From: the human T2T-CHM13v2.0 reference genome, Homo sapiens
Length of the DNA stretch: 64,000 bases
Direction: 5' to 3' (one strand)
Assembly: GCF_009914755.1 (NCBI RefSeq)
Contig: NC_060929.1
Part shown: positions 1 to 64,000 of the stretch, in pieces
How the letters are laid out: every line of letters begins with the position of its first letter
Position numbering within the stretch: the stretch's first letter is position 1
Program-made: the position numbers and the translations under genes
Notes under the pieces: generated by a model
Databases searched by the model: none
What the model was told of the DNA's origin: nothing
The model's input: the letters and a program-made list of their open reading frames with translations, nothing else

Positions 1-1319
1 CTCTTCGCCTGCTGACTTCTTATGACAGGGTTCGTTGTTTGTTCTGGCCACTTTCTTATCACCAAAGCTGACTTTTTACTAAGTCCCATTAGATTTAGAA
101 TTATTTAGATACAAGAGAGCTAAGGTTTTATATATTTATTTAAAGAACTTTTATTAACAGACAACAGCCAGACATGCTTTCCAAATTATTATCTTTTCTA
201 TCCTTCCTAATATTGGAAACCTGGATCGAGTTTTAACTAGGCAAGAATTTGCAATGTATGTACATCTGTTGTCATCACTGTTAAAGAGTCCCAAGTATAA
301 TAGATTTGAGGGGAAAAAATTATGTATTTACTGGTAAGACTGTAAAGAAAATGATTTGAGTACTTTATTAGAAAATTCTCAGTGGGAGTAGTTATGTTAT
401 GGGGCATTTTTGTTAATTTTCATAAAACTAAGTATTAATAACAAAGGACTTTTTTTTCCTTCTGAGCATATTTTTTCTTGAATATTTGGGTCAGTATATT
501 TTAACCATATTTATCTCTAACTTTATAATTTTGATGCTAAAGCCAGAATTCCCTAAATATCACTTTGCCTTACAGCAAATGTTGCTGAAATGGCCAAGGG
601 AGGAGATACAGAGACAGAGAGGGAGGGAGGTAAGATAAGTAATGTAAAATAACATTTACACCCTATTTCTAGAAAATAATCTTAAACAGTTTTAATGTGG
701 TGGTAATGCTTTGTATTTTTTTTTAAATACAGCATTATTCTTCATTAATGAACAATTTACATGTCTGTTTCCAAACACAAGTGAATTGATCTTAAGAGGC
801 AAAAAACTGAATGAATATTTTCAGCACTTTCTCCTTGGGGAACATCTCCTGTTTACATCTTAGTTGCTTCCCAGGACATGCCTTAGGTATCCCTCTGGCA
901 CATGTCTAAACATAGATCCAGCCAGAAGTAGAGGTGGGCCTGTGTTTAATCTCCTGCTACAGTTCAAGTCAGAACTACACCTTGCTTTTACTCTAAATAT
1001 TTGCATTATTGTCCTTGGATGTTTTCCCATTATGCACAACAAATCTCTCCTCTTTAAAAGAACTGGTTGATGACAGTAAGAGAAATCATACTCTGGAGCG
1101 CACTTAGAGGGAAGAAAAACCACATGTTTAGTGAGGTAAAACAAATACCTGTTTTTCTACCTTTTAATACAACAAACAAAAACACCCACTAATGTATTTA
1201 CAACTCTCGTTTTACAGGCCAACATGTTTTCATAGAAAAGTATTTGAGTATATTGTGGATGAGATAGGGGAAATTGATTGCTGCTTCTGGACCAGCCACT
1301 CTCTAGGCCTGCAAGTTGA

Positions 1320-2400
1320 CACAGTGAACATGATACACAGAATCTTTGCTCTCAGAGTTTAAATCCTAGTAGGGAGAGGCAGACAATAAAAATGTAGGCA
1401 AATGAAGAGGATTTAAGGAACAAGGAGGTGTGATAGTTAGCAAAGAACTTACATGAAGCATCTTTTTTTTTCTTTTCTTTTCTTTTCTTTTCTGAGACAG
1501 GGCCTTGCTGTGTCGCCCAGGCTGGAGTACAGTGGCATGATTATAGCTCACTGCAGCTCTGTAGCCTTGAACTCCTGGGCTCGGGCAGTCCTCCCACCTC
1601 AGCCCCCTGAGCAAATAGGACTACATGCCCAGCTATTTTTTTTTTTTTTTGAGTTTTTTTTGTAGAGACAGGGTCTTGCTATGTTGCCCAGGCTGGTCTC
1701 AAAGTCCTGGGCTCAAGTGATCCTCCCACCTTATCCTCCTAAAGTGCTGGGATTACAGGTGTGAGCCACTGCGCCCGGCCCCATTTGCAAATTTCATTTC
1801 TTGAAACTCTGGCTGATATGTGAAAAGAGATAGAAAGGGGTTTGGACTAGGCTGCTGTCCGTGGAGATGGAGGGAAATGGATAGAATTCAGAGAAATGCA
1901 GGAGGAAGGTGGAATGGAAAGAACTTAATAATGGACTGGGTGAGGGAGAGAATGGTATGGTGGATGATCCCCAGGTCTCTGATTTGATTGAGCAAAAGGT
2001 TGGAAGGGATGCTATTAATTGAGATCATAAAGAGTGAAAGAGGAGCACTTAGTAGGGAGGCAGGAGAGAATCAAAGATCAGTTTTGCATATGGTAAATTT
2101 GAGATGCCTGCAAAATAGTCAAGGAAAGAAAAATCTTGAATGCACTTACAAAATGAGTCCAGAAAAGAGGTCAGGGCTGAGTTATGGCTATGGGAGTCAT
2201 TGGCACATGGGTGGTATCTGAAGCTGTGGCAGTGGATGAGATCACACAGGGGTGAGGATAGACTGAAGGAGAAAAACTTGATCCAGGACTAGCTCTGAGA
2301 TACACCAGACTTTTAAGGGATCTGGTAGAGCATGTGGAACTGACAAATGAGCCTGCACAGGAATGGCTAACAGCAGTTAATTTGCAAGAAAAAGAAACAA
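1320..2400 (-). mobile_element. Degraded L2 LINE fragments interrupted by an Alu
   Basis: Purine-rich sequence resembling antisense L2 3' region; boundaries approximate. Confidence 0.5.
1463..1780 (-). mobile_element. Alu (J-like)
   Basis: T-rich tail then GAGACAGGG...; ends GCGCCCGGCC; dimeric. Confidence 0.95.
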
Positions 2401-3659
2401 ACTTCATGAGCACAGACCACACATCCCTGGCCAGCGACTCTCAGCCACAAGCCCCAGTTGGCTTCAAAAAAACTTTCTCTAATGCTGGAAAATAAATCTA
2501 CTCATGCATGTCTTCTTGGTGGAGGGGGAGAAAGAGCTTCAGATGGTGGAGGGGAACAAGGAGCTTCAACCTCATTTAAAAAGACGACTTCACTGGAATA
2601 ACCCAAAGAATAAAAGGAAAGTGTGACACAGCTGCTGTGTTTCTGGAGCGGGGTTTGAAGTTCCTCTAGGATAAATATGAAAGCCTCAGAGATCAACTTC
2701 TCTATCTTGATTCATACTTGATTACCAGTAAATGGGGAATGATCTTGCTTAGTTGGCAGTAGATTTGCCTGTTACACACTCTCTTGCAGGAAGTTGAAGT
2801 GCTGTATCATAGAGTTTTTGTTTTCCATGTTTGAAGTTAAATGGGATATTGAGATTTAATCAGAAAAGTAGCTGAGAAGAGGTGTAAACATGAAAGTCCA
2901 GTCTTGGATAAAGGAGAAATCTTATGAATACCTCTCCCTCTGGTTTCAATATTTCACAACATAAAGTATGTCCAACTGATAGACTTGTAGTAAATCCCAG
3001 GTAAGATATTTGTAGACTGTGCCATGTTCTAAAACATTAAAAAAAAACACAATAACATTTCAACTTTATATGTAATATATTACTGAAATCCTGGTTATCT
3101 GCTGAGTAGCTGAAAATGGTTGGGTATCCCTATATAAATCAAGTTTATTGATTTTTTTTGAGGTCTATATCAGGAGTTCTAAGATGAAATATGGTCCCTG
3201 GTTTTAATGTGATACTGTTAGCTACATGGATGCCATTTCTTTTGACATAAATTCTTTAGTGTGAATTAATCTTTATACTCTTTTGCAAATCATTGAAGAA
3301 TAGGAATAGAAACAGATTTCTGCTTAAATGATAAAAACATAAAACATTAAATGATGGAAACTTCTCCATAAAGTTGGCTGTTTCTCACACATTTTCACTT
3401 TCCTTCTCTTTTTCAAAATATATTTTAGTTCTTCTGCAGTTTCAGTTCATGTTTCAGAAGTTTAAATTTCGACATTTGTGAGGGGACCCTTTCTTATTCA
3501 ATCAAGACATTCTTTGAGTGGATGTATGGCACTGTATATTTATAAATGATGTTCAGGTCATAAGGAACCATTTTGCAGCTGCCTCTACTATATACCACGA
3601 ACTACTTTGGTCCAAATTTCAAATCTAATTTGGTTCTTCTTTTCCTCAATTTTATTTAA

Positions 3660-3970
<311 letters not shown>

Positions 3971-4314
3971 TTTCCCCAATTTTAAATCCAACATGGCAGT
4001 TCTGGATTAAGGGAGTCACTCTTCCTATATGTCTTCCCAGTCTGGATTTTGAAGCAGCTGCCTTTTTGCTTCCTAATGATGCTAGCCTATCCAAACTAGA
4101 AATAATCTTATATAATCATTGATGCCTTGACTCATTTGTATGTATCTGTATTTTTAAACTTTTTATCTTTCATTACCAAATGACTGCTTTCTGATACCCA
4201 GGCCTAGGCTTAAACACTGGCATATATGGAGAGAACAGTTGCCACTCGACTCAGAGATTGAGTAGACACCCAAAGAACTGCAGTTCTTAAGCCTTAGGAG
4301 AAGCGAGAGAAATG

Positions 4315-4615
<301 letters not shown>

Positions 4616-5228
4616 GATTGCTACATGCATGGAGTGGGGAAAATTGTGGTAGAAGAAAAGTAAACTTGGTTTGGAGAATAAACATTTATTGAGCATTTTC
4701 ACTTGACCAGCTCTAAGGTGGGAAGATTACATATAGTGTCTGTTTAATATTTAATATGTATAGCCATTATTATGTATATTGTAAACATCTGTCAGAAGTT
4801 ATAATTCCAAAAGTAAACTCTAAGCAACAGCTTTTTCAAAGTATATTTTTCATGTAGCACATTTCATTAGCTCATGAAAAGGTTATTTCCCCAAAATGTG
4901 TAAAAATGTAAAGTGAACAATGGCCATTCATCAGAAATAGCAAGTGACAATGAGCTCTCCAAGGAGCACTTCTTTTCAACACTCGACTTCTGGAGGCTGA
5001 AATTCAAGGTACTTAGGACAGCCAAATTGGTAGGCACTGGCCAATGTCTTGGGAAATTTGACTTTTTGCAACCGGATTATAAAACAAGGCTTTCCTTTTG
5101 ATTTGCTTAATCTGCCATTTTACTCAATATTATGGCTTTGCCATTTGTTCTTCTTCCATTTAAATGAATTTCTTTTAAATCGCTTGTGGTTGCTGTTGCC
5201 CAGATGACAGGTATAGAGTTGATTTTGT

Positions 5229-5489
5229 ATTTTTTTTTTTGTTTTGAGACAGAGTCTCGCTGTGTCACCCAGGCTGGAGTGCAGTGGAGCAATCTCAGCT
5301 CACTGCAGCCTCCGCCTCCTGGGTTCAAGCGATTCTTCTGCCTCAGCCTCCTGAGTAGCTGGGATTATAGGTGCCCACCACCACGCCCATGTAGGCCGGG
5401 CTGGTCTCAAACTCCTGATCTCAAGTGGTCTGCCCACCTCAGTCTCCCAAAGTGTTGGGATTACAGGTGTGAGCCACTCCACCCAGCCA
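5229..5489 (-). mobile_element. Alu (S-like) lacking the middle A-rich linker
   Basis: CCACCACGCCC joins directly to ATGTAGGCCGGGCTGG at ~5388. Confidence 0.9.
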
Positions 5490-5609
5490 AAAATTCTTTT
5501 CTGAACAGAGACTAATGTCGGTAGATGTAAGACAAACCACAAATGGTGGGAAAATGAGGAAAAAAAGTGCTCCCAAATACCTGTTTTTAGTTCGCTTCAC
5601 TTGCTGATA

Positions 5610-5652
5610 TTTACTAATTGTTAATTCTTTTCCTCTCTTTTTTTTTTTTTAG
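5610..5652 (+). promoter_or_regulatory. 3' splice acceptor: branch point, polypyrimidine tract, AG
   Basis: TACTAAT branch-like motif (~5612-5618), then TTCTTTTCCTCTC(T)n and AG at 5651-5652. Confidence 0.9.
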
Positions 5653-6218
5653 TGGCCACAGATGTCTTTAATTCCAAAAACCTGGCCGTTCAGGCACAAA
5701 AGAAGATCTTGGGTAAAATGGTGTCCAAATCCATCGCCACCACCTTAATAGACGACACAAGTAGTGAGGTGCTGGATGAGCTCTACAGAGTGACCAGGGA
5801 GTACACCCAAAACAAGAAGGAGGCAGAGAAGATCATCAAGAACCTCATCAAGACAGTCATCAAGCTGGCCATTCTTTATAGGAATAATCAGTTTAATCAA
5901 GATGAGCTAGCATTGATGGAGAAATTTAAGAAGAAAGTTCATCAGCTTGCTATGACCGTGGTCAGTTTCCATCAGGTGGATTATACCTTTGACCGGAATG
6001 TGTTATCCAGGCTGTTAAATGAATGCAGAGAGATGCTGCACCAAATCATTCAGCGCCACCTCACTGCCAAGTCACATGGACGGGTTAATAATGTGTTTGA
6101 TCATTTTTCAGATTGTGAATTTTTGGCTGCCTTGTATAATCCTTTTGGGAATTTTAAACCCCACTTACAAAAACTATGTGATGGTATCAACAAAATGTTG
6201 GATGAAGAGAACATATGA
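5653..6218 (+). CDS. TNFAIP8: TNFAIP8 (TIPE family) terminal coding exon; first codon is split by the upstream intron
   Basis: Translation [26 protein letters not shown]...[16 protein letters not shown] matches TNFAIP8. Preceded by a polypyrimidine tract and AG (5651-5652). TGA at 6216-6218. The GTG start in the ORF track is the acceptor G plus exon TG. Confidence 0.97.
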
Positions 6219-7828
<1,610 letters not shown>

Positions 7829-8859
7829 TAAAAATTCCAGAAGTTGAGATCTGCTCTAACCCATTTCAGCCTAGAGAGGGTGGTCAGTTTCTCTGACACC
7901 CTCATTTGCTTGGCTAAGACAAGCAGCAAAGGTGTAGAGTTTCTTCCTGTTTGATATTAAATCCTGACACTAAGATTTGAACTGAAAGTATCATTCTCAC
8001 TTCCTAGAGCCAGTAGGTGATCAGTATATGCTGTAACAATAACACAGTGACTACAGAAATGACCCTTCTAGCTTCATAACTTGCTAAGTGGCTTATAAAT
8101 GGAATTCAGCAGCCTTCCTTGACCAGCTGTTTTCCTCACATGTGAAGGCTGAGAATGTGATGGGGGGTGTGAGCTACTGACTGGATGTGTTCTGTTCTCC
8201 AGATCTCAAACAGCAGAGGTATGGGAAACGAAAGCCCTGGGCAGTCCATGGATGCTTCTTGCTCATCTGTAGCTATAGACAGGACCAACCAGAGAGAGAA
8301 AACGTACGGAGGGAGAAATCTGGATCTCTCTGGACACACTGGATCATAGGGTTGTGCCAGCAGGCTAGCAATCAAATGTGCATGGGATTGGGGGAGCAAT
8401 GCTTCATCTCCCACAGAGGGAAGGCAGTGAGGAGTAGACCGAAGGAGGGAATCCTGTTTGCTACCATTTCTCAGCATTTTCTGGAGGGGACCCATCTCCT
8501 TACCAGTGCTGTGCCTGAAAAGCATGTCTTGGATCAGGTCCAAAGTCGTGATTAGCAAGTTCATTTCTAATACAATAGGACTCCCCTTGAGCATTTAGGG
8601 TGGCAAGGAGCGTGGGAGCTGGGAAGAATCCCCACGTGCTTAGGGTAGATAAATCTGAGCCGAGTTAATACTAATTTGGGGATCCTATGAACCTTTTTAT
8701 AAAATAGTATCTGTTCACGTTTTGAAAAAAATTGTGTTGTAATTGATTTTATTTTGTGCTGGTGGCTTCTCTGCAAAAATTATGAGTGGATATGATAAGT
8801 GGATGATAATACTAATGGACAACTAACGCAGAGTAGTTTGTATTATGTGTCGGGCACAT

Positions 8860-8990
8860 TAACTCATTTAATTCTGCCACAATCTTCACCATCTTATAGA
8901 TAAGGAAACTAGGGGAATAGAAGTTAAGGAATTTCCTGAGGTCACATGTGCTCGAGGTGTCCCAGCCGGAATATGTATAAAATCTTATTT
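8860..8990 (-). mobile_element. MIR fragment
   Basis: Core-like TAGATAAGGAAACTAGGG...GTTAAG...GAGGTCACA. Confidence 0.6.
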
Positions 8991-9534
8991 TCACTTAAAG
9001 ATGATATGGCTAAAGGCAGTGCTAGGAACATCTTTGGCTCAGAGAAGCGTGGGCAGTATGCTGCTGAAATGGTTCCTCATATAGTGACATTTTAGGCAGT
9101 ACCTAAGTCAGCACAGGTCTGGCCTGTTCTCTAAAGATCTGTGTAGATGTTGTACAAAGACATTTTTCAAAGTTTTCAACATGACTCCTACTTTGGGGGC
9201 ATCTTGTGGCTCAGTTTTCTGTCTCGTGGAACTTCACTTCTAGGTGCTCACAATGACTTTTAACGTTGACTTCTGAGGTGCAGTGAGCTGCTCCCCCACA
9301 GCTGTCCCTAGCAGTGGTGGGTTCAGAGCATGACAAGGCACTCAATGTGCATTCACCAAGAGAAGCAAGGAAGCAGCAGTTCAGTACTGTGCTCCCTAGA
9401 GTAGGCACGGCATCAGTTTCAAACTTCAACATTATTTTCCAGATTTGGAGGCTCAAAATATTTGAGCAAGTTAAGTTAAGAAATAGCCTTTTTCTGATTA
9501 TTAGGCCTTTCATATACAACTCAAAATTAGTTTA

Positions 9535-9902
<368 letters not shown>

Positions 9903-9963
9903 TTATATAATAGTATGCCATTCACAATTATCTGGAAAGTTCTTTTTCTCCCACCATGTGAAT

Positions 9964-9989
9964 ACACACACACACACACACACACACAC
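9964..9989. repeat. (AC)n microsatellite, ~13 units
   Basis: Read directly. Confidence 0.95.
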
Positions 9990-11235
9990 AATTTTTAAGC
10001 CCCCAAAGGCTTAAAATAGTACTTTTTGTGGTCTGTACCGGTCAGTTGGATTTTTACTAAGAATTTTAATTTATCCTTGAGATACTTGATGAGTGTATAT
10101 AAGCAGTTGCAATTTAGCATACAAAACCTGACAAATGGTAAATAAAAGAATATGTTTATCCAAATGATGAAATATTTGTAGTAAAAAGTGCTATTCAATT
10201 GCCAGGAAATTAAAATACTCCAGTAAAATGAATTAAATTAGCATGTTAATAAGAGTGATAATATTTAAAAGTTTTAGTCAATCTTGCATTTCCATACTTG
10301 CATTATCTAAACTAGTTGAACTTTTCAGTGTTTTACTTGATATATTGCATTCTTGAGCATTAGGCTTCTAGGTGATTTGTTAAACTCATAGCAGGTTTTA
10401 GTACACAGTGCTGTTTATGACAGAAAAAATTTTATCCTACCTCTGAAATAATTGTACTTTCTGTGATTCAGATAAAAACTTTATAGAAACTCCCTAATGA
10501 AAATATTGAAGCATTAACCAGAAAATGAGTCAGCTTTTTGTTTCCAAAATGATGCAACAGGAAAACCTTTAACTACTTATAATCCCGTATAGTCACCATC
10601 ACCACGAAGTATTGAAAATCTGTTTTCTCTTTTACTAAGTGTCTGCACGGTCACTTATGTATACCCAAAGCCAGAAAGATATTTTTATCTCAGGGAAATT
10701 CCAGAAATGGAAACATTTTTGTGTAATATTGATTCATTTCTGTCTCACCAAAGATGTGTTTTCCACGTAGCAAAGAACATCAGCCCCACGTTATAGGGAA
10801 CAAGCGAGTCCCAAATCGTACCATCTGCTGAGCACTGAGAAAGGATATGGACAAGTCAGTCAGCATTCACAATTAAGAGAAAAACATCTGTGCTTTGGAA
10901 AATGTTCTTCAAGGATAGAGAATTGTGCCCTATGTCCACCAAATTTGCATGAGATCTTTATAAGATTAGACAGCCAGTGGATAAGGCCCCTTATCTTTCT
11001 TCATGGATGGCTGAGGAAATTCTCCGCCTTCCCTGACATCAGCTGCATAACTGTATTTCTGCCTCGTGGAAATAAAGTAGATGATCAGGCACTTGCGGTT
11101 TGTTCTTAATACAAGAAAGACAATTTGATTTTTAAAAGTTTTGATTTGTAGAATAATGTAAGACAATATGTTTCTTTCTACTTTGGTTTTTCCATTCAAA
11201 AGCTTACAGATGAATTCATTCGTTTAAAACTGCCA

Positions 11236-11560
<325 letters not shown>

Positions 11561-12500
11561 TTTTAAAAACCAACCTGATGTGAAGTTGAAACACAAGACG
11601 CGGAAATAAAAACTCAGAGTATAAATATCTATATTGTTACCATTATCTGGGATAATTGATGATTTATAAGAAGCTGAGGTTTCGTCTTCCTAGAAATGGA
11701 CTTTTATTAGGCCAGCAAGAATGACCACTTAGCCATTTAAATGATTTGTCAGCATCTTTTGCTGCTCTCTTCTAAGACCATTGGTTTTCACTAAAGGATA
11801 AATACCTGCTAAGCAAATTATAAAATACTATAAGACATTTAATCTCCTGGAAGAGGACTTGCTGATAATTGGATCAAAGTTCCAGCATTATTGCTCTTTT
11901 CGAATCATATGGACTTAGTGTTCTCATGACCGAGGAGTCACATTTTTAGCTTGCTAAAATATTCACTGGAGAACATGGTGAAATCCACGAGTGGAAACGT
12001 TCCATGGTATTTTCAAACGCCACGTGTCAGGAATTTGGCATGCCTTCCTCTGGGAGAGGCACTGGAGTGTGGCCAGATGGAACCCAGCAGGGTACAGAGG
12101 GCATTTGTGGGAGCAGTTAGGAAACCAGGACGTCCAGCTTCTGCCTGCCAGGGAGCTCGCTCATGTTGTCTCTGAAATTTGCATAAGAGCAATTACCTCA
12201 TATTCTAATTTTAAAGATACAATTTTTAAAGACATGGAAGGCTCTGAGACCTCCTGAAGGCTATTCCTATGTGAGGTATTGTTTACGGGTGGCCTTTCAC
12301 TATTTCCAAATCAGCGATGAAAAGAAGACTGAGTCTAAAATAAATGAAGCAACAGACTTCAGCAGCCTGAGAGAATTTTGTTCAATTCCAGTCTCCTTAA
12401 AAAAAAATCGGTTTTTGCTTTCAATTTAGGAAAATTGTTTTGGGTTGCATTGTTGAAAGTAATGATTTCTAGCAGCTACTTATGTATAATCTCTTAACCA

Positions 12501-12506
12501 ATTAAA
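12501..12506 (+). terminator. Candidate distal poly(A) signal (ATTAAA) for a long 3' UTR isoform
   Basis: ATTAAA with upstream TGTA (12483) and T-rich sequence downstream. Usage is inferred, not shown by the sequence. Confidence 0.4.
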
Positions 12507-12540
12507 TTCTGAATCTCTTAAATCACTTGATTATTCATGC

Positions 12541-13593
12541 TGGTTTTAGTTATCCACTGCTGTATTATAAGCCACCCCAAAATTTAGTGGTTTAAAACAA
12601 CAACCATTTTGTTCCCGCTCACAATTCTGTGCGTTGAATGTGCTCACCTGGGCAGTTCTCTGATTTGGGGTCTATCATGTGGTTGTGGTCAGATCATGGC
12701 TGGGACTGGAGTCTTACAAAGATTTGGCTGGGACACCTGGATGACTGGGCCTCTCCTCTCCCCATGGTCTCTACTTACTACTTACTAAGAGCACCCCAAA
12801 TTGCAAGAGCAGAAGTTTCCAGGCATTCTTAAGGCTGATGCCCAGAACAGGCACAATATCATTTCTGCCTCATTCTACTGGTCAAATCAAATCACAGGCT
12901 GTATTGGGGTCACCAAGACACCCTCAGGTTTGATGATTCTCTAGAAGGACTCAGAAATCTCAGAAAAGCTATTGTACTCATAGTTATGGTTTATTATAGC
13001 AAAAGGATACAGATGAAAATCAGCAAAGGAAGAAGGCACATAGGGCAGAGGCCAGGAGAGACGAAGGTGCAAGCTTCCAGCTGTCCTCGACCAGTAGAAT
13101 TTTATAGACAGCACAAAATTTTCCTAGCAATGATGTGTGACAACATGTACAAAATATTGCCAACCAGGGAAGCTCACCCCAGCCTTGGGAGTCCAGGGTT
13201 GTTAATGAGGCATGGAGCACTCACATGACTAACCTTAGTTACTCAGGCTCCAGCCCCTCCAGAAGTCAAACTGAAACAGGGAGGCCCAGAGCTCCAGGTG
13301 AATATCATAAATCACATTGTTAGCATAAACAATGTGTCATGGCTCAAGCCCTAGGCATACAAAGGCACTCTTATCAAGCACTATATTCCAAGGGCTTGGA
13401 GACTGTCTCCCAAGATCTAGTCAAGGGCCAGTCCTTTCTTTGGAATTTGCAGGGTTCGAACTTCCCAATCTTGCTGAGTTAATCCTTTACTGCACACAGG
13501 CTCAACCTGGGTTTAGTACAGGAGGAACTACACAAGGGCATGAATTCTGGGATGCATGGCTCTTTGAGGCCATCTTCGAAGACTAGATGCCAT
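12541..13593 (-). mobile_element. MLT1-type MaLR LTR split by MER21
   Basis: MLT1-like ends (CCCCAAAATTTAGTGGTTTAAAACAAC; ACTACACAAGGGCATGAAT...GGCCATCTT). Confidence 0.7.
12900..13496 (-). mobile_element. MER21-like solo LTR (ERVL)
   Basis: TG...CA termini; 5-bp TSD CAGGC at 12895-12899 and 13497-13501. Confidence 0.8.
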
Positions 13594-14195
13594 ATGATTG
13601 TTTCCCACCCTCTTGGCTCCAGCAAAAACAGAATTCTTGGGGAGTCTGGAGTTCTTCACATAATAGTTTGTTTTTAATTGGAAACAAATATATAAAATAA
13701 GGGTGGACTAACCTGAATGTAGTTAATAACTACATTCCTGTCCATGTGAACATGTGAGTCCTGACAAGTTAATCTACGTAATTCAAGAAATGATGATTAA
13801 ACAGCTACTATGTGCCTAACGCCAGGCTGTACCCTGGAACTATGCAGTAACACCTAGTTCTTTACTGACTGGTGGGGACACTTACAATGCACAGGTAACT
13901 TAATACCGAACGGGGCTTCCCACGATGCAGATGAACCTAAGAAAGGCTTTTTTAGCCCAGCATAGGCTTTCTGATGTAACAATTTTCAAACAGTGTTTTG
14001 AGCTTTAAACTGATATTTTAAAAGCAATAAGCTCAAAGTAGCGGCCGATTTCTTTTTCAAAATCAGTGGCAAGTATGTGTGCTGGGGGCGGGTGGGGGAG
14101 GTTGTATATGTGAGACAGTATAAGTAGAAGATAAAATGGGCCATTTTTCCTTTATTTTCCTTTATAAATGCATGTTCCATGCATTTCCTTTAGTT

Positions 14196-14502
14196 CCTGG
14201 GCCCAGTGGCTCACACCTGTAATCCCAGCACTTTGGGAAGTGGGCAGGTCACTTGAGCCCAGGAGTTTAAGACCAGCCTGGACAACATGGCAAAACCCTG
14301 TCTCTACTAAAAATACAAAAATTAGCGGGGCATGGTGACATGCACCTGTAGTCCCAGCTACTCTGGAGGCGGAAGTGGGAGGATAGTTTGGATGGCTTGA
14401 GCCTGGGAGGCGGAGGTTGCTGTTAGCCAAGATCTTGCCACTGTACTCCAGGCTGGGCCACAGAGCGCAACACCTGTCTGGGAAAAAAAAAAAAAAAAAA
14501 AA
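14196..14502 (+). mobile_element. Alu (J-like)
   Basis: Dimer with poly(A). Confidence 0.92.
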
Positions 14503-14610
14503 GCTTACAAGTTATTTTTTTTTTTCAAAATAATAATGGTTATAAAAAGCCCCTGGCAAAATGTAGATTATAAATTCTACTGAATGGAAGAATGTAAAAT
14601 AATATTTTAA

Positions 14611-14785
<175 letters not shown>

Positions 14786-16159
14786 CAACATTTAAGTAAC
14801 ATCTTATTTAACATTCTGATTCTTGGGACTATCTGAGTAATAGCAACATGGGAGATGCTTTTAACATTTTAAAATCGTTTATCTAGAAATTAGATTGCAG
14901 CCTGATTTATGAAGCTGCATAAACTCTGACTTCATATCCTTGTGCCCAGTGAAGCATATGTGTGTCCCTTGACCCCTCAGGCCAGGACACAGAAGTACAT
15001 GGTTGAAGAGGTTCAGTTTGTGACTAGCCATGCCATAGGCCCAGATCTCAGTGGGTACTGCTCACCATTTGGTTCTGTCTGTTGGCTTGTCCCTATGACT
15101 ACCCTGAGCTCCCTGAGTCTTGAAGAAGAAACATTAACAAAACAATCCATCCTCTTGCTGGCAAATGACTGGCAATCAAGCTCAGGAACACAGCCCTGAG
15201 GACAAAGCGCAGTGTGGGGTTGAGGCTGTGGCTTTCCCTGGGGCTCCAGACAAGACAAGGATCTTTTTCTTTTCACTCCCTTACATTCAGAGAGTTGGAG
15301 TGCAAGGTCCTTTTTTGAATGAATTACAAGACTTTCTAACACTTGCTAATTCATGAAAGAATTTTACAAAAATATGGGCTTTTGTAGTTCCAGTTTTAGT
15401 TTTAAAAATTGTAATCTCTTGACTAAACTGTGTAATTTCAACCAAGAACAATAATATAAACATGGCTGATTGCTTAAAAACCTACCCTATGTTCAGAATC
15501 AATTTGGCTTTTATTAGCAGGTCGAGAAAGATGTCTACTCTACTCTATTCTGCCTTCAAGTAGCCTTTGCCACACTCCCCTCCCCCAGACTCTAAAAGAA
15601 ACAAACCCACCAACCGGACGTTGGCTCCCCACTCCTTTCAGCTTAAGGAAAGGGAAAGCTACTGTCTTGGTAAGAGACTCTGACTTCCTGGTTACTGTTA
15701 GCAAGAATTGAGTTCGGAATTCAAGACAAACTAAGCTTTTCAGTCTTTTTCCAATGGTAATTTCAATACATCTGTTTTCCCTAATAGCTCATCTTTAATT
15801 CCTCTGTTTAGTTCTCATAAATCTTCCATTCGTATATAAAGTTTCCTATTTTAGAAAAAGAGCCTGAAGTTCTATGTTGATGTGGTTCTCGTCACATAAA
15901 TCATCGCAAGCCCAAGGAGCAAGAGATCAACCAGAGTGTCTAAGAAGCATGGTTTGGTTGCTCCTTTCCCTTATCTTTTGTGAGTATTTTCTGTAAATGT
16001 ACTTCCAAGTAGGACTTGTGTTTTCCACTGACCGTGCTTCACACTAAACTACAGGAGTTGGGGAGTTCCAGCCCTGCCCGAGGGGAGCGGCATTCATAAA
16101 CGTGTGTGGCTAATTCAAATTGGACAGGGTCAAAGATTCTTCTTTTTCCTTTAAACTTA

Positions 16160-17250
16160 AAAAAGTTATTATAGACTCATAAGAAGTTGTAAAAATAGTA
16201 CGAAGAGTCCTGTGTCCCTTCATCCGCTTTGTCAAATGGTGACCTGTAATGTAGTACAATATCAAAACCAGGAATTGACACTGGTATGTTGGTGCTAGAC
16301 TACAGACTTCCTTAGTTTTCACTGTTGTATAAATGGAACCATACAGTTGTAATCTTTTCAGATTGGCTTTTTTTTACTAAGCATAATACCCTTGAGACAT
16401 AGCCAGGTTGTTGCATGTATCAGTAATTGATTCCTTTTTATTGCTGAGCAGTATCCTATTGCATGGATGCACTAGAGTTTATTCAACCACTCACCCATTG
16501 AAGGATATCTGGGTTGTTTCCAGTATTTTTCTAGCATGAATAAAACTGCTATGAATATTCATCCATAGGTTTTTGTGTGAACATAATTTTTCATTTCTCT
16601 GGAATAAATAGCCAAGGGTGTGATTGCTGAATTGTATGGTAAAGACTGCAAAAACTATTTTCCAGAGTGGCTGTGCCATTTTACATTCACACTAGAAATG
16701 TATGAGAGACTCTGTTTCTCTACATCCTTGCCATTATTTGACATTACCATTATTGTTTACTTTAGCTGTTCTAATAAGTGGGTAGTGATATTGCATTGTG
16801 ATTTTAATTATGATATTGAATGTCTTTTCAGGTGCTTATTTTTTTGCGTGCTGTTTTGTTTTAAATTCCATGCATTTCCTTTAGTTCATTCTTTCATTTA
16901 TTTCCCTCCTCTTCCTCCTTGCCCCCTCTTTCTCTTCTTCCCTTTTCTTCTTTCTCTTCCTCATCTTCTTCTTCCTCTTCCTCTCAGTAAACTTACTGAA
17001 GTTCAATATACAGAAAATCATAAGCGTACAGTTCGAGAAATTTCTCACAGAGTAAACATAACTATTAACTAGCAACCACATTAAAAAGCAGAACATTTCT
17101 ATCACCCAGAAGTCCCCCACCCAAGGTAACTACTATTTTGACTTCTAGAGATTTGTTCTGCCTATTTTTGAACTTCATGTAAATGGAATCATTCAGTATA
17201 TATATACTCTTTTGTGTCTGGTTTCTTTTACTTATAAGATTCATCAAATA
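16160..17250 (-). mobile_element. Old L1M 3' fragments with a CT-rich low-complexity tract (~16900-16985)
   Basis: Minus-strand translation resembles the L1 ORF2 C-terminus (AQPLWK...KLCSHKNL), plus L1M 3' UTR motifs. Confidence 0.7.
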
Positions 17251-17542
17251 TTTTTAAATAACCTCTAAGACTGACTGACTACCAATTTTAGGCAGCAAAC
17301 ACCATGAGGATGCTCTCCCAGGTATGTTGTAAAGTCAAATATAAGAGTGTAATACCACTCTCAGCTCCTTGCTCACTTGAGCCTAATGCCAGCAATCAAG
17401 CCAACAATAGTTCTAAGGCCTGATAAACACCAAACGCCAAATACTGTATGGGATGATGATGATCATGGTGCTTATAAGTATATGCTGAAATACAAACAAC
17501 TGAACCAATCCCCTACTTTGTATAGTTTCTCCTTGGTTCATC

Positions 17543-17869
<327 letters not shown>

Positions 17870-18454
17870 TGAAGGGAGGAACAGCTATTTTTAGGGATCA
17901 CTTTGGTGAAGGGGAAGCAGACATGATCAAGAAGACTAATGAGCTTGAACAGGGATGCTTAAATGCTGTTTCCCTAAGGTACGATGAACCACCACCATCA
18001 GCTTTTCAGTATCTCAAGAAGTGACATTTCTGAAATTATTTGCATGACAATAGAGGCCAATTGTCCTGCCTGTTCCACCCTCTGCTTTTTCTCACTAGTA
18101 GCAGGGCTGCTGCAAGTTCCAGTCTGAAAACTTTTGTTTACAAGTGAGAGTGTATCAAGGGACGCTTTGACGTGAGTTCTCACAGATGATAAAATTATTC
18201 TTTGTTCCAGAAAAGACAAAGTGGCACATCTGAGGTAGTCAAGATAAGTTTTTGCAGAGATCAAATTAGTATCTCTAACTTTAATCCTTTCCTGTCTGCA
18301 GTCAATTCCGTTCCTTCTGCAGTTATCTTCTCATAGTGATGTCGGGATTCAGACATCCCCACCCTGAGTACGATGCCATGATCACGAACCATTTGCTGTG
18401 TGCTAACATAAGGCTGCTAGATGTTGTATACAGCACCCTCTTACCATGAGATAT

Positions 18455-18590
18455 ATGGTGTCATTCCCTTTTACAGAAGAGAAACTAACACTGAGAAGAT
18501 TACACATTTTCTCAGCAACACAGCTGGTCAGGGGGCAGAGCAAGGGCTTGAACCCAGGACTGACACAGACCCCTGCTCTGTGCACAGCAC
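18455..18590 (-). mobile_element. MIR fragment
   Basis: TTTTACAGAAGAGAAACTAACACTGAG core. Confidence 0.6.
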
Positions 18591-20181
18591 CCTAGCACTC
18601 CCAGAAGGGTGGGTGGCTGAGGTGAATCTTCAGTATTCTCTTCTGGTTCCAGATGTTCAATTGCAGTATGTTCTATGGTGGGTCAAAGAAAGCTGTCTTC
18701 AAAAAATTATCTAACTCACCTTAGTCTTGTCTTTACCTATGTGTGGCTTGCTTATGCAAAGATCCAAGTTAGAATGCTGATATTTATTAGATGTAACAAC
18801 TAGCTTGTTGCTGAAAGTCAGAAAATTGAGATCCTTACTATCATATCCACAGATCAGATGATTGTTAAACATATGAAGGGGGAGCCACTTACTGGCTGTG
18901 ATCTTGTTCTGGTTTCTTATTTTCTCTGCCCCTCGTTATTTTCACCTGTTAAGGAGAGATCATTGTAGTATTTATATATAATCCACATGAAGCACTTGTG
19001 TAAAGAAGAGTGCCTCACATATAGCAAGTGCTCAATTACTGTTACCACCACCACCATCGTTGTCATTGCCCGGAGGATGTGGATGGGGATGTGGAGGTAA
19101 CGGAGTGGTGCTGAGTGTGGGCTGAAGCCAGGTCTCTGGGCTGAGATACCTCTGTAGTTGGCAGCTGCCTTTCCTAAGGATATTCTAGTGGTTGAATTTT
19201 AGATTTGAAATGCACTTTAGCAATCATCCAGACTGTTTTAAAGAAGAAATCTGATGCAGAGGGAATTTATTTAGGAGACTTGCTTAATCCTTGCACCATT
19301 TTAAATGAGCAGTTTTTATGTGAAGAAGATTTAGATTTGGAGTGAAATGTTCATCTTCATTTTGAAAATATTCACCAATTATCATTTTTCATGTCTTTCT
19401 CTTTACTTTGGAATATAATAACACACTTAACCAAGGGGACCAGGGCTGTGCTAACAGTTTCATCCGACCAAAACCAAATTCCGTCTTAACATTCTGCTGG
19501 CTCCCTTCAACAATGACCCTTCTCATTCCCTGATGTCTGGCTGAGATCATGTTCTTGGTGGATTCCAGCTCCAAGAAAGGTGATTGGTCTGTTCCTTCTG
19601 CGTCACCCTTGTCTCTGGCTGTAGCTTTGACATAAATTCCATGTACGCAATATGTAAACCAGCCATATGAGCACCATCTGACAAAAGTCTTTCTTCTCTG
19701 TTAGCTCTTTAGGACAAGCTGAAACTTATCTGCTTACCTCTGCCCCCTTTGGTCTCTATTATGGCTCCTCTGTTTAAATCTTGGAATTTCCAAGGTCTTG
19801 ACCAAGTGTGTGGAGGTAGCAGGGTGGGAGGGGAGAGGGATGATTGGCACTTGTTACATTACTCTGGATTCACATATTAATTCTGGCATAATAATTGCTG
19901 AGTGAAAGGTGCTTTATATTAACTGATTAAATCCGTACTTTGCCAGAACATAGGACCTCTGCCCATATGTTGGCATTGGTTATCTGGCCTGCATTTTAGG
20001 GACTGTCCTGATTTCTAATGTTATATATTATTGTTCTTCTGCATGCCTGGAGTTTAGTTAAAAATATATATGGTTGAATCCCTAGACTTATAGGGCATTT
20101 GGATCTATAGTCATGTATGTTTGTGGTTGTTTACATTTACTATTCAGTATCCATTCCTTGTTCTACTGTTCAAAACATCCT

Positions 20182-21323
<1,142 letters not shown>

Positions 21324-21589
21324 AGTTCTTGCTCTTTTAGAGAAGAGAGAGGGAACCTAAGAAACCTCTAGTCCATGAACACTTTGCCTAGAAACAGACT
21401 AGAGAGCACCTGGCATGGGCAGTGGAGACGGACCAGCCAGAACTCAGAATTAAAGTCTATCCAGAAGTATCATGAGAATGTATGGATTCAAATCAAGATT
21501 TGTTATTTTTAAGCATTTGTGATCATTAATTTAAAATATTTTGTAAGTCTGCAAAGTGTCCTCAGGTTAAGAAAACAAGCCTTGTATTA

Positions 21590-21735
21590 ATAGCTGGAGC
21601 TTGGGAAAGTTACTCATTTATTTGAGCCTCTGTTTCTTCATCTGTAAAATGACCTATCTCAAAGGATCATTAAAGGAGATAATTGATATTAAACATTCAG
21701 AACAAGATGTCAAGTACATCCTCAATAAATAGAAG
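21590..21735 (+). mobile_element. MIR fragment
   Basis: GAGCCTCTGTTTCTTCATCTGTAAAATG core. Confidence 0.7.
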
Positions 21736-22139
21736 CTATCGCTATTAATAATGCTCTAAATTTTTCCTTTTTGGATTGAGTGATGATGGATCATATCACA
21801 TCTTTGAGTCAGAATTAGAGTCAAATGTAAACTGGGAGCACCAACTCGCTAGAAAGAGGATTCTGGATTTTTGAAACATTCCTTAGATTCACAGATTTGT
21901 TTTCTAGCTCTTCTAAGGTGGTAGGCAAAGGGAAACCTAAATACTGGTTGTTTCTTAGTCTCAGTGAGGGGCCAGGTTATCCAATGGTGTTTCCCTTGCT
22001 CAGTTAAGTTGTCAGTGACAGACCTTCTCCTGATGGAAGGAAGGAGTCAGGCCAAGTTTTGCCTCTTGGTCACAAATGAAAAAAAAAAACCCAACAAAAC
22101 ACAAATCAAAAAGCCTAATTGAGACTAACCCTCATTTAG

Positions 22140-22335
22140 TACCATGTGCCTGGCAGTATGCTAAACACTCTTGTGCACTGTCTTGTCTCTGTCACAACTC
22201 CAGAAGGTGAGAACTCTTACCATCATTTTACAGAAGAGAAAACTTGGGTCAGAAAGAAAGGACTTGTTGAAGGACACCTGCTGGTAAATGGTGGCAGCTG
22301 GTTTGAATCCAGTGCCTGTTCTTGTAGCCACTGTG
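22140..22335 (-). mobile_element. MIR fragment
   Basis: CATTTTACAGAAGAGAAAACT core. Confidence 0.65.
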
Positions 22336-25060
22336 CACACTGACGTCCCCTTCCCTGTGCACACTCAAGTCTAGCAGGATTTGAGTCCAAAGCCCCTGCT
22401 CGTGGCCCCTGTGCTCACAGTAGTTCACTGAAAGTCTGAGCTCATCAGGAGATCTAGTTCCCAGGAGTCAGTACTCCCAGAATCACTCACAAGGCTGACA
22501 GTGGGATTTTCCAGGGGCAAGCTGCAGAGGACAGGACAGAACTGCATCACTTTGAGGAAAAGGGATGTTGTTCCTGGGAAGAATTGTTATATTTTCATTA
22601 TTTCTGCTTGTTGCTCTGCAAGTTTGGGGACGATGTCTCATTAGGAAGGACAATTGCTTCTTTCTGATGAACCACTTAATAATTGATTTGATTATATGTA
22701 GTTAATATAAGAACCAGATGGGAGCAAAAGGTAATTACTTTATTGCAATGCTCAAAGAGGGAACTCAATATGTTTCAGGTAAACACCTGAAACAAATGAC
22801 TTACTTCATGTAAATTTTGTATTGATAACATGCCTTGTACTACGATGAATTAAAGACAGTGCTAATAAACATCTTCTATCACCCCAGGGATTCCTGAAGT
22901 TTCCCTTATCACCTTAACAGTTATTATCTGAGATCTGTGTTGTTGTCATCAAATGTTGTCATTGTCTTGGCTTGTCTCCTTGAGATTTGTGTGTATGTGA
23001 CTTGGTGACTATAGAAATTAATGAAAGATATGGGCAGAGACTGAAACAGTACTGAGCAAATGAATACTAATGATCCTTATCACAGGTCAACCAGCACATG
23101 ATTGCTGAGAGTCAGGGCCACCACACTTCACAACACCAAGAGCTCCATTTGCTCTCTATTCAAATACACAAGGTTCCATAGTCACCTGGGCTGTGCTAGA
23201 CTACAGAGAGGGAAGGGCTGAAAAGTGATTGAGGTGGATTTGTCTTGCTTCCTGACAGCCCAGCATCCACTTACTCTACTTAAAATAGCCTCCAACCTTC
23301 TCAGGGAGTCTACGCTTCTACTCTCAAGGCTGGGGGTTCCAGTGGAGCTGATTTCCAGCTCTAAGGGTGGCATGTGACCATGTTTGACCATCAAAGCTTC
23401 ACATTCCCTTGACTGCAGTGATTGGATCAGAGATGGATAATGACAGGCCACCGGGACTTCCTCCTCTTTTGCTGAGACTTCTGAGATGAGTCTTCTTGAC
23501 ACAGAGACTTCTCAGCCAGAGTACAAGGCTGGCCTGCTTCTCAGAAGTCCCTGAGCTTTGGGGCCCAGGTGTAAAATGATATTGATTCAAGCAGGTCTCA
23601 AGCTGGGAAGGAACATATACCATGGCAGGAATACAAGTTTATGGTGAGCTGGAGGCACAGATTTCTCCATAATAAATAAGCATTGTGTAGGAGGGACCAG
23701 TGTTAAGAGCAGAAGGGTGTTAGGGAGGGGCATCTGGCGGGTTTGAGGAGTCTGGATCTGAACTCTGCTGGAGGATTCCAAGATGCGGAATGTGATGAGT
23801 CTCCAAAATTGCAATATGCTCCTCCAAGCTTTCAAGATCTCTGTAGTGAAGAGCCTTGGCTGCACCCTCCTTCCTGTAGCCAGCTGCATGTTTGCACACT
23901 GAAGAATTTAGCCATTGCTCTTTCTCCAGTCCTCTCTGCTTTAAGGCATCTTGGTTATTGTTTTTTCCTTCTCCCATCTTTTCTCCCACCATCAAGGTGA
24001 GACTTCACTTCATCTCTGGCAGTGTTTAAAAGAAATTTCCATTCAGCACAACTCTTTGAATCCTTTGGAGAAGAGTTTATCAAAGAAATGTAATAGGAAA
24101 ATAAACTCTGTGGCAAACATTTGGCAATTTATTTTCAGTTTTTTCCCTTGTAGTTTGGCAACCTGTTCTGATGAATCCATGTGCATGAATAAGCGACAGC
24201 CAGGATTCAAGGAATTGTATTTCTATTGTCTCAGTCATAACTTATCTCCCATTGTGTTGACTCCTCCCTGTATTTTTTGCCTGACATACTGCCTGCAGCT
24301 TCTGAGTAATTCTGCTGAGGGACTAAATATCTTACTCAGCTCTATTCATCACTCCTTTGTTCAAGCTGAACTAATAGCAACAACAAAAAACAAATCCCCA
24401 AACAACCGTATGGTAATTTGGTATATAACATGCCACCATTTATGGGGCTGAGTTTTAGAACGTCCCCCCACCCCCTACCCCCCGCCCGGTGCCAAGGACT
24501 CAGGAATGATGGGGAGTGTAATTGAGGGATTTCCATTTATGTCATTCCTAGGAAAGTATGTTTCCCCAGGCTCTCAATCTGATTTTTCTCCTCTTACTGA
24601 GTGCTTACTGTAGCCTTTACAAGGGATTCATTGGTCTGTATATCATCTAATTGCTTCAGTGCCATGATAAATCAATTTAAGAAGCGATTGAAGCGTTCAA
24701 CATAACAAGTCTTCCCATAAACCAGCTATTTGGGCTCTGGTGGCAAATCGGAGAGCAGAGACAGGCACCGGAGGGTGCCCTCAGCACGGAGACAGGAGCC
24801 CACTGCTGGTAGTTTGGTATTGGAAAGTGTTCCTTGGGGAAGTCAGCCAGGACAGCAGCGGGAGAAGAAGCTGCTCCGGGCTAACTTTGCCTCATCGTAA
24901 CAGCGAGATCTGTAGATACTAGCTCTGCCTTTGGTCAGAAGAAAGTCTCTGAATTATTAGAAGGAAAAAGAGAGTGGGGGAAATAGAAACAACAAAAGTT
25001 CTCTATTTCCTCGGGAATGGTAGAGCCTAGCCTTGAAGACGCTAATGTTTCTGTGGCTCT

Positions 25061-25079
25061 TTACTCCCTCTTGTGGCCA
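25061..25079 (-). promoter_or_regulatory. Candidate CTCF site
   Basis: Minus strand reads TGGCCACAAGAGGGAGTAA, close to the CTCF core consensus. Confidence 0.55.
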
Positions 25080-26356
25080 TATGGTGCCAGTGTTTTCTAT
25101 CACAGACCATGTTTGCATCAATCACTCTGTTGTTTAACGTGAGAATATAATTAGTTTGGATGTAATAATCTAAGGACACAAAGCAAAGAGGGTCTATGTG
25201 CATCTGGACACACTTCTCAGAGAGTTAAAGAATTCAGTCGTAAAAAGTCGTAAATTAGCACGTAGATCCATTGTTCCTGCCAATATATAGCTTCACAAAC
25301 ACCTTTTTCACCAAATATTGGACTAGTACAGGGATTATACGACTTGGGAAGGAAAGAAAGCAAAAGAATTTTACTCTTTTACTTCAGCTGAGGGTAAATA
25401 ATATAAAATTTCCCTACAAGAATTAAAACGTAGGATCTGAATTCATACATACATCTCAGCGATGTAATGTATGTTTGTAATATTTTTGGAATTATTTTAC
25501 TTATTGCATATTGTATTCTCTGTAACATGCTCTCCTCTGCAGCACAGGCAGGAGTGGAACAAATGACAATTTAATTGAAAGGTCCCTTTTTTGAAAACTT
25601 GAATAGGATGGGCAGCTCTCCAAGAAAATGTACTAGAAATAGATTCTGTTTTTCAAGGAAAATGAGCTGGCAGCAATTTTTAAAGTGCTATGCATTGCTT
25701 TAGGATTATTCTCAATAGGGCCAAGTACATCTGCAGTGTGGCTTAAAGTTTTCAGTACTTTGGTAAATTATGCGACATTAAAACAAAAATACTATACTTT
25801 TTTCACAGGTATGGACTCTGTACAGGGCATTCTTTAACTGGCCTGGCTGCTTGGGCGTGGTCAAGGTACTGTAAACATTTGTCTTTCCTGGTAGGGTGGG
25901 CAGCCTCTACAATTGTCCCCACAATCTTTCCCTCTTGGTATCCATGCCCTTGTACAATCTCTCCCCTTTGAGCATGGGGTGGACTTATTGACTTGCTTCA
26001 AATGAAGAGAATATTGCAAAAGTTATGGGATATCATTTCCTTAGGTTACAAAAAGACTATGGCTTGCCAAAAATGGAAGCAACCAAGATGTCCTTCTACT
26101 GATGTGGCACATCCACAGAATGGATCATTATTCAACACTTAAAAAAAAAAGAGCTTCATCTTCGCTGTTAAAATTGACAGTATTGTGGATCATAAAGCCA
26201 GTTTCCCTATATTTAAAAGGCTTGAAATCAGGGAATGTTCTTTGATGATAATGCATTACACTCAAAATCATTAATAAAAAGATTACTAGGAAATTTCCTT
26301 GCTTGATATTAGGAAGCAAACTTGTAAATAGCTCACACATCAAGAAAGAAATGTTA

Positions 26357-27690
26357 GAAGCTGGAAACCATCATTCTCAGCTGCTGCGGGAAGTCAGGGA
26401 CCCCGAATGGAGGGACTGGCTGGAGCTGCGGCAGAGGAACATAAGTTGTGAAGATTTCATGGACATTTATCAGTTCCCAAATAATACTTTTATAATTTCT
26501 TATGCTTGTCTTACTTTAATCTCTTAATCTTGTTATCTTTGTAAGCTGAGGATGTACGTCACCTCAGGACCACTGTGATAATTGTGTTAACTGTACAAAT
26601 CGATTGTAAAACGTGTGTTTGAACAATATGAAATCAGCACACTTTGAAAAAGAGCAGAATAACAGCGATTTTTAGGGAACAAAGGAAGACAACCATAAGG
26701 TCTGACTGCCTGCAGGGTCGGGCAAAAAGAGCCATATTTTTCTTCTTGCAGAGAGCCTATAAACGGACATGCAAGTAGGGAAGATATCACTAAATTCTTT
26801 TCCTAGCAAGGAATATTAATATTATTAATACCCTGGGAAAGGAATGCATTCCTGGGGGGAGGTTTATAAACGGCTGCTCTGGGAATGTCTGTCTTATGTG
26901 GTTGAGATAAGGACTGAGATACGCCCTGGTCTCCTTCAGTACCCTCAGGCTTACTAGGGTGGGGAAAAACCCTGCCCTGGTAAATTTGTGGTCAGACCAG
27001 TTCTCTGCTCTCGAACCCTCTTTTCTGTTCTTTAAGATGTTTATTAAAACAATACGTGCACTGCTGAACATAGACCCTTATCAGTAGTTCTGCTTTTGCC
27101 TTTTGCCTTGTGATCTTTGTTCTGCTTTTTGCCCTTTGAAGCATGTGATCTACTCCCTGTTCTTACACCCCCTCCCCTTTCGAAACGCTTAATAAAAAAC
27201 TTGCTGGTTTGAGGCTCAGTTGGGCATCACGGTCCTACCGATATGTGACGTCACCCCCAGGGACCCAGCTATAAAATTCCTCTCTTTGTACTCTTTCTCT
27301 TTATTTCTCAGCCAGCTGACACTTATGGAAAATAGAAAGAAACTACATTGAAATATTGGGGGCAGATTCCCCCGATACTCAGCAAACTATCACGAGGACA
27401 GAAAACCGAACACCATGTGTTCTCACTCATAGGTGGGAATTGAACAATGAGATCACTTGGACACATGGTGGGGAACATCACACACCGGGGCCTGTTGTGG
27501 GGTGCGGAACTGGGGAAGGGATAGCATTAGAAGAAATACCTAACATAAACGATGAGTTAATGGGTGCAGCAAACCAACATGGCACATGTGTACCTATGTA
27601 TCAAACCTGCATGTTGTGCACATGTACCCTAGAACTTAAAGTATAATAATAATTTTCTAAAAAAAAAACTGCCAAAGGGGGAAAAAAAGA
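26357..27690 (+). mobile_element. 5'-truncated L1PA 3' end, split by MER11
   Basis: GAAGCTGGAAACCATCATTCTCAGC resumes as AAACTATCAC...CCTAGAACTTAAAGTATAAT, then an A-rich tail. Confidence 0.9.
26382..27377 (+). mobile_element. MER11 (HERV-K11/HML-8) solo LTR, MER11A-like
   Basis: Starts TGCTGCGGGAAGTCAGGGACCCC, ends CCCCCGATA; 6-bp TSD CTCAGC (26376-26381, 27378-27383). Confidence 0.9.
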
Positions 27691-29422
27691 AGTTAGAGAA
27701 CATTTTAAACTGGAAAACTTCAAAGTTTTCTTTGGAAACCAGGAGGGAATGATAGAAGGAAAGGAGAAGCAAGGTTGTGGATTGTAATGGTGGATCATAG
27801 AATCTAAGCAAGAGGAGAAAGTAAGACAGAAAAGAGGCTGGCATTAGGAGAGCCAATGGAGTCAATGCACTTCCATGAAAAGGCATGGAAGAAACTGAAA
27901 TTCATATTACTAAGTGAAGAAAGCCCATCTGAAAAAGGCAACATACTGTATGATTTTAACTATATGACATTCTGGAAAGGAAAACCTATGGATAAAATAA
28001 AAAGATCAATGGTTGTCAGGGGCTTGGGGAGAGGGAGGAATGAATAGGCAAAGAAGAATTTTAGGGCAATGAAAAAGTTTGTGTGATACTATAATGATGG
28101 ATATATGTCATTACACATTTGTCAAAACCCATAGAATGTACACTGATGGGTTTCTGGGTTTCTGGGTTTACATTAGGGGTTATGTAAACCACAGACTTTG
28201 AGTGATAATGATGTGCCAGTGTAGGTTCACTGATTGTAACAAATGTACCCCTCTGATAGGGTGTTGATAGTGGGGGAATTTATGTGTGTGTTGGGGGAAC
28301 AGAGTGTATATGGGAACTCTGTACTTTCTGCTCAATTTTGCTATGAACCTAAAACTGCTCTAAAACATAAAGTCTTTTTTTTTAAGATGGTGGCTTCTTT
28401 TGGGGGGAGTCTTCTCTTGCTCTCTCATTTTCTCACCTTGAGTTGCCAGTTGCAGGCTGTGAGTGGCCTTATGGAGTGGTCCAGGTGGCAAGGAACTGAT
28501 GTCTCCAGCCAACAGCCAGAAAAGACCCGGGGTCTGCCTATTGCCACAGAAGTGAACTCAGAGTGGGTCCTCCCCCAGATGAGTCTTGAAATGATTGCAG
28601 TTGAAGTGGACACCTTGATTGCCTTGTGAGACACATTTTGAGAGACTGCAAGCTTTAGGTATCTGGCTAAGCTATGCCCAAATTTCCAACCCACATAAAC
28701 AGAGATAATAAAGGAGTGTTTGTGATGTAAGTGTCTAGGTTTTGGAGTGATTTGTTAAACAGCATAATAACTAATATACCTGTGAAGCCACCTCTCATAT
28801 CCAAATGTTGAAGAGATTCTTTAAAACTGAGATTTAGATGAGAAAGACTAAACCGATAGTTTATACTATGAACTCTATGCATAATTAAGCATAAATATAT
28901 CCAATCATCTATGAATATAAGTTATAATCACTGTGGTGTTCTAGAGTAAACTCTCCCTCCTTATGTAGGAAATTAACCTTTATTGAGCAGTTAGTATTTA
29001 CTAGGCACTTAAATTATATCTTTCAGAAGGGGATTAGAGTAGGTCAATAATTTATACACGTTTATATAGATAGGGAAGGTGTTGAAATTCAAACTGAGGT
29101 GTGACTTTTAAGTAAAAGTAACTTGTATCACTCTTTCCAGAAATTTTCTTGCATTTTCTGATTCTATATTCTTTGCTCATCTATGTTAAATACTTAGGCC
29201 CCTCCCACGGTCTACAGTGGATGGGCTACTGCTTTGAATCTGAGTTGCTAATGCTAACTCCAAAGAGTTGTCATGCTGTCTATTTACAATTGTAAAAAGC
29301 TAGTTGCAGTGCAAATGTATTGTCTGTGCAAAACAGTAGTCCACTTTTTTTTTGAGGAATTTCTCCACGTTTTTGTAGGAGCTGACAGTCTTAGATCTTG
29401 CCCTAAAGAATTAGCTTATGAC

Positions 29423-29735
<313 letters not shown>

Positions 29736-29899
29736 TTATGACTCAGCATTGGCTTGCCAAGACACTCCTTGGCCATAGTGATTGTATTCCAGCGAGACAC
29801 TAAACAGACAATTTCTCTAGAATTTAAAAAAGTAAACCTGCTAAGGTCCTCATGATCCTCGGGAAGTTGTAGATAGTTTCCTGGGGTCTGGTCTTCTAT

Positions 29900-30900
29900 A
29901 GTATAGAATGGATCACAGGACAATAGCAAACCTTCAAATACGTATAAAGCAAAAAAATGGAAAGAATAACAAGAGATTTAGAAAAACCCTGAATCATAGT
30001 GGGGTATTTTAAACATATTTCTGTCAGTAACTGATAGTGCAAGCAGATAAAATATCCATAAAGATACAGAAGACTTGAACAATATGATCTACAAACTTGA
30101 CCTAATGACCACATATGGAACCCTGAGCCCCAAACTGCAAATACCCATTCTTTTCAAGTATACATGGAATCCCTGTTAAAATTGACAGTATGGTGGATCA
30201 TAAAGCCGGCTTCCCTATATTTAAAAGGCTTGAAATCAGGGAATGTTTTTTGATAATAATGCATTAAGCTCAAAATCATTGACAAAAAGATGACTAGGAA
30301 ATTTCCTTGTTTGATTTTAAGAAGATAACTTGTAAATAACTCATGCATCAAGAAAGAAATGTTAGAAGTTAGAAAACATTTTAAACTGGAAAACTGCAAA
30401 GTTTTCTAGGAAAGCATGATAGAAGGAAAAGAGAAGCAAGGCTGTAGATTGTAATGGTGGGTCATAGAGTCTAAGCAAGACAAGAAAGTAAGACAGAAAA
30501 GGGTCTGGGTATTAGGAGCGCCAAGGATGCACTGGAGGTCATGGTGCTGGAGACTTCTGCAGTGGGAGCACTTGTGCTAGAAAGGCAGGACATTCGGACA
30601 TGAGATTTCAGAAGTGGTAAGGTTCTTGGTAATGAACACATTCAGGGTTGTGAGTATGGGCGAGAGTGCTAGCAGTTGTTAAATTTAAAAAGTCACTGGA
30701 AATGAGAGCATTAACTAGGATACAAAGTATTGGATGGGTCCAATTCAGTGGGTCCAATGCACATTGATTCTGAAGTCCCCAAGCAGAATAAAAGCAGTTG
30801 AGGTGGAGCGCAAGACAGCAGGAAATAAACTAAGTGATAAAAGAGGGGTTGTGAACAGGAAGTTGGAAGACTGAACGTAACAAAATGTGAAAGTGGGTGG
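29900..30900. mobile_element. Very old L1M ORF2 fragment followed by L2-like fragment; 30173-30533 is duplicated upstream
   Basis: Degenerate similarity to the L1 endonuclease region; boundaries approximate. Confidence 0.5.
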
Positions 30901-32280
30901 TAAATCCCAAGTGGCTTAAGTGTCAAAGGAATAGGTGAATGAGGTAAGCCAGTTTTACTCCTAATTAACATTTCACTGGGTACATTCTGTAAAGAGAGAC
31001 AAATGCTGGCAGTAGCTCAACTTTACACTGAAAGTGGTTTTCATAGTTTATACAACGCACAGATCATCCACGGCTTTCCAGTTAGAGAAACCAGCTAAGT
31101 TCTTATTCCTGAATTGCATTTTCTCAGCCTCAGCATGCAGCTTTATTTAGCATGCTTCTCCTCAGTACTCCCAAATTCTCTGCTTCCTAAGCTGATTAGC
31201 TTATTATGCAATACACATGGCTGCTTGTGGTTTCTCTAAGGGAGATACACATCATACAACTCAGGCTACACAAGCTGCCCAATATTGTGTTTTCTTTAGC
31301 ATGGTGCATCTGCTTGTAATTGAGTAGGTTTTACGCTATGCAATACATGGTATTTTAAGGAGCTTAAATTGTTTTTTTAAAATTATTCATTTGTATAATT
31401 ACACAAGTACATTTTCATGTGAACAAAAAAAGATAAAGTGAAAGTCTCTTTCATCACTGTCATGATCCCGAACATATCTCCAGAACTAACCACCGTTATC
31501 AGTTGGTATGCCCCTCCCTGGGCTTTTCTCTAGGCACATACATTCTTATAAGTATATGTAATGAAATTTGTGGTTTTACATATCAGATTATTTTACTCCC
31601 TGGCTTTTCAAGGGATTTCTATTATAATTAGAAGAAAATCCATACTTGTAACTATTGCCTACAAGGCTCCACACAATCTGGTCCTTGCCCACTTCTTTGA
31701 CCTCCTCATGTACCAGGAAGTCAAGGTGTTTTCCCCACAGAGCTTTTGCATGTGCTTTTCATTCTGCCCAGAAGGGTCTGTCCTAATGCTTGCTTGACTG
31801 GTTCCTTGTTGACATTCAGGTCTCAGCTCAAAATTCACCTCCCTGTAAGCCTTTCCAGGATACCTTCTGTAGATTTGTACCTCCCCTCCCTGTCTCTGCT
31901 TCCAGTCTCTTTTGAATAGAATTATCCAGTTTTAGGCAAAAATCACTGGGGTTTGAATTCTCACTTCACTCTATGCTAGCAGTTATTTAACCTTTTTGTG
32001 GAAGGGTTTCTCATCTGAAAATGAGGATAATTATAAAATCTACTTTTTAGGTCGTTATGAAATCAGATAAGTTAATATTTGTAAAATACTAAGAAAGTGC
32101 CTAGAAAATAATGACATCTGTTAAATTAATAAATATCTTCCCTTAGCACTTACAGTTATCTGGAATTATTTATTTGTAGTTTATCAACTCTTTTCTCTCT
32201 AGAATATAAGATCTATAAATGCAGGGACCTTGTCTATTTTGTTTGCAGCACCAAGAACAGTGCCTGACCCATAGCAGCCC

Positions 32281-34827
<2,547 letters not shown>

Positions 34828-34971
34828 AGCCCTTAATAAATAAAGGCTGAATGTATGCATGATGAAATCTTACCTCCTGCATAGGGATCTGTGTGCCCAA
34901 GAGATAAGTTTAAAATGGAAAACATGGTACTGCTTTTATTAAAAACACCACTTTATAAAAATGTGGAAATG

Positions 34972-35243
34972 TTTATTTATTTTATTTTATTTTACTTTAA
35001 GTTCTGGGATATATGTGCAGGATGTGCAGGTTTGTTACACAAGTATATGTGTGCCATGGTGTTTTGCTGCACCTGTCAACCCGTCCTCTAGGTTTTAAGC
35101 CCCACATGCATTAGGTATTTGTCCTAATGCTCTCCCTCCCCTTGCCCCCCATGCCCCAACAGGCTCCAGTGTATGATGTTTCCCTCTCTGTGTCCATGTT
35201 TTCTCATTGTTCAGCTTCTACTTATGAGTGAGAATATGCAGTG
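34972..35243 (-). mobile_element. L1PA 3' end
   Basis: TACTTTAAGTTCTGGGATA...CATTAGGTATTTGTCCTAATGCT. Confidence 0.88.
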
Positions 35244-35543
35244 AAAGCATCACTTTTATACACTAGTCACCACTGGATGCTATCACCGTATCTTGTGCTG
35301 TTATACTAGAATGAATGCTAGCTCCTCTTGCACCTCCAAAGTGGGATGAACTCAACTGCAATTCTCTCACTTGTCTTACTTTTCCAAAGAGCACAGGATG
35401 CATAAGACCAGTGTAGCAGCAGCTACACACCCACAATACTTAGGAAACATGAGCAGCAGTTATCACAAGCAAAAATGATATTTCCCAGATCCCAGCACAA
35501 TTTAGATCTTTATTGCAGTTGCCAGCCAAGCGATTTAGGATAA

Positions 35544-35992
<449 letters not shown>

Positions 35993-37871
35993 ACTGTGTT
36001 GTACCTTTTGTTACCAACATAACAAGGTTTCAGAGGCCCAGTTAGGGTGCAATGACATTTGCTAGGCATCGATTAGTAACACTGACTTTGCTACTCCAAA
36101 GGATGCTTAAAAATTTCCTTCTTGCTAACATTTTCTTGCTACAGCAGGTTCAACCTGGATCATCTATCCAAGGCTAAGGAATAAGATAAAGGAGAAAAAA
36201 ATCAGAAAAAAAAATCTATGAGATTTCCACCTAGTAAGCTGAGCTTGAGAAAAAGAGCAAGTCTAAGCTCTGTTCCTGGCTCTAGCAATGGTTCTACAGT
36301 TCATGCAAAATCCAGCTGCCGTTGCAGTATAGAGCCCCTTAGAAAGCTTCTTGTGACCCCAGGAAAGGAATTTCTATCTCCATTCAAGACTTGATCCTGA
36401 CTTATGCAATATGAGTTCCTGGAAAGCCTATGTTGATCCCCAGATGGATCCATTTTCTTATTAAACTCAGATACTGTGGTTTAAAAATGCTAAAGCATAC
36501 TTTTGGCCTGCATAGCTGCCATCTAAAGACAGCTGCAGCTCAGTGACAGCTCAAATCAGCCATGGTAAATACAAAAGTTTTCATCTCTCCTTGCCATATT
36601 TTGGTTTCAGATGGTAGCTCTCATTTGTTGCCACATTGAGCACCAAAATGTTCAGGATTCAGTGTGGGCCTCTCCCTATTTCATACCTCAAGTTCTGTAA
36701 CTGCAGAGATAGGAAAGCTATGCCCATAGGAACCAAATGAAAACAAATAAGATTACAAAAAGGAGTATGCTTGTTCCAGTGCCCAATGCCAGGCAGGTCT
36801 AGGCTGGCCACTCCATAGTTTCAAGTGATAGTCTGGACGAAACTGCCATACTGGAAGATAAAGAACAGAAAGGAGATGGCTTAGCCTCTTACTAGCTGAG
36901 TAACAGTCTTGATCAGCTTGCTGATAATCCATGCGACAGAATAAAGGAAGCAGAAGGAAGCCCACCATATAGGTGTAGGAAGTGGAACAGAAACGGTGGG
37001 GCTTGTTACTGCCTTTAGAGCATGGTATCCTCACGTTAGTAAATGTGGTTCAGCGAATACCTCTGGCTCTCTTCAGTCAGATTGGTCTTTCTTCCTTCCT
37101 CTGGGGAGAGATACTAAGTGGGGCCATACAAAAGAGGGGCTAGTTATGTCTGTCCTCACTGAGCCAAGGTTGAATCATGGCCTAAGATGCAGAAAATTTC
37201 TCCTTCTCCCCAAGTAAGATAAGTCCATTAAGATGACACTTTTTCTAATTATATTATCTGCAGCATCGACACTATTGACCTCTTCAGTTTCTACTCTCCC
37301 TTTGGTGAATGCTATATTTTTCTGGTCACTGTCACAGCTCTCACTCACTTTTCCTCAGTTGTTATTGTTGCCTTTCCTCTAACTGGGTCTTAAATGTGGG
37401 GATCTCCTCTCTCTGTCTCTCTCTTTGTGTGTATCTCTCTATTTCTCTGTCTTTCTCTTGCTCTGCATATTCTGGCTGGATAATTTCGTCCACTTCCAAG
37501 ACACCAACTCTATTTTCATGTTGTTCTCTTTTATATCTTAAACTCTTGATTCCCTCTTAATTTCTAAAACTAATTTTCCAGATGCTTTCTGAGTTGTCTA
37601 CAAAAAGTCCTCATTTGCATCTTAAAATCCACATGTTAAACGAAATCTATTGACTCCATCTCTGTTCCCCCAATTTTTCTACTCATTGCCCTCCATAAAC
37701 TCACTCCTCTTCTGATGTTTCCTATTCCAATTAATGGCATGCCTACCTAAATCCTTCAAGCTTAAATCAAATGCCTCCTTCTTCTTGAAGTCTTTCATGC
37801 CACCTTGGTTAGAATTATGAGCTCTTTTCTTTGCACTATATGTTGCTTATTTTTCTTTCTTAGTATGGATT

Positions 37872-38398
37872 TGTCAAGAACTGTGAAGGGTCTGAGATTA
37901 TAACTTACTGGCAAGCTGACTAGTTAGCCTAACTAGTTCAGTGGATGCTGAGACAAGATACCAGACTCCAGGGTCAGAGACAAATGCTTTTATTGCTTAC
38001 AGCACAAGTTCTATGAGTTTCATGTTTTCATTGGTTTCCTTGTCCTTGCCATGCTCCATGAGTGAGAGGCAGAGGGGCCTAGGTTGGTGCTGAGCATGCA
38101 GCAGTTTTGTGCCACAGCTGAAGAACTCTGAGGCTAGGAAACCTGGATCTTTTATAATGGCTGCAAGCAAACCTTCCCGAACTTTGCTCAAGAGGGAGAT
38201 GTTATATTTATGACACTGGACAGTAAACAAACCTGTCCTTTGTTCCATAAGCAAATGCTATCTCTATTTTCCATTTCATTGTCTTATTCATTATACAAAC
38301 ATCCTTAAAACGATAGTCTAGGACAAAAGGGTAGTTAGTACCTCTTGTCATAAGATGAGCAGAAACATGAAAGGTCTATGGAGAATTGGCTCTCAATG
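37872..38398. mobile_element. Old solo LTR (ERVL-like; MER68/MER77 group, uncertain)
   Basis: Starts TGTCAAGAACTGTGAAGGGTCTGAG; 5-bp TSD GGATT (37867-37871, 38399-38403). Confidence 0.6.
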
Positions 38399-40164
38399 GG
38401 ATTCACCCTGCCTTGTGAATCCCATTGTATGTGCTTAGTATATATAATGTTTTTTTTTTTCCTACATGTCCAAATGTAATCTCTGATGTTGGAAATTGTG
38501 GCTGATTTAGGAATATTTTTGGTAAAAATAATCAACCTAAGGTTTCTTCATACCCAGAGGAAACCTGTTAATAGAACAATGTAATCTTGCTATTGGTAGG
38601 CCGCTGAGACCCTGCAAGGGATGGGGGAAGTGATAGGCACAGAATCTGTTTAAAATCATTACAAGAACTATGGCTTCAGCCACGACCTATGTAACAAGAA
38701 TAATACTTTGGAAATAACTGTCTTGCTTAGGGTTCCTATTCATAAGCAAGAAAAACTGACTCTGTCTGATTTAAGTACGGAAGGATTATTAAAAGGACAC
38801 AAGGTGGCCACCAGAATCTCTAGGTGGGGGGAAGAAAGCTAGATTCCGAGGCTCTGCAGTCAGGAGCTATGTCTAAATCATGCCACAGAGTTGGTATGAT
38901 GAAGATACTGTTATCCTCACAGCTGGATATTAGATGACGCCACTTGCACCCCTGAGACTACCACCACTGAATCCTGCTCACTCCTGCTAGAACTGATGCC
39001 ATTTCTCCTCCAACTATCCATCACCAGAATGCATTCTGTATAGTTTGTCATTCACCCCATCAATCATTATTTCTCAATTCAGTGCCTTGGGAGGAAGTAC
39101 ATGATTTGCAGAACTTAGGTCATGTGCTATGCCTGGCTGCAGTGGAGGCTGGGAAGAAGAGTACCCAGTATTTTCAGACTCTGAAGTAGGAAACAAGTAA
39201 GGTATTATCCAACAATGGGAAGGTAATTTAGAGACTAGGCAGCAAAAAAGAAAAAGAATGCGGTTTCATCGTAATATCTCTTCATGTTCTCCCAGCTTTC
39301 CATACACTGTTCGGACTAAGCCAAAAAGCCTAGTGTCTCCCTTAGAAGAGTGAATCTTCAGAATAGAGCTATCCATAAGGTGGGAGCAAGGAGAACAAAC
39401 ATGGGAGGAGTTCTAACAACCAGCAAAGATCAGTAGAATTCTTACTGTGAAAAGGATGAAGATGATTAGGAGGGTGGATAATAGGGGTGTGGTCTGCCTG
39501 GGTTCTTCAGGGAATCAACATATTTTTCTTTTTCCTGGCTCTACCTGAAGAGATAGGGCAGTGAAGAGGATAGAAACACTAGATACATTTTGACTTTGAG
39601 AAGACATTGCCTTGCAGGTGATCTTAAAGCATCACAGGTTGACTGTAGCAGAATGACAATGGCCTTATTGTTGATTTATGCCGTAAGTGAGCTGAAGATC
39701 CTATTCTTATCTCCTTTGCTTCCTGGATGGAATGGAAGAGATATATTTTTGTTCATTTAAAATTTTTATTTTTATAATGTTTTATTTGGAATAATTTTAG
39801 ACTCACATAGAAGTTGTTAAAAATCGTATAGAAAGAGAGAAAGCACAGCATATTCTAGGACTACTTAAGCCCACATACTGATGAAAATATAATTCAGAGG
39901 CCAGATAGATTTGAGTTGGAGTCAAATGCAGATGGGTTGAGGACTCCTGGGACCCCTCAAATATGTGAATAAAGCACAAGTTTCATCTGCCACATACTTT
40001 CTCAGTAGCTGGGGAGTAGCTGAGGGAGAAGCAGAGGCCAGCATGGCCTTAAAGAACACCACTAACCCTGCCAAACCTTTCCTGTCAAACATGTCACCTG
40101 TTTACATATACACTATGCAGTCATAAAAAAGAATGAGGTCATGTCCTTTGCAGGAATATGAATG

Positions 40165-40410
40165 ATTTCAGAAGCCTTTTCCCTTAAACGCCGGGCAGCA
40201 TCTCATACTATCCTTGACTGGTTAGTGTAAAAACAACACTCTTCCCCTAAGAAGGTGCAGAGTCCTCCTTTCTCAGGAGTGAGGAGGTCTAGGCCTCAGC
40301 GATTTTGGAGAGTCACTGCTGCCAAAGAGTCTATTTGGGATTGTAGAGTAAGGATAGATTTTGTTATTTCTTGCAAACTGAGAAATCCTTTGAGAGTGTG
40401 TGGTATTAGG
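40165..40410 (-). pseudogene. ERV9 env TM remnant (immunosuppressive domain and CX6CC)
   Basis: Minus strand translates [46 protein letters not shown]. Confidence 0.88.
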
Positions 40411-41269
40411 ATAGTACATGTTACACTGTTAACTATTGGCAAACTTTAGTTGAAAACCTTCTAAGTTTGGGATTTTAATTCTTCTTTGCTATTACAAAAC
40501 CTCGTTCAGTTCATATTAACTTAGAATTGGTATAGATCGCTCCTTCCTGTTTCTGTAAGTACTTTAAGATTTGGCTGAGTGCAAACAACTCACACATTTG
40601 AGCAGACCAGTTATTAGGCAATTTTCCTAACTCTGCTTCTGCAAGAGTTTCCTTATCACTTACCCATTGTGTCTTTTTCCCTTAATCGCCTGGGAGGAAC
40701 CATCTATCATGCTGTCCTGAAGGGAGTTTCCTCCTAGATCTGGTCGGACCTTTGTATGGTAATTAATTAAGATTTACATCCCCTGTTAGGAAACCTGCTG
40801 GGTTAAGGATTTTTGATAGGAAGGCTATGGTTTTTCAGTGGCCTCAGTGCTTTCGGGCTATGCCCTTGTTTACACTGACAACAAGGTGCTATTGGAGTGT
40901 TACAGGGTTAGAGAGAAGACCTTCAGTTATCAATTATAGGTTTTAAATTTACCCTGGCTTTTAAAGGAATAGGGTACACTGTTTTTTCTTTACTACTTCT
41001 ATCTCTCTCTTTCTCTCTTTGACTTCTTTGTCTGTCTCTCTCTTTCTCTCTGACTCCCTCTTTGTCTCTTCCTCTCTTTCCTTCTTTGACTTTCTGTCTC
41101 TCTGTCTCTTCCTCTCTCTCTTTGACTCCTTCTTTGTCTCTGTCTCTTCCTCTCTCTGTCTCCTTCTCTTTGTCTGTCTGTTTCTTCCTCTCTGTCTCTC
41201 TTTCTCTGTCTCTTTCTCTCTTTCCTTTCTGCTGCCTCTGCCAGCTATTTATGCTGCTGTTCTCTCCTC

Positions 41270-42110
41270 TCCTTTCCCTTCTGATGGCTTTGGTGGTGTA
41301 AGACTGCCACCTCCTTGGGTTTTTGCACTGCGTGCAATAACTCCATGGTTTCCTTGTGATATTTAATGGGGGTTCCCCCAGAGGTTAGGAACTCCCTTTC
41401 TTTCCATATTGCAGCATGGGCATGTAGGATTAGATAAGCATACTTGCTATCTGTATACACATTTATTCTTCTTCCCTTTCCCAGTTCTAAGGCTTGGGTA
41501 AGTGCCACTAGTTCTGCTAACTGGGCTCTGGTCCCTGGGGGAAGAGGCTTACTTTCAAGTACTGTTACTATGGCGTAACCTGTCCTTCGTATCCCATTCT
41601 CCACAAATGAACTTTCATTGCTGTATAGGTTAAGGTCAGGAATAACTAAGGGGACTTCTTGGGTGGCATAAGTCTGGACTATAATTAGTTGGCAGTCATG
41701 CTCGATTGGTTCCCCATCCTCTGGGAGAAAAGTGGCAGGGTTGAGGGTCACACACAAGCATATTTGAAGCACTGGTCCCTCAAGGAGTAGCACCTGGTAT
41801 CTAAGGAGGCAGTTGTCTGATAGCCATAAACTTCCTTTGGCACCCAGTATGCCATTTACATCATGAGTAGTCCAGACAGTGAGATCCTTTCCTTGTATTA
41901 TTTTGATAGCCTCTGACACTAAGATGGCCACCACCACAACTACCTGTAAACAGTGAGGCCAGCCTTTTGCTACCATATCAAGTTCCTTACTTAGGTATGC
42001 CACTGGTTGTGGGGTTGTCCCACGAGTCTGAGTAAGGACACTAAGAGCTATTCCTGCTCTCTCTGTGATGTATAAAGAAAAGTTTCATCCTGTGGGAAGG
42101 CTTAAGGCTA
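41270..42110 (-). pseudogene. ERV9 pol tether/RNase H remnant; RT core deleted
   Basis: AYLSKELD...AQLAELVALTQAL...NVYTDSKYAY; joined to the protease region with no YxDD region between. Confidence 0.88.
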
Positions 42111-42129
42111 GAGCTAGAGTTTGTTTCTT

Positions 42130-42480
42130 CCAATGCCCAGTCTTCAGGGTTGATTCCCTCCTCAAGCAGGGGACAATAAATGGGTAACTTGTTCCTCATA
42201 TTCATGTAGATAATAGCTCCAGCTTTGGCTAATATATCCTTCCCCAATAAGGGTATGGGACTTTCAGGCATAACAAGAAAGGCATGTGAAAAGAGCAGTC
42301 TCCCAGTTACAACTGAGGAGGTGGGAGAAATACCTGGTTACAGGCTGTCCCAGGATTCCTCGGATGGTAACGGACCTTGAGGACAGCTGTCTGGGACAGG
42401 AGATTAACACTGAGAAGGCTGCACCAGTGTCCAGGAGGAAGTCAATTTCCTGACCCCCCAGTGGTTAAATGTACCTGGGG
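42130..42480 (-). pseudogene. ERV9 protease remnant
   Basis: EIDFLLDTGAAFSVLIS (DTG active site) and PIPLLGKDILAK. Confidence 0.88.
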
Positions 42481-42699
42481 CTCAGTGAGGGTGATGACAT
42501 GAGCTGGCACTTGCCCCAGGCACCCTCAATTCTGTTGTTGGATCATCTGGTTGGGGGCTTCTGGCCCAGAGAACCTTTGTCCTCTGGGGCAGTGCACCTT
42601 CCAGTGATTGCCTCGGCATAGTGAACATGGATGAGGGGGCAGCTTGTTTCTCATTGGACAATCTTTTTAAAAGTGTCCTTGCAAACCACACTGATAATA

Positions 42700-43975
42700 A
42701 GCCCCACCAGGTGATTGGTCTACTCCATTTTCTGTCCTCTTTGAACCACCAAGGTTTGTTTATCTGAGGGCCATGACTAAGGCTGTGGCCTTTCTCTGAT
42801 CTCGCTTTTCCTGTCCCTCTTGGTCCCTATTACAGAACACGGAGGTTGCCAGGTTTAATAATGCCTCCAGATTTTGTTCAGGGCCCAGGGCTCACTTTTG
42901 AAGCTTTCTCCTGATATCTGTGGCTGATTGGGTAATAAACTTATCTTTTAGGATCAGTTGACTGTTGAGGGAGTCACAGGGGAGAGTATATTTCCTTAAG
43001 GCCTCCCGTAGCCGCTCGAGGAAGGCAGAAGGATTTTCTTCCTTTCTCTGAGTTATGGTGGACATCATTAAATAATTCATGGGCTTTTCCCTAATTCTCC
43101 TTAGTCCTTCTAGAACACAGGTCAACAGATGTTTGTGACTCCAGTCCCCATGATCTGAGTCAAGGTCCCATTGGGGATCCATACTGGGGACGGCTTGCTG
43201 ACTGGTAGGGAATTTGTCCTTTTCTTCGGCTGTCATTCTATCATTTACTTGACTAAGATACCAGGTATATCCAAACTCTTGGGATGCAGCTAAAGCTGCA
43301 TTCTTTTCATTAAAGGCCAGGGTTTGATCTAATAGCATGACTTCTCTCCAAGTGAGGTCAAAGGTTTGCCCTAGACCCTGTAGGACATCTATATATCTAT
43401 CAGGATCATCTGAAAGCTTCTCCAGGTCTGCCTTGATCTGCTTTAAATCAGAGAGGGAAAGGGGGACATGTACCTGGGTTGGGCCAAATTCCCCTCCCCC
43501 TACAGCTTGAAGGGGACATAACTGATAGCCCAGGGGCTTTTGTGGTCCTTTGGAGACTTCTTTGCTTATTTCCTTCTGGGCAGGGGAGATTAGAGGAGGC
43601 TTATCATTAATAGGAAGGGGAGCTATAGGGAGACTAGGATATGGAGGTAAACTGAGAGGTCCTCCTGTGGGATGTAAATTGCAATCTTTGCATAGTTGAG
43701 GATTCACCTTCAATGAAAAGAAAGCTTGAACTAAGGTACTTCACTCCATTTGCCTTCCCTCTTACAGAAAAGGTCAAGCTGCAGGATAGTTTTGTAATTT
43801 ATATGTCCCTCAGGTGGCCATTTTGGCCATTTTTCCCCACCAGAGAGAGAATACTGGGGCCAGGCCATAATGCAGAAAAAAATGATCCATCTCTTTTTCA
43901 GGGTCTGTGGGTCAAATTGGTCCCAATAGCTTAGGATGCATTTCAAGGGTGAGCCTGTTGGTGCCCGAGTGTTTC
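42700..43975 (-). pseudogene. ERV9 gag remnant
   Basis: SPLKCILSYWDQFDPQTLKK, LSDDPDRYIDVLQGLGQ, MHR-like ITQRKEENPSAFLERLREALRKYT; frameshifted. Confidence 0.9.
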
Positions 43976-45189
43976 CCACCTGAAAGACAAAACTGCCTGC
44001 GGTTTTGGTTTGTTTGTTTTTCCCCCTGCCCAAGAACCTGCAATGGTCCCTGGACCCTGCTGATCAGAATAGTTGTGCTCACCGACACAGCAGCAGAAAC
44101 ACCTCTTGCCCAAGAACTCACAATGGTCCCTGGATCCTGCTGATTGGAATAGTTGCACTCACTGACACAGCAGTAGAAACACTAGTTTTCCTCCTAGACC
44201 ACAAGGAGGGCCAAGGAAGGTCGGATTTAGTGGCCCTTACCGACGCATTCTCGAAAACCTGCACCCTTGCCTGTCTTCTGAGACCACAAAGAGGACCGAG
44301 AAAAATCGGATTTAGTGGCCCTTACTGATGCATTCTCGAAAACCTGTTAGAGTCCTAAGCATTCTTCTATGAGTATTGGGACTTTACCCCTGTCCTATAA
44401 AGATGTTATGCCACCAAAATGAAGTGAACGTCCATACCCTGAGGGAGGGAAGGGATCTCCAGGGTTGGAAGAGTGATGCCTTTTGTCCTCACTTGAATAG
44501 GAAGGATATCATTTCTGAAGCTTCCCATATCCTAGCTTCAGGAATAGGTTTTGTTAGGCCTGCTAGTCTGAGGAGGGATCCTAAAATTCCAGATCGTCCC
44601 CCACCTTGATGGGACTTTGGACAAAAATTATGTCTTTCTGATTGGTGAGCCCAAGTGCCTAAAGAAGGGAATAGAGTCCTGATCTTATAGGAGAAACTAG
44701 AAAAGCACCAGAGGCAGGGAGTGGTTTTTAGACGTGGGACTAGCCTCAGAGAAGAGAGGCAAGAGGAAGTTTGTCTGACAGGCGTTGGGACCCAGGAGGC
44801 AAGGGTCAGGATAGATAGGATAGATGGGTGAGTCTCGCTTGGGCAACATGACTTTGAGAGTTCTGCTCATGGCTGCAGGGTCAACCAACTTGTTGTTGGG
44901 ACCCCCAGAGCTGAATAACTTTTCTCTCTGTTGACCCTCAGCTCAGCCCAGAAGTACAGGAAAACTGGAAGCTGGTTCCAGGAAAACCAACGCTCCCAAC
45001 TCCGAAGAGTCACGGGTTGTTAGAGAGCCCTTTCCCAGAAAGCCTGACACCTGTGTCTTTAGTCTGGCAGCCACGCTACTTGCTTTTAACTGGCTGACAG
45101 ATGCCCGGTATTTAGCCCCTGAATTCTAAGGAAAAATAGGACAGAATAGGAAGTGAAAGGGGTCCGATGGTACTCATCGCTTGGTGATA

Positions 45190-45207
45190 GTCCCATCTGG
45201 GTCACCA
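45190..45207 (-). promoter_or_regulatory. Retroviral primer binding site, tRNA-Arg
   Basis: Plus strand GTCCCATCTGGGTCACCA vs tRNA-Arg(CCG) 3' end GTCCCATCTGGGTCGCCA (recalled): one CpG-type mismatch, 3 bp from the LTR. Confidence 0.85.
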
Positions 45208-45210
45208 AAA

Positions 45211-46114
45211 TGTGTCCGGAATTTATTCTTCCCAGTGGGTTCTTGGTCTCGCTGACCTCAAGAATGAAGCCATGGACCCTTGCAGTGAGTGTTACAGCTC
45301 TTAAAGATGGTGTGTCCGGAGTTTGTTCCTTCAGAAGTTCAGATGTATCCAGAGTTTCTTCCTTCTGGTGGGTTCGTGGTCTTGGTGACTTCAGGAGTGA
45401 AGACCTTTGCAGTGAGTGTTACAGCTCTTAAAGGTGGTGCGTCCGGAGTTGTTTGTTCCTCCCGGTGGGTTCGTGGCCTTGCTGACTTCAGGAATGAAGC
45501 CACAGACTCTTGCAGTGAGTGTTACAGCTCATAAAGGTAGTGCGGACCCAAAGAATGAGCAGCACCAAGATTTATTATGAAGAGCGAAAGAACAAAGCTT
45601 CCAAAGCGTGGAAGGGGACCCGAGCGGGTTGCCACTGCTGGCTGGAGTGGCCAGCTTTTATTCCCTTATTTGTCCCCGCCCACATCCTGCTGATTGGTCC
45701 ATTTTACAGAGTGCTGATTGGTCCATTTCATAGAGTGCTGATTGCTGCGCTTACAATCCTTTAGCTAGACCCAGAGCACTGACTGGTGCGTTTTTACAGA
45801 GTGCTGATTGGTGCATTTACAATCTTTTAGCTAGACACAGAGTGCTGATTGGTGCATTTTTACAGGGTGCTGATTGGTGCATTTACAATCCTTTAGCTAG
45901 ACACAGAGTGCTGATTGGTGCGTTTTTACAGAGTGCTGATTGGTGCATTTAGAATCCTTTAGCTAGACACAGAGCGCTGATTGGTCCATTTTACAGAGTG
46001 CTGATTGGTGCATTTTTACAGAGTGCTGATTGATGCATTTACAATCCTTTAGCTAGACACAAAAGTTCTCCAAGTCCCCACCCAACCCAGAAGCCCAGCT
46101 GGCTTCACCTCTCA
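45211..46114 (-). mobile_element. LTR12-family 5' LTR of ERV9
   Basis: Minus strand starts TGAGAGGTGAAGCCAGCTGGGCTTC and ends CCGGACACA; tandem CCAAT repeats at 45690-46060; U5 repeats at 45211-45540. Confidence 0.92.
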
Positions 46115-46404
<290 letters not shown>

Positions 46405-46863
46405 TCACCTGCTCCAGTGACATTTAGACGAGAGAGAAGAAAGAAATACAGAAAGACAACATTTACTCTAAACAGAGTCACTTTTAACTGGCAACTTTAA
46501 GACTCTATTTCTGCCTCTGCTTCCACAAGAAAGAGGATTTGAGAGCAAGGTAAGACCATTAGAGAAAATAATCTACACTTCTATAGCAACATTCTTTTGT
46601 AGTGTGCTAAATTACATATGTCATTGTACTTTGATGACTGTAATTTCTAATCTGTATTGCCTCTCATTCACATTCGAGTCATTTATTTGGGTACTTACTG
46701 TAGTAGGCATTAGCATTTACCTATCCCCATTGACTCTGGTCTAGGACTAGCCAATATCCAGTTTTGAGTCTAGGGAGTGGACTATTGCCTTCCCAGCAAT
46801 GGCTGAGAGAGGCTTAATTCTCTCTCATATTGTGGGCCTGTGGGTGAATGCACTTCCTTTTAG

Positions 46864-47178
<315 letters not shown>

Positions 47179-47218
47179 AAGTGAGTTAATTATGCACTTA
47201 CATTTCTGAAAGTAAGAG

Positions 47219-47613
47219 TGAGACAGGAGAATAGGGTCTGCAGGCAGGGAATTCATGCTGATTTCCTAGAACTAAATCAAATGGAAACACTTCAGCTATG
47301 ACAGGAAAGATCCTCTCTGTTTACATAGGAAGCAAACCAAGTAAATGTTCTTGTAGCTTTACTTCATCTTCTTCATTTACATAGCACGTACACCAGGTAA
47401 CCAATGGAAACCTCTAGAGGGTATTTGAACCCCAGACAATTCTGTAATGGAGCTCTTGAAGGCTCTATGCTCGGGTCTGCTCCCACCCTGTGAAGTATAC
47501 TTTCATTTTCAGTAAATCTCTGCTTTTGTTGCTTCATTCTTTCCTTGCTTTGTGTGTTTTGTCCAATGCTTTGTTCAAGACACAAAGGACCTGGACACCT
47601 TTCACTAGAAACA
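47219..47613 (+). mobile_element. MER61-like solo LTR (ERV1)
   Basis: TGAGACAGGAGAATAGGGTCTG...AACA; 4-bp TSD AGAG. Confidence 0.75.
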
Positions 47614-48479
47614 AGAGTAATGTGCTCTGCCTCTTTATTTTTATTTTTTTAGGCTTAAAAAATTAAACAGAAGAGCAAGCTTATTGGGCTAAACAAGAGA
47701 GATTACAATGGAATATTGAAACAGATATCCAGCCATGGTGATCTGGGAACTTGCTCCAAGGTGGAGCTAGTGAAGGAGTGAATGCACAGCTCAATAGGCT
47801 TCCTCAGTGGATCTGTTTGAAGAAGTTTGGTTATTCTCTGTTTCTGTAGCTGCATCAGCTTCTCCTGCAGGGTACAGGAGTGTGAAGACCAAAGTTTAAG
47901 GAGTTGCAGTACAGGTTTACCCTTGAATTGTGGATTACCAAGTGGCCGTGCTGGAGGCTTACTTTTACACCTTGGTCTATGCTTGCATTCGAAATGTCCA
48001 GGGGCTTTCTTGTGACCCGAAAGCAAAGAAGCTTGTCCTTTGTTTAAACCAGGCACAGTAGCAGGAGTAGATGCGCCAAGGGCAGAGAGGTGTGTCAGGT
48101 GCTGGCAGGGTGGCTTGGGACCGAGAATTGGGCCTCACCTCTAGGCATTTCATCCCATAGTAGGAGGCTGCACTGAGTTGGTTGAGGTCCTGGCCCAAGG
48201 ACGTGCCCTTGGTAGACTGCACCTCTTATCACAAGAGCTTTCTTATCTTTGGCTCCTGTGCTCTCAGAGCTTGTCTCTATGAGTTTTAGTGAGCATCAGA
48301 ATTCAGCGGTCAAACCTAAGGTAGATGTGGACAAATGGCTAAGAGAGCAAGGTGCTAGTTTAGGGATGAGCTGTCAATGGAAGGATGTGCTTTTTGAAAT
48401 TTTAGGCTTGTGTTACAGAGAGATTTTTCTTGCTACAGACACCTGAGTGGTCTCTGGTTTTCTCTTGTGAGGAGGCATG

Positions 48480-48498
48480 CCCCGCCCCCTTGTGGCGG
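48480..48498 (-). promoter_or_regulatory. Candidate CTCF site in the HERV-IP leader
   Basis: Minus strand CCGCCACAAGGGGGCGGGG. Confidence 0.5.
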
Positions 48499-49046
48499 CC
48501 TCAGGAGTGAGAAATCAGGAACTACCCAGTTGGAGAAGTAACCTGCACTCTCAGCAATGCGGAAAGAAACCAGCCGGCAACCTGGGGCAAAGGATCCTCA
48601 CATACTGTGGTGACGGCTCTGTGCACAGACCAAGGAAGGAGAAGCCATGAGAGCCAGTAAAATACTTCCTTGGTGGTCAAATTCTGGAGGGCTGAATGTG
48701 TGTGTGCATGAATGAGCACAAACAACCCTGCTTGCAGTGTTGTTTGTGTGGATGGTGACAAGTCCTACTGCTGGAGTAAGGGGGTCCTCTCTGCGGTTCT
48801 GTGGCTACCTCATATGGCTTAGGGCAGATCATGCTGTGGGATTTATACTGGCATGCCAACTCTAAGAGGGGCCTAATTCTCCCTTGGGGGAGTGACCAGA
48901 GAGGACAACACGAGTGGGAAGTGTGCAAGGGACCTTCAGAGGGGGAAAGGGAGGACACAGGTCCACCTCCCAGGGCAGGCAAGGCAAGACACCCCCTGGT
49001 TTGAGGGGTAGAACCTTCTGGGACAGGCAAGGCAAGGCATCCCTGG

Positions 49047-50152
49047 TGTTGTGGGAAGTCAGGGACCCCAAACAGAGGGACTGGCTGAAGCCATGGCAGA
49101 AGAACATAAATTGTGAAGATTTCATGGACATTTATTAGTTCCCCAGATTAATACTTTTATAACTTCTTACGCCTGTCTTTACTGCAATCTCCAAACATAA
49201 ACTGTGAAGATTTCATGGACACTTATCACTTCCCCAATCAATACCCTTGTGATTTCCTATGTCTGTCTTTACTTTAATCTCTTAATCCCATCATCTTTGT
49301 AAGCTGAGGAGGAGGTATGTTGCCTCAGGACCCTGTGATGATTGCATTAACTGCACAAATTGTTTGTAGAGCACATGTGTTTGAACAATATGAAATCTGG
49401 ACACCTTGAAAAAAGAACAGGATAACAACAACATTCAGGGAACAAGAGAGATAACCTTAAACTCTGACTGCTGGTGAGCCAGGTGGAACAGAGCCATATT
49501 TCTCTTCTTTCAAAAGCAAATGGGAGAAATATTGCTGAATTCTTTTCCTCAGCAAAGAACATCCCTGAGAAAGAGAATGTGTCCCTGAGGGTAGGCATCT
49601 AAAATGGCCACTTCAGCCGTCTTTTATGGTCGAAGCGGTAGGGATGAAAAAAGCCCCAGTATCCCGTAGTGCTCCTAGGCTTATTAGGACTAGGAAATTC
49701 CCGCCTAATAAGTTTTGGTCAGACCAGTTTTCTGCTTTCAAACCCTGTCTCCTGATAAGATGTTATCAATGACAATGCGTACCCGAAACTTCATTAGCAA
49801 TTTTAATTTTGTCCCGGTCCTGTGGTCCTGTGATCTCGCCCTGCCTCCATTTCCCTTGGGATATTCTATTACCTCATGAAGCACATGATCTCTGTGACCC
49901 ACACCCTATTCGTACACTCCCTCCTCTTTTGAAAATCACTAATAAAAACTTGCTGGTTTTAAGGCTCAGGGGGCATCATGGAACCTGTTGACATGTGATG
50001 TCTCCCCTGGACACCCAGGTTTAAAATTTCTCTCTTTTGTACTCTGTCCCTTTATTTCTCAGACCGGCTGACACTTAGGGAAAATAGAAAAGAACTTACG
50101 TGAAATATCGGGGGTGAATTTTGCCCAATATCTGGCTGAATTTCTCCCAATA
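49047..50152 (+). mobile_element. MER11 (B/C-like) solo LTR
   Basis: TGTTGTGGGAAGTCAGGGACCCC...TCTCCCAATA; flanked by a ~139-bp duplication. Confidence 0.9.
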
Positions 50153-50214
50153 TCACGAGTGGGAAGCGTGCAAGGGACCTTCAGAGGGGGAAAGGGAGGA
50201 AACAGGGCCACTTC

Positions 50215-50475
50215 CCAGGGCAGGCAAAGAAAGACACCCCCTGGTTTGAGGGGTTGAGCCTTCTGGGACAGGCAAGGCAAGACACTCCCTGGTTTGAGGG
50301 GTTGAGACTTCCGGGACAGGCAAGGCAAGACATCCCTGGTTTGAGGGGTTGAGACTTCTGGGGCAGGAAAGGCAAGACACCCCTTGGTTTGAGGGGTTGA
50401 GCATTCCATGACAGGCAAGGCAAGACATCCCTGGTTTGAGGGGTTGAGCTTTCCACATATTTCAGGGGGTTGAAC
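50215..50475 (+). repeat. Minisatellite with ~47-49-bp unit, ~5 copies, in the HERV-IP leader
   Basis: Unit approximately GGACAGGCAAGGCAAGACATCCCTGGTTTGAGGGGTTGAGACTTCT. Confidence 0.9.
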
Positions 50476-50639
50476 CTCACACAAACCTCCAGTAGTAAGA
50501 AAAATATTCAGAACTCCCCTTTCCTTTCTTCTCAGGGGAAGAAAGAGTAGCTCCACTCCTGCCAGTCCCCCCCAGGGAAGGGGGAAGGAGAGGGGAGAAC
50601 AGCAGCATAAGCAGCTGGCAGAGGCAGGGAAAGACCAGC

Positions 50640-51060
50640 AGAGAGGAAAGAGAAATTGGGAGAGGAAGTCAGAGAGAAAGAGACAGAGAGTCAAAGAGAG
50701 AGAGAGAGAAAGATACAGAGGTCAAAGAGGGAGTCAGAGAGAGAGAGAAAGAGTGAAAGAGACAGAGAGTCAAAGAAGAGAGAGAAAGAGAGAGGCAGAG
50801 AGAGAGAAAGATACAGAGAGTCAAAGAGGGAGTCAGAGAGAGACAGAAAGAGATAAAAAGACAGAGAGTCAAAGAGAGAGAGAGAGAAAGAGAGAGGCAG
50901 AGAGAAAGAGACACAGAGACAAAGAGAGAGAAAGAGACAGAGAGTCAAAGAGAGAGAGAGAGAAAGAGAGAGGCAGAGAGAAAGAGACACAGAGACAAAG
51001 AGAGAGAAAGAGACAGAGAGTCAAAGAGAGAAAGAGAGAGATAGAAGTAGTAAAGAGAAA
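50640..51060 (+). repeat. AG-rich compound repeat
   Basis: Recurrent GACAGAGAGTCAAAGAGAG units. Confidence 0.9.
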
Positions 51061-52902
51061 ACAGTGTACCCTTGTCCTTTAAAAGCTAGGGTGAATTTAA
51101 GACCTATAATTGATAATTAAAGGTCCTCTCCATGACCCTATAACACTCCAATACCAGCTTGTTGTCAGCGTAAACAAGGGCATAGCCTGAAAGCACTGAG
51201 GCCACTAACAACCCATAGCCTTCCTATCAAAAACCCTTAACTCAGTAACCCGTGGATGGCCCAAATGCATTCACTCTGTAGCAGCAACTGCTTTGCTAAA
51301 GGAAGAAAGTAGAAAAATAACTTTTAGAGGAAACCTCAATGTGAGCACACCTCACCAGTTCAGAACTATCCTAAGTCAAAAAAGCGAAAAGGTGGCTTAC
51401 TAACTCAAAAATCTTAAGGTATGGGGCTATTCTGTTAGAAAAAGATGATTTAACATTAACCACTGATAATTCCCTTAACCCAGCAGGTTTCCTAACAGGG
51501 GATCTAAATCATAATTAATTACCATACAAAGATCAGACCAGACATAGAAGGAACTCCCTTCAGGACAGGATGATAGATGGTTCCTCCCGGGTGACTGAGG
51601 GAAAAAACCACAGTGGGTATTCAGTAAGTGATAGGGAAACTTTTGTAGAAGAAGGGTTGGGAAAATTGCCTAATAGTTGGTAAGCTGTTTGCACTCAGAT
51701 AAGCCTTAAAGTACTTACAGAATCAGGAAGGGGTCATCTATACCAATTCTAAGTTAATTTAAACTAAACAAAGTGTTATTAGTAGCAAAGGATAATTGAA
51801 GTCCCAAACTTACAAGGTTTTCAATAAAGGTAAAGTTTGCTAAAAGTTAGCAGTGTAACCTGTATTCTCCTAACTTTTAATCTTGTGGCCTTAGGCAGTC
51901 TAGTCCACAGACATGAAGGAAGTTTGCTTTGGAAAAGAATGGTTATCATCTTTGGGAAAAAAAAACGGGGGGGAGAATTTATGTAAAAAGAAAGTTACGT
52001 GGTAGAGAGATCTGTTCCAAGATGGCTGAATCGGAACAGCTTCGGTCTGCAGTGCCCAGCGTGACTGATGCAGAAGATGGGTGATTTCTGCATTTCCAAT
52101 TGAGGTACCTGGTTAATCTCACTGGGACTGGCTGGACAGTTGGTGCAGCCCACAGAGGGCGAGCTGAAGCAGGGCAGGGCATTGCCTCACCCGGAAAGTG
52201 TGATGGGTAGGGGGATTTCCCTTTCTTAGCCAAGGGAAGCTGGGACAAACTGTACCTGGAAAAACAGGACACTCCCACCCAAATACTGCACTTTTCCCAA
52301 GGTCTTAGCAACTGGCAGACAAGTGCTATTGCTGAGGCTCGAGTAGGTAAACAAAGTGGCTGGGAATTTCGAACTGGGTGGAGCCCACTGCAGCTCAGCA
52401 AAGCCTACTGCCTCTAGACTCCACCTCTGTGGGCAGGGCTTAGCTGAATAAAAGGCAGCAGACAACTTCTGCAGACTTAAATGTTCCTGTCTGACAGCTC
52501 TGAAGAGAGCAGTGGTTCTCCCAACATGGCATTTGAGCTCTGAGAATGGACAGACTGCCTCCTCAAGTGGGTCCCTGAACCCTGTGTAGTCTAACTCAGA
52601 TACATCTCCCAGTAGGGGCCGACAGACGCCTCATGTAGGTGGGTGCCCCTCTGGGATGAAGCTGTTCTGCAATATTTGCTGTTCTGCAGCCTCTGCTGGT
52701 GATACCCAGGCAAACAGGTAAACAGGGTTTGGAAGAGACCTCCAACAAACTTCAACAGCTCTGCAGCTGAGGGACCTGACCGTGAAAAGGAAAACTAACA
52801 AACAGAAAGCAATAGCACAACATAAACAAAAAGGACATCTACACCAAAACCCTATCTGCAGGTCACCAACATCAAAGACCAAAGGTAGATAAAACCACAA
52901 AG

Positions 52903-53928
52903 ATGGGAAGAAACCAGAGCAGAAAAGCTGAAAATTCTAAAAATCAAGTGTCTCTTCTCCTCCAAAGGATCACAGGTCCTCACCAGCAATAGAACAAAGC
53001 TGGACAAAGAATGACTTTGACAAGCTGACAGAAGTAGGCTTCAGAAGGTTGGTAATAACAAACTTCTCTGAGCTAAAGGAGCATGTTCGAACCTATCGCA
53101 AGGAAGCTAAAAACCTTGAAAAAAGGTTAGACGAATGGCTAACTAGAATAAACAGTGTAGAGAAGACCTTAAATGACCTGATGGAGCCGAAAACCATGGC
53201 ATGAGAACTTTGTGACACACGCAGAAGCTTCAATAGCTGATTTGATCAAGTGGAAGAAAGGGTATCAGTGATTGAAGATCAAATTAATGAAATAAAGTGA
53301 GAAGACAAGGTTAGAGAAAAAAGAGTAAAAAGAAATGAGCAAAGCCTCCAAGAAATATGGGACTATGTGAAAATACCAAATCTACGTTTGATAGGTGTAC
53401 CTGAAAGTGATGGGGAGAATGGAACCAAGTTGGAAAACACTCTGCAGGATATTATCCAGGAGAACTTCCCCAACCTAGCAAGACAGGCCAACATTCAAAT
53501 TCAGGAAATACAGAGAACACCACAAAGATACTCCTCGAGAAGAGCAACCCCAAGACACATAATTGTCAGATTAACCAAAGTTGAAATGACGGAAAACATT
53601 AAGGGCAGCCAGAGAGAAAGGTCGGGTTCCCACAAAGGGAAGCCCATTGGACTAATAGCAGAACTCTCGGCAGAAACCCTACAAGCCGGAAGAGAGTGGA
53701 GGCCAATATTCAACATCCTTAAAGAAAAGAATTTTCAACCCAGAATTTCATATCCAGCCAAACTAAGCTTCATAAGTGAAGGAGAAATAAAATCCTTTAC
53801 AGACAAGCAAATGCTGAGAGATTTTGTCACCACCAGGCCTGCCTTACAAGAAAGAGCTCCTGGAGGAAGCACTAAACATGGAAAGGAACAACTGGTACCA
53901 GCCACTGCAAAAACATGCCAAATTGTAA
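52903..53928 (+). pseudogene. L1 ORF1p remnant
   Basis: ATG at 52903; PNLRLIGVPESDGENGTKLENTLQDIIQENFPNL; stops and frameshifts. Confidence 0.92.
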
Positions 53929-53991
53929 AGACCATCAATGCTAGGAAGAAACTGCATCAACTAATGAGCAAAATAACCAGCTAACATCATA

Positions 53992-57822
<3,831 letters not shown>

Positions 57823-58552
57823 ACAATGAGATTACTTGTAGACAGGGCAGGGAACATTACACACTGGGGCCTGTCGTGGGGTGGGGGGCTAGGGGAGGGA
57901 TAGCATTAGGAGAAATACCTAATGTAAATGAGGAGCTGATGGGTGCAGCAACTAACGTGGCACATCTATACCTATGTAAGAAACCTGCACGTTGTACACA
58001 TGTATCCTAGAACTTAGAGTATAATAAAAAAAATCAGGCTATCTAGAATATACATTAAAAAAGGAGTAAGCAGTAATGAAGAAGAAAAAATTAGAAATAT
58101 TGATTAAGAAAATGATAATTGTTGAAATAAAACTGTGAACGCAATGACTAGCAGAAGAATGAGTAGGTAAGGGAAAGAGTCAAGAAGCACTCCCTAAAGG
58201 CATTAGGAAGGAATAAAGTGATAGAAAGTGTAAGAGAAACATTAAGAGGTATGGTGGATAGAAATAGAAATGTGAATATCGCCTCAAAGAAGTCCCCAAA
58301 GGAGAAAAAAGCAGTAAATGGAGTAGAAGAACTACTTGAAAAAATAATACCAAGTATTTTCCTGAGTTAAACAAATATGTAAGACATCAGATTGAATGTG
58401 TTCAGAGAGTTCCAAATAGAATGGATAATTAAGCTTTTGCCTTCCCGCTCCCTCCTTCTTTCCCCGTTTTGTTGCGAGGCTTCCCAACTGCCCCTTGACT
58501 CTTCTCCCCCTTTTCCACCCGCCTGCGCCCCCGCAGGAGCCTGGGACCGCCT

Positions 58553-58672
58553 GTGGGCAGCCATACCAGCCTGAAAGCACCCAGTCTCATCTGATCTCGG
58601 AAGCTAAGCAGGGTAGGCCTGGTTAGTGCTTGGATGGGATTCCGACCGGGAATGCTGGGTGATGTAGGCTTT
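58553..58672 (+). pseudogene. 5S rRNA pseudogene
   Basis: About 83% identical to human 5S by hand alignment to the recalled sequence; CTGATCTCGGAAGCTAAGCAGGGT, GGTTAGT and TTGGATGGGA retained; ends TGTAGGCTTTT. Confidence 0.93.
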
Positions 58673-59819
58673 TGGCTTCCCACTCCCTCCCTCTTTCCCA
58701 CTTTTGTCGCCGGGCTTACCAACCGCCTCCTGACTCTTCTCCCCCTTTTTCACCCAAAAAGAAGAAAAAGAAAAAAGAAAGAATGGATAAGTAAATACCC
58801 CACATTAAATACATTATAATAAACATTTCAAAGAGAAAATTATAAAATGTTCCAGAGATAAAATTGCTCAGTAAAGATGAATAACTATCAGATTATTATC
58901 AGACATTTCCATAGCAACACTATAAAGGTAAGAAAGCAATAAAAATTGTTCAAAATTAAAAAAAAATTATATGGTAAATTCTTGTCCTAAAATAAATTAA
59001 CTCGTTGTTTAAAGAAAGGGATGTTTGCAACAAGTCAGAAAGTTGAGGCATGTTGAGGAATTGTCTGTGAAAGTCGTGAAAAAAAAGTTATAAAAGAGAA
59101 TTTATGCAAGAAATGTTGCATAATTTAATAGTAATTAGGCTTCCTGAGTGTAAAACTATTGAAGAAACACTTTATGTGCAAGGTGTGTAAGAAAAATAAA
59201 ATATACTTTTGGTTAAAAGATTATAAGGAGGCATAAGAATGTGGATTTTTACCTACATTAAAAGGTTAAAAATATTTTGTTTTAAAGGTTTAAGCAAGTT
59301 TTAAAACGTTAATTGTAAAGGAAATTCTATGTGTAAACATATTAGCTAAAGTTAAAGGGGTATCATGCAGTTTTTCCGTGGACTGGACGTTAAAATAAAA
59401 GCACAGTGGGTTTTTCTTAAAACACTAACTGCTCTTTAACAAAATTATAAAAGGTTAAATAGAGTCTATGGAAATCTTACCTTATGGTCAGACATTAAAA
59501 TTTGATAATTATGTCTATAGGGTTTTATTAAAATCAAGTTTAACATTAATAACACACTAATATAAAGGTAAAATTTAGCTTATCTGGTATAAAATCATAC
59601 AGGAAGCATTGTCAAATGTAAAAGGGTGTTTGGGTTTCTTTGGTCTAACAACTAATAAAAATAGGTGCCAAAGGAAATTTCTCAGCAGGGAGGCACTAAG
59701 GACTATAAAGTCCACTGCTGGTGTTCCCAAATTTAAAACAAAAGATCAGTTTCTCAGAAATTATACACTTGGTTTATCTTCCACTTTCCTTTCTCTCAAA
59801 ACTAAATGTCTTTTAGCAC

Positions 59820-60076
59820 AGGTACCACCCCTAGAATTTCCAGTAAATCAGCACCAGCCTGGGGATCACACTCTTGTCAAAGGGTGGAAAGAAGGAAAAT
59901 TTGTGCCAGCCTGGGAAGGACCCTACCTAGTGCTGCTAACCACTGAGACTGTTGTTCGTACCGCGGAAGGGGGTTGGACACATCACACCCGAGTCAAGTA
60001 AGCGCCGTTATCATCAGAATCATGGGCCATTGTTCCTGGATCAAGCCCTACCAAACTAAAGCTAAGAAAAGTGTAG
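59820..60076 (+). pseudogene. HERV-IP integrase C-terminal remnant
   Basis: QPGDHTLVKGWKEGK...WEGPYLVLLTT...GWTHHTRVK. Confidence 0.85.
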
Positions 60077-60099
60077 TCTATCTATCTTTTCCTTTCCTT

Positions 60100-61646
60100 T
60101 CTGAATCCAGTGCCTATAGCCATTACTATTCCTACCACTAGCAACTCTAACCCCACTTTTGAGCATTTTTATGGTTTAGGAGTAGAGGTCACTGGAAAGG
60201 ATCCTATAGGTTTCTTTAAGATGTGGTTTGTTCTCCCTCCTCCACCTCCTACAACTGCCCCTTTCCCAAACCTATGAAATCAAACTATGCCTCGCCTCAT
60301 GCCAAATGACAAAAGCAAGGTCTCAGTAGTAGAAATAGAAGACCTAAGGCAAACCATAGCCATTGAAACAGAGTAAAAAGATGTAAATCCCTGGTTAAAA
60401 TGGATTAAATATTCCGTTCGCACTTGAAACAAAAGCGACTGTTACTGTTGTGTGCACAGTAGGCCAGAGGCCCAGGTTGTTCCCTTTCCACTGGGATGGT
60501 CCTCAAATCAACTGGACATGGAGTGCATGGTAGCTCTTTTTCAAGATTCTACCGCCTGGAATAACAAATTGTGCCAAGCTCTTTCTCTGCTATTTCCTGA
60601 AGTTCAACACGCTGTGGGTCAGCCCCCAAGGGCCATCCAGCCTCCATCTTCCAAAGCCAATTTTACCTCATGTCTCCAATGACAAGGGGAAAAATTTGGC
60701 ATTCCCTGGAGACTTAACAGGATGCAGGGAAGTCAGGCACTTCCAAGAGCTGACCCAACAGTCTGCCCTTATTCATCCCTGACTGGTTGTATGGTGGTAT
60801 TAGGGAGGACCTTTACTGGACACTCTGCCAAATAATTAGAGCAGTACTTATGGTCTAATTCAATTGGTTATCTCTTTTACTCTGGCATTTCATCAACTGG
60901 AGGAAGGAAAAATAAGACATCGTAAAGTGAAAGAGGCCCCTTATGGGTCTTTCAACTCTCATGTCTATTTAGACGCAATTGGAGTCCCACTGGGAATACC
61001 AGATCAATTTAAAGCCCAAAATCAAATAGCTGCAGGATTTCAGCCAGTATTTTGGTAAGTTACAATTAATAAAAATGTAGGTTTGATAAACTACATTTAT
61101 TGCAACCAACAGCGATTTATTAACTACCCTAGAGATGCTGTTAAAAGAATAGCTGAGCAATTAGGGGCTACTAGCCAGATGGCTTGGGAAAATAGGATAG
61201 CCTGAGACATGATATTAGCAGAAAGAGGAGGAGTTTGCATCATGATTAAAACTCAGTGTTGTACCTTCATCCCAAACAATACCGCCCCTAATGGAAGTAT
61301 AACAAAGGCATTGCAAGGTCTGACTGCTCTGTCCAGTGAGTTAGCCAGCAACTAAGGGTAAATGGGCCCTTTACAGGATGCCTAGAAAAGTGGTTTGGTA
61401 AATGGAAAGGAATAATAGCCTCAATTCTTAACTTCCCTTGCAGCCGTAATGGGTGTACTTACTCTTGTTGGGTGCTGTATCATACCATACATCTGTGGGT
61501 TGGTGCAGAGGCTCATAGAAATGGCACTTACTAAATCCTCCCTTAACTATCCTCCACCTTATCCAGAGAAGCTTATTCTTTTGGAAAATCAAGCAGAACA
61601 ACTAAGCCAAGACATGTTAAAGAAGTTTGAAGAGAAAGAGCTGTAA
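60100..61646 (+). pseudogene. HERV-IP env remnant
   Basis: Basic cleavage region, DAIGVPLGIPDQFKAQNQIAAGF, ENRIA*DMILAERGGVCIMIKTQCC, TM segment GVLTLVGCCIIP; many stops. Confidence 0.85.
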
Positions 61647-61666
61647 GGAAATGCAAGAGGAGGAGT

Positions 61667-62144
61667 TGTTAGATATGAGTTCTAAATTTCTTTTAAAAGA
61701 ATCAGTATGTCAGTGTATTCAATTCTTTGCCTTCTACTTTGAAACTTAACTTCCTCGTAAAGCAACCTTTTCCGATTACCTGCTCCACCCTGTCTCATTC
61801 TGATTACCTGCTCATTCTCTACCCTGGCTCATTCCGATGTCCTCTCTGTCATAACCATTTTTCCTGCCAAACCACTCACCCTGTCACTCTCTTTAAATTA
61901 GCCAACTGGAATTAGTTTAACCTGTGTGGACTAACCCTAGGCAATAGGGGAATGACACAGCAGCAGGGGCCACATGCATCAGGAATAAGGACCCCTTCCC
62001 CTCCCTTGTCCGGGTGTGCGCTCACCATTGCTCCATCTGTGAGAGTGCAACCTTCTATAGAAGTAAACTGCGTTGCTGAGAAGAAAAAAAAATTTTATAT
62101 TCGAGTGCTATTTCTTCTGTGGCACCAAAACTTTATTTATAACA
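61667..62144 (+). mobile_element. LTR10F-like 3' LTR
   Basis: TGTTAGATATGAGTTCTAAATTTC...TTTATAACA, preceded by a polypurine tract. Confidence 0.85.
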
Positions 62145-62389
62145 GAAACCAAGCTGTCAGAGCTCTGGAACCATAGCTGTCTGCTAGGTGTCTCTAGCCA
62201 TAGTTTTGCTTCCCCTTCACAGATGCAGTTTGTCTAAAATTGAAGCCATAACCCCTCCAAAGCCACTCTTTCTCCACTATTTATTTTGATGAATGGCCCA
62301 TCGTAATCTAGATTTTCAAATCAAAATATAGGATTATTTCAGTTGCTCTTTTCTCATATCTACATCTAATTAATCAAAAAGACTAGTTC

Positions 62390-63203
62390 TGAAGCAGGAA
62401 ATTTTCCTGACCCCTTCATGGGTGGGGGCAGGAACTGGAGCACATAGGATCTAGAACTAGCTGGCCGCTTTGGGTCTGGCAGGGGTGGACTCCATTCACT
62501 GGGTCCCACTGCGTTCCACAGGAACGGGGAGCACAGGTGAGTGGGTGCAGGAGCTGGGGCCAGTGCATGCAGGAGCAAAACTCTATGTGGCCCTTGGCAG
62601 TGTCTAGAGGGGTACCTAAGGCCCCTGAAGCCCCAGAGGGTGTGTGTTACAGTGCTCTTTTAACTTTGCCATCCACTGATGGCTTAAATGTTAAACAGCT
62701 CAGTAGGCCCTCTGTTTTTTGGTGTGAGGCACTTGCTCTCTGCCAGTGAGGGCAGAGGGTCAGTGTGACAGCCTTTAGTGTCACACCTGTGGCACCTGAG
62801 CTCTTGTTTGGCATCCAGGAAAAATCAGGTCACAGGAACAAATTGAATAATGGTGAATGCAGAGGATTTTATTGCCGATGAGAGTGGCTGTCAATGGGAA
62901 GGGGAGCTGAAAAGGGGATGGAGTGAGAAGGTGATCTTCCCCAGGAGCAACGCCATTAAGCCATACCTCTGAAGTCGAGCTGTTTCTTCTCTCCTCTCCT
63001 CTCTGCCATTGGAGCCTGGGGTTTTTATGGGCACAGGATGGGGGGCAGGGGGACCATAGGTGGTTTTGGAAAAGGCAACATTCAAGAGGGAAAACAGGGA
63101 TGCATGTTCTCACTTTGGGCTGTGTTTTCAGGCTTGAGGTTGGAGCCCTCACTGGGGACCTGCCCTCTTCTGCCCAGAATTTCCCTGCCTTCTATCCCTG
63201 TCA
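62390..63203 (-). mobile_element. ERV1 solo LTR of the MER52/LTR27/LTR28 group
   Basis: TG...CA termini; 4-bp TSD GTTC (62386-62389, 63204-63207). Confidence 0.75.
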
Positions 63204-63321
63204 GTTCCATTTGCAAATACAGTTTATCTCAACATTTCTTCTTCAACATTTCCTCTGCCTTACTTCTGGTTTCCATAATTTCCCCCAAATCTTTTCTATG
63301 TTCTCCTTGCCCACCTCTAAT

Positions 63322-64000
63322 TATTGGGGGAACCTGCCCCCAATATTTCAACATAGGTTCTTTCTATTTTCCATAAGTGTCAGTCAGCTGAGAAATAGAG
63401 AAAGAGTACAAAGGGAGGAATTTTACAGCTGGGCTGCCGGGGGTGACATCACATATCAGTAGGACCGTGATGCCCACCTGAGCCTCAAACCAGCAAGTTT
63501 TTTATTAAGGGTTGCAAAAGGGAAGGGGGTGTAAGAACAGAGAGTAGGTACAAACATCACATGCTTCAAAGGGCAAAAAGCAGAACAAAGATCATATGCT
63601 TCTGAGGGAACAGGACAAAGGGCAAAAGCAGAACTACTAATAAGGGTCCAACAAAGATCACAAGACAAAGGGCAAAAGCAGAGCTACTGATAAGGGTCTA
63701 TGTTCAGCAGTGCATGTATTATCTTGATAAACATCTTAAACAACAGAAACAGGGTTCGAGAGCAGACAACTGGTCTGACCACAAATTTACCAGGGCCGGG
63801 TTTTTCCCCACCGTAGTAAGCCTGAGGGTACTGCAGGAGACCAGGGCATATCTCAGTCCTTATCTCAACCACATAAGACAGAGCAGCCGTTTATAGACCT
63901 CCCCCCAGGAATGCATTCCTTTACCAGGGTATTAATATTAATATTCCTTGCTAGGAAAAGAATTTAGTGATATCTTCCCTACTTGCACGTCCGTTTATAG
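63322..64000 (-). mobile_element. MER11A-like LTR running off the window end
   Basis: Reverse complement aligns to ~26756-27377. Confidence 0.9.

What the first reader, a model, noticed from the sequence alone, without database searches (positions are those of the whole stretch)
51986..58976. Full-length L1 with a ~0.93-kb 3' transduction that carries the 5S retrocopy
Seen: the L1 ends at ~58033, but the interrupted HERV-IP sequence resumes only at ~58960. The left flank AAAGAAAGTTACGTGGTA (ending 52004) is echoed by AAAAAAAATTATATGGTA (ending 58976), a degenerate TSD. The extra segment 58034-58955 resembles old L1M sequence, contains the 5S insert, and ends with AATAAA (58938-58943) ~15 bp before an A run. 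Known: this is the signature of L1 3' transduction. Inference: the segment tags the source L1 locus, and the 5S cassette may have moved twice.
Basis: partly seen in the sequence, partly recalled or inferred. Interest (0 to 1): 0.72.

Follow-up and report, generated by a model that had tools for sequence, protein, structure and literature searches.

The report
L1 insertion with transduced 5S flank
A dead full-length L1 jumping gene landed in an old endogenous retrovirus together with about 0.9 kb copied from chromosome 6, including a 5S rRNA pseudogene; this is an ordinary, well-known by-product of L1 copying.

Summary
Window 52005-58966 is one insertion. In 32 of 37 related ERV loci the two flanks abut with exactly 10 shared bases, so the TSD is at least 10 bp.

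The insert has four parts:
- a 6,029-bp dead L1 ending in A8;
- a 23-nt tag of foreign origin;
- 901 bp (58057-58957) copied from CHM13 chr6:41,068,524-41,069,484, minus strand (92-93% identity outside the 5S cassette);
- an AATAAA 14 nt before an A9 tail.

The chr6 parent already carries the same 5S cassette at the same site with the same TSD. A diverged inverted duplicate 35 kb away lacks the cassette. So the 5S copy did move twice.

The parent locus has no L1 beside it in this assembly. The chr6 homology begins at a T|AAAA L1-endonuclease-type site.

Best reading (about 0.7): a 3' transduction from a source L1 that sat at that chr6 site and was never fixed or was later lost. The 23-nt tag is left from an earlier short transduction.

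Main rival (about 0.2): a template-switch chimera.

This is a known kind of event with low novelty. Primate orthologues could not be checked.

The parts
51986..52004 (+). 5' copy of the target-site duplication. The certain part is 51995-52004 (TTACGTGGTA). The A-rich part 51986-51994 is only possibly duplicated.
   Evidence: the flanks overlap by 10 bp in 32 of 37 uninterrupted related loci.
52005..58033 (+). Full-length, dead L1PA-type element of 6,029 bp, ending in A8 (58026-58033).
   Evidence: Pfam finds L1 ORF1 domains at 53301-53984 (E 6e-49, 8e-40, 9e-11) and RVT_1 at 55642-56463 (E 8e-32). The ORF2 region is split into at least 8 stop-to-stop pieces. The 5' end lines up within about 15 nt with the 5' ends of most of the 38 scored relatives that cover it; 36 of 38 begin at query positions 1-15.
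58034..58056 (+). 23-nt tag between two A runs. It is not from the chr6 parent and resembles an old L1 3'-UTR-like repeat in antisense.
   Evidence: Only 12 of 23 positions match chr6. Smith-Waterman scores over 40 kb of chr6 are no better than for shuffled queries. The genome holds 17 hits at up to 3 mismatches against 2 for the control pattern. Six of these hits lie in one repeat family.
58057..58428 (+). First part of the stretch copied from chr6 (an old interspersed repeat, probably an L1 ORF1 region). It starts with A6 (58057-62) and ends with the 5' TSD copy of the 5S cassette (58418-58428).
   Evidence: 93.0% identity to chr6, K2P 0.074.
58429..58779 (+). 5S retrocopy cassette: spacer, 5S (58553-58670), 85 nt of spacer again, and an A-rich tail (58756-58779). 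A 91-nt direct repeat lies at 58430-58520 and 58665-58755.
   Evidence: Rfam; direct repeat; the same cassette sits at the same site in chr6; an inverted paralogue on chr6 lacks it.
58780..58957 (+). Second part of the chr6-derived stretch. It begins with the 3' TSD copy of the 5S cassette (58780-58790) and contains AATAAA at 58938-58943.
   Evidence: 91.6% identity to chr6, K2P 0.089. Both chr6 paralogues continue beyond 58957 where the window has poly(A).
58958..58966 (+). Terminal poly(A) remnant (A9), 14 nt after the AATAAA.
58967..58976 (+). 3' copy of the target-site duplication (TTATATGGTA).
58977..60001 (+). The host repeat resumes here. It is the internal (pol) region of a gamma-retrovirus-like ERV. 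The integrase C-terminal match falls in ORF 59579-60001.
   Evidence: MLVIN_C E 2.5e-6 at 27.5 bits, against a cut-off of 29.2.

Best explanation
One target-primed reverse-transcription event inserted a read-through L1 RNA into the pol region of an ERV on chr5.

Inferred history:
1. A full-length L1 already carried a short 23-nt 3' tag from an earlier locus.
2. That L1 sat on chr6 at the T|AAAAC site next to chr6:41,069,484 (CHM13, minus strand), inside an old repeat that already held a 5S retrocopy.
3. Transcription ran past the L1's own signal and ended about 0.9 kb downstream, at or near an AATAAA.
4. The RNA was copied into chr5.
5. The source L1 allele on chr6 was never fixed, or was later lost.

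Shown: the single insertion with one TSD, the chr6 origin of 58057-58957, the prior presence of the 5S cassette, and the poly(A) signal and tail.

Inferred: that an L1 ever sat at the chr6 site, and that the 23 nt are an earlier transduction.
For: - Host contiguity with a 10-bp overlap in 32 of 37 related loci.
- The L1 alone has no TSD of its own: 58034 onward does not repeat the left flank.
- 58057-58957 matches one locus on chr6 at 93.0% and 91.6% outside the cassette, and includes the same 5S cassette and its TSD.
- The chr6 repeat runs on beyond both ends of the copied stretch, so chr6 is the parent.
- AATAAA lies 14 nt before the A9 tail. This is within the 10-40 nt window reported for transduction sources (PMC9311842, passages read).
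- Identity to chr6 drops from 93% to 12 of 23 exactly at 58057. The probability of that drop at 7.5% divergence is 2e-7.
- The chr6 side of this boundary reads T|AAAA. That motif occurs at 8 of 1,960 local positions; starts of A runs of 4 or more occur at 26 of 1,960.
- The architecture, with a non-L1 part 3' of a complete L1, is the transduction order. It is not the order of the catalogued chimeras (bioRxiv 10.1101/2025.02.02.635956, passages read).
- Non-reference progenitors and tags of 7-997 nt are documented (PMC9311842).
Against: - No L1 lies next to the parental stretch in CHM13. The only L1PA within the 40 kb of chr6 searched (30 kb around the parent and 10 kb around its paralogue) is 5'-truncated, 3.4 kb away and in the opposite orientation.
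- No sibling insertion shares the 0.9-kb stretch or the 23-nt tag next to an L1 end. Of the 16 non-self hits, 15 were read in context and none follows an L1 3' end.
- The internal A run at the tag/chr6 junction is only 6 nt, of which 4-5 can come from chr6 itself. Almost nothing is left of the supposed source poly(A).
- chr6 now reads AATAAG where chr5 reads AATAAA.
- The A-run boundary would also suit a microhomology-guided template switch.
Confidence: 0.7

Rival explanations
1. Template-switch (or RNA-ligation) chimera. Reverse transcription began in trans on a polyadenylated chr6 transcript. At the A run near 58057 the nascent cDNA jumped onto the poly(A) end of a full-length L1 RNA that carried a 23-nt read-through tag. 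No L1 ever sat on chr6.
For: - The parental locus has no L1.
- The internal A run is short (6 nt) and overlaps chr6's own AAAA, as microhomology would give.
- L1 chimeras made by template switching or ligation exist, and their acceptor RNAs are usually joined at their 3' ends (passages).
Against: - The catalogued chimeras have the foreign RNA 5' of a truncated L1 3' end, in line with cis preference. Here a complete L1 is 5' of the foreign part.
- It needs a trans-mobilised cellular RNA plus a jump to a whole 6-kb L1 RNA. That is rarer than 3' transduction, which I recall at roughly one in ten to one in five L1 insertions; this figure comes from memory, not from a call.
- The T|AAAA boundary is also what an L1 insertion site looks like.
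Confidence: 0.2
2. Two separate insertions. A processed retrocopy of the chr6 transcript entered the ERV first, and an L1 later landed exactly at its 5' edge (or the reverse order).
For: Nested insertions are common in this window's repeats. This is general knowledge and no call supports it for this locus.
Against: - Only one TSD pair exists, and it brackets the whole 6,962 bp.
- Neither the L1 alone nor the extra stretch alone is flanked by a duplication.
- The second insertion would have to hit the boundary to the base.
Confidence: 0.03
3. DNA-level duplication or gene conversion moved the chr6 stretch beside a pre-existing L1.
For: The chr6 region lies in an old inverted segmental duplication, so the area is duplication-prone.
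Against: - The copied stretch ends in a poly(A) tail 14 nt after AATAAA, at a point where both chr6 paralogues continue.
- It is bounded by the TSD of the whole insert.
- Both are marks of an RNA intermediate.
Confidence: 0.02

Closest known systems
L1 3' transduction. The defining papers (Moran 1999, Goodier 2000, Pickeral 2000) are recalled and were not read here. PMC9311842 was read in passages.
   Same: A complete L1 with its own A run, followed by non-L1 flank in the same orientation. A downstream poly(A) signal and a second tail. One TSD around everything. The flank maps to one other locus. The length (0.9 kb) is within the reported 7-997 nt.
   Different: The parental locus has no L1 in the assembly searched, so the progenitor is inferred.
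Serial (two-step) 3' transduction used to trace L1 lineages (recalled; no paper read here).
   Same: Two foreign segments in series after the L1, each preceded by an A run: L1, A8, 23 nt, A6, 0.9 kb, A9.
   Different: The origin of the 23-nt tag was not found. It lies in a repeat family, so it cannot be placed.
L1 chimeric insertions (U6/L1, 5S/L1 and others). bioRxiv 10.1101/2025.02.02.635956, passages read.
   Same: Two RNAs joined in one TSD-flanked insertion. A 5S sequence is involved.
   Different: In those chimeras the small RNA is fused 5' of a truncated L1, and 5S is usually truncated and antisense. Here the 5S is a passenger inside a genomic flank 3' of a full-length L1. It had its own earlier insertion with its own TSD.
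5S rRNA retropseudogenes (RNA5SP genes).
   Same: A 5S-like sequence with an A-rich tail and an 11-bp TSD inside another repeat.
   Different: The cassette is longer than one unit: spacer, 5S, then spacer again. This copy arose by hitch-hiking, not by its own retroposition.

Membership tests
L1 3' transduction | An L1 3' end with an A run, followed directly by non-L1 sequence on the same strand. | tested here: met
   sequence; L1 domains upstream.
L1 3' transduction | A second poly(A) tail at the end of the extra sequence, with a poly(A) signal 10-40 nt upstream. | tested here: met
   AATAAA at 58938-43 and A9 at 58958-66. Both parental paralogues continue past this point.
L1 3' transduction | One target-site duplication brackets the L1 plus the extra sequence, and the host is contiguous without them. 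| tested here: met
   A 10-bp overlap of the flanks in 32 of 37 related loci. The orthologous empty site was not testable.
L1 3' transduction | The extra sequence maps to a unique locus elsewhere. | tested here: met
   chr6:41,068,524-41,069,484, at 93.0% and 91.6% identity outside the cassette.
L1 3' transduction | That locus lies immediately 3' of a full-length source L1. | tested here: not met
   No L1 is adjacent in CHM13. Other haplotypes and primates could not be searched.
L1 3' transduction | The parental homology begins at an L1 endonuclease-type site. | tested here: inconclusive
   The boundary is at chr6 T|AAAA, found at 8 of 1,960 local positions. However, an A run would also favour a template switch.
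L1/small-RNA chimeric insertion | The foreign RNA is fused 5' of a 5'-truncated L1 3' end. | tested here: not met
   The foreign part is 3' of a complete L1. Definition taken.
5S rRNA (Rfam RF00001) | A covariance-model score above the gathering threshold. | tested here: met
   70.2 bits against 38, model positions 1-120. Helix I carries non-standard pairs, so this is a pseudogene by sequence. Function was not tested.
HERVIP10FH / gamma-like ERV (host) | Retroviral pol domains of gamma type; a family-level match. | tested here: inconclusive
   MLVIN_C at 27.5 bits, below the 29.2 cut-off (E 2.5e-6), at 59579-60001. No repeat library was on hand, so the family name was not tested.
L1M (identity of the copied stretch) | Homology to L1 ORF1. 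| tested here: inconclusive
   One blastn match to the ORF1 region of the window's own L1, E 3e-4. Pfam gave none and BLASTP none.

The most novel reading that the evidence does not exclude
The composite may be a 'reverse-order' chimera. ORF2p would have begun on a cellular polyadenylated chr6 RNA and then switched, through A/T microhomology, onto the poly(A) end of a complete L1 RNA. That would give an insertion that mimics a 3' transduction although no L1 ever sat at the parental locus. If such mimics are common, some 'progenitor-less' transductions in genome catalogues are mis-assigned.
Probability: 0.2. Interest if true: 0.4.

Novelty: new member of a known kind. Interest (0 to 1): 0.2.

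Why it matters
It matters little beyond annotation.

- It explains why pseudogene RNA5SP190 sits inside an L1/ERV nest: it is a second-hand copy of a chr6 5S retrocopy.
- It gives an order of events on chr6: an inverted duplication, then the 5S insertion, then an L1 passage, then the copy to chr5.
- It provides a lineage tag (23 nt plus 0.9 kb) for an extinct L1 progenitor.
- It is a clean test case for telling lost-progenitor transductions from template-switch mimics once primate assemblies are compared.

Tried and rejected
- Sibling or source loci. Whole-genome searches with 58034-58417, 58780-58976 and 58418-58790 found only the two chr6 places for the non-5S parts.
- An L1 near the chr6 parent. 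A blastn of window 51001-60000 against 40 kb of chr6 found only a 5'-truncated L1PA on the opposite strand.
- Origin of the 23-nt tag.
  - At up to 2 mismatches there was one other hit, and it is not next to an L1.
  - At up to 3 mismatches there were 17 hits against 2 for the control.
  - Six hits lie in an old L1-3'-UTR-like repeat in antisense.
  - Nine are unrelated single places with no L1 end upstream.
  - One of the nine, chr5:136,516,641, is preceded by TTAAAAA. It is only a weak candidate.
- Homology of the tag to chr6 at the expected place. The single chr12 relative gave an ambiguous alignment. The chr6 upstream stretch has no other relatives in the genome. I rejected this idea because of the 12 of 23 identity.
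- The 'L1M' label. Pfam with stops read as X gave 0 families in 9 frames. BLASTP to the window's L1 ORF1 found nothing useful. blastn gave one weak hit.
- L1 subfamily. The 5' UTR search gave 80-88% identity to 39 scored places out of 7,577 candidates, with no close sibling. No subfamily name can be given without a repeat library.
- RNA5SP190 occurs in one paper, which is unrelated by its title and abstract in the listing. A search on 5S pseudogene and transduction listed nothing on this locus among the 12 titles shown.
Full report
**What is in the sequence**

Reading the two boundaries gives this anatomy:
- The left flank ends ...AAAGAAAGTTACGTGGTA at 52004.
- An L1 5' UTR starts at 52005.
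- The L1 ends ...AGTATAAT plus A8 at 58033.
- 23 nt follow (58034-58056), then A6 (58057-58062).
- About 0.9 kb of A-rich old repeat follows, interrupted by a 5S cassette.
- AATAAA lies at 58938-58943 and A9 at 58958-58966.
- TTATATGGTA lies at 58967-58976, and the flank continues from 58977.

Rfam finds 5S rRNA at 58553-58670 on the plus strand, at 70.2 bits against a gathering score of 38. This was the only hit in 51000-60500 at E up to 0.01.

The L1 is 6,029 bp long.
- Pfam finds the three L1 ORF1 domains in 53301-53984 and RVT_1 in 55642-56463.
- The ORF2 region is broken into at least eight stop-to-stop pieces, so the element is dead.
- Its first bases align with the first bases of other genomic L1 5' UTRs. 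Of the 38 scored places that hold the 5' part, 36 begin at query positions 1-15. The element is therefore full length.

**Is it one insertion?**

I searched the window's own assembly with 605 nt of left flank and 604 nt of right flank. The right-flank query began with the 10-nt 3' TSD copy.
- Both flanks belong to one multi-copy repeat. There were 816 and 1,204 first-look candidates, 40 scored each, at 83-93% and 88-92% identity.
- Among the 38 fetched loci, 37 hold both flanks.
- In 32 of these the projected end of the left flank and the start of the right flank overlap by exactly 10 bp. The overlap is 9 bp in 3 loci and 15 bp in 1, and 1 locus is disrupted.
- Two pairs of loci are overlapping cuts of the same place, so this is 31 of 35 unique places with exactly 10 bp.

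Uninterrupted copies therefore read straight through the site. The window carries a duplication of at least those 10 bases around 6,962 inserted bases.

A 19-20-nt TSD would put the nick at a TTTTT/A-type site, while a 10-nt TSD would not; which applies is left open.

The L1 by itself has no flanking duplication.

**What the host is**

An ORF 0.6-1.0 kb downstream (59579-60001) matches the MLV integrase C-terminal domain at E 2.5e-6. Its 27.5 bits fall just under Pfam's 29.2 cut-off. This fits the pol region of a gamma-like ERV. The name HERVIP10FH could not be tested, because no repeat library was available.

**Where the extra 0.9 kb comes from**

Genome searches gave these results:
- 58034-58417 gave, beside itself, chr6:41,069,126-41,069,484 (minus strand) at 93% from query base 23 on. 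It also gave a second chr6 place (41,034,226-41,034,355, plus strand) at 83%, and four weak hits at 69-77%.
- 58780-58976 gave chr6:41,068,524-41,068,698 (minus strand, 91%) and chr6:41,034,356-41,034,533 (plus strand, 87%).
- The cassette (58418-58790) gave chr6:41,068,696-41,069,125 (minus strand) over its whole length. About 39 other places matched only the 5S and the roughly 80 nt after it (534 candidates, 40 scored).

A pairwise alignment, scored, shows:

| Window stretch | Identity to chr6 | K2P |
|---|---|---|
| 58057-58417 | 93.0% (333 of 358) | 0.074 |
| 58791-58957 | 91.6% (153 of 167) | 0.089 |
| Cassette spacers | 84-89% | not quoted |

Each copy also has its own deletions in the cassette.

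The chr6 repeat continues on both sides of the copied stretch. Where chr6 and its paralogue read on (...GTTCAAAATTTT...), the window has the A9 tail. So chr6 is the parent and chr5 is an RNA-mediated copy.

chr6 now reads AATAAG where chr5 reads AATAAA. Which state the transcribed allele had is unknown.

**The 5S cassette moved twice**

- In both chr5 and chr6 the cassette sits at the same point of the old repeat. It has an A-rich tail and the same duplication: AGAATGGATAA at 58418-58428 and at 58780-58790.
- The second chr6 place reads straight through that point.
- That place is one arm of an old inverted segmental duplication. chr6:41,028,500-41,038,499 matches 41,077,526-41,065,562 at 76-89% identity (82-88% for the collinear blocks). 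It lacks both the cassette and a 3.5-kb L1PA fragment present in the other arm.

The order of events is therefore:
1. the inverted duplication;
2. the 5S retrocopy entering one arm;
3. the copy of that arm's stretch to chr5.

**The junction after the L1**

The first 23 nt after the L1's A8 are not from chr6.
- Only 12 of 23 positions match, against 93% immediately after. The probability of that at 7.5% divergence is about 2e-7.
- Smith-Waterman scores of the 23-mer over 40 kb of chr6 (10-12) equal those of shuffled queries (mean 10.4, maximum 13).
- Genome-wide, the 23-mer has 17 hits at up to 3 mismatches, against 2 for the reversed control.
- Six of these hits lie at the same position of one old repeat. 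From memory, that repeat looks like the antisense 3' end of old L1 families.
- The other nine 3-mismatch hits are unrelated single places, and the single 2-mismatch hit lies downstream of an Alu. None of the 16 follows an L1 3' end.

So the tag is a piece of a repeat copy whose locus cannot be placed.

The chr6 homology then starts at A6 in chr5, which corresponds to GCAT|AAAAC in chr6. T|AAAA occurs at 8 of 1,960 local positions, and starts of A runs of 4 or more occur at 26 of 1,960.

**Is there a source L1?**

No.
- On chr6 the old repeat is continuous across the boundary.
- The only L1PA within the 40 kb of chr6 searched (30 kb around the parent and 10 kb around its paralogue) is 5'-truncated (chr6:41,072,875-41,076,362). 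It is 91% identical to the window's L1, lies 3.4 kb away and is on the opposite strand.
- No sibling insertion carries the 0.9-kb stretch.

**Interpretation**

The layout is the classic one for 3' transduction: a complete L1, A8, foreign DNA on the same strand, a poly(A) signal, a tail, and one TSD around everything. The series A8, 23 nt, A6, 0.9 kb, A9 looks like two successive read-throughs. The first would be a short one at a grandparent locus. The second would be a 0.9-kb one at chr6.

The passages read in PMC9311842 report transduced lengths of 7-997 nt, signals 10-40 bp before the cleavage site, and non-reference progenitors. An absent progenitor is therefore not unusual, least of all for an event this old. 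With recalled neutral rates, K2P 0.074-0.089 implies tens of millions of years.

I put this reading at about 0.7.

The main rival, at about 0.2, is a template switch from a chr6 poly(A) RNA onto the tail of an L1 RNA.
- It is favoured by the missing source and by the very short internal A run.
- It is disfavoured because the catalogued chimeras have the opposite order, with the foreign RNA 5' of a truncated L1 (bioRxiv 10.1101/2025.02.02.635956, passages), and because it requires mobilisation in trans.

Two independent insertions or a DNA-level copy are very unlikely, given the single TSD and the poly(A) end.

**What could not be done**

- No primate or other human assemblies were available.
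- No repeat library was available. The L1 subfamily, 'L1M' and 'HERVIP10FH' remain labels from reading, not from a tool.
  - 'L1M' has only one weak blastn hit to L1 ORF1 in its favour.
  - Pfam and BLASTP gave nothing.

**Verdict**

It is refined by the identified chr6 parent, the 23-nt earlier tag and the missing progenitor. This is an ordinary instance of a well-known process.

Noticed in passing
window 58429-58779; L013 (chr7:130,009,623-130,009,915); L015-L030: The 5S cassette is longer than one unit. It starts with the last 9 nt of a 5S plus spacer, then runs through a 5S, then repeats 85 nt of the same spacer (a 91-nt direct repeat at 85% identity, spacing 235). About 18 other genomic copies, many of them pericentromeric or acrocentric, carry leader, 5S and a trailer of roughly 150 nt. 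The chr7 copy again shows 5S, trailer, then the start of a second 5S. The real 5S array on chr1 matches only the 5S itself. The template was therefore tandem, or possibly circular, with a unit of roughly 0.3 kb.
   Followed up: partly
window about 52324 (L1 5' UTR): All 38 scored relatives that cover both sides carry about 118-124 extra bases between query positions 319 and 320. This L1 therefore has a deletion of about 120 bp in its 5' UTR that appears to be private to it. Whether it overlaps the known KZFP-binding region of L1PA 5' UTRs was not tested.
   Followed up: no
L071-L074 (chr6:41,028,500-41,038,499 against 41,065,562-41,077,526): An old inverted segmental duplication at 82-88% identity in its collinear blocks. 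One arm gained the 5S cassette and a 3.5-kb 5'-truncated L1PA. The other arm gained a 1.8-kb insert and lacks about 1.25 kb that includes the transduction boundary.
   Followed up: partly
window 58520-58560 against L072 (chr6 cassette): Relative to the chr6 parent, the chr5 copy has lost about 34 nt of leader plus about 26 nt more. Its first 5S bases therefore seem to come from the leader. The chr6 copy has lost roughly 15-20 nt inside the 5' half of its 5S. This is my reading of the alignments. The MAFFT alignment is unreliable in that region.
   Followed up: no
L086 (chr5:136,516,641-136,516,663, plus strand): A 3-mismatch match to the 23-nt tag, directly preceded by TTAAAAA. That is what the empty site of a grandparent L1 could look like. 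With about 2 chance hits expected from the control, this is only a weak lead.
   Followed up: no

What the first reader, a model, noticed from the sequence alone, without database searches (positions are those of the whole stretch)
58418..58794. Retrocopy of a 235-bp-period 5S rRNA tandem array
Seen: the 5S pseudogene (58553-58672) lies between two ungapped copies of an 88-bp pyrimidine-rich sequence (58433-58520 and 58668-58755, 75/88 identical). Each copy begins with the 5S 3' end GCTTTT. The insert therefore reads [end of 5S]-spacer-[5S]-spacer, period 235 bp, followed by an A-rich tail (58756-58779) and a 14/15 TSD AGAATGGATAA(T/G)TAA (58418-58432, 58780-58794). Known: functional human 5S units are ~2.2 kb, and ordinary 5S retropseudogenes stop at the mature 3' end. 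Inference: L1 machinery copied a multimeric transcript from a different, short-spacer 5S array, reading through the T4 terminators. That would show such an array was transcribed in the germ line. I recall tightly clustered 5S pseudogenes near the chr16 pericentromere as a candidate source (unverified).
Basis: partly seen in the sequence, partly recalled or inferred. Interest (0 to 1): 0.8.

Follow-up and report, generated by a model that had tools for sequence, protein, structure and literature searches.

The report
5S read-through retrocopy moved by L1
This 5S rRNA pseudogene is an old L1-made copy of an unusual 5S-locus RNA longer than one repeat unit, first inserted on chromosome 6 and probably later carried to chromosome 5 behind a jumping L1 element; it is a curiosity, not a working gene.

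Summary
Two 88-bp copies (75/88) flank a 5S pseudogene, followed by an A-rich tail, inside a 14/15 target-site duplication.

The interpretation needs four corrections.

1. The "spacer" is the ordinary ancestral flank of 5S rDNA. The functional 1q42 unit carries the same sequence, displaced by an antisense Alu. About 20 pericentromeric 5S units also have it.

2. The 235-bp period is a deletion artefact. A paralogue at chr6:41.069 Mb has the same insert at the same site and keeps about 57 more bases. These are 3' flank to about +147, then 33 nt of 5' flank, giving a period near 295-300 bp.

3. The two spacers were almost identical at insertion: 2 fixed differences in 87 columns.

4. The insert did not land on chr5. 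An empty-site paralogue lies 35 kb from the chr6 copy. The chr5 copy sits directly behind a full-length L1. It ends at AATAAA plus A9, with a 17/21 duplication around L1 plus block. This points to L1 3' transduction.

A 252-bp 5S array does exist on chr16 and is already catalogued, but it is not the source. The junction is unique in the genome.

The parts
51984..52004 (+). Upstream target-site duplication of the composite insertion (L1 plus carried block)
   Evidence: Matches 58957-58976 at 17/21 with one gap. 77 of 2000 shuffles reach the score. It abuts the L1 5' end.
52005..58033 (+). Full-length L1PA-like element (about 6.03 kb): 5' UTR start, ORF1 ATG near 52903, endonuclease, reverse transcriptase, own A tail ending about 58033
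   Evidence: The 5' UTR start was read and ORF1. Pfam Exo_endo_phos matches 54246-54680 (E 2.3e-9) and RVT_1 matches 55642-56460 (E 8e-32). The 3' end and A tail were read. The subfamily name is my recollection of the 5' UTR type, not a tool result.
58034..58957 (+). Carried block: an old L1-ORF1-like sequence bearing the 5S retrocopy, homologous to chr6:41068524-41069484 (minus strand)
   Evidence: BLAST gives 83% over the whole block including indels. The flank is 92-93% identical. Homology to chr6 stops at 58957, while chr6 continues to match its empty paralogue. That the flank is L1-ORF1-like is my reading; Pfam found nothing in 58167-58367.
58418..58432 (+). 5' target-site duplication of the 5S retrocopy, inherited from the chr6 event
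   Evidence: 14/15 match with 58780-58794. A single copy is present at the empty site in L068.
58433..58552 (+). Spacer copy A: last 6 nt of a 5S gene (GCTTTT) plus 3' flank to about +115
   Evidence: 75% identical to the post-Alu flank of the 1q42 unit over 108 nt. 72-85% identical to 24 other places.
58553..58562 (+). Junction remnant: leftovers of 3' flank (about +121) and 5' flank (about -24 to -18) after roughly 57 nt were deleted
   Evidence: Pairwise and multiple alignments with the chr6 paralogue and genomic units.
58553..58670 (+). 5S rRNA pseudogene RNA5SP190. Bases that are truly 5S-derived begin near 58563 (5S position about 11).
   Evidence: Rfam RF00001 at 70.2 bits. 86% identical to the 1q42 gene over positions 8-120. 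It carries the GGGATTCC variant shared with the pericentromeric units.
58668..58755 (+). Spacer copy B: 5S 3' end plus 3' flank to about +83, ending at the A tail
58756..58779 (+). A-rich tail of the 5S retrocopy
   Evidence: Read. The chr6 paralogue has a longer, purer A run at the same place.
58780..58794 (+). 3' target-site duplication of the 5S retrocopy
58938..58943 (+). AATAAA polyadenylation signal of the carried transcript
   Evidence: Read. It ends 14 nt before the A run that closes the homology with chr6.
58958..58966 (+). A9 tail closing the carried block
   Evidence: Read. chr6 and its empty paralogue read TTAAAGAAAG / TTGAAGAAG here instead.
58957..58976 (+). Downstream target-site duplication of the composite insertion (overlaps the A9 run)

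Best explanation
Three successive events explain the locus.

1. Original insertion, roughly 25-55 million years ago. This date uses my recalled neutral rate of about 1-2.2e-9 per site per year. L1 machinery reverse-transcribed a polyadenylated read-through RNA from a 5S rDNA locus. It inserted the copy into an old L1-ORF1-like sequence on what is now chr6 (6p21), creating the 15-bp duplication AGAATGGATAATTAA. The RNA read: 5S 3' end, 3' flank to about +147, 33 nt of 5' flank, a full 5S, 3' flank to about +83, then poly(A). That is about 1.3 units of a roughly 295-300-bp unit. All of it is ordinary ancestral 5S rDNA flank from before the Alu insertion. The template was most likely a DNA-level 5S-short spacer-5S dimer or short-unit array, made by deleting about 1.9 kb of spacer. 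It was probably transcribed by Pol II in the manner of the 5S-OT transcript, because six runs of four or more T lie inside the copy. The source belonged to the lineage that also gave the pericentromeric and acrocentric 5S units, not to the chr16 array.

2. Transfer to chr5. A full-length L1PA-like element lying just upstream of that block (or of a lost sister copy) read through into it. The transcript was polyadenylated at an AATAAA and retrotransposed to chr5, carrying about 925 bp with the 5S retrocopy inside. This is 3' transduction.

3. Later decay on chr5. The copy lost about 57 bp at the spacer/5S junction, which produced the apparent 235-bp period. CpG decay produced the 13 differences between the two 88-mers.

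Shown: the retrocopy hallmarks, the empty site, the identity of the flank, the longer ancestral junction, the near-identity of copies A and B at insertion, and the boundaries of the chr5 block. Inferred: the polymerase, the nature of the template, and the transduction mechanism.
For: Retrocopy:
- Target-site duplication 14/15 plus an A tail.
- An empty-site paralogue with a single 15-mer and no Rfam 5S hit.

Flank identity:
- In the 1q42 unit an antisense Alu follows the gene. The Alu is bracketed by a 14-nt repeat of the 5S 3' end. The sequence after it is 75% identical to spacer positions 3-109.
- Genomic 5S units on chr1, 4, 9, 12, 14, 15, 20, 22 and Y carry the same flank directly after the 5S.

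Longer ancestral junction:
- The chr6 copy has the same flanks (92% over 377 nt) and the same insertion site, with about 57 extra nt.
- Of 47 matches to the 386-nt chr6 insert, only chr6 itself and the window span position 156. None of the other 45 crosses it by more than 3 nt. So the extra bases are genuine 3'-flank and 5'-flank sequence.

Copies A and B:
- A four-way alignment gives 65 identical columns, 2 fixed A/B differences, 15 singletons, 3 locus-specific and 2 other, out of 87 ungapped columns.

Order of events:
- K2P distance between window and chr6 is 0.082. Filled versus empty is 0.166-0.171. 31 sites are shared by the two filled copies against the empty one.

Lineage:
- In the ML tree the two inserts pair (91/86) and are sister (82/84) to the pericentromeric family. 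The chr16 monomers form a separate clade (100/100).

DNA-level short-spacer forms exist:
- The chr16 array has period 252.
- chr7:130.0 Mb holds a 5S-spacer-partial 5S dimer.

Transduction:
- A full-length L1 at 52005-58033 lies directly upstream on the same strand.
- Homology to chr6 runs from the L1 tail to 58957, where AATAAA plus A9 sit. chr6 goes on matching its empty paralogue beyond that point.
- A duplication of 17/21 flanks L1 plus block: 77 of 2000 shuffles reach the score. The candidate just after the L1 tail is reached by 640 of 2000.
Against: - No source with the chr6 junction exists in this genome. The 26-mer at up to 3 mismatches is found once, on chr6 itself. Only 40 of 260 candidates were scored.
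- No L1 lies upstream of the chr6 block in this assembly. The nearby L1 is 5'-truncated, on the other strand and 3.4 kb away. The transduction source is therefore missing.
- The first 25 nt or so after the L1 tail align poorly with chr6, with several small indels.
- The composite duplication is A-rich, has 3 mismatches plus a gap, and is only modestly better than chance.
- No canonical poly(A) signal precedes the tail of the 5S retrocopy at about +83 (read), so how that RNA acquired its tail is unexplained.
- The insert's 5' end falls within 6 nt of the 5S 3' end. That is an odd coincidence for random 5' truncation.
- The support placing the insert beside the pericentromeric family is moderate (82/84).
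- No other primate genome could be examined, so all dates rest on a recalled rate.
Confidence: 0.68

Rival explanations
1. Template switching or skipping by the L1 reverse transcriptase on RNA from ordinary long-spacer (about 2.2 kb) 5S units. The enzyme copied a polyadenylated 5S read-through RNA back to about -33. It then jumped to about +147 of the 3' trailer, either on a second 5S-locus RNA or further along the same long transcript, and stopped near the 5S 3' end. On this reading no short-spacer DNA template ever existed.
For: - The junction is unique in the genome.
- Copies A and B were nearly identical at insertion, as expected for two RNAs from one homogenised array.
- The junction shows at most 1-2 nt of microhomology (read).
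- L1 chimeras with small RNAs, including 5S, are documented (10.1101/2025.02.02.635956, passages read).
Against: - Both partners would have to be rare flank-bearing transcripts of the same locus.
- Neither -33 nor +147 is a known RNA end.
- Documented 5S/L1 chimeras are mostly antisense, truncated 5S pieces fused to an L1 3' end, which is unlike this element.
- DNA-level short-spacer 5S forms with junctions in the same 20-nt region do exist on chr7 and chr16.
Confidence: 0.25
2. One reading: an L1-mediated insertion at this chr5 site of a multimeric Pol III read-through transcript from a 235-bp-period 5S array, such as the one on chr16.
For: - The hallmarks are present in the window.
- A short-period 5S array exists on chr16.
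Against: - The same insert, at the same site with the same duplication, lies on chr6 in a longer form.
- The chr5 block is bounded by an L1 tail on one side and AATAAA plus A9 on the other.
- The chr16 units have another junction, lack the GGGATTCC variant and form a separate clade.
- Six runs of four or more T lie inside the copy.
Confidence: 0.03
3. The chr5 copy arrived as DNA (a small duplicative transposition of about 0.9 kb from chr6), or as a separate retrocopy of a chr6 transcript. On this reading the L1 next to it is an unrelated neighbouring insertion.
For: - No progenitor L1 lies at chr6.
- The alignment over the first 25 nt after the L1 tail is poor.
- A weaker alternative duplication exists, 58048-58059 against 58967-58978, about 8/12. 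I judged this by eye and did not score it.
Against: - AATAAA plus an A run exactly at the end of homology argues for an RNA intermediate rather than DNA transfer.
- The block starts at, or within about 22 nt of, the L1 tail.
- The best duplication brackets L1 plus block, and none was found for the L1 alone.
Confidence: 0.2
4. Rolling-circle transcription of a roughly 300-bp extrachromosomal circle (microDNA size) containing one minimal 5S unit (-33 to +147). This would give an RNA longer than one unit, which was then retrocopied.
For: - A unit length of about 295-300 bp with a single non-homologous junction.
- Copies A and B essentially identical.
- No chromosomal source.
- The size class of microDNA is my recollection, not a tool result.
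Against: - There is no direct evidence.
- The poly(A) at about +83 and the six T runs are no better explained.
- Chromosomal short-spacer forms exist and are the simpler explanation.
Confidence: 0.05

Closest known systems
L1-mediated processed retropseudogenes of small RNAs (5S retropseudogenes)
   Same: It has a target-site duplication, an A tail and sense 5S sequence, and it is dispersed. It is annotated as RNA5SP190.
   Different: Most human 5S retropseudogenes are 3'-truncated and tailless: 555 were counted in PMC5322556 (passages read). This one runs past the gene into the flank, contains 5' flank, and spans about 1.3 repeat units.
L1 3' transduction
   Same: The layout is a full-length L1 with its own A tail, then about 925 bp of foreign single-copy sequence, then AATAAA and a second A tail, with a duplication around the whole.
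   Different: The progenitor L1 is absent from the homologous chr6 locus in this assembly. The cargo itself contains an older retrocopy with its own duplication, which mimics a local insertion.
5S-OT, the Pol II transcript overlapping 5S rRNA genes (Hu et al. 2016, known to me only through reviews PMC5487532, PMC6463246 and PMC11260338; passages read)
   Same: It is a sense transcript that contains 5S and continues into the 3' flank. It is made by Pol II, which would ignore the T runs. That 5S-OT itself is polyadenylated is my recollection; the passages I read do not state it.
   Different: Human 5S-OT (354 nt) ends in the antisense Alu, whereas this copy has the Alu-less flank. The copy also includes an upstream partial unit. 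Neither polymerase authorship nor the 5S-OT start and end sites could be checked here.
Short-period 5S arrays (16p11.1 5sRNA array, Warburton 2008, PMC2588610)
   Same: They are built from the same modules, 5S plus proximal 3' flank. Their junctions fall in the same region of the flank.
   Different: The chr16 array has period 252 bp and about 69% identity between units. It lacks about 15 nt of the 5S, has a different junction and forms a separate clade. It is genomic satellite-like DNA, not a retrocopy.
5S/L1 chimeric insertions (10.1101/2025.02.02.635956; also Cell Genomics 2026)
   Same: 5S sequence was mobilised together with an L1 in one event on chr5.
   Different: In those chimeras a truncated, mostly antisense 5S piece is fused to the 5' side of an L1 3' end. 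Here the 5S lies 3' of a full-length L1, inside carried genomic sequence.

Membership tests
L1-mediated retrocopy (target-primed reverse transcription) | Target-site duplication flanking the insert, verified against an unoccupied site | tested here: met
   14/15 duplication. The empty paralogue L068 has a single 15-mer.
L1-mediated retrocopy (target-primed reverse transcription) | 3' poly(A) tail not encoded at the target | tested here: met
   The tail at 58756-58779 is longer in chr6 and absent at the empty site.
L1-mediated retrocopy (target-primed reverse transcription) | Insertion at an L1 endonuclease-like site (TT/AAAA type; motif recalled) | tested here: inconclusive
   The site reads AAAT/AGAATGG: a pyrimidine/purine step in an A-rich context, but not the consensus.
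   The chr6 paralogue keeps about 57 more nt, made of genuine flank.
   The junction 26-mer at up to 3 mismatches occurs once in the genome. 45 of 45 other matches break at the junction. Only this one human assembly was searched.
   The spacer is homologous to the flank of the 1q42 unit and of about 20 long-spacer units.
L1 3' transduction | L1 on the same strand immediately 5' of the carried sequence, with its own A tail | tested here: met
L1 3' transduction | The carried sequence ends at a poly(A) signal and a second A tail | tested here: met
   AATAAA at 58938-58943 and A9 at 58958-58966. Homology to chr6 ends there.
L1 3' transduction | A single target-site duplication around L1 plus cargo | tested here: met
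   17/21 match. 77 of 2000 shuffles reach the score, so support is modest.
L1 3' transduction | A progenitor L1 directly upstream of the homologous sequence at the source locus | tested here: not met
   None is present at chr6 in this assembly. It could be a lost or unfixed allele.
5S-OT-type Pol II transcript as template | Sense RNA containing 5S plus 3' flank, with poly(A) | tested here: met
   The structure of the 3' half of the insert.
5S-OT-type Pol II transcript as template | Transcribed by Pol II | not testable with these tools
   There is only the indirect argument from six internal runs of four or more T.
Tailless 5S retropseudogenes | 3'-truncated inside the 5S, with no A tail | tested here: not met
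   The 3' end of the 5S is complete, with a flank extension and an A tail.

The most novel reading that the evidence does not exclude
In an anthropoid ancestor's germ line there existed a transcribed minimal 5S repeat of about 300 bp, covering -33 to +147 (upstream promoter region, gene and proximal flank). It was either a now-lost short-spacer array or dimer, or a microDNA-sized extrachromosomal circle transcribed round and round. This retrocopy and its transduced daughter would be its only surviving record. Independent short-spacer 5S forms on chr7 and chr16, with junctions in the same 20-nt region, would then mark a recurrent way in which 5S units shed their spacers.
Probability: 0.4. Interest if true: 0.6.

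Novelty: new variant of a known kind. Interest (0 to 1): 0.35.

Why it matters
For annotation, RNA5SP190 should not be read as a simple 5S retropseudogene. Its first 10 bases are not 5S sequence. Its flanking duplication was made on chr6, not on chr5. It is cargo of an L1 3' transduction, so hallmarks of a local insertion can be inherited and mislead.

For 5S biology, the element preserves the Alu-free ancestral flank of primate 5S rDNA. It also shows that a polyadenylated RNA longer than one 5S unit existed in the germ line. That fits Pol II read-through of 5S loci of the 5S-OT type, and it fits repeated formation of short-spacer 5S units.

None of this suggests a present-day function.

Tried and rejected
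- Splicing as the origin of the spacer/5S junction. I first noticed an acceptor-like CCTCCTTCAG just before the 1q42 gene. The removed segment would begin CA and end CC in the related units, with no GT-AG, GC-AG or AT-AC. The chr6 copy also retains 33 nt of 5' flank. Rejected.

- Segmental duplication between chr5 and chr6, suggested by a 3.5-kb match at 91%. That match is two independent copies of a younger L1 with different ends and flanks. Real homology is limited to about 0.9 kb. Rejected.

- The chr16 array as source. Rejected on junction, diagnostic bases and tree.

- Post-insertion local duplication as the origin of the two 88-mers. Rejected because the intervening bases are ordered 3' flank, 5' flank, 5S, as in a repeat unit, and a single duplication brackets the whole.

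- Pol III termination as the origin of the 3' end. The RNA ends 6 nt past the last T run, not inside it.

- The chr7 dimer as a second retrocopy. It has no A tail and its flanks are unclear. Left open.

- Literature searches found no description of this element, or of a 5S retrocopy spanning more than one unit. These were full-text word searches of the held library only.

- I could not classify the L1 subfamilies (no repeat library) and could not look at other primate genomes.
Full report
**1. The observation**

- A 91-nt direct repeat at 85% identity with spacing 235 (D1). It contains the 88-mers 58433-58520 and 58668-58755, which match at 75/88. The best 88-nt match in 200 shuffles of the region was 48.
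- An Rfam 5S_rRNA hit at 58553-58670, 70.2 bits, E 5e-14.
- An A-rich tail at 58756-58779.
- A 14/15 direct repeat at 58418-58432 and 58780-58794 (D3).

**2. What the spacer is**

The window's own genome could be searched. The 120-nt spacer (58433-58552) matched 27 places. Two are the window's own copies. The rest lie on chr1, 4, 6, 7, 9, 12, 14, 15, 16, 20, 22 and Y. In most of them a 5S-like sequence sits directly upstream of the spacer, and further GC-rich flank follows it.

The functional array lies at chr1:227.746-227.877 Mb on the minus strand, with a period of about 2,240 bp. 47 genes were scored there. In one of its units (L029) the layout after the gene is:

- a T-rich stretch and an antisense Alu;
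- then a 14-nt repeat of the 5S 3' end;
- then sequence 75% identical to spacer positions 3-109.

So the Alu inserted into the terminator region and pushed the original flank about 330 bp away. The spacer is simply the ancestral proximal 3' flank of 5S rDNA. Reviews of the 5S-OT transcript place this Alu insertion in Anthropoidea (PMC5487532, PMC6463246; passages read).

**3. A paralogue shows the original structure**

chr6:41068732-41069117 (minus strand, L003) carries the same insert, at the same position, in the same L1-ORF1-like flank.

- The flank is 92% identical over 377 nt.
- Rfam finds a 5S there at 42.7 bits.
- Between spacer A and the 5S, chr6 has about 57 more bases than the window.

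When the 386-nt chr6 insert was searched against the genome, only chr6 itself and the window matched across position 156. None of the other 45 of 47 matches crossed it by more than 3 nt. They covered either 10-156 (3' flank) or about 156-372 (5' flank from -33, 5S, 3' flank).

The extra chr6 bases are therefore genuine 3' flank (to about +147) joined to genuine 5' flank (-33 to -1) and the true start of the 5S. The window retains only fragments of these at 58553-58562, so it has lost them by deletion. Two deletions of roughly 32 and 26 nt fit. The original unit length was about 295-300 bp, not 235.

**4. Copies A and B were nearly the same when inserted**

I aligned A and B from both loci, giving 87 ungapped columns:

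| Class | Columns |
|---|---|
| Identical in all four | 65 |
| Singletons | 15 |
| Locus-specific changes at CpG sites | 3 |
| Other | 2 |
| Fixed A versus B differences | 2 |

**5. Empty site and order of events**

Searching the upstream flank found a third, weaker paralogue at chr6:41034226 (plus strand). It lies 35 kb from the filled chr6 copy, in inverted orientation. It reads straight through a single copy of the 15-mer, with no insert and no 5S hit.

Over 284 shared flank positions:

- K2P distance between window and chr6 is 0.082.
- Filled versus empty is 0.166-0.171.
- 31 sites unite the two filled copies.
- 11 changes are private to the window and 10 to chr6.

The insertion therefore happened after the filled and empty copies split, and before the chr5 and chr6 copies split. 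With a recalled neutral rate of 1-2.2e-9 per site per year, that is roughly 25-55 million years ago.

**6. How the copy reached chr5**

The 3.5-kb, 91% match between the loci is a red herring. It is two separate copies of a younger L1 with different ends and flanks. True homology is confined to window 58056 (perhaps 58034) to 58957.

- On its left the block abuts the A tail of a full-length L1 on the same strand, at 52005-58033. The evidence for that L1 is the 5' UTR start, the ORF1 ATG near 52903, and the endonuclease and reverse transcriptase domains.
- On its right the homology stops at an A9 run (58958-58966), 14 nt after an AATAAA (58938-58943).
- The chr6 copy continues to match its empty paralogue for several hundred bases beyond that point. 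So chr6 has the source-like context and chr5 is derived.
- The sequence just before the L1 (51984-52004) matches the sequence at and after the A9 run (58957-58976) at 17/21. 77 of 2000 shuffles reach that score. For the best candidate just after the L1 tail, 640 of 2000 do.

This is the anatomy of an L1 3' transduction. A template-switch chimera between L1 RNA and a chr6 transcript would look the same.

Points against:

- No L1 lies upstream of the chr6 block in this assembly.
- The first 25 nt or so after the L1 tail align poorly.
- The duplication is A-rich and imperfect.

**7. Where the template came from**

- It is all on the minus strand, at 38,373,2xx to about 38,383,xxx and 38,392,xxx-38,394,5xx.
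- TRF gives period 252, with 33.2 + 9.4 copies at about 69% matches.
- An array of 5sRNA at 16p11.1 (9.5 kb) is already listed by Warburton et al. 2008 (PMC2588610, Table 2A; passages read). I could not map coordinates between assemblies.

It is not the source, for three reasons:

- Its units join the flank to the 5S differently and lack about 15 nt of the 5S.
- They lack the GGGATTCC variant that both inserts share with the pericentromeric and acrocentric units.
- They form their own clade at 100/100 support.

In the same ML tree the two inserts pair (91/86) and sit beside the pericentromeric family (82/84). The tree used 21 rows. I left out four: the two partial A copies, chr1:226.747, which lacks most of the 5S, and chr12:34.08a, which lacks half of it.

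A second DNA-level short-spacer form lies at chr7:130.0 Mb. It reads 5S, about 140 nt of 3' flank, 12 nt of 5' flank, then a partial 5S. In the tree it groups with the 1q42 unit (84/81).

So spacer-shedding has happened more than once, with junctions within about 20 nt of each other. But the chr6 junction itself occurs once in the genome, tested as a 26-mer at up to 3 mismatches.

**8. Mechanism**

- Splicing is excluded, because there are no usable splice sites and the 5' flank is retained.
- The copied RNA contains six runs of four or more T, and it ends 6 nt beyond the last of them. Pol III is therefore an unlikely author. A Pol II read-through RNA of the 5S-OT kind fits better (inference).
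- No AAUAAA precedes the tail, which stays unexplained.

I favour transcription of a DNA-level short-spacer dimer or array at about 0.5. I put reverse-transcriptase template switching or skipping on long-unit RNA at about 0.25-0.3. The data cannot separate them. A roughly 300-bp circle is a remote third.

**9. Comparison and novelty**

Most human 5S retropseudogenes are tailless and 3'-truncated (PMC5322556, passages). Known 5S/L1 chimeras are antisense fragments fused to L1 3' ends (10.1101/2025.02.02.635956, passages). This element is neither.

It combines known processes: retrocopying, 3' transduction and deletion. The unusual part is the template. My searches of the held library found no description of it.

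I rate it a new variant of a known kind, of modest interest.

Noticed in passing
L029 (chr1:227745280-227748398, functional 5S unit): The antisense Alu of the functional 5S unit is bracketed by a 14-nt duplication that is the 3' end of the 5S gene itself, including its T run. The gene's present terminator context is therefore Alu-tail-derived, and the ancestral flank lies about 330 bp downstream.
   Followed up: partly
L060-L067 (chr16:38,373,2xx-38,394,5xx): A 5S-derived satellite with period 252 bp, and a 503-bp two-unit higher-order pattern reported by TRF. It has about 42 units in two blocks separated by about 8 kb, and a 171-bp alpha-satellite-like repeat lies next to it. It is probably the 16p11.1 5sRNA array of Warburton 2008.
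   Followed up: partly
L022 1340-1690 (chr7:130.0096 Mb): An isolated fragment reading 5S, short spacer, partial 5S, with no A tail. The second 5S stops at about position 57. Similar short motifs lie on both sides. Its origin (DNA capture or something else) is unclear.
   Followed up: partly
L004 and L006 (chr1:226.747 and 226.750 Mb): Two 5S-unit relics 2.9 kb apart, about 1 Mb proximal to the functional array and on the opposite strand. One has lost most of its 5S.
   Followed up: no
L003 / L068 (chr6:41.034 and 41.069 Mb): An inverted pair of paralogous segments 35 kb apart on chr6 (K2P about 0.17). Only one member carries the 5S retrocopy, so the pair gives a built-in empty site.
   Followed up: yes
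window 59579-59998 (+): An open frame fragment matches the C-terminal domain of MLV-type integrase (Pfam MLVIN_C, E 2.5e-6, just under the curated cut-off). This suggests an endogenous retrovirus remnant just downstream of the block.
   Followed up: no
(pericentromeric units on chr4, 9, 15, 20, 22, Y): A family of 5S units spread by pericentromeric and acrocentric duplication shares GGGATTCC in place of GGGAGACC in the box C region of the 5S. It also has a distinctive 3' flank. The retrocopy shares the 5S variant but not the flank changes.
   Followed up: partly
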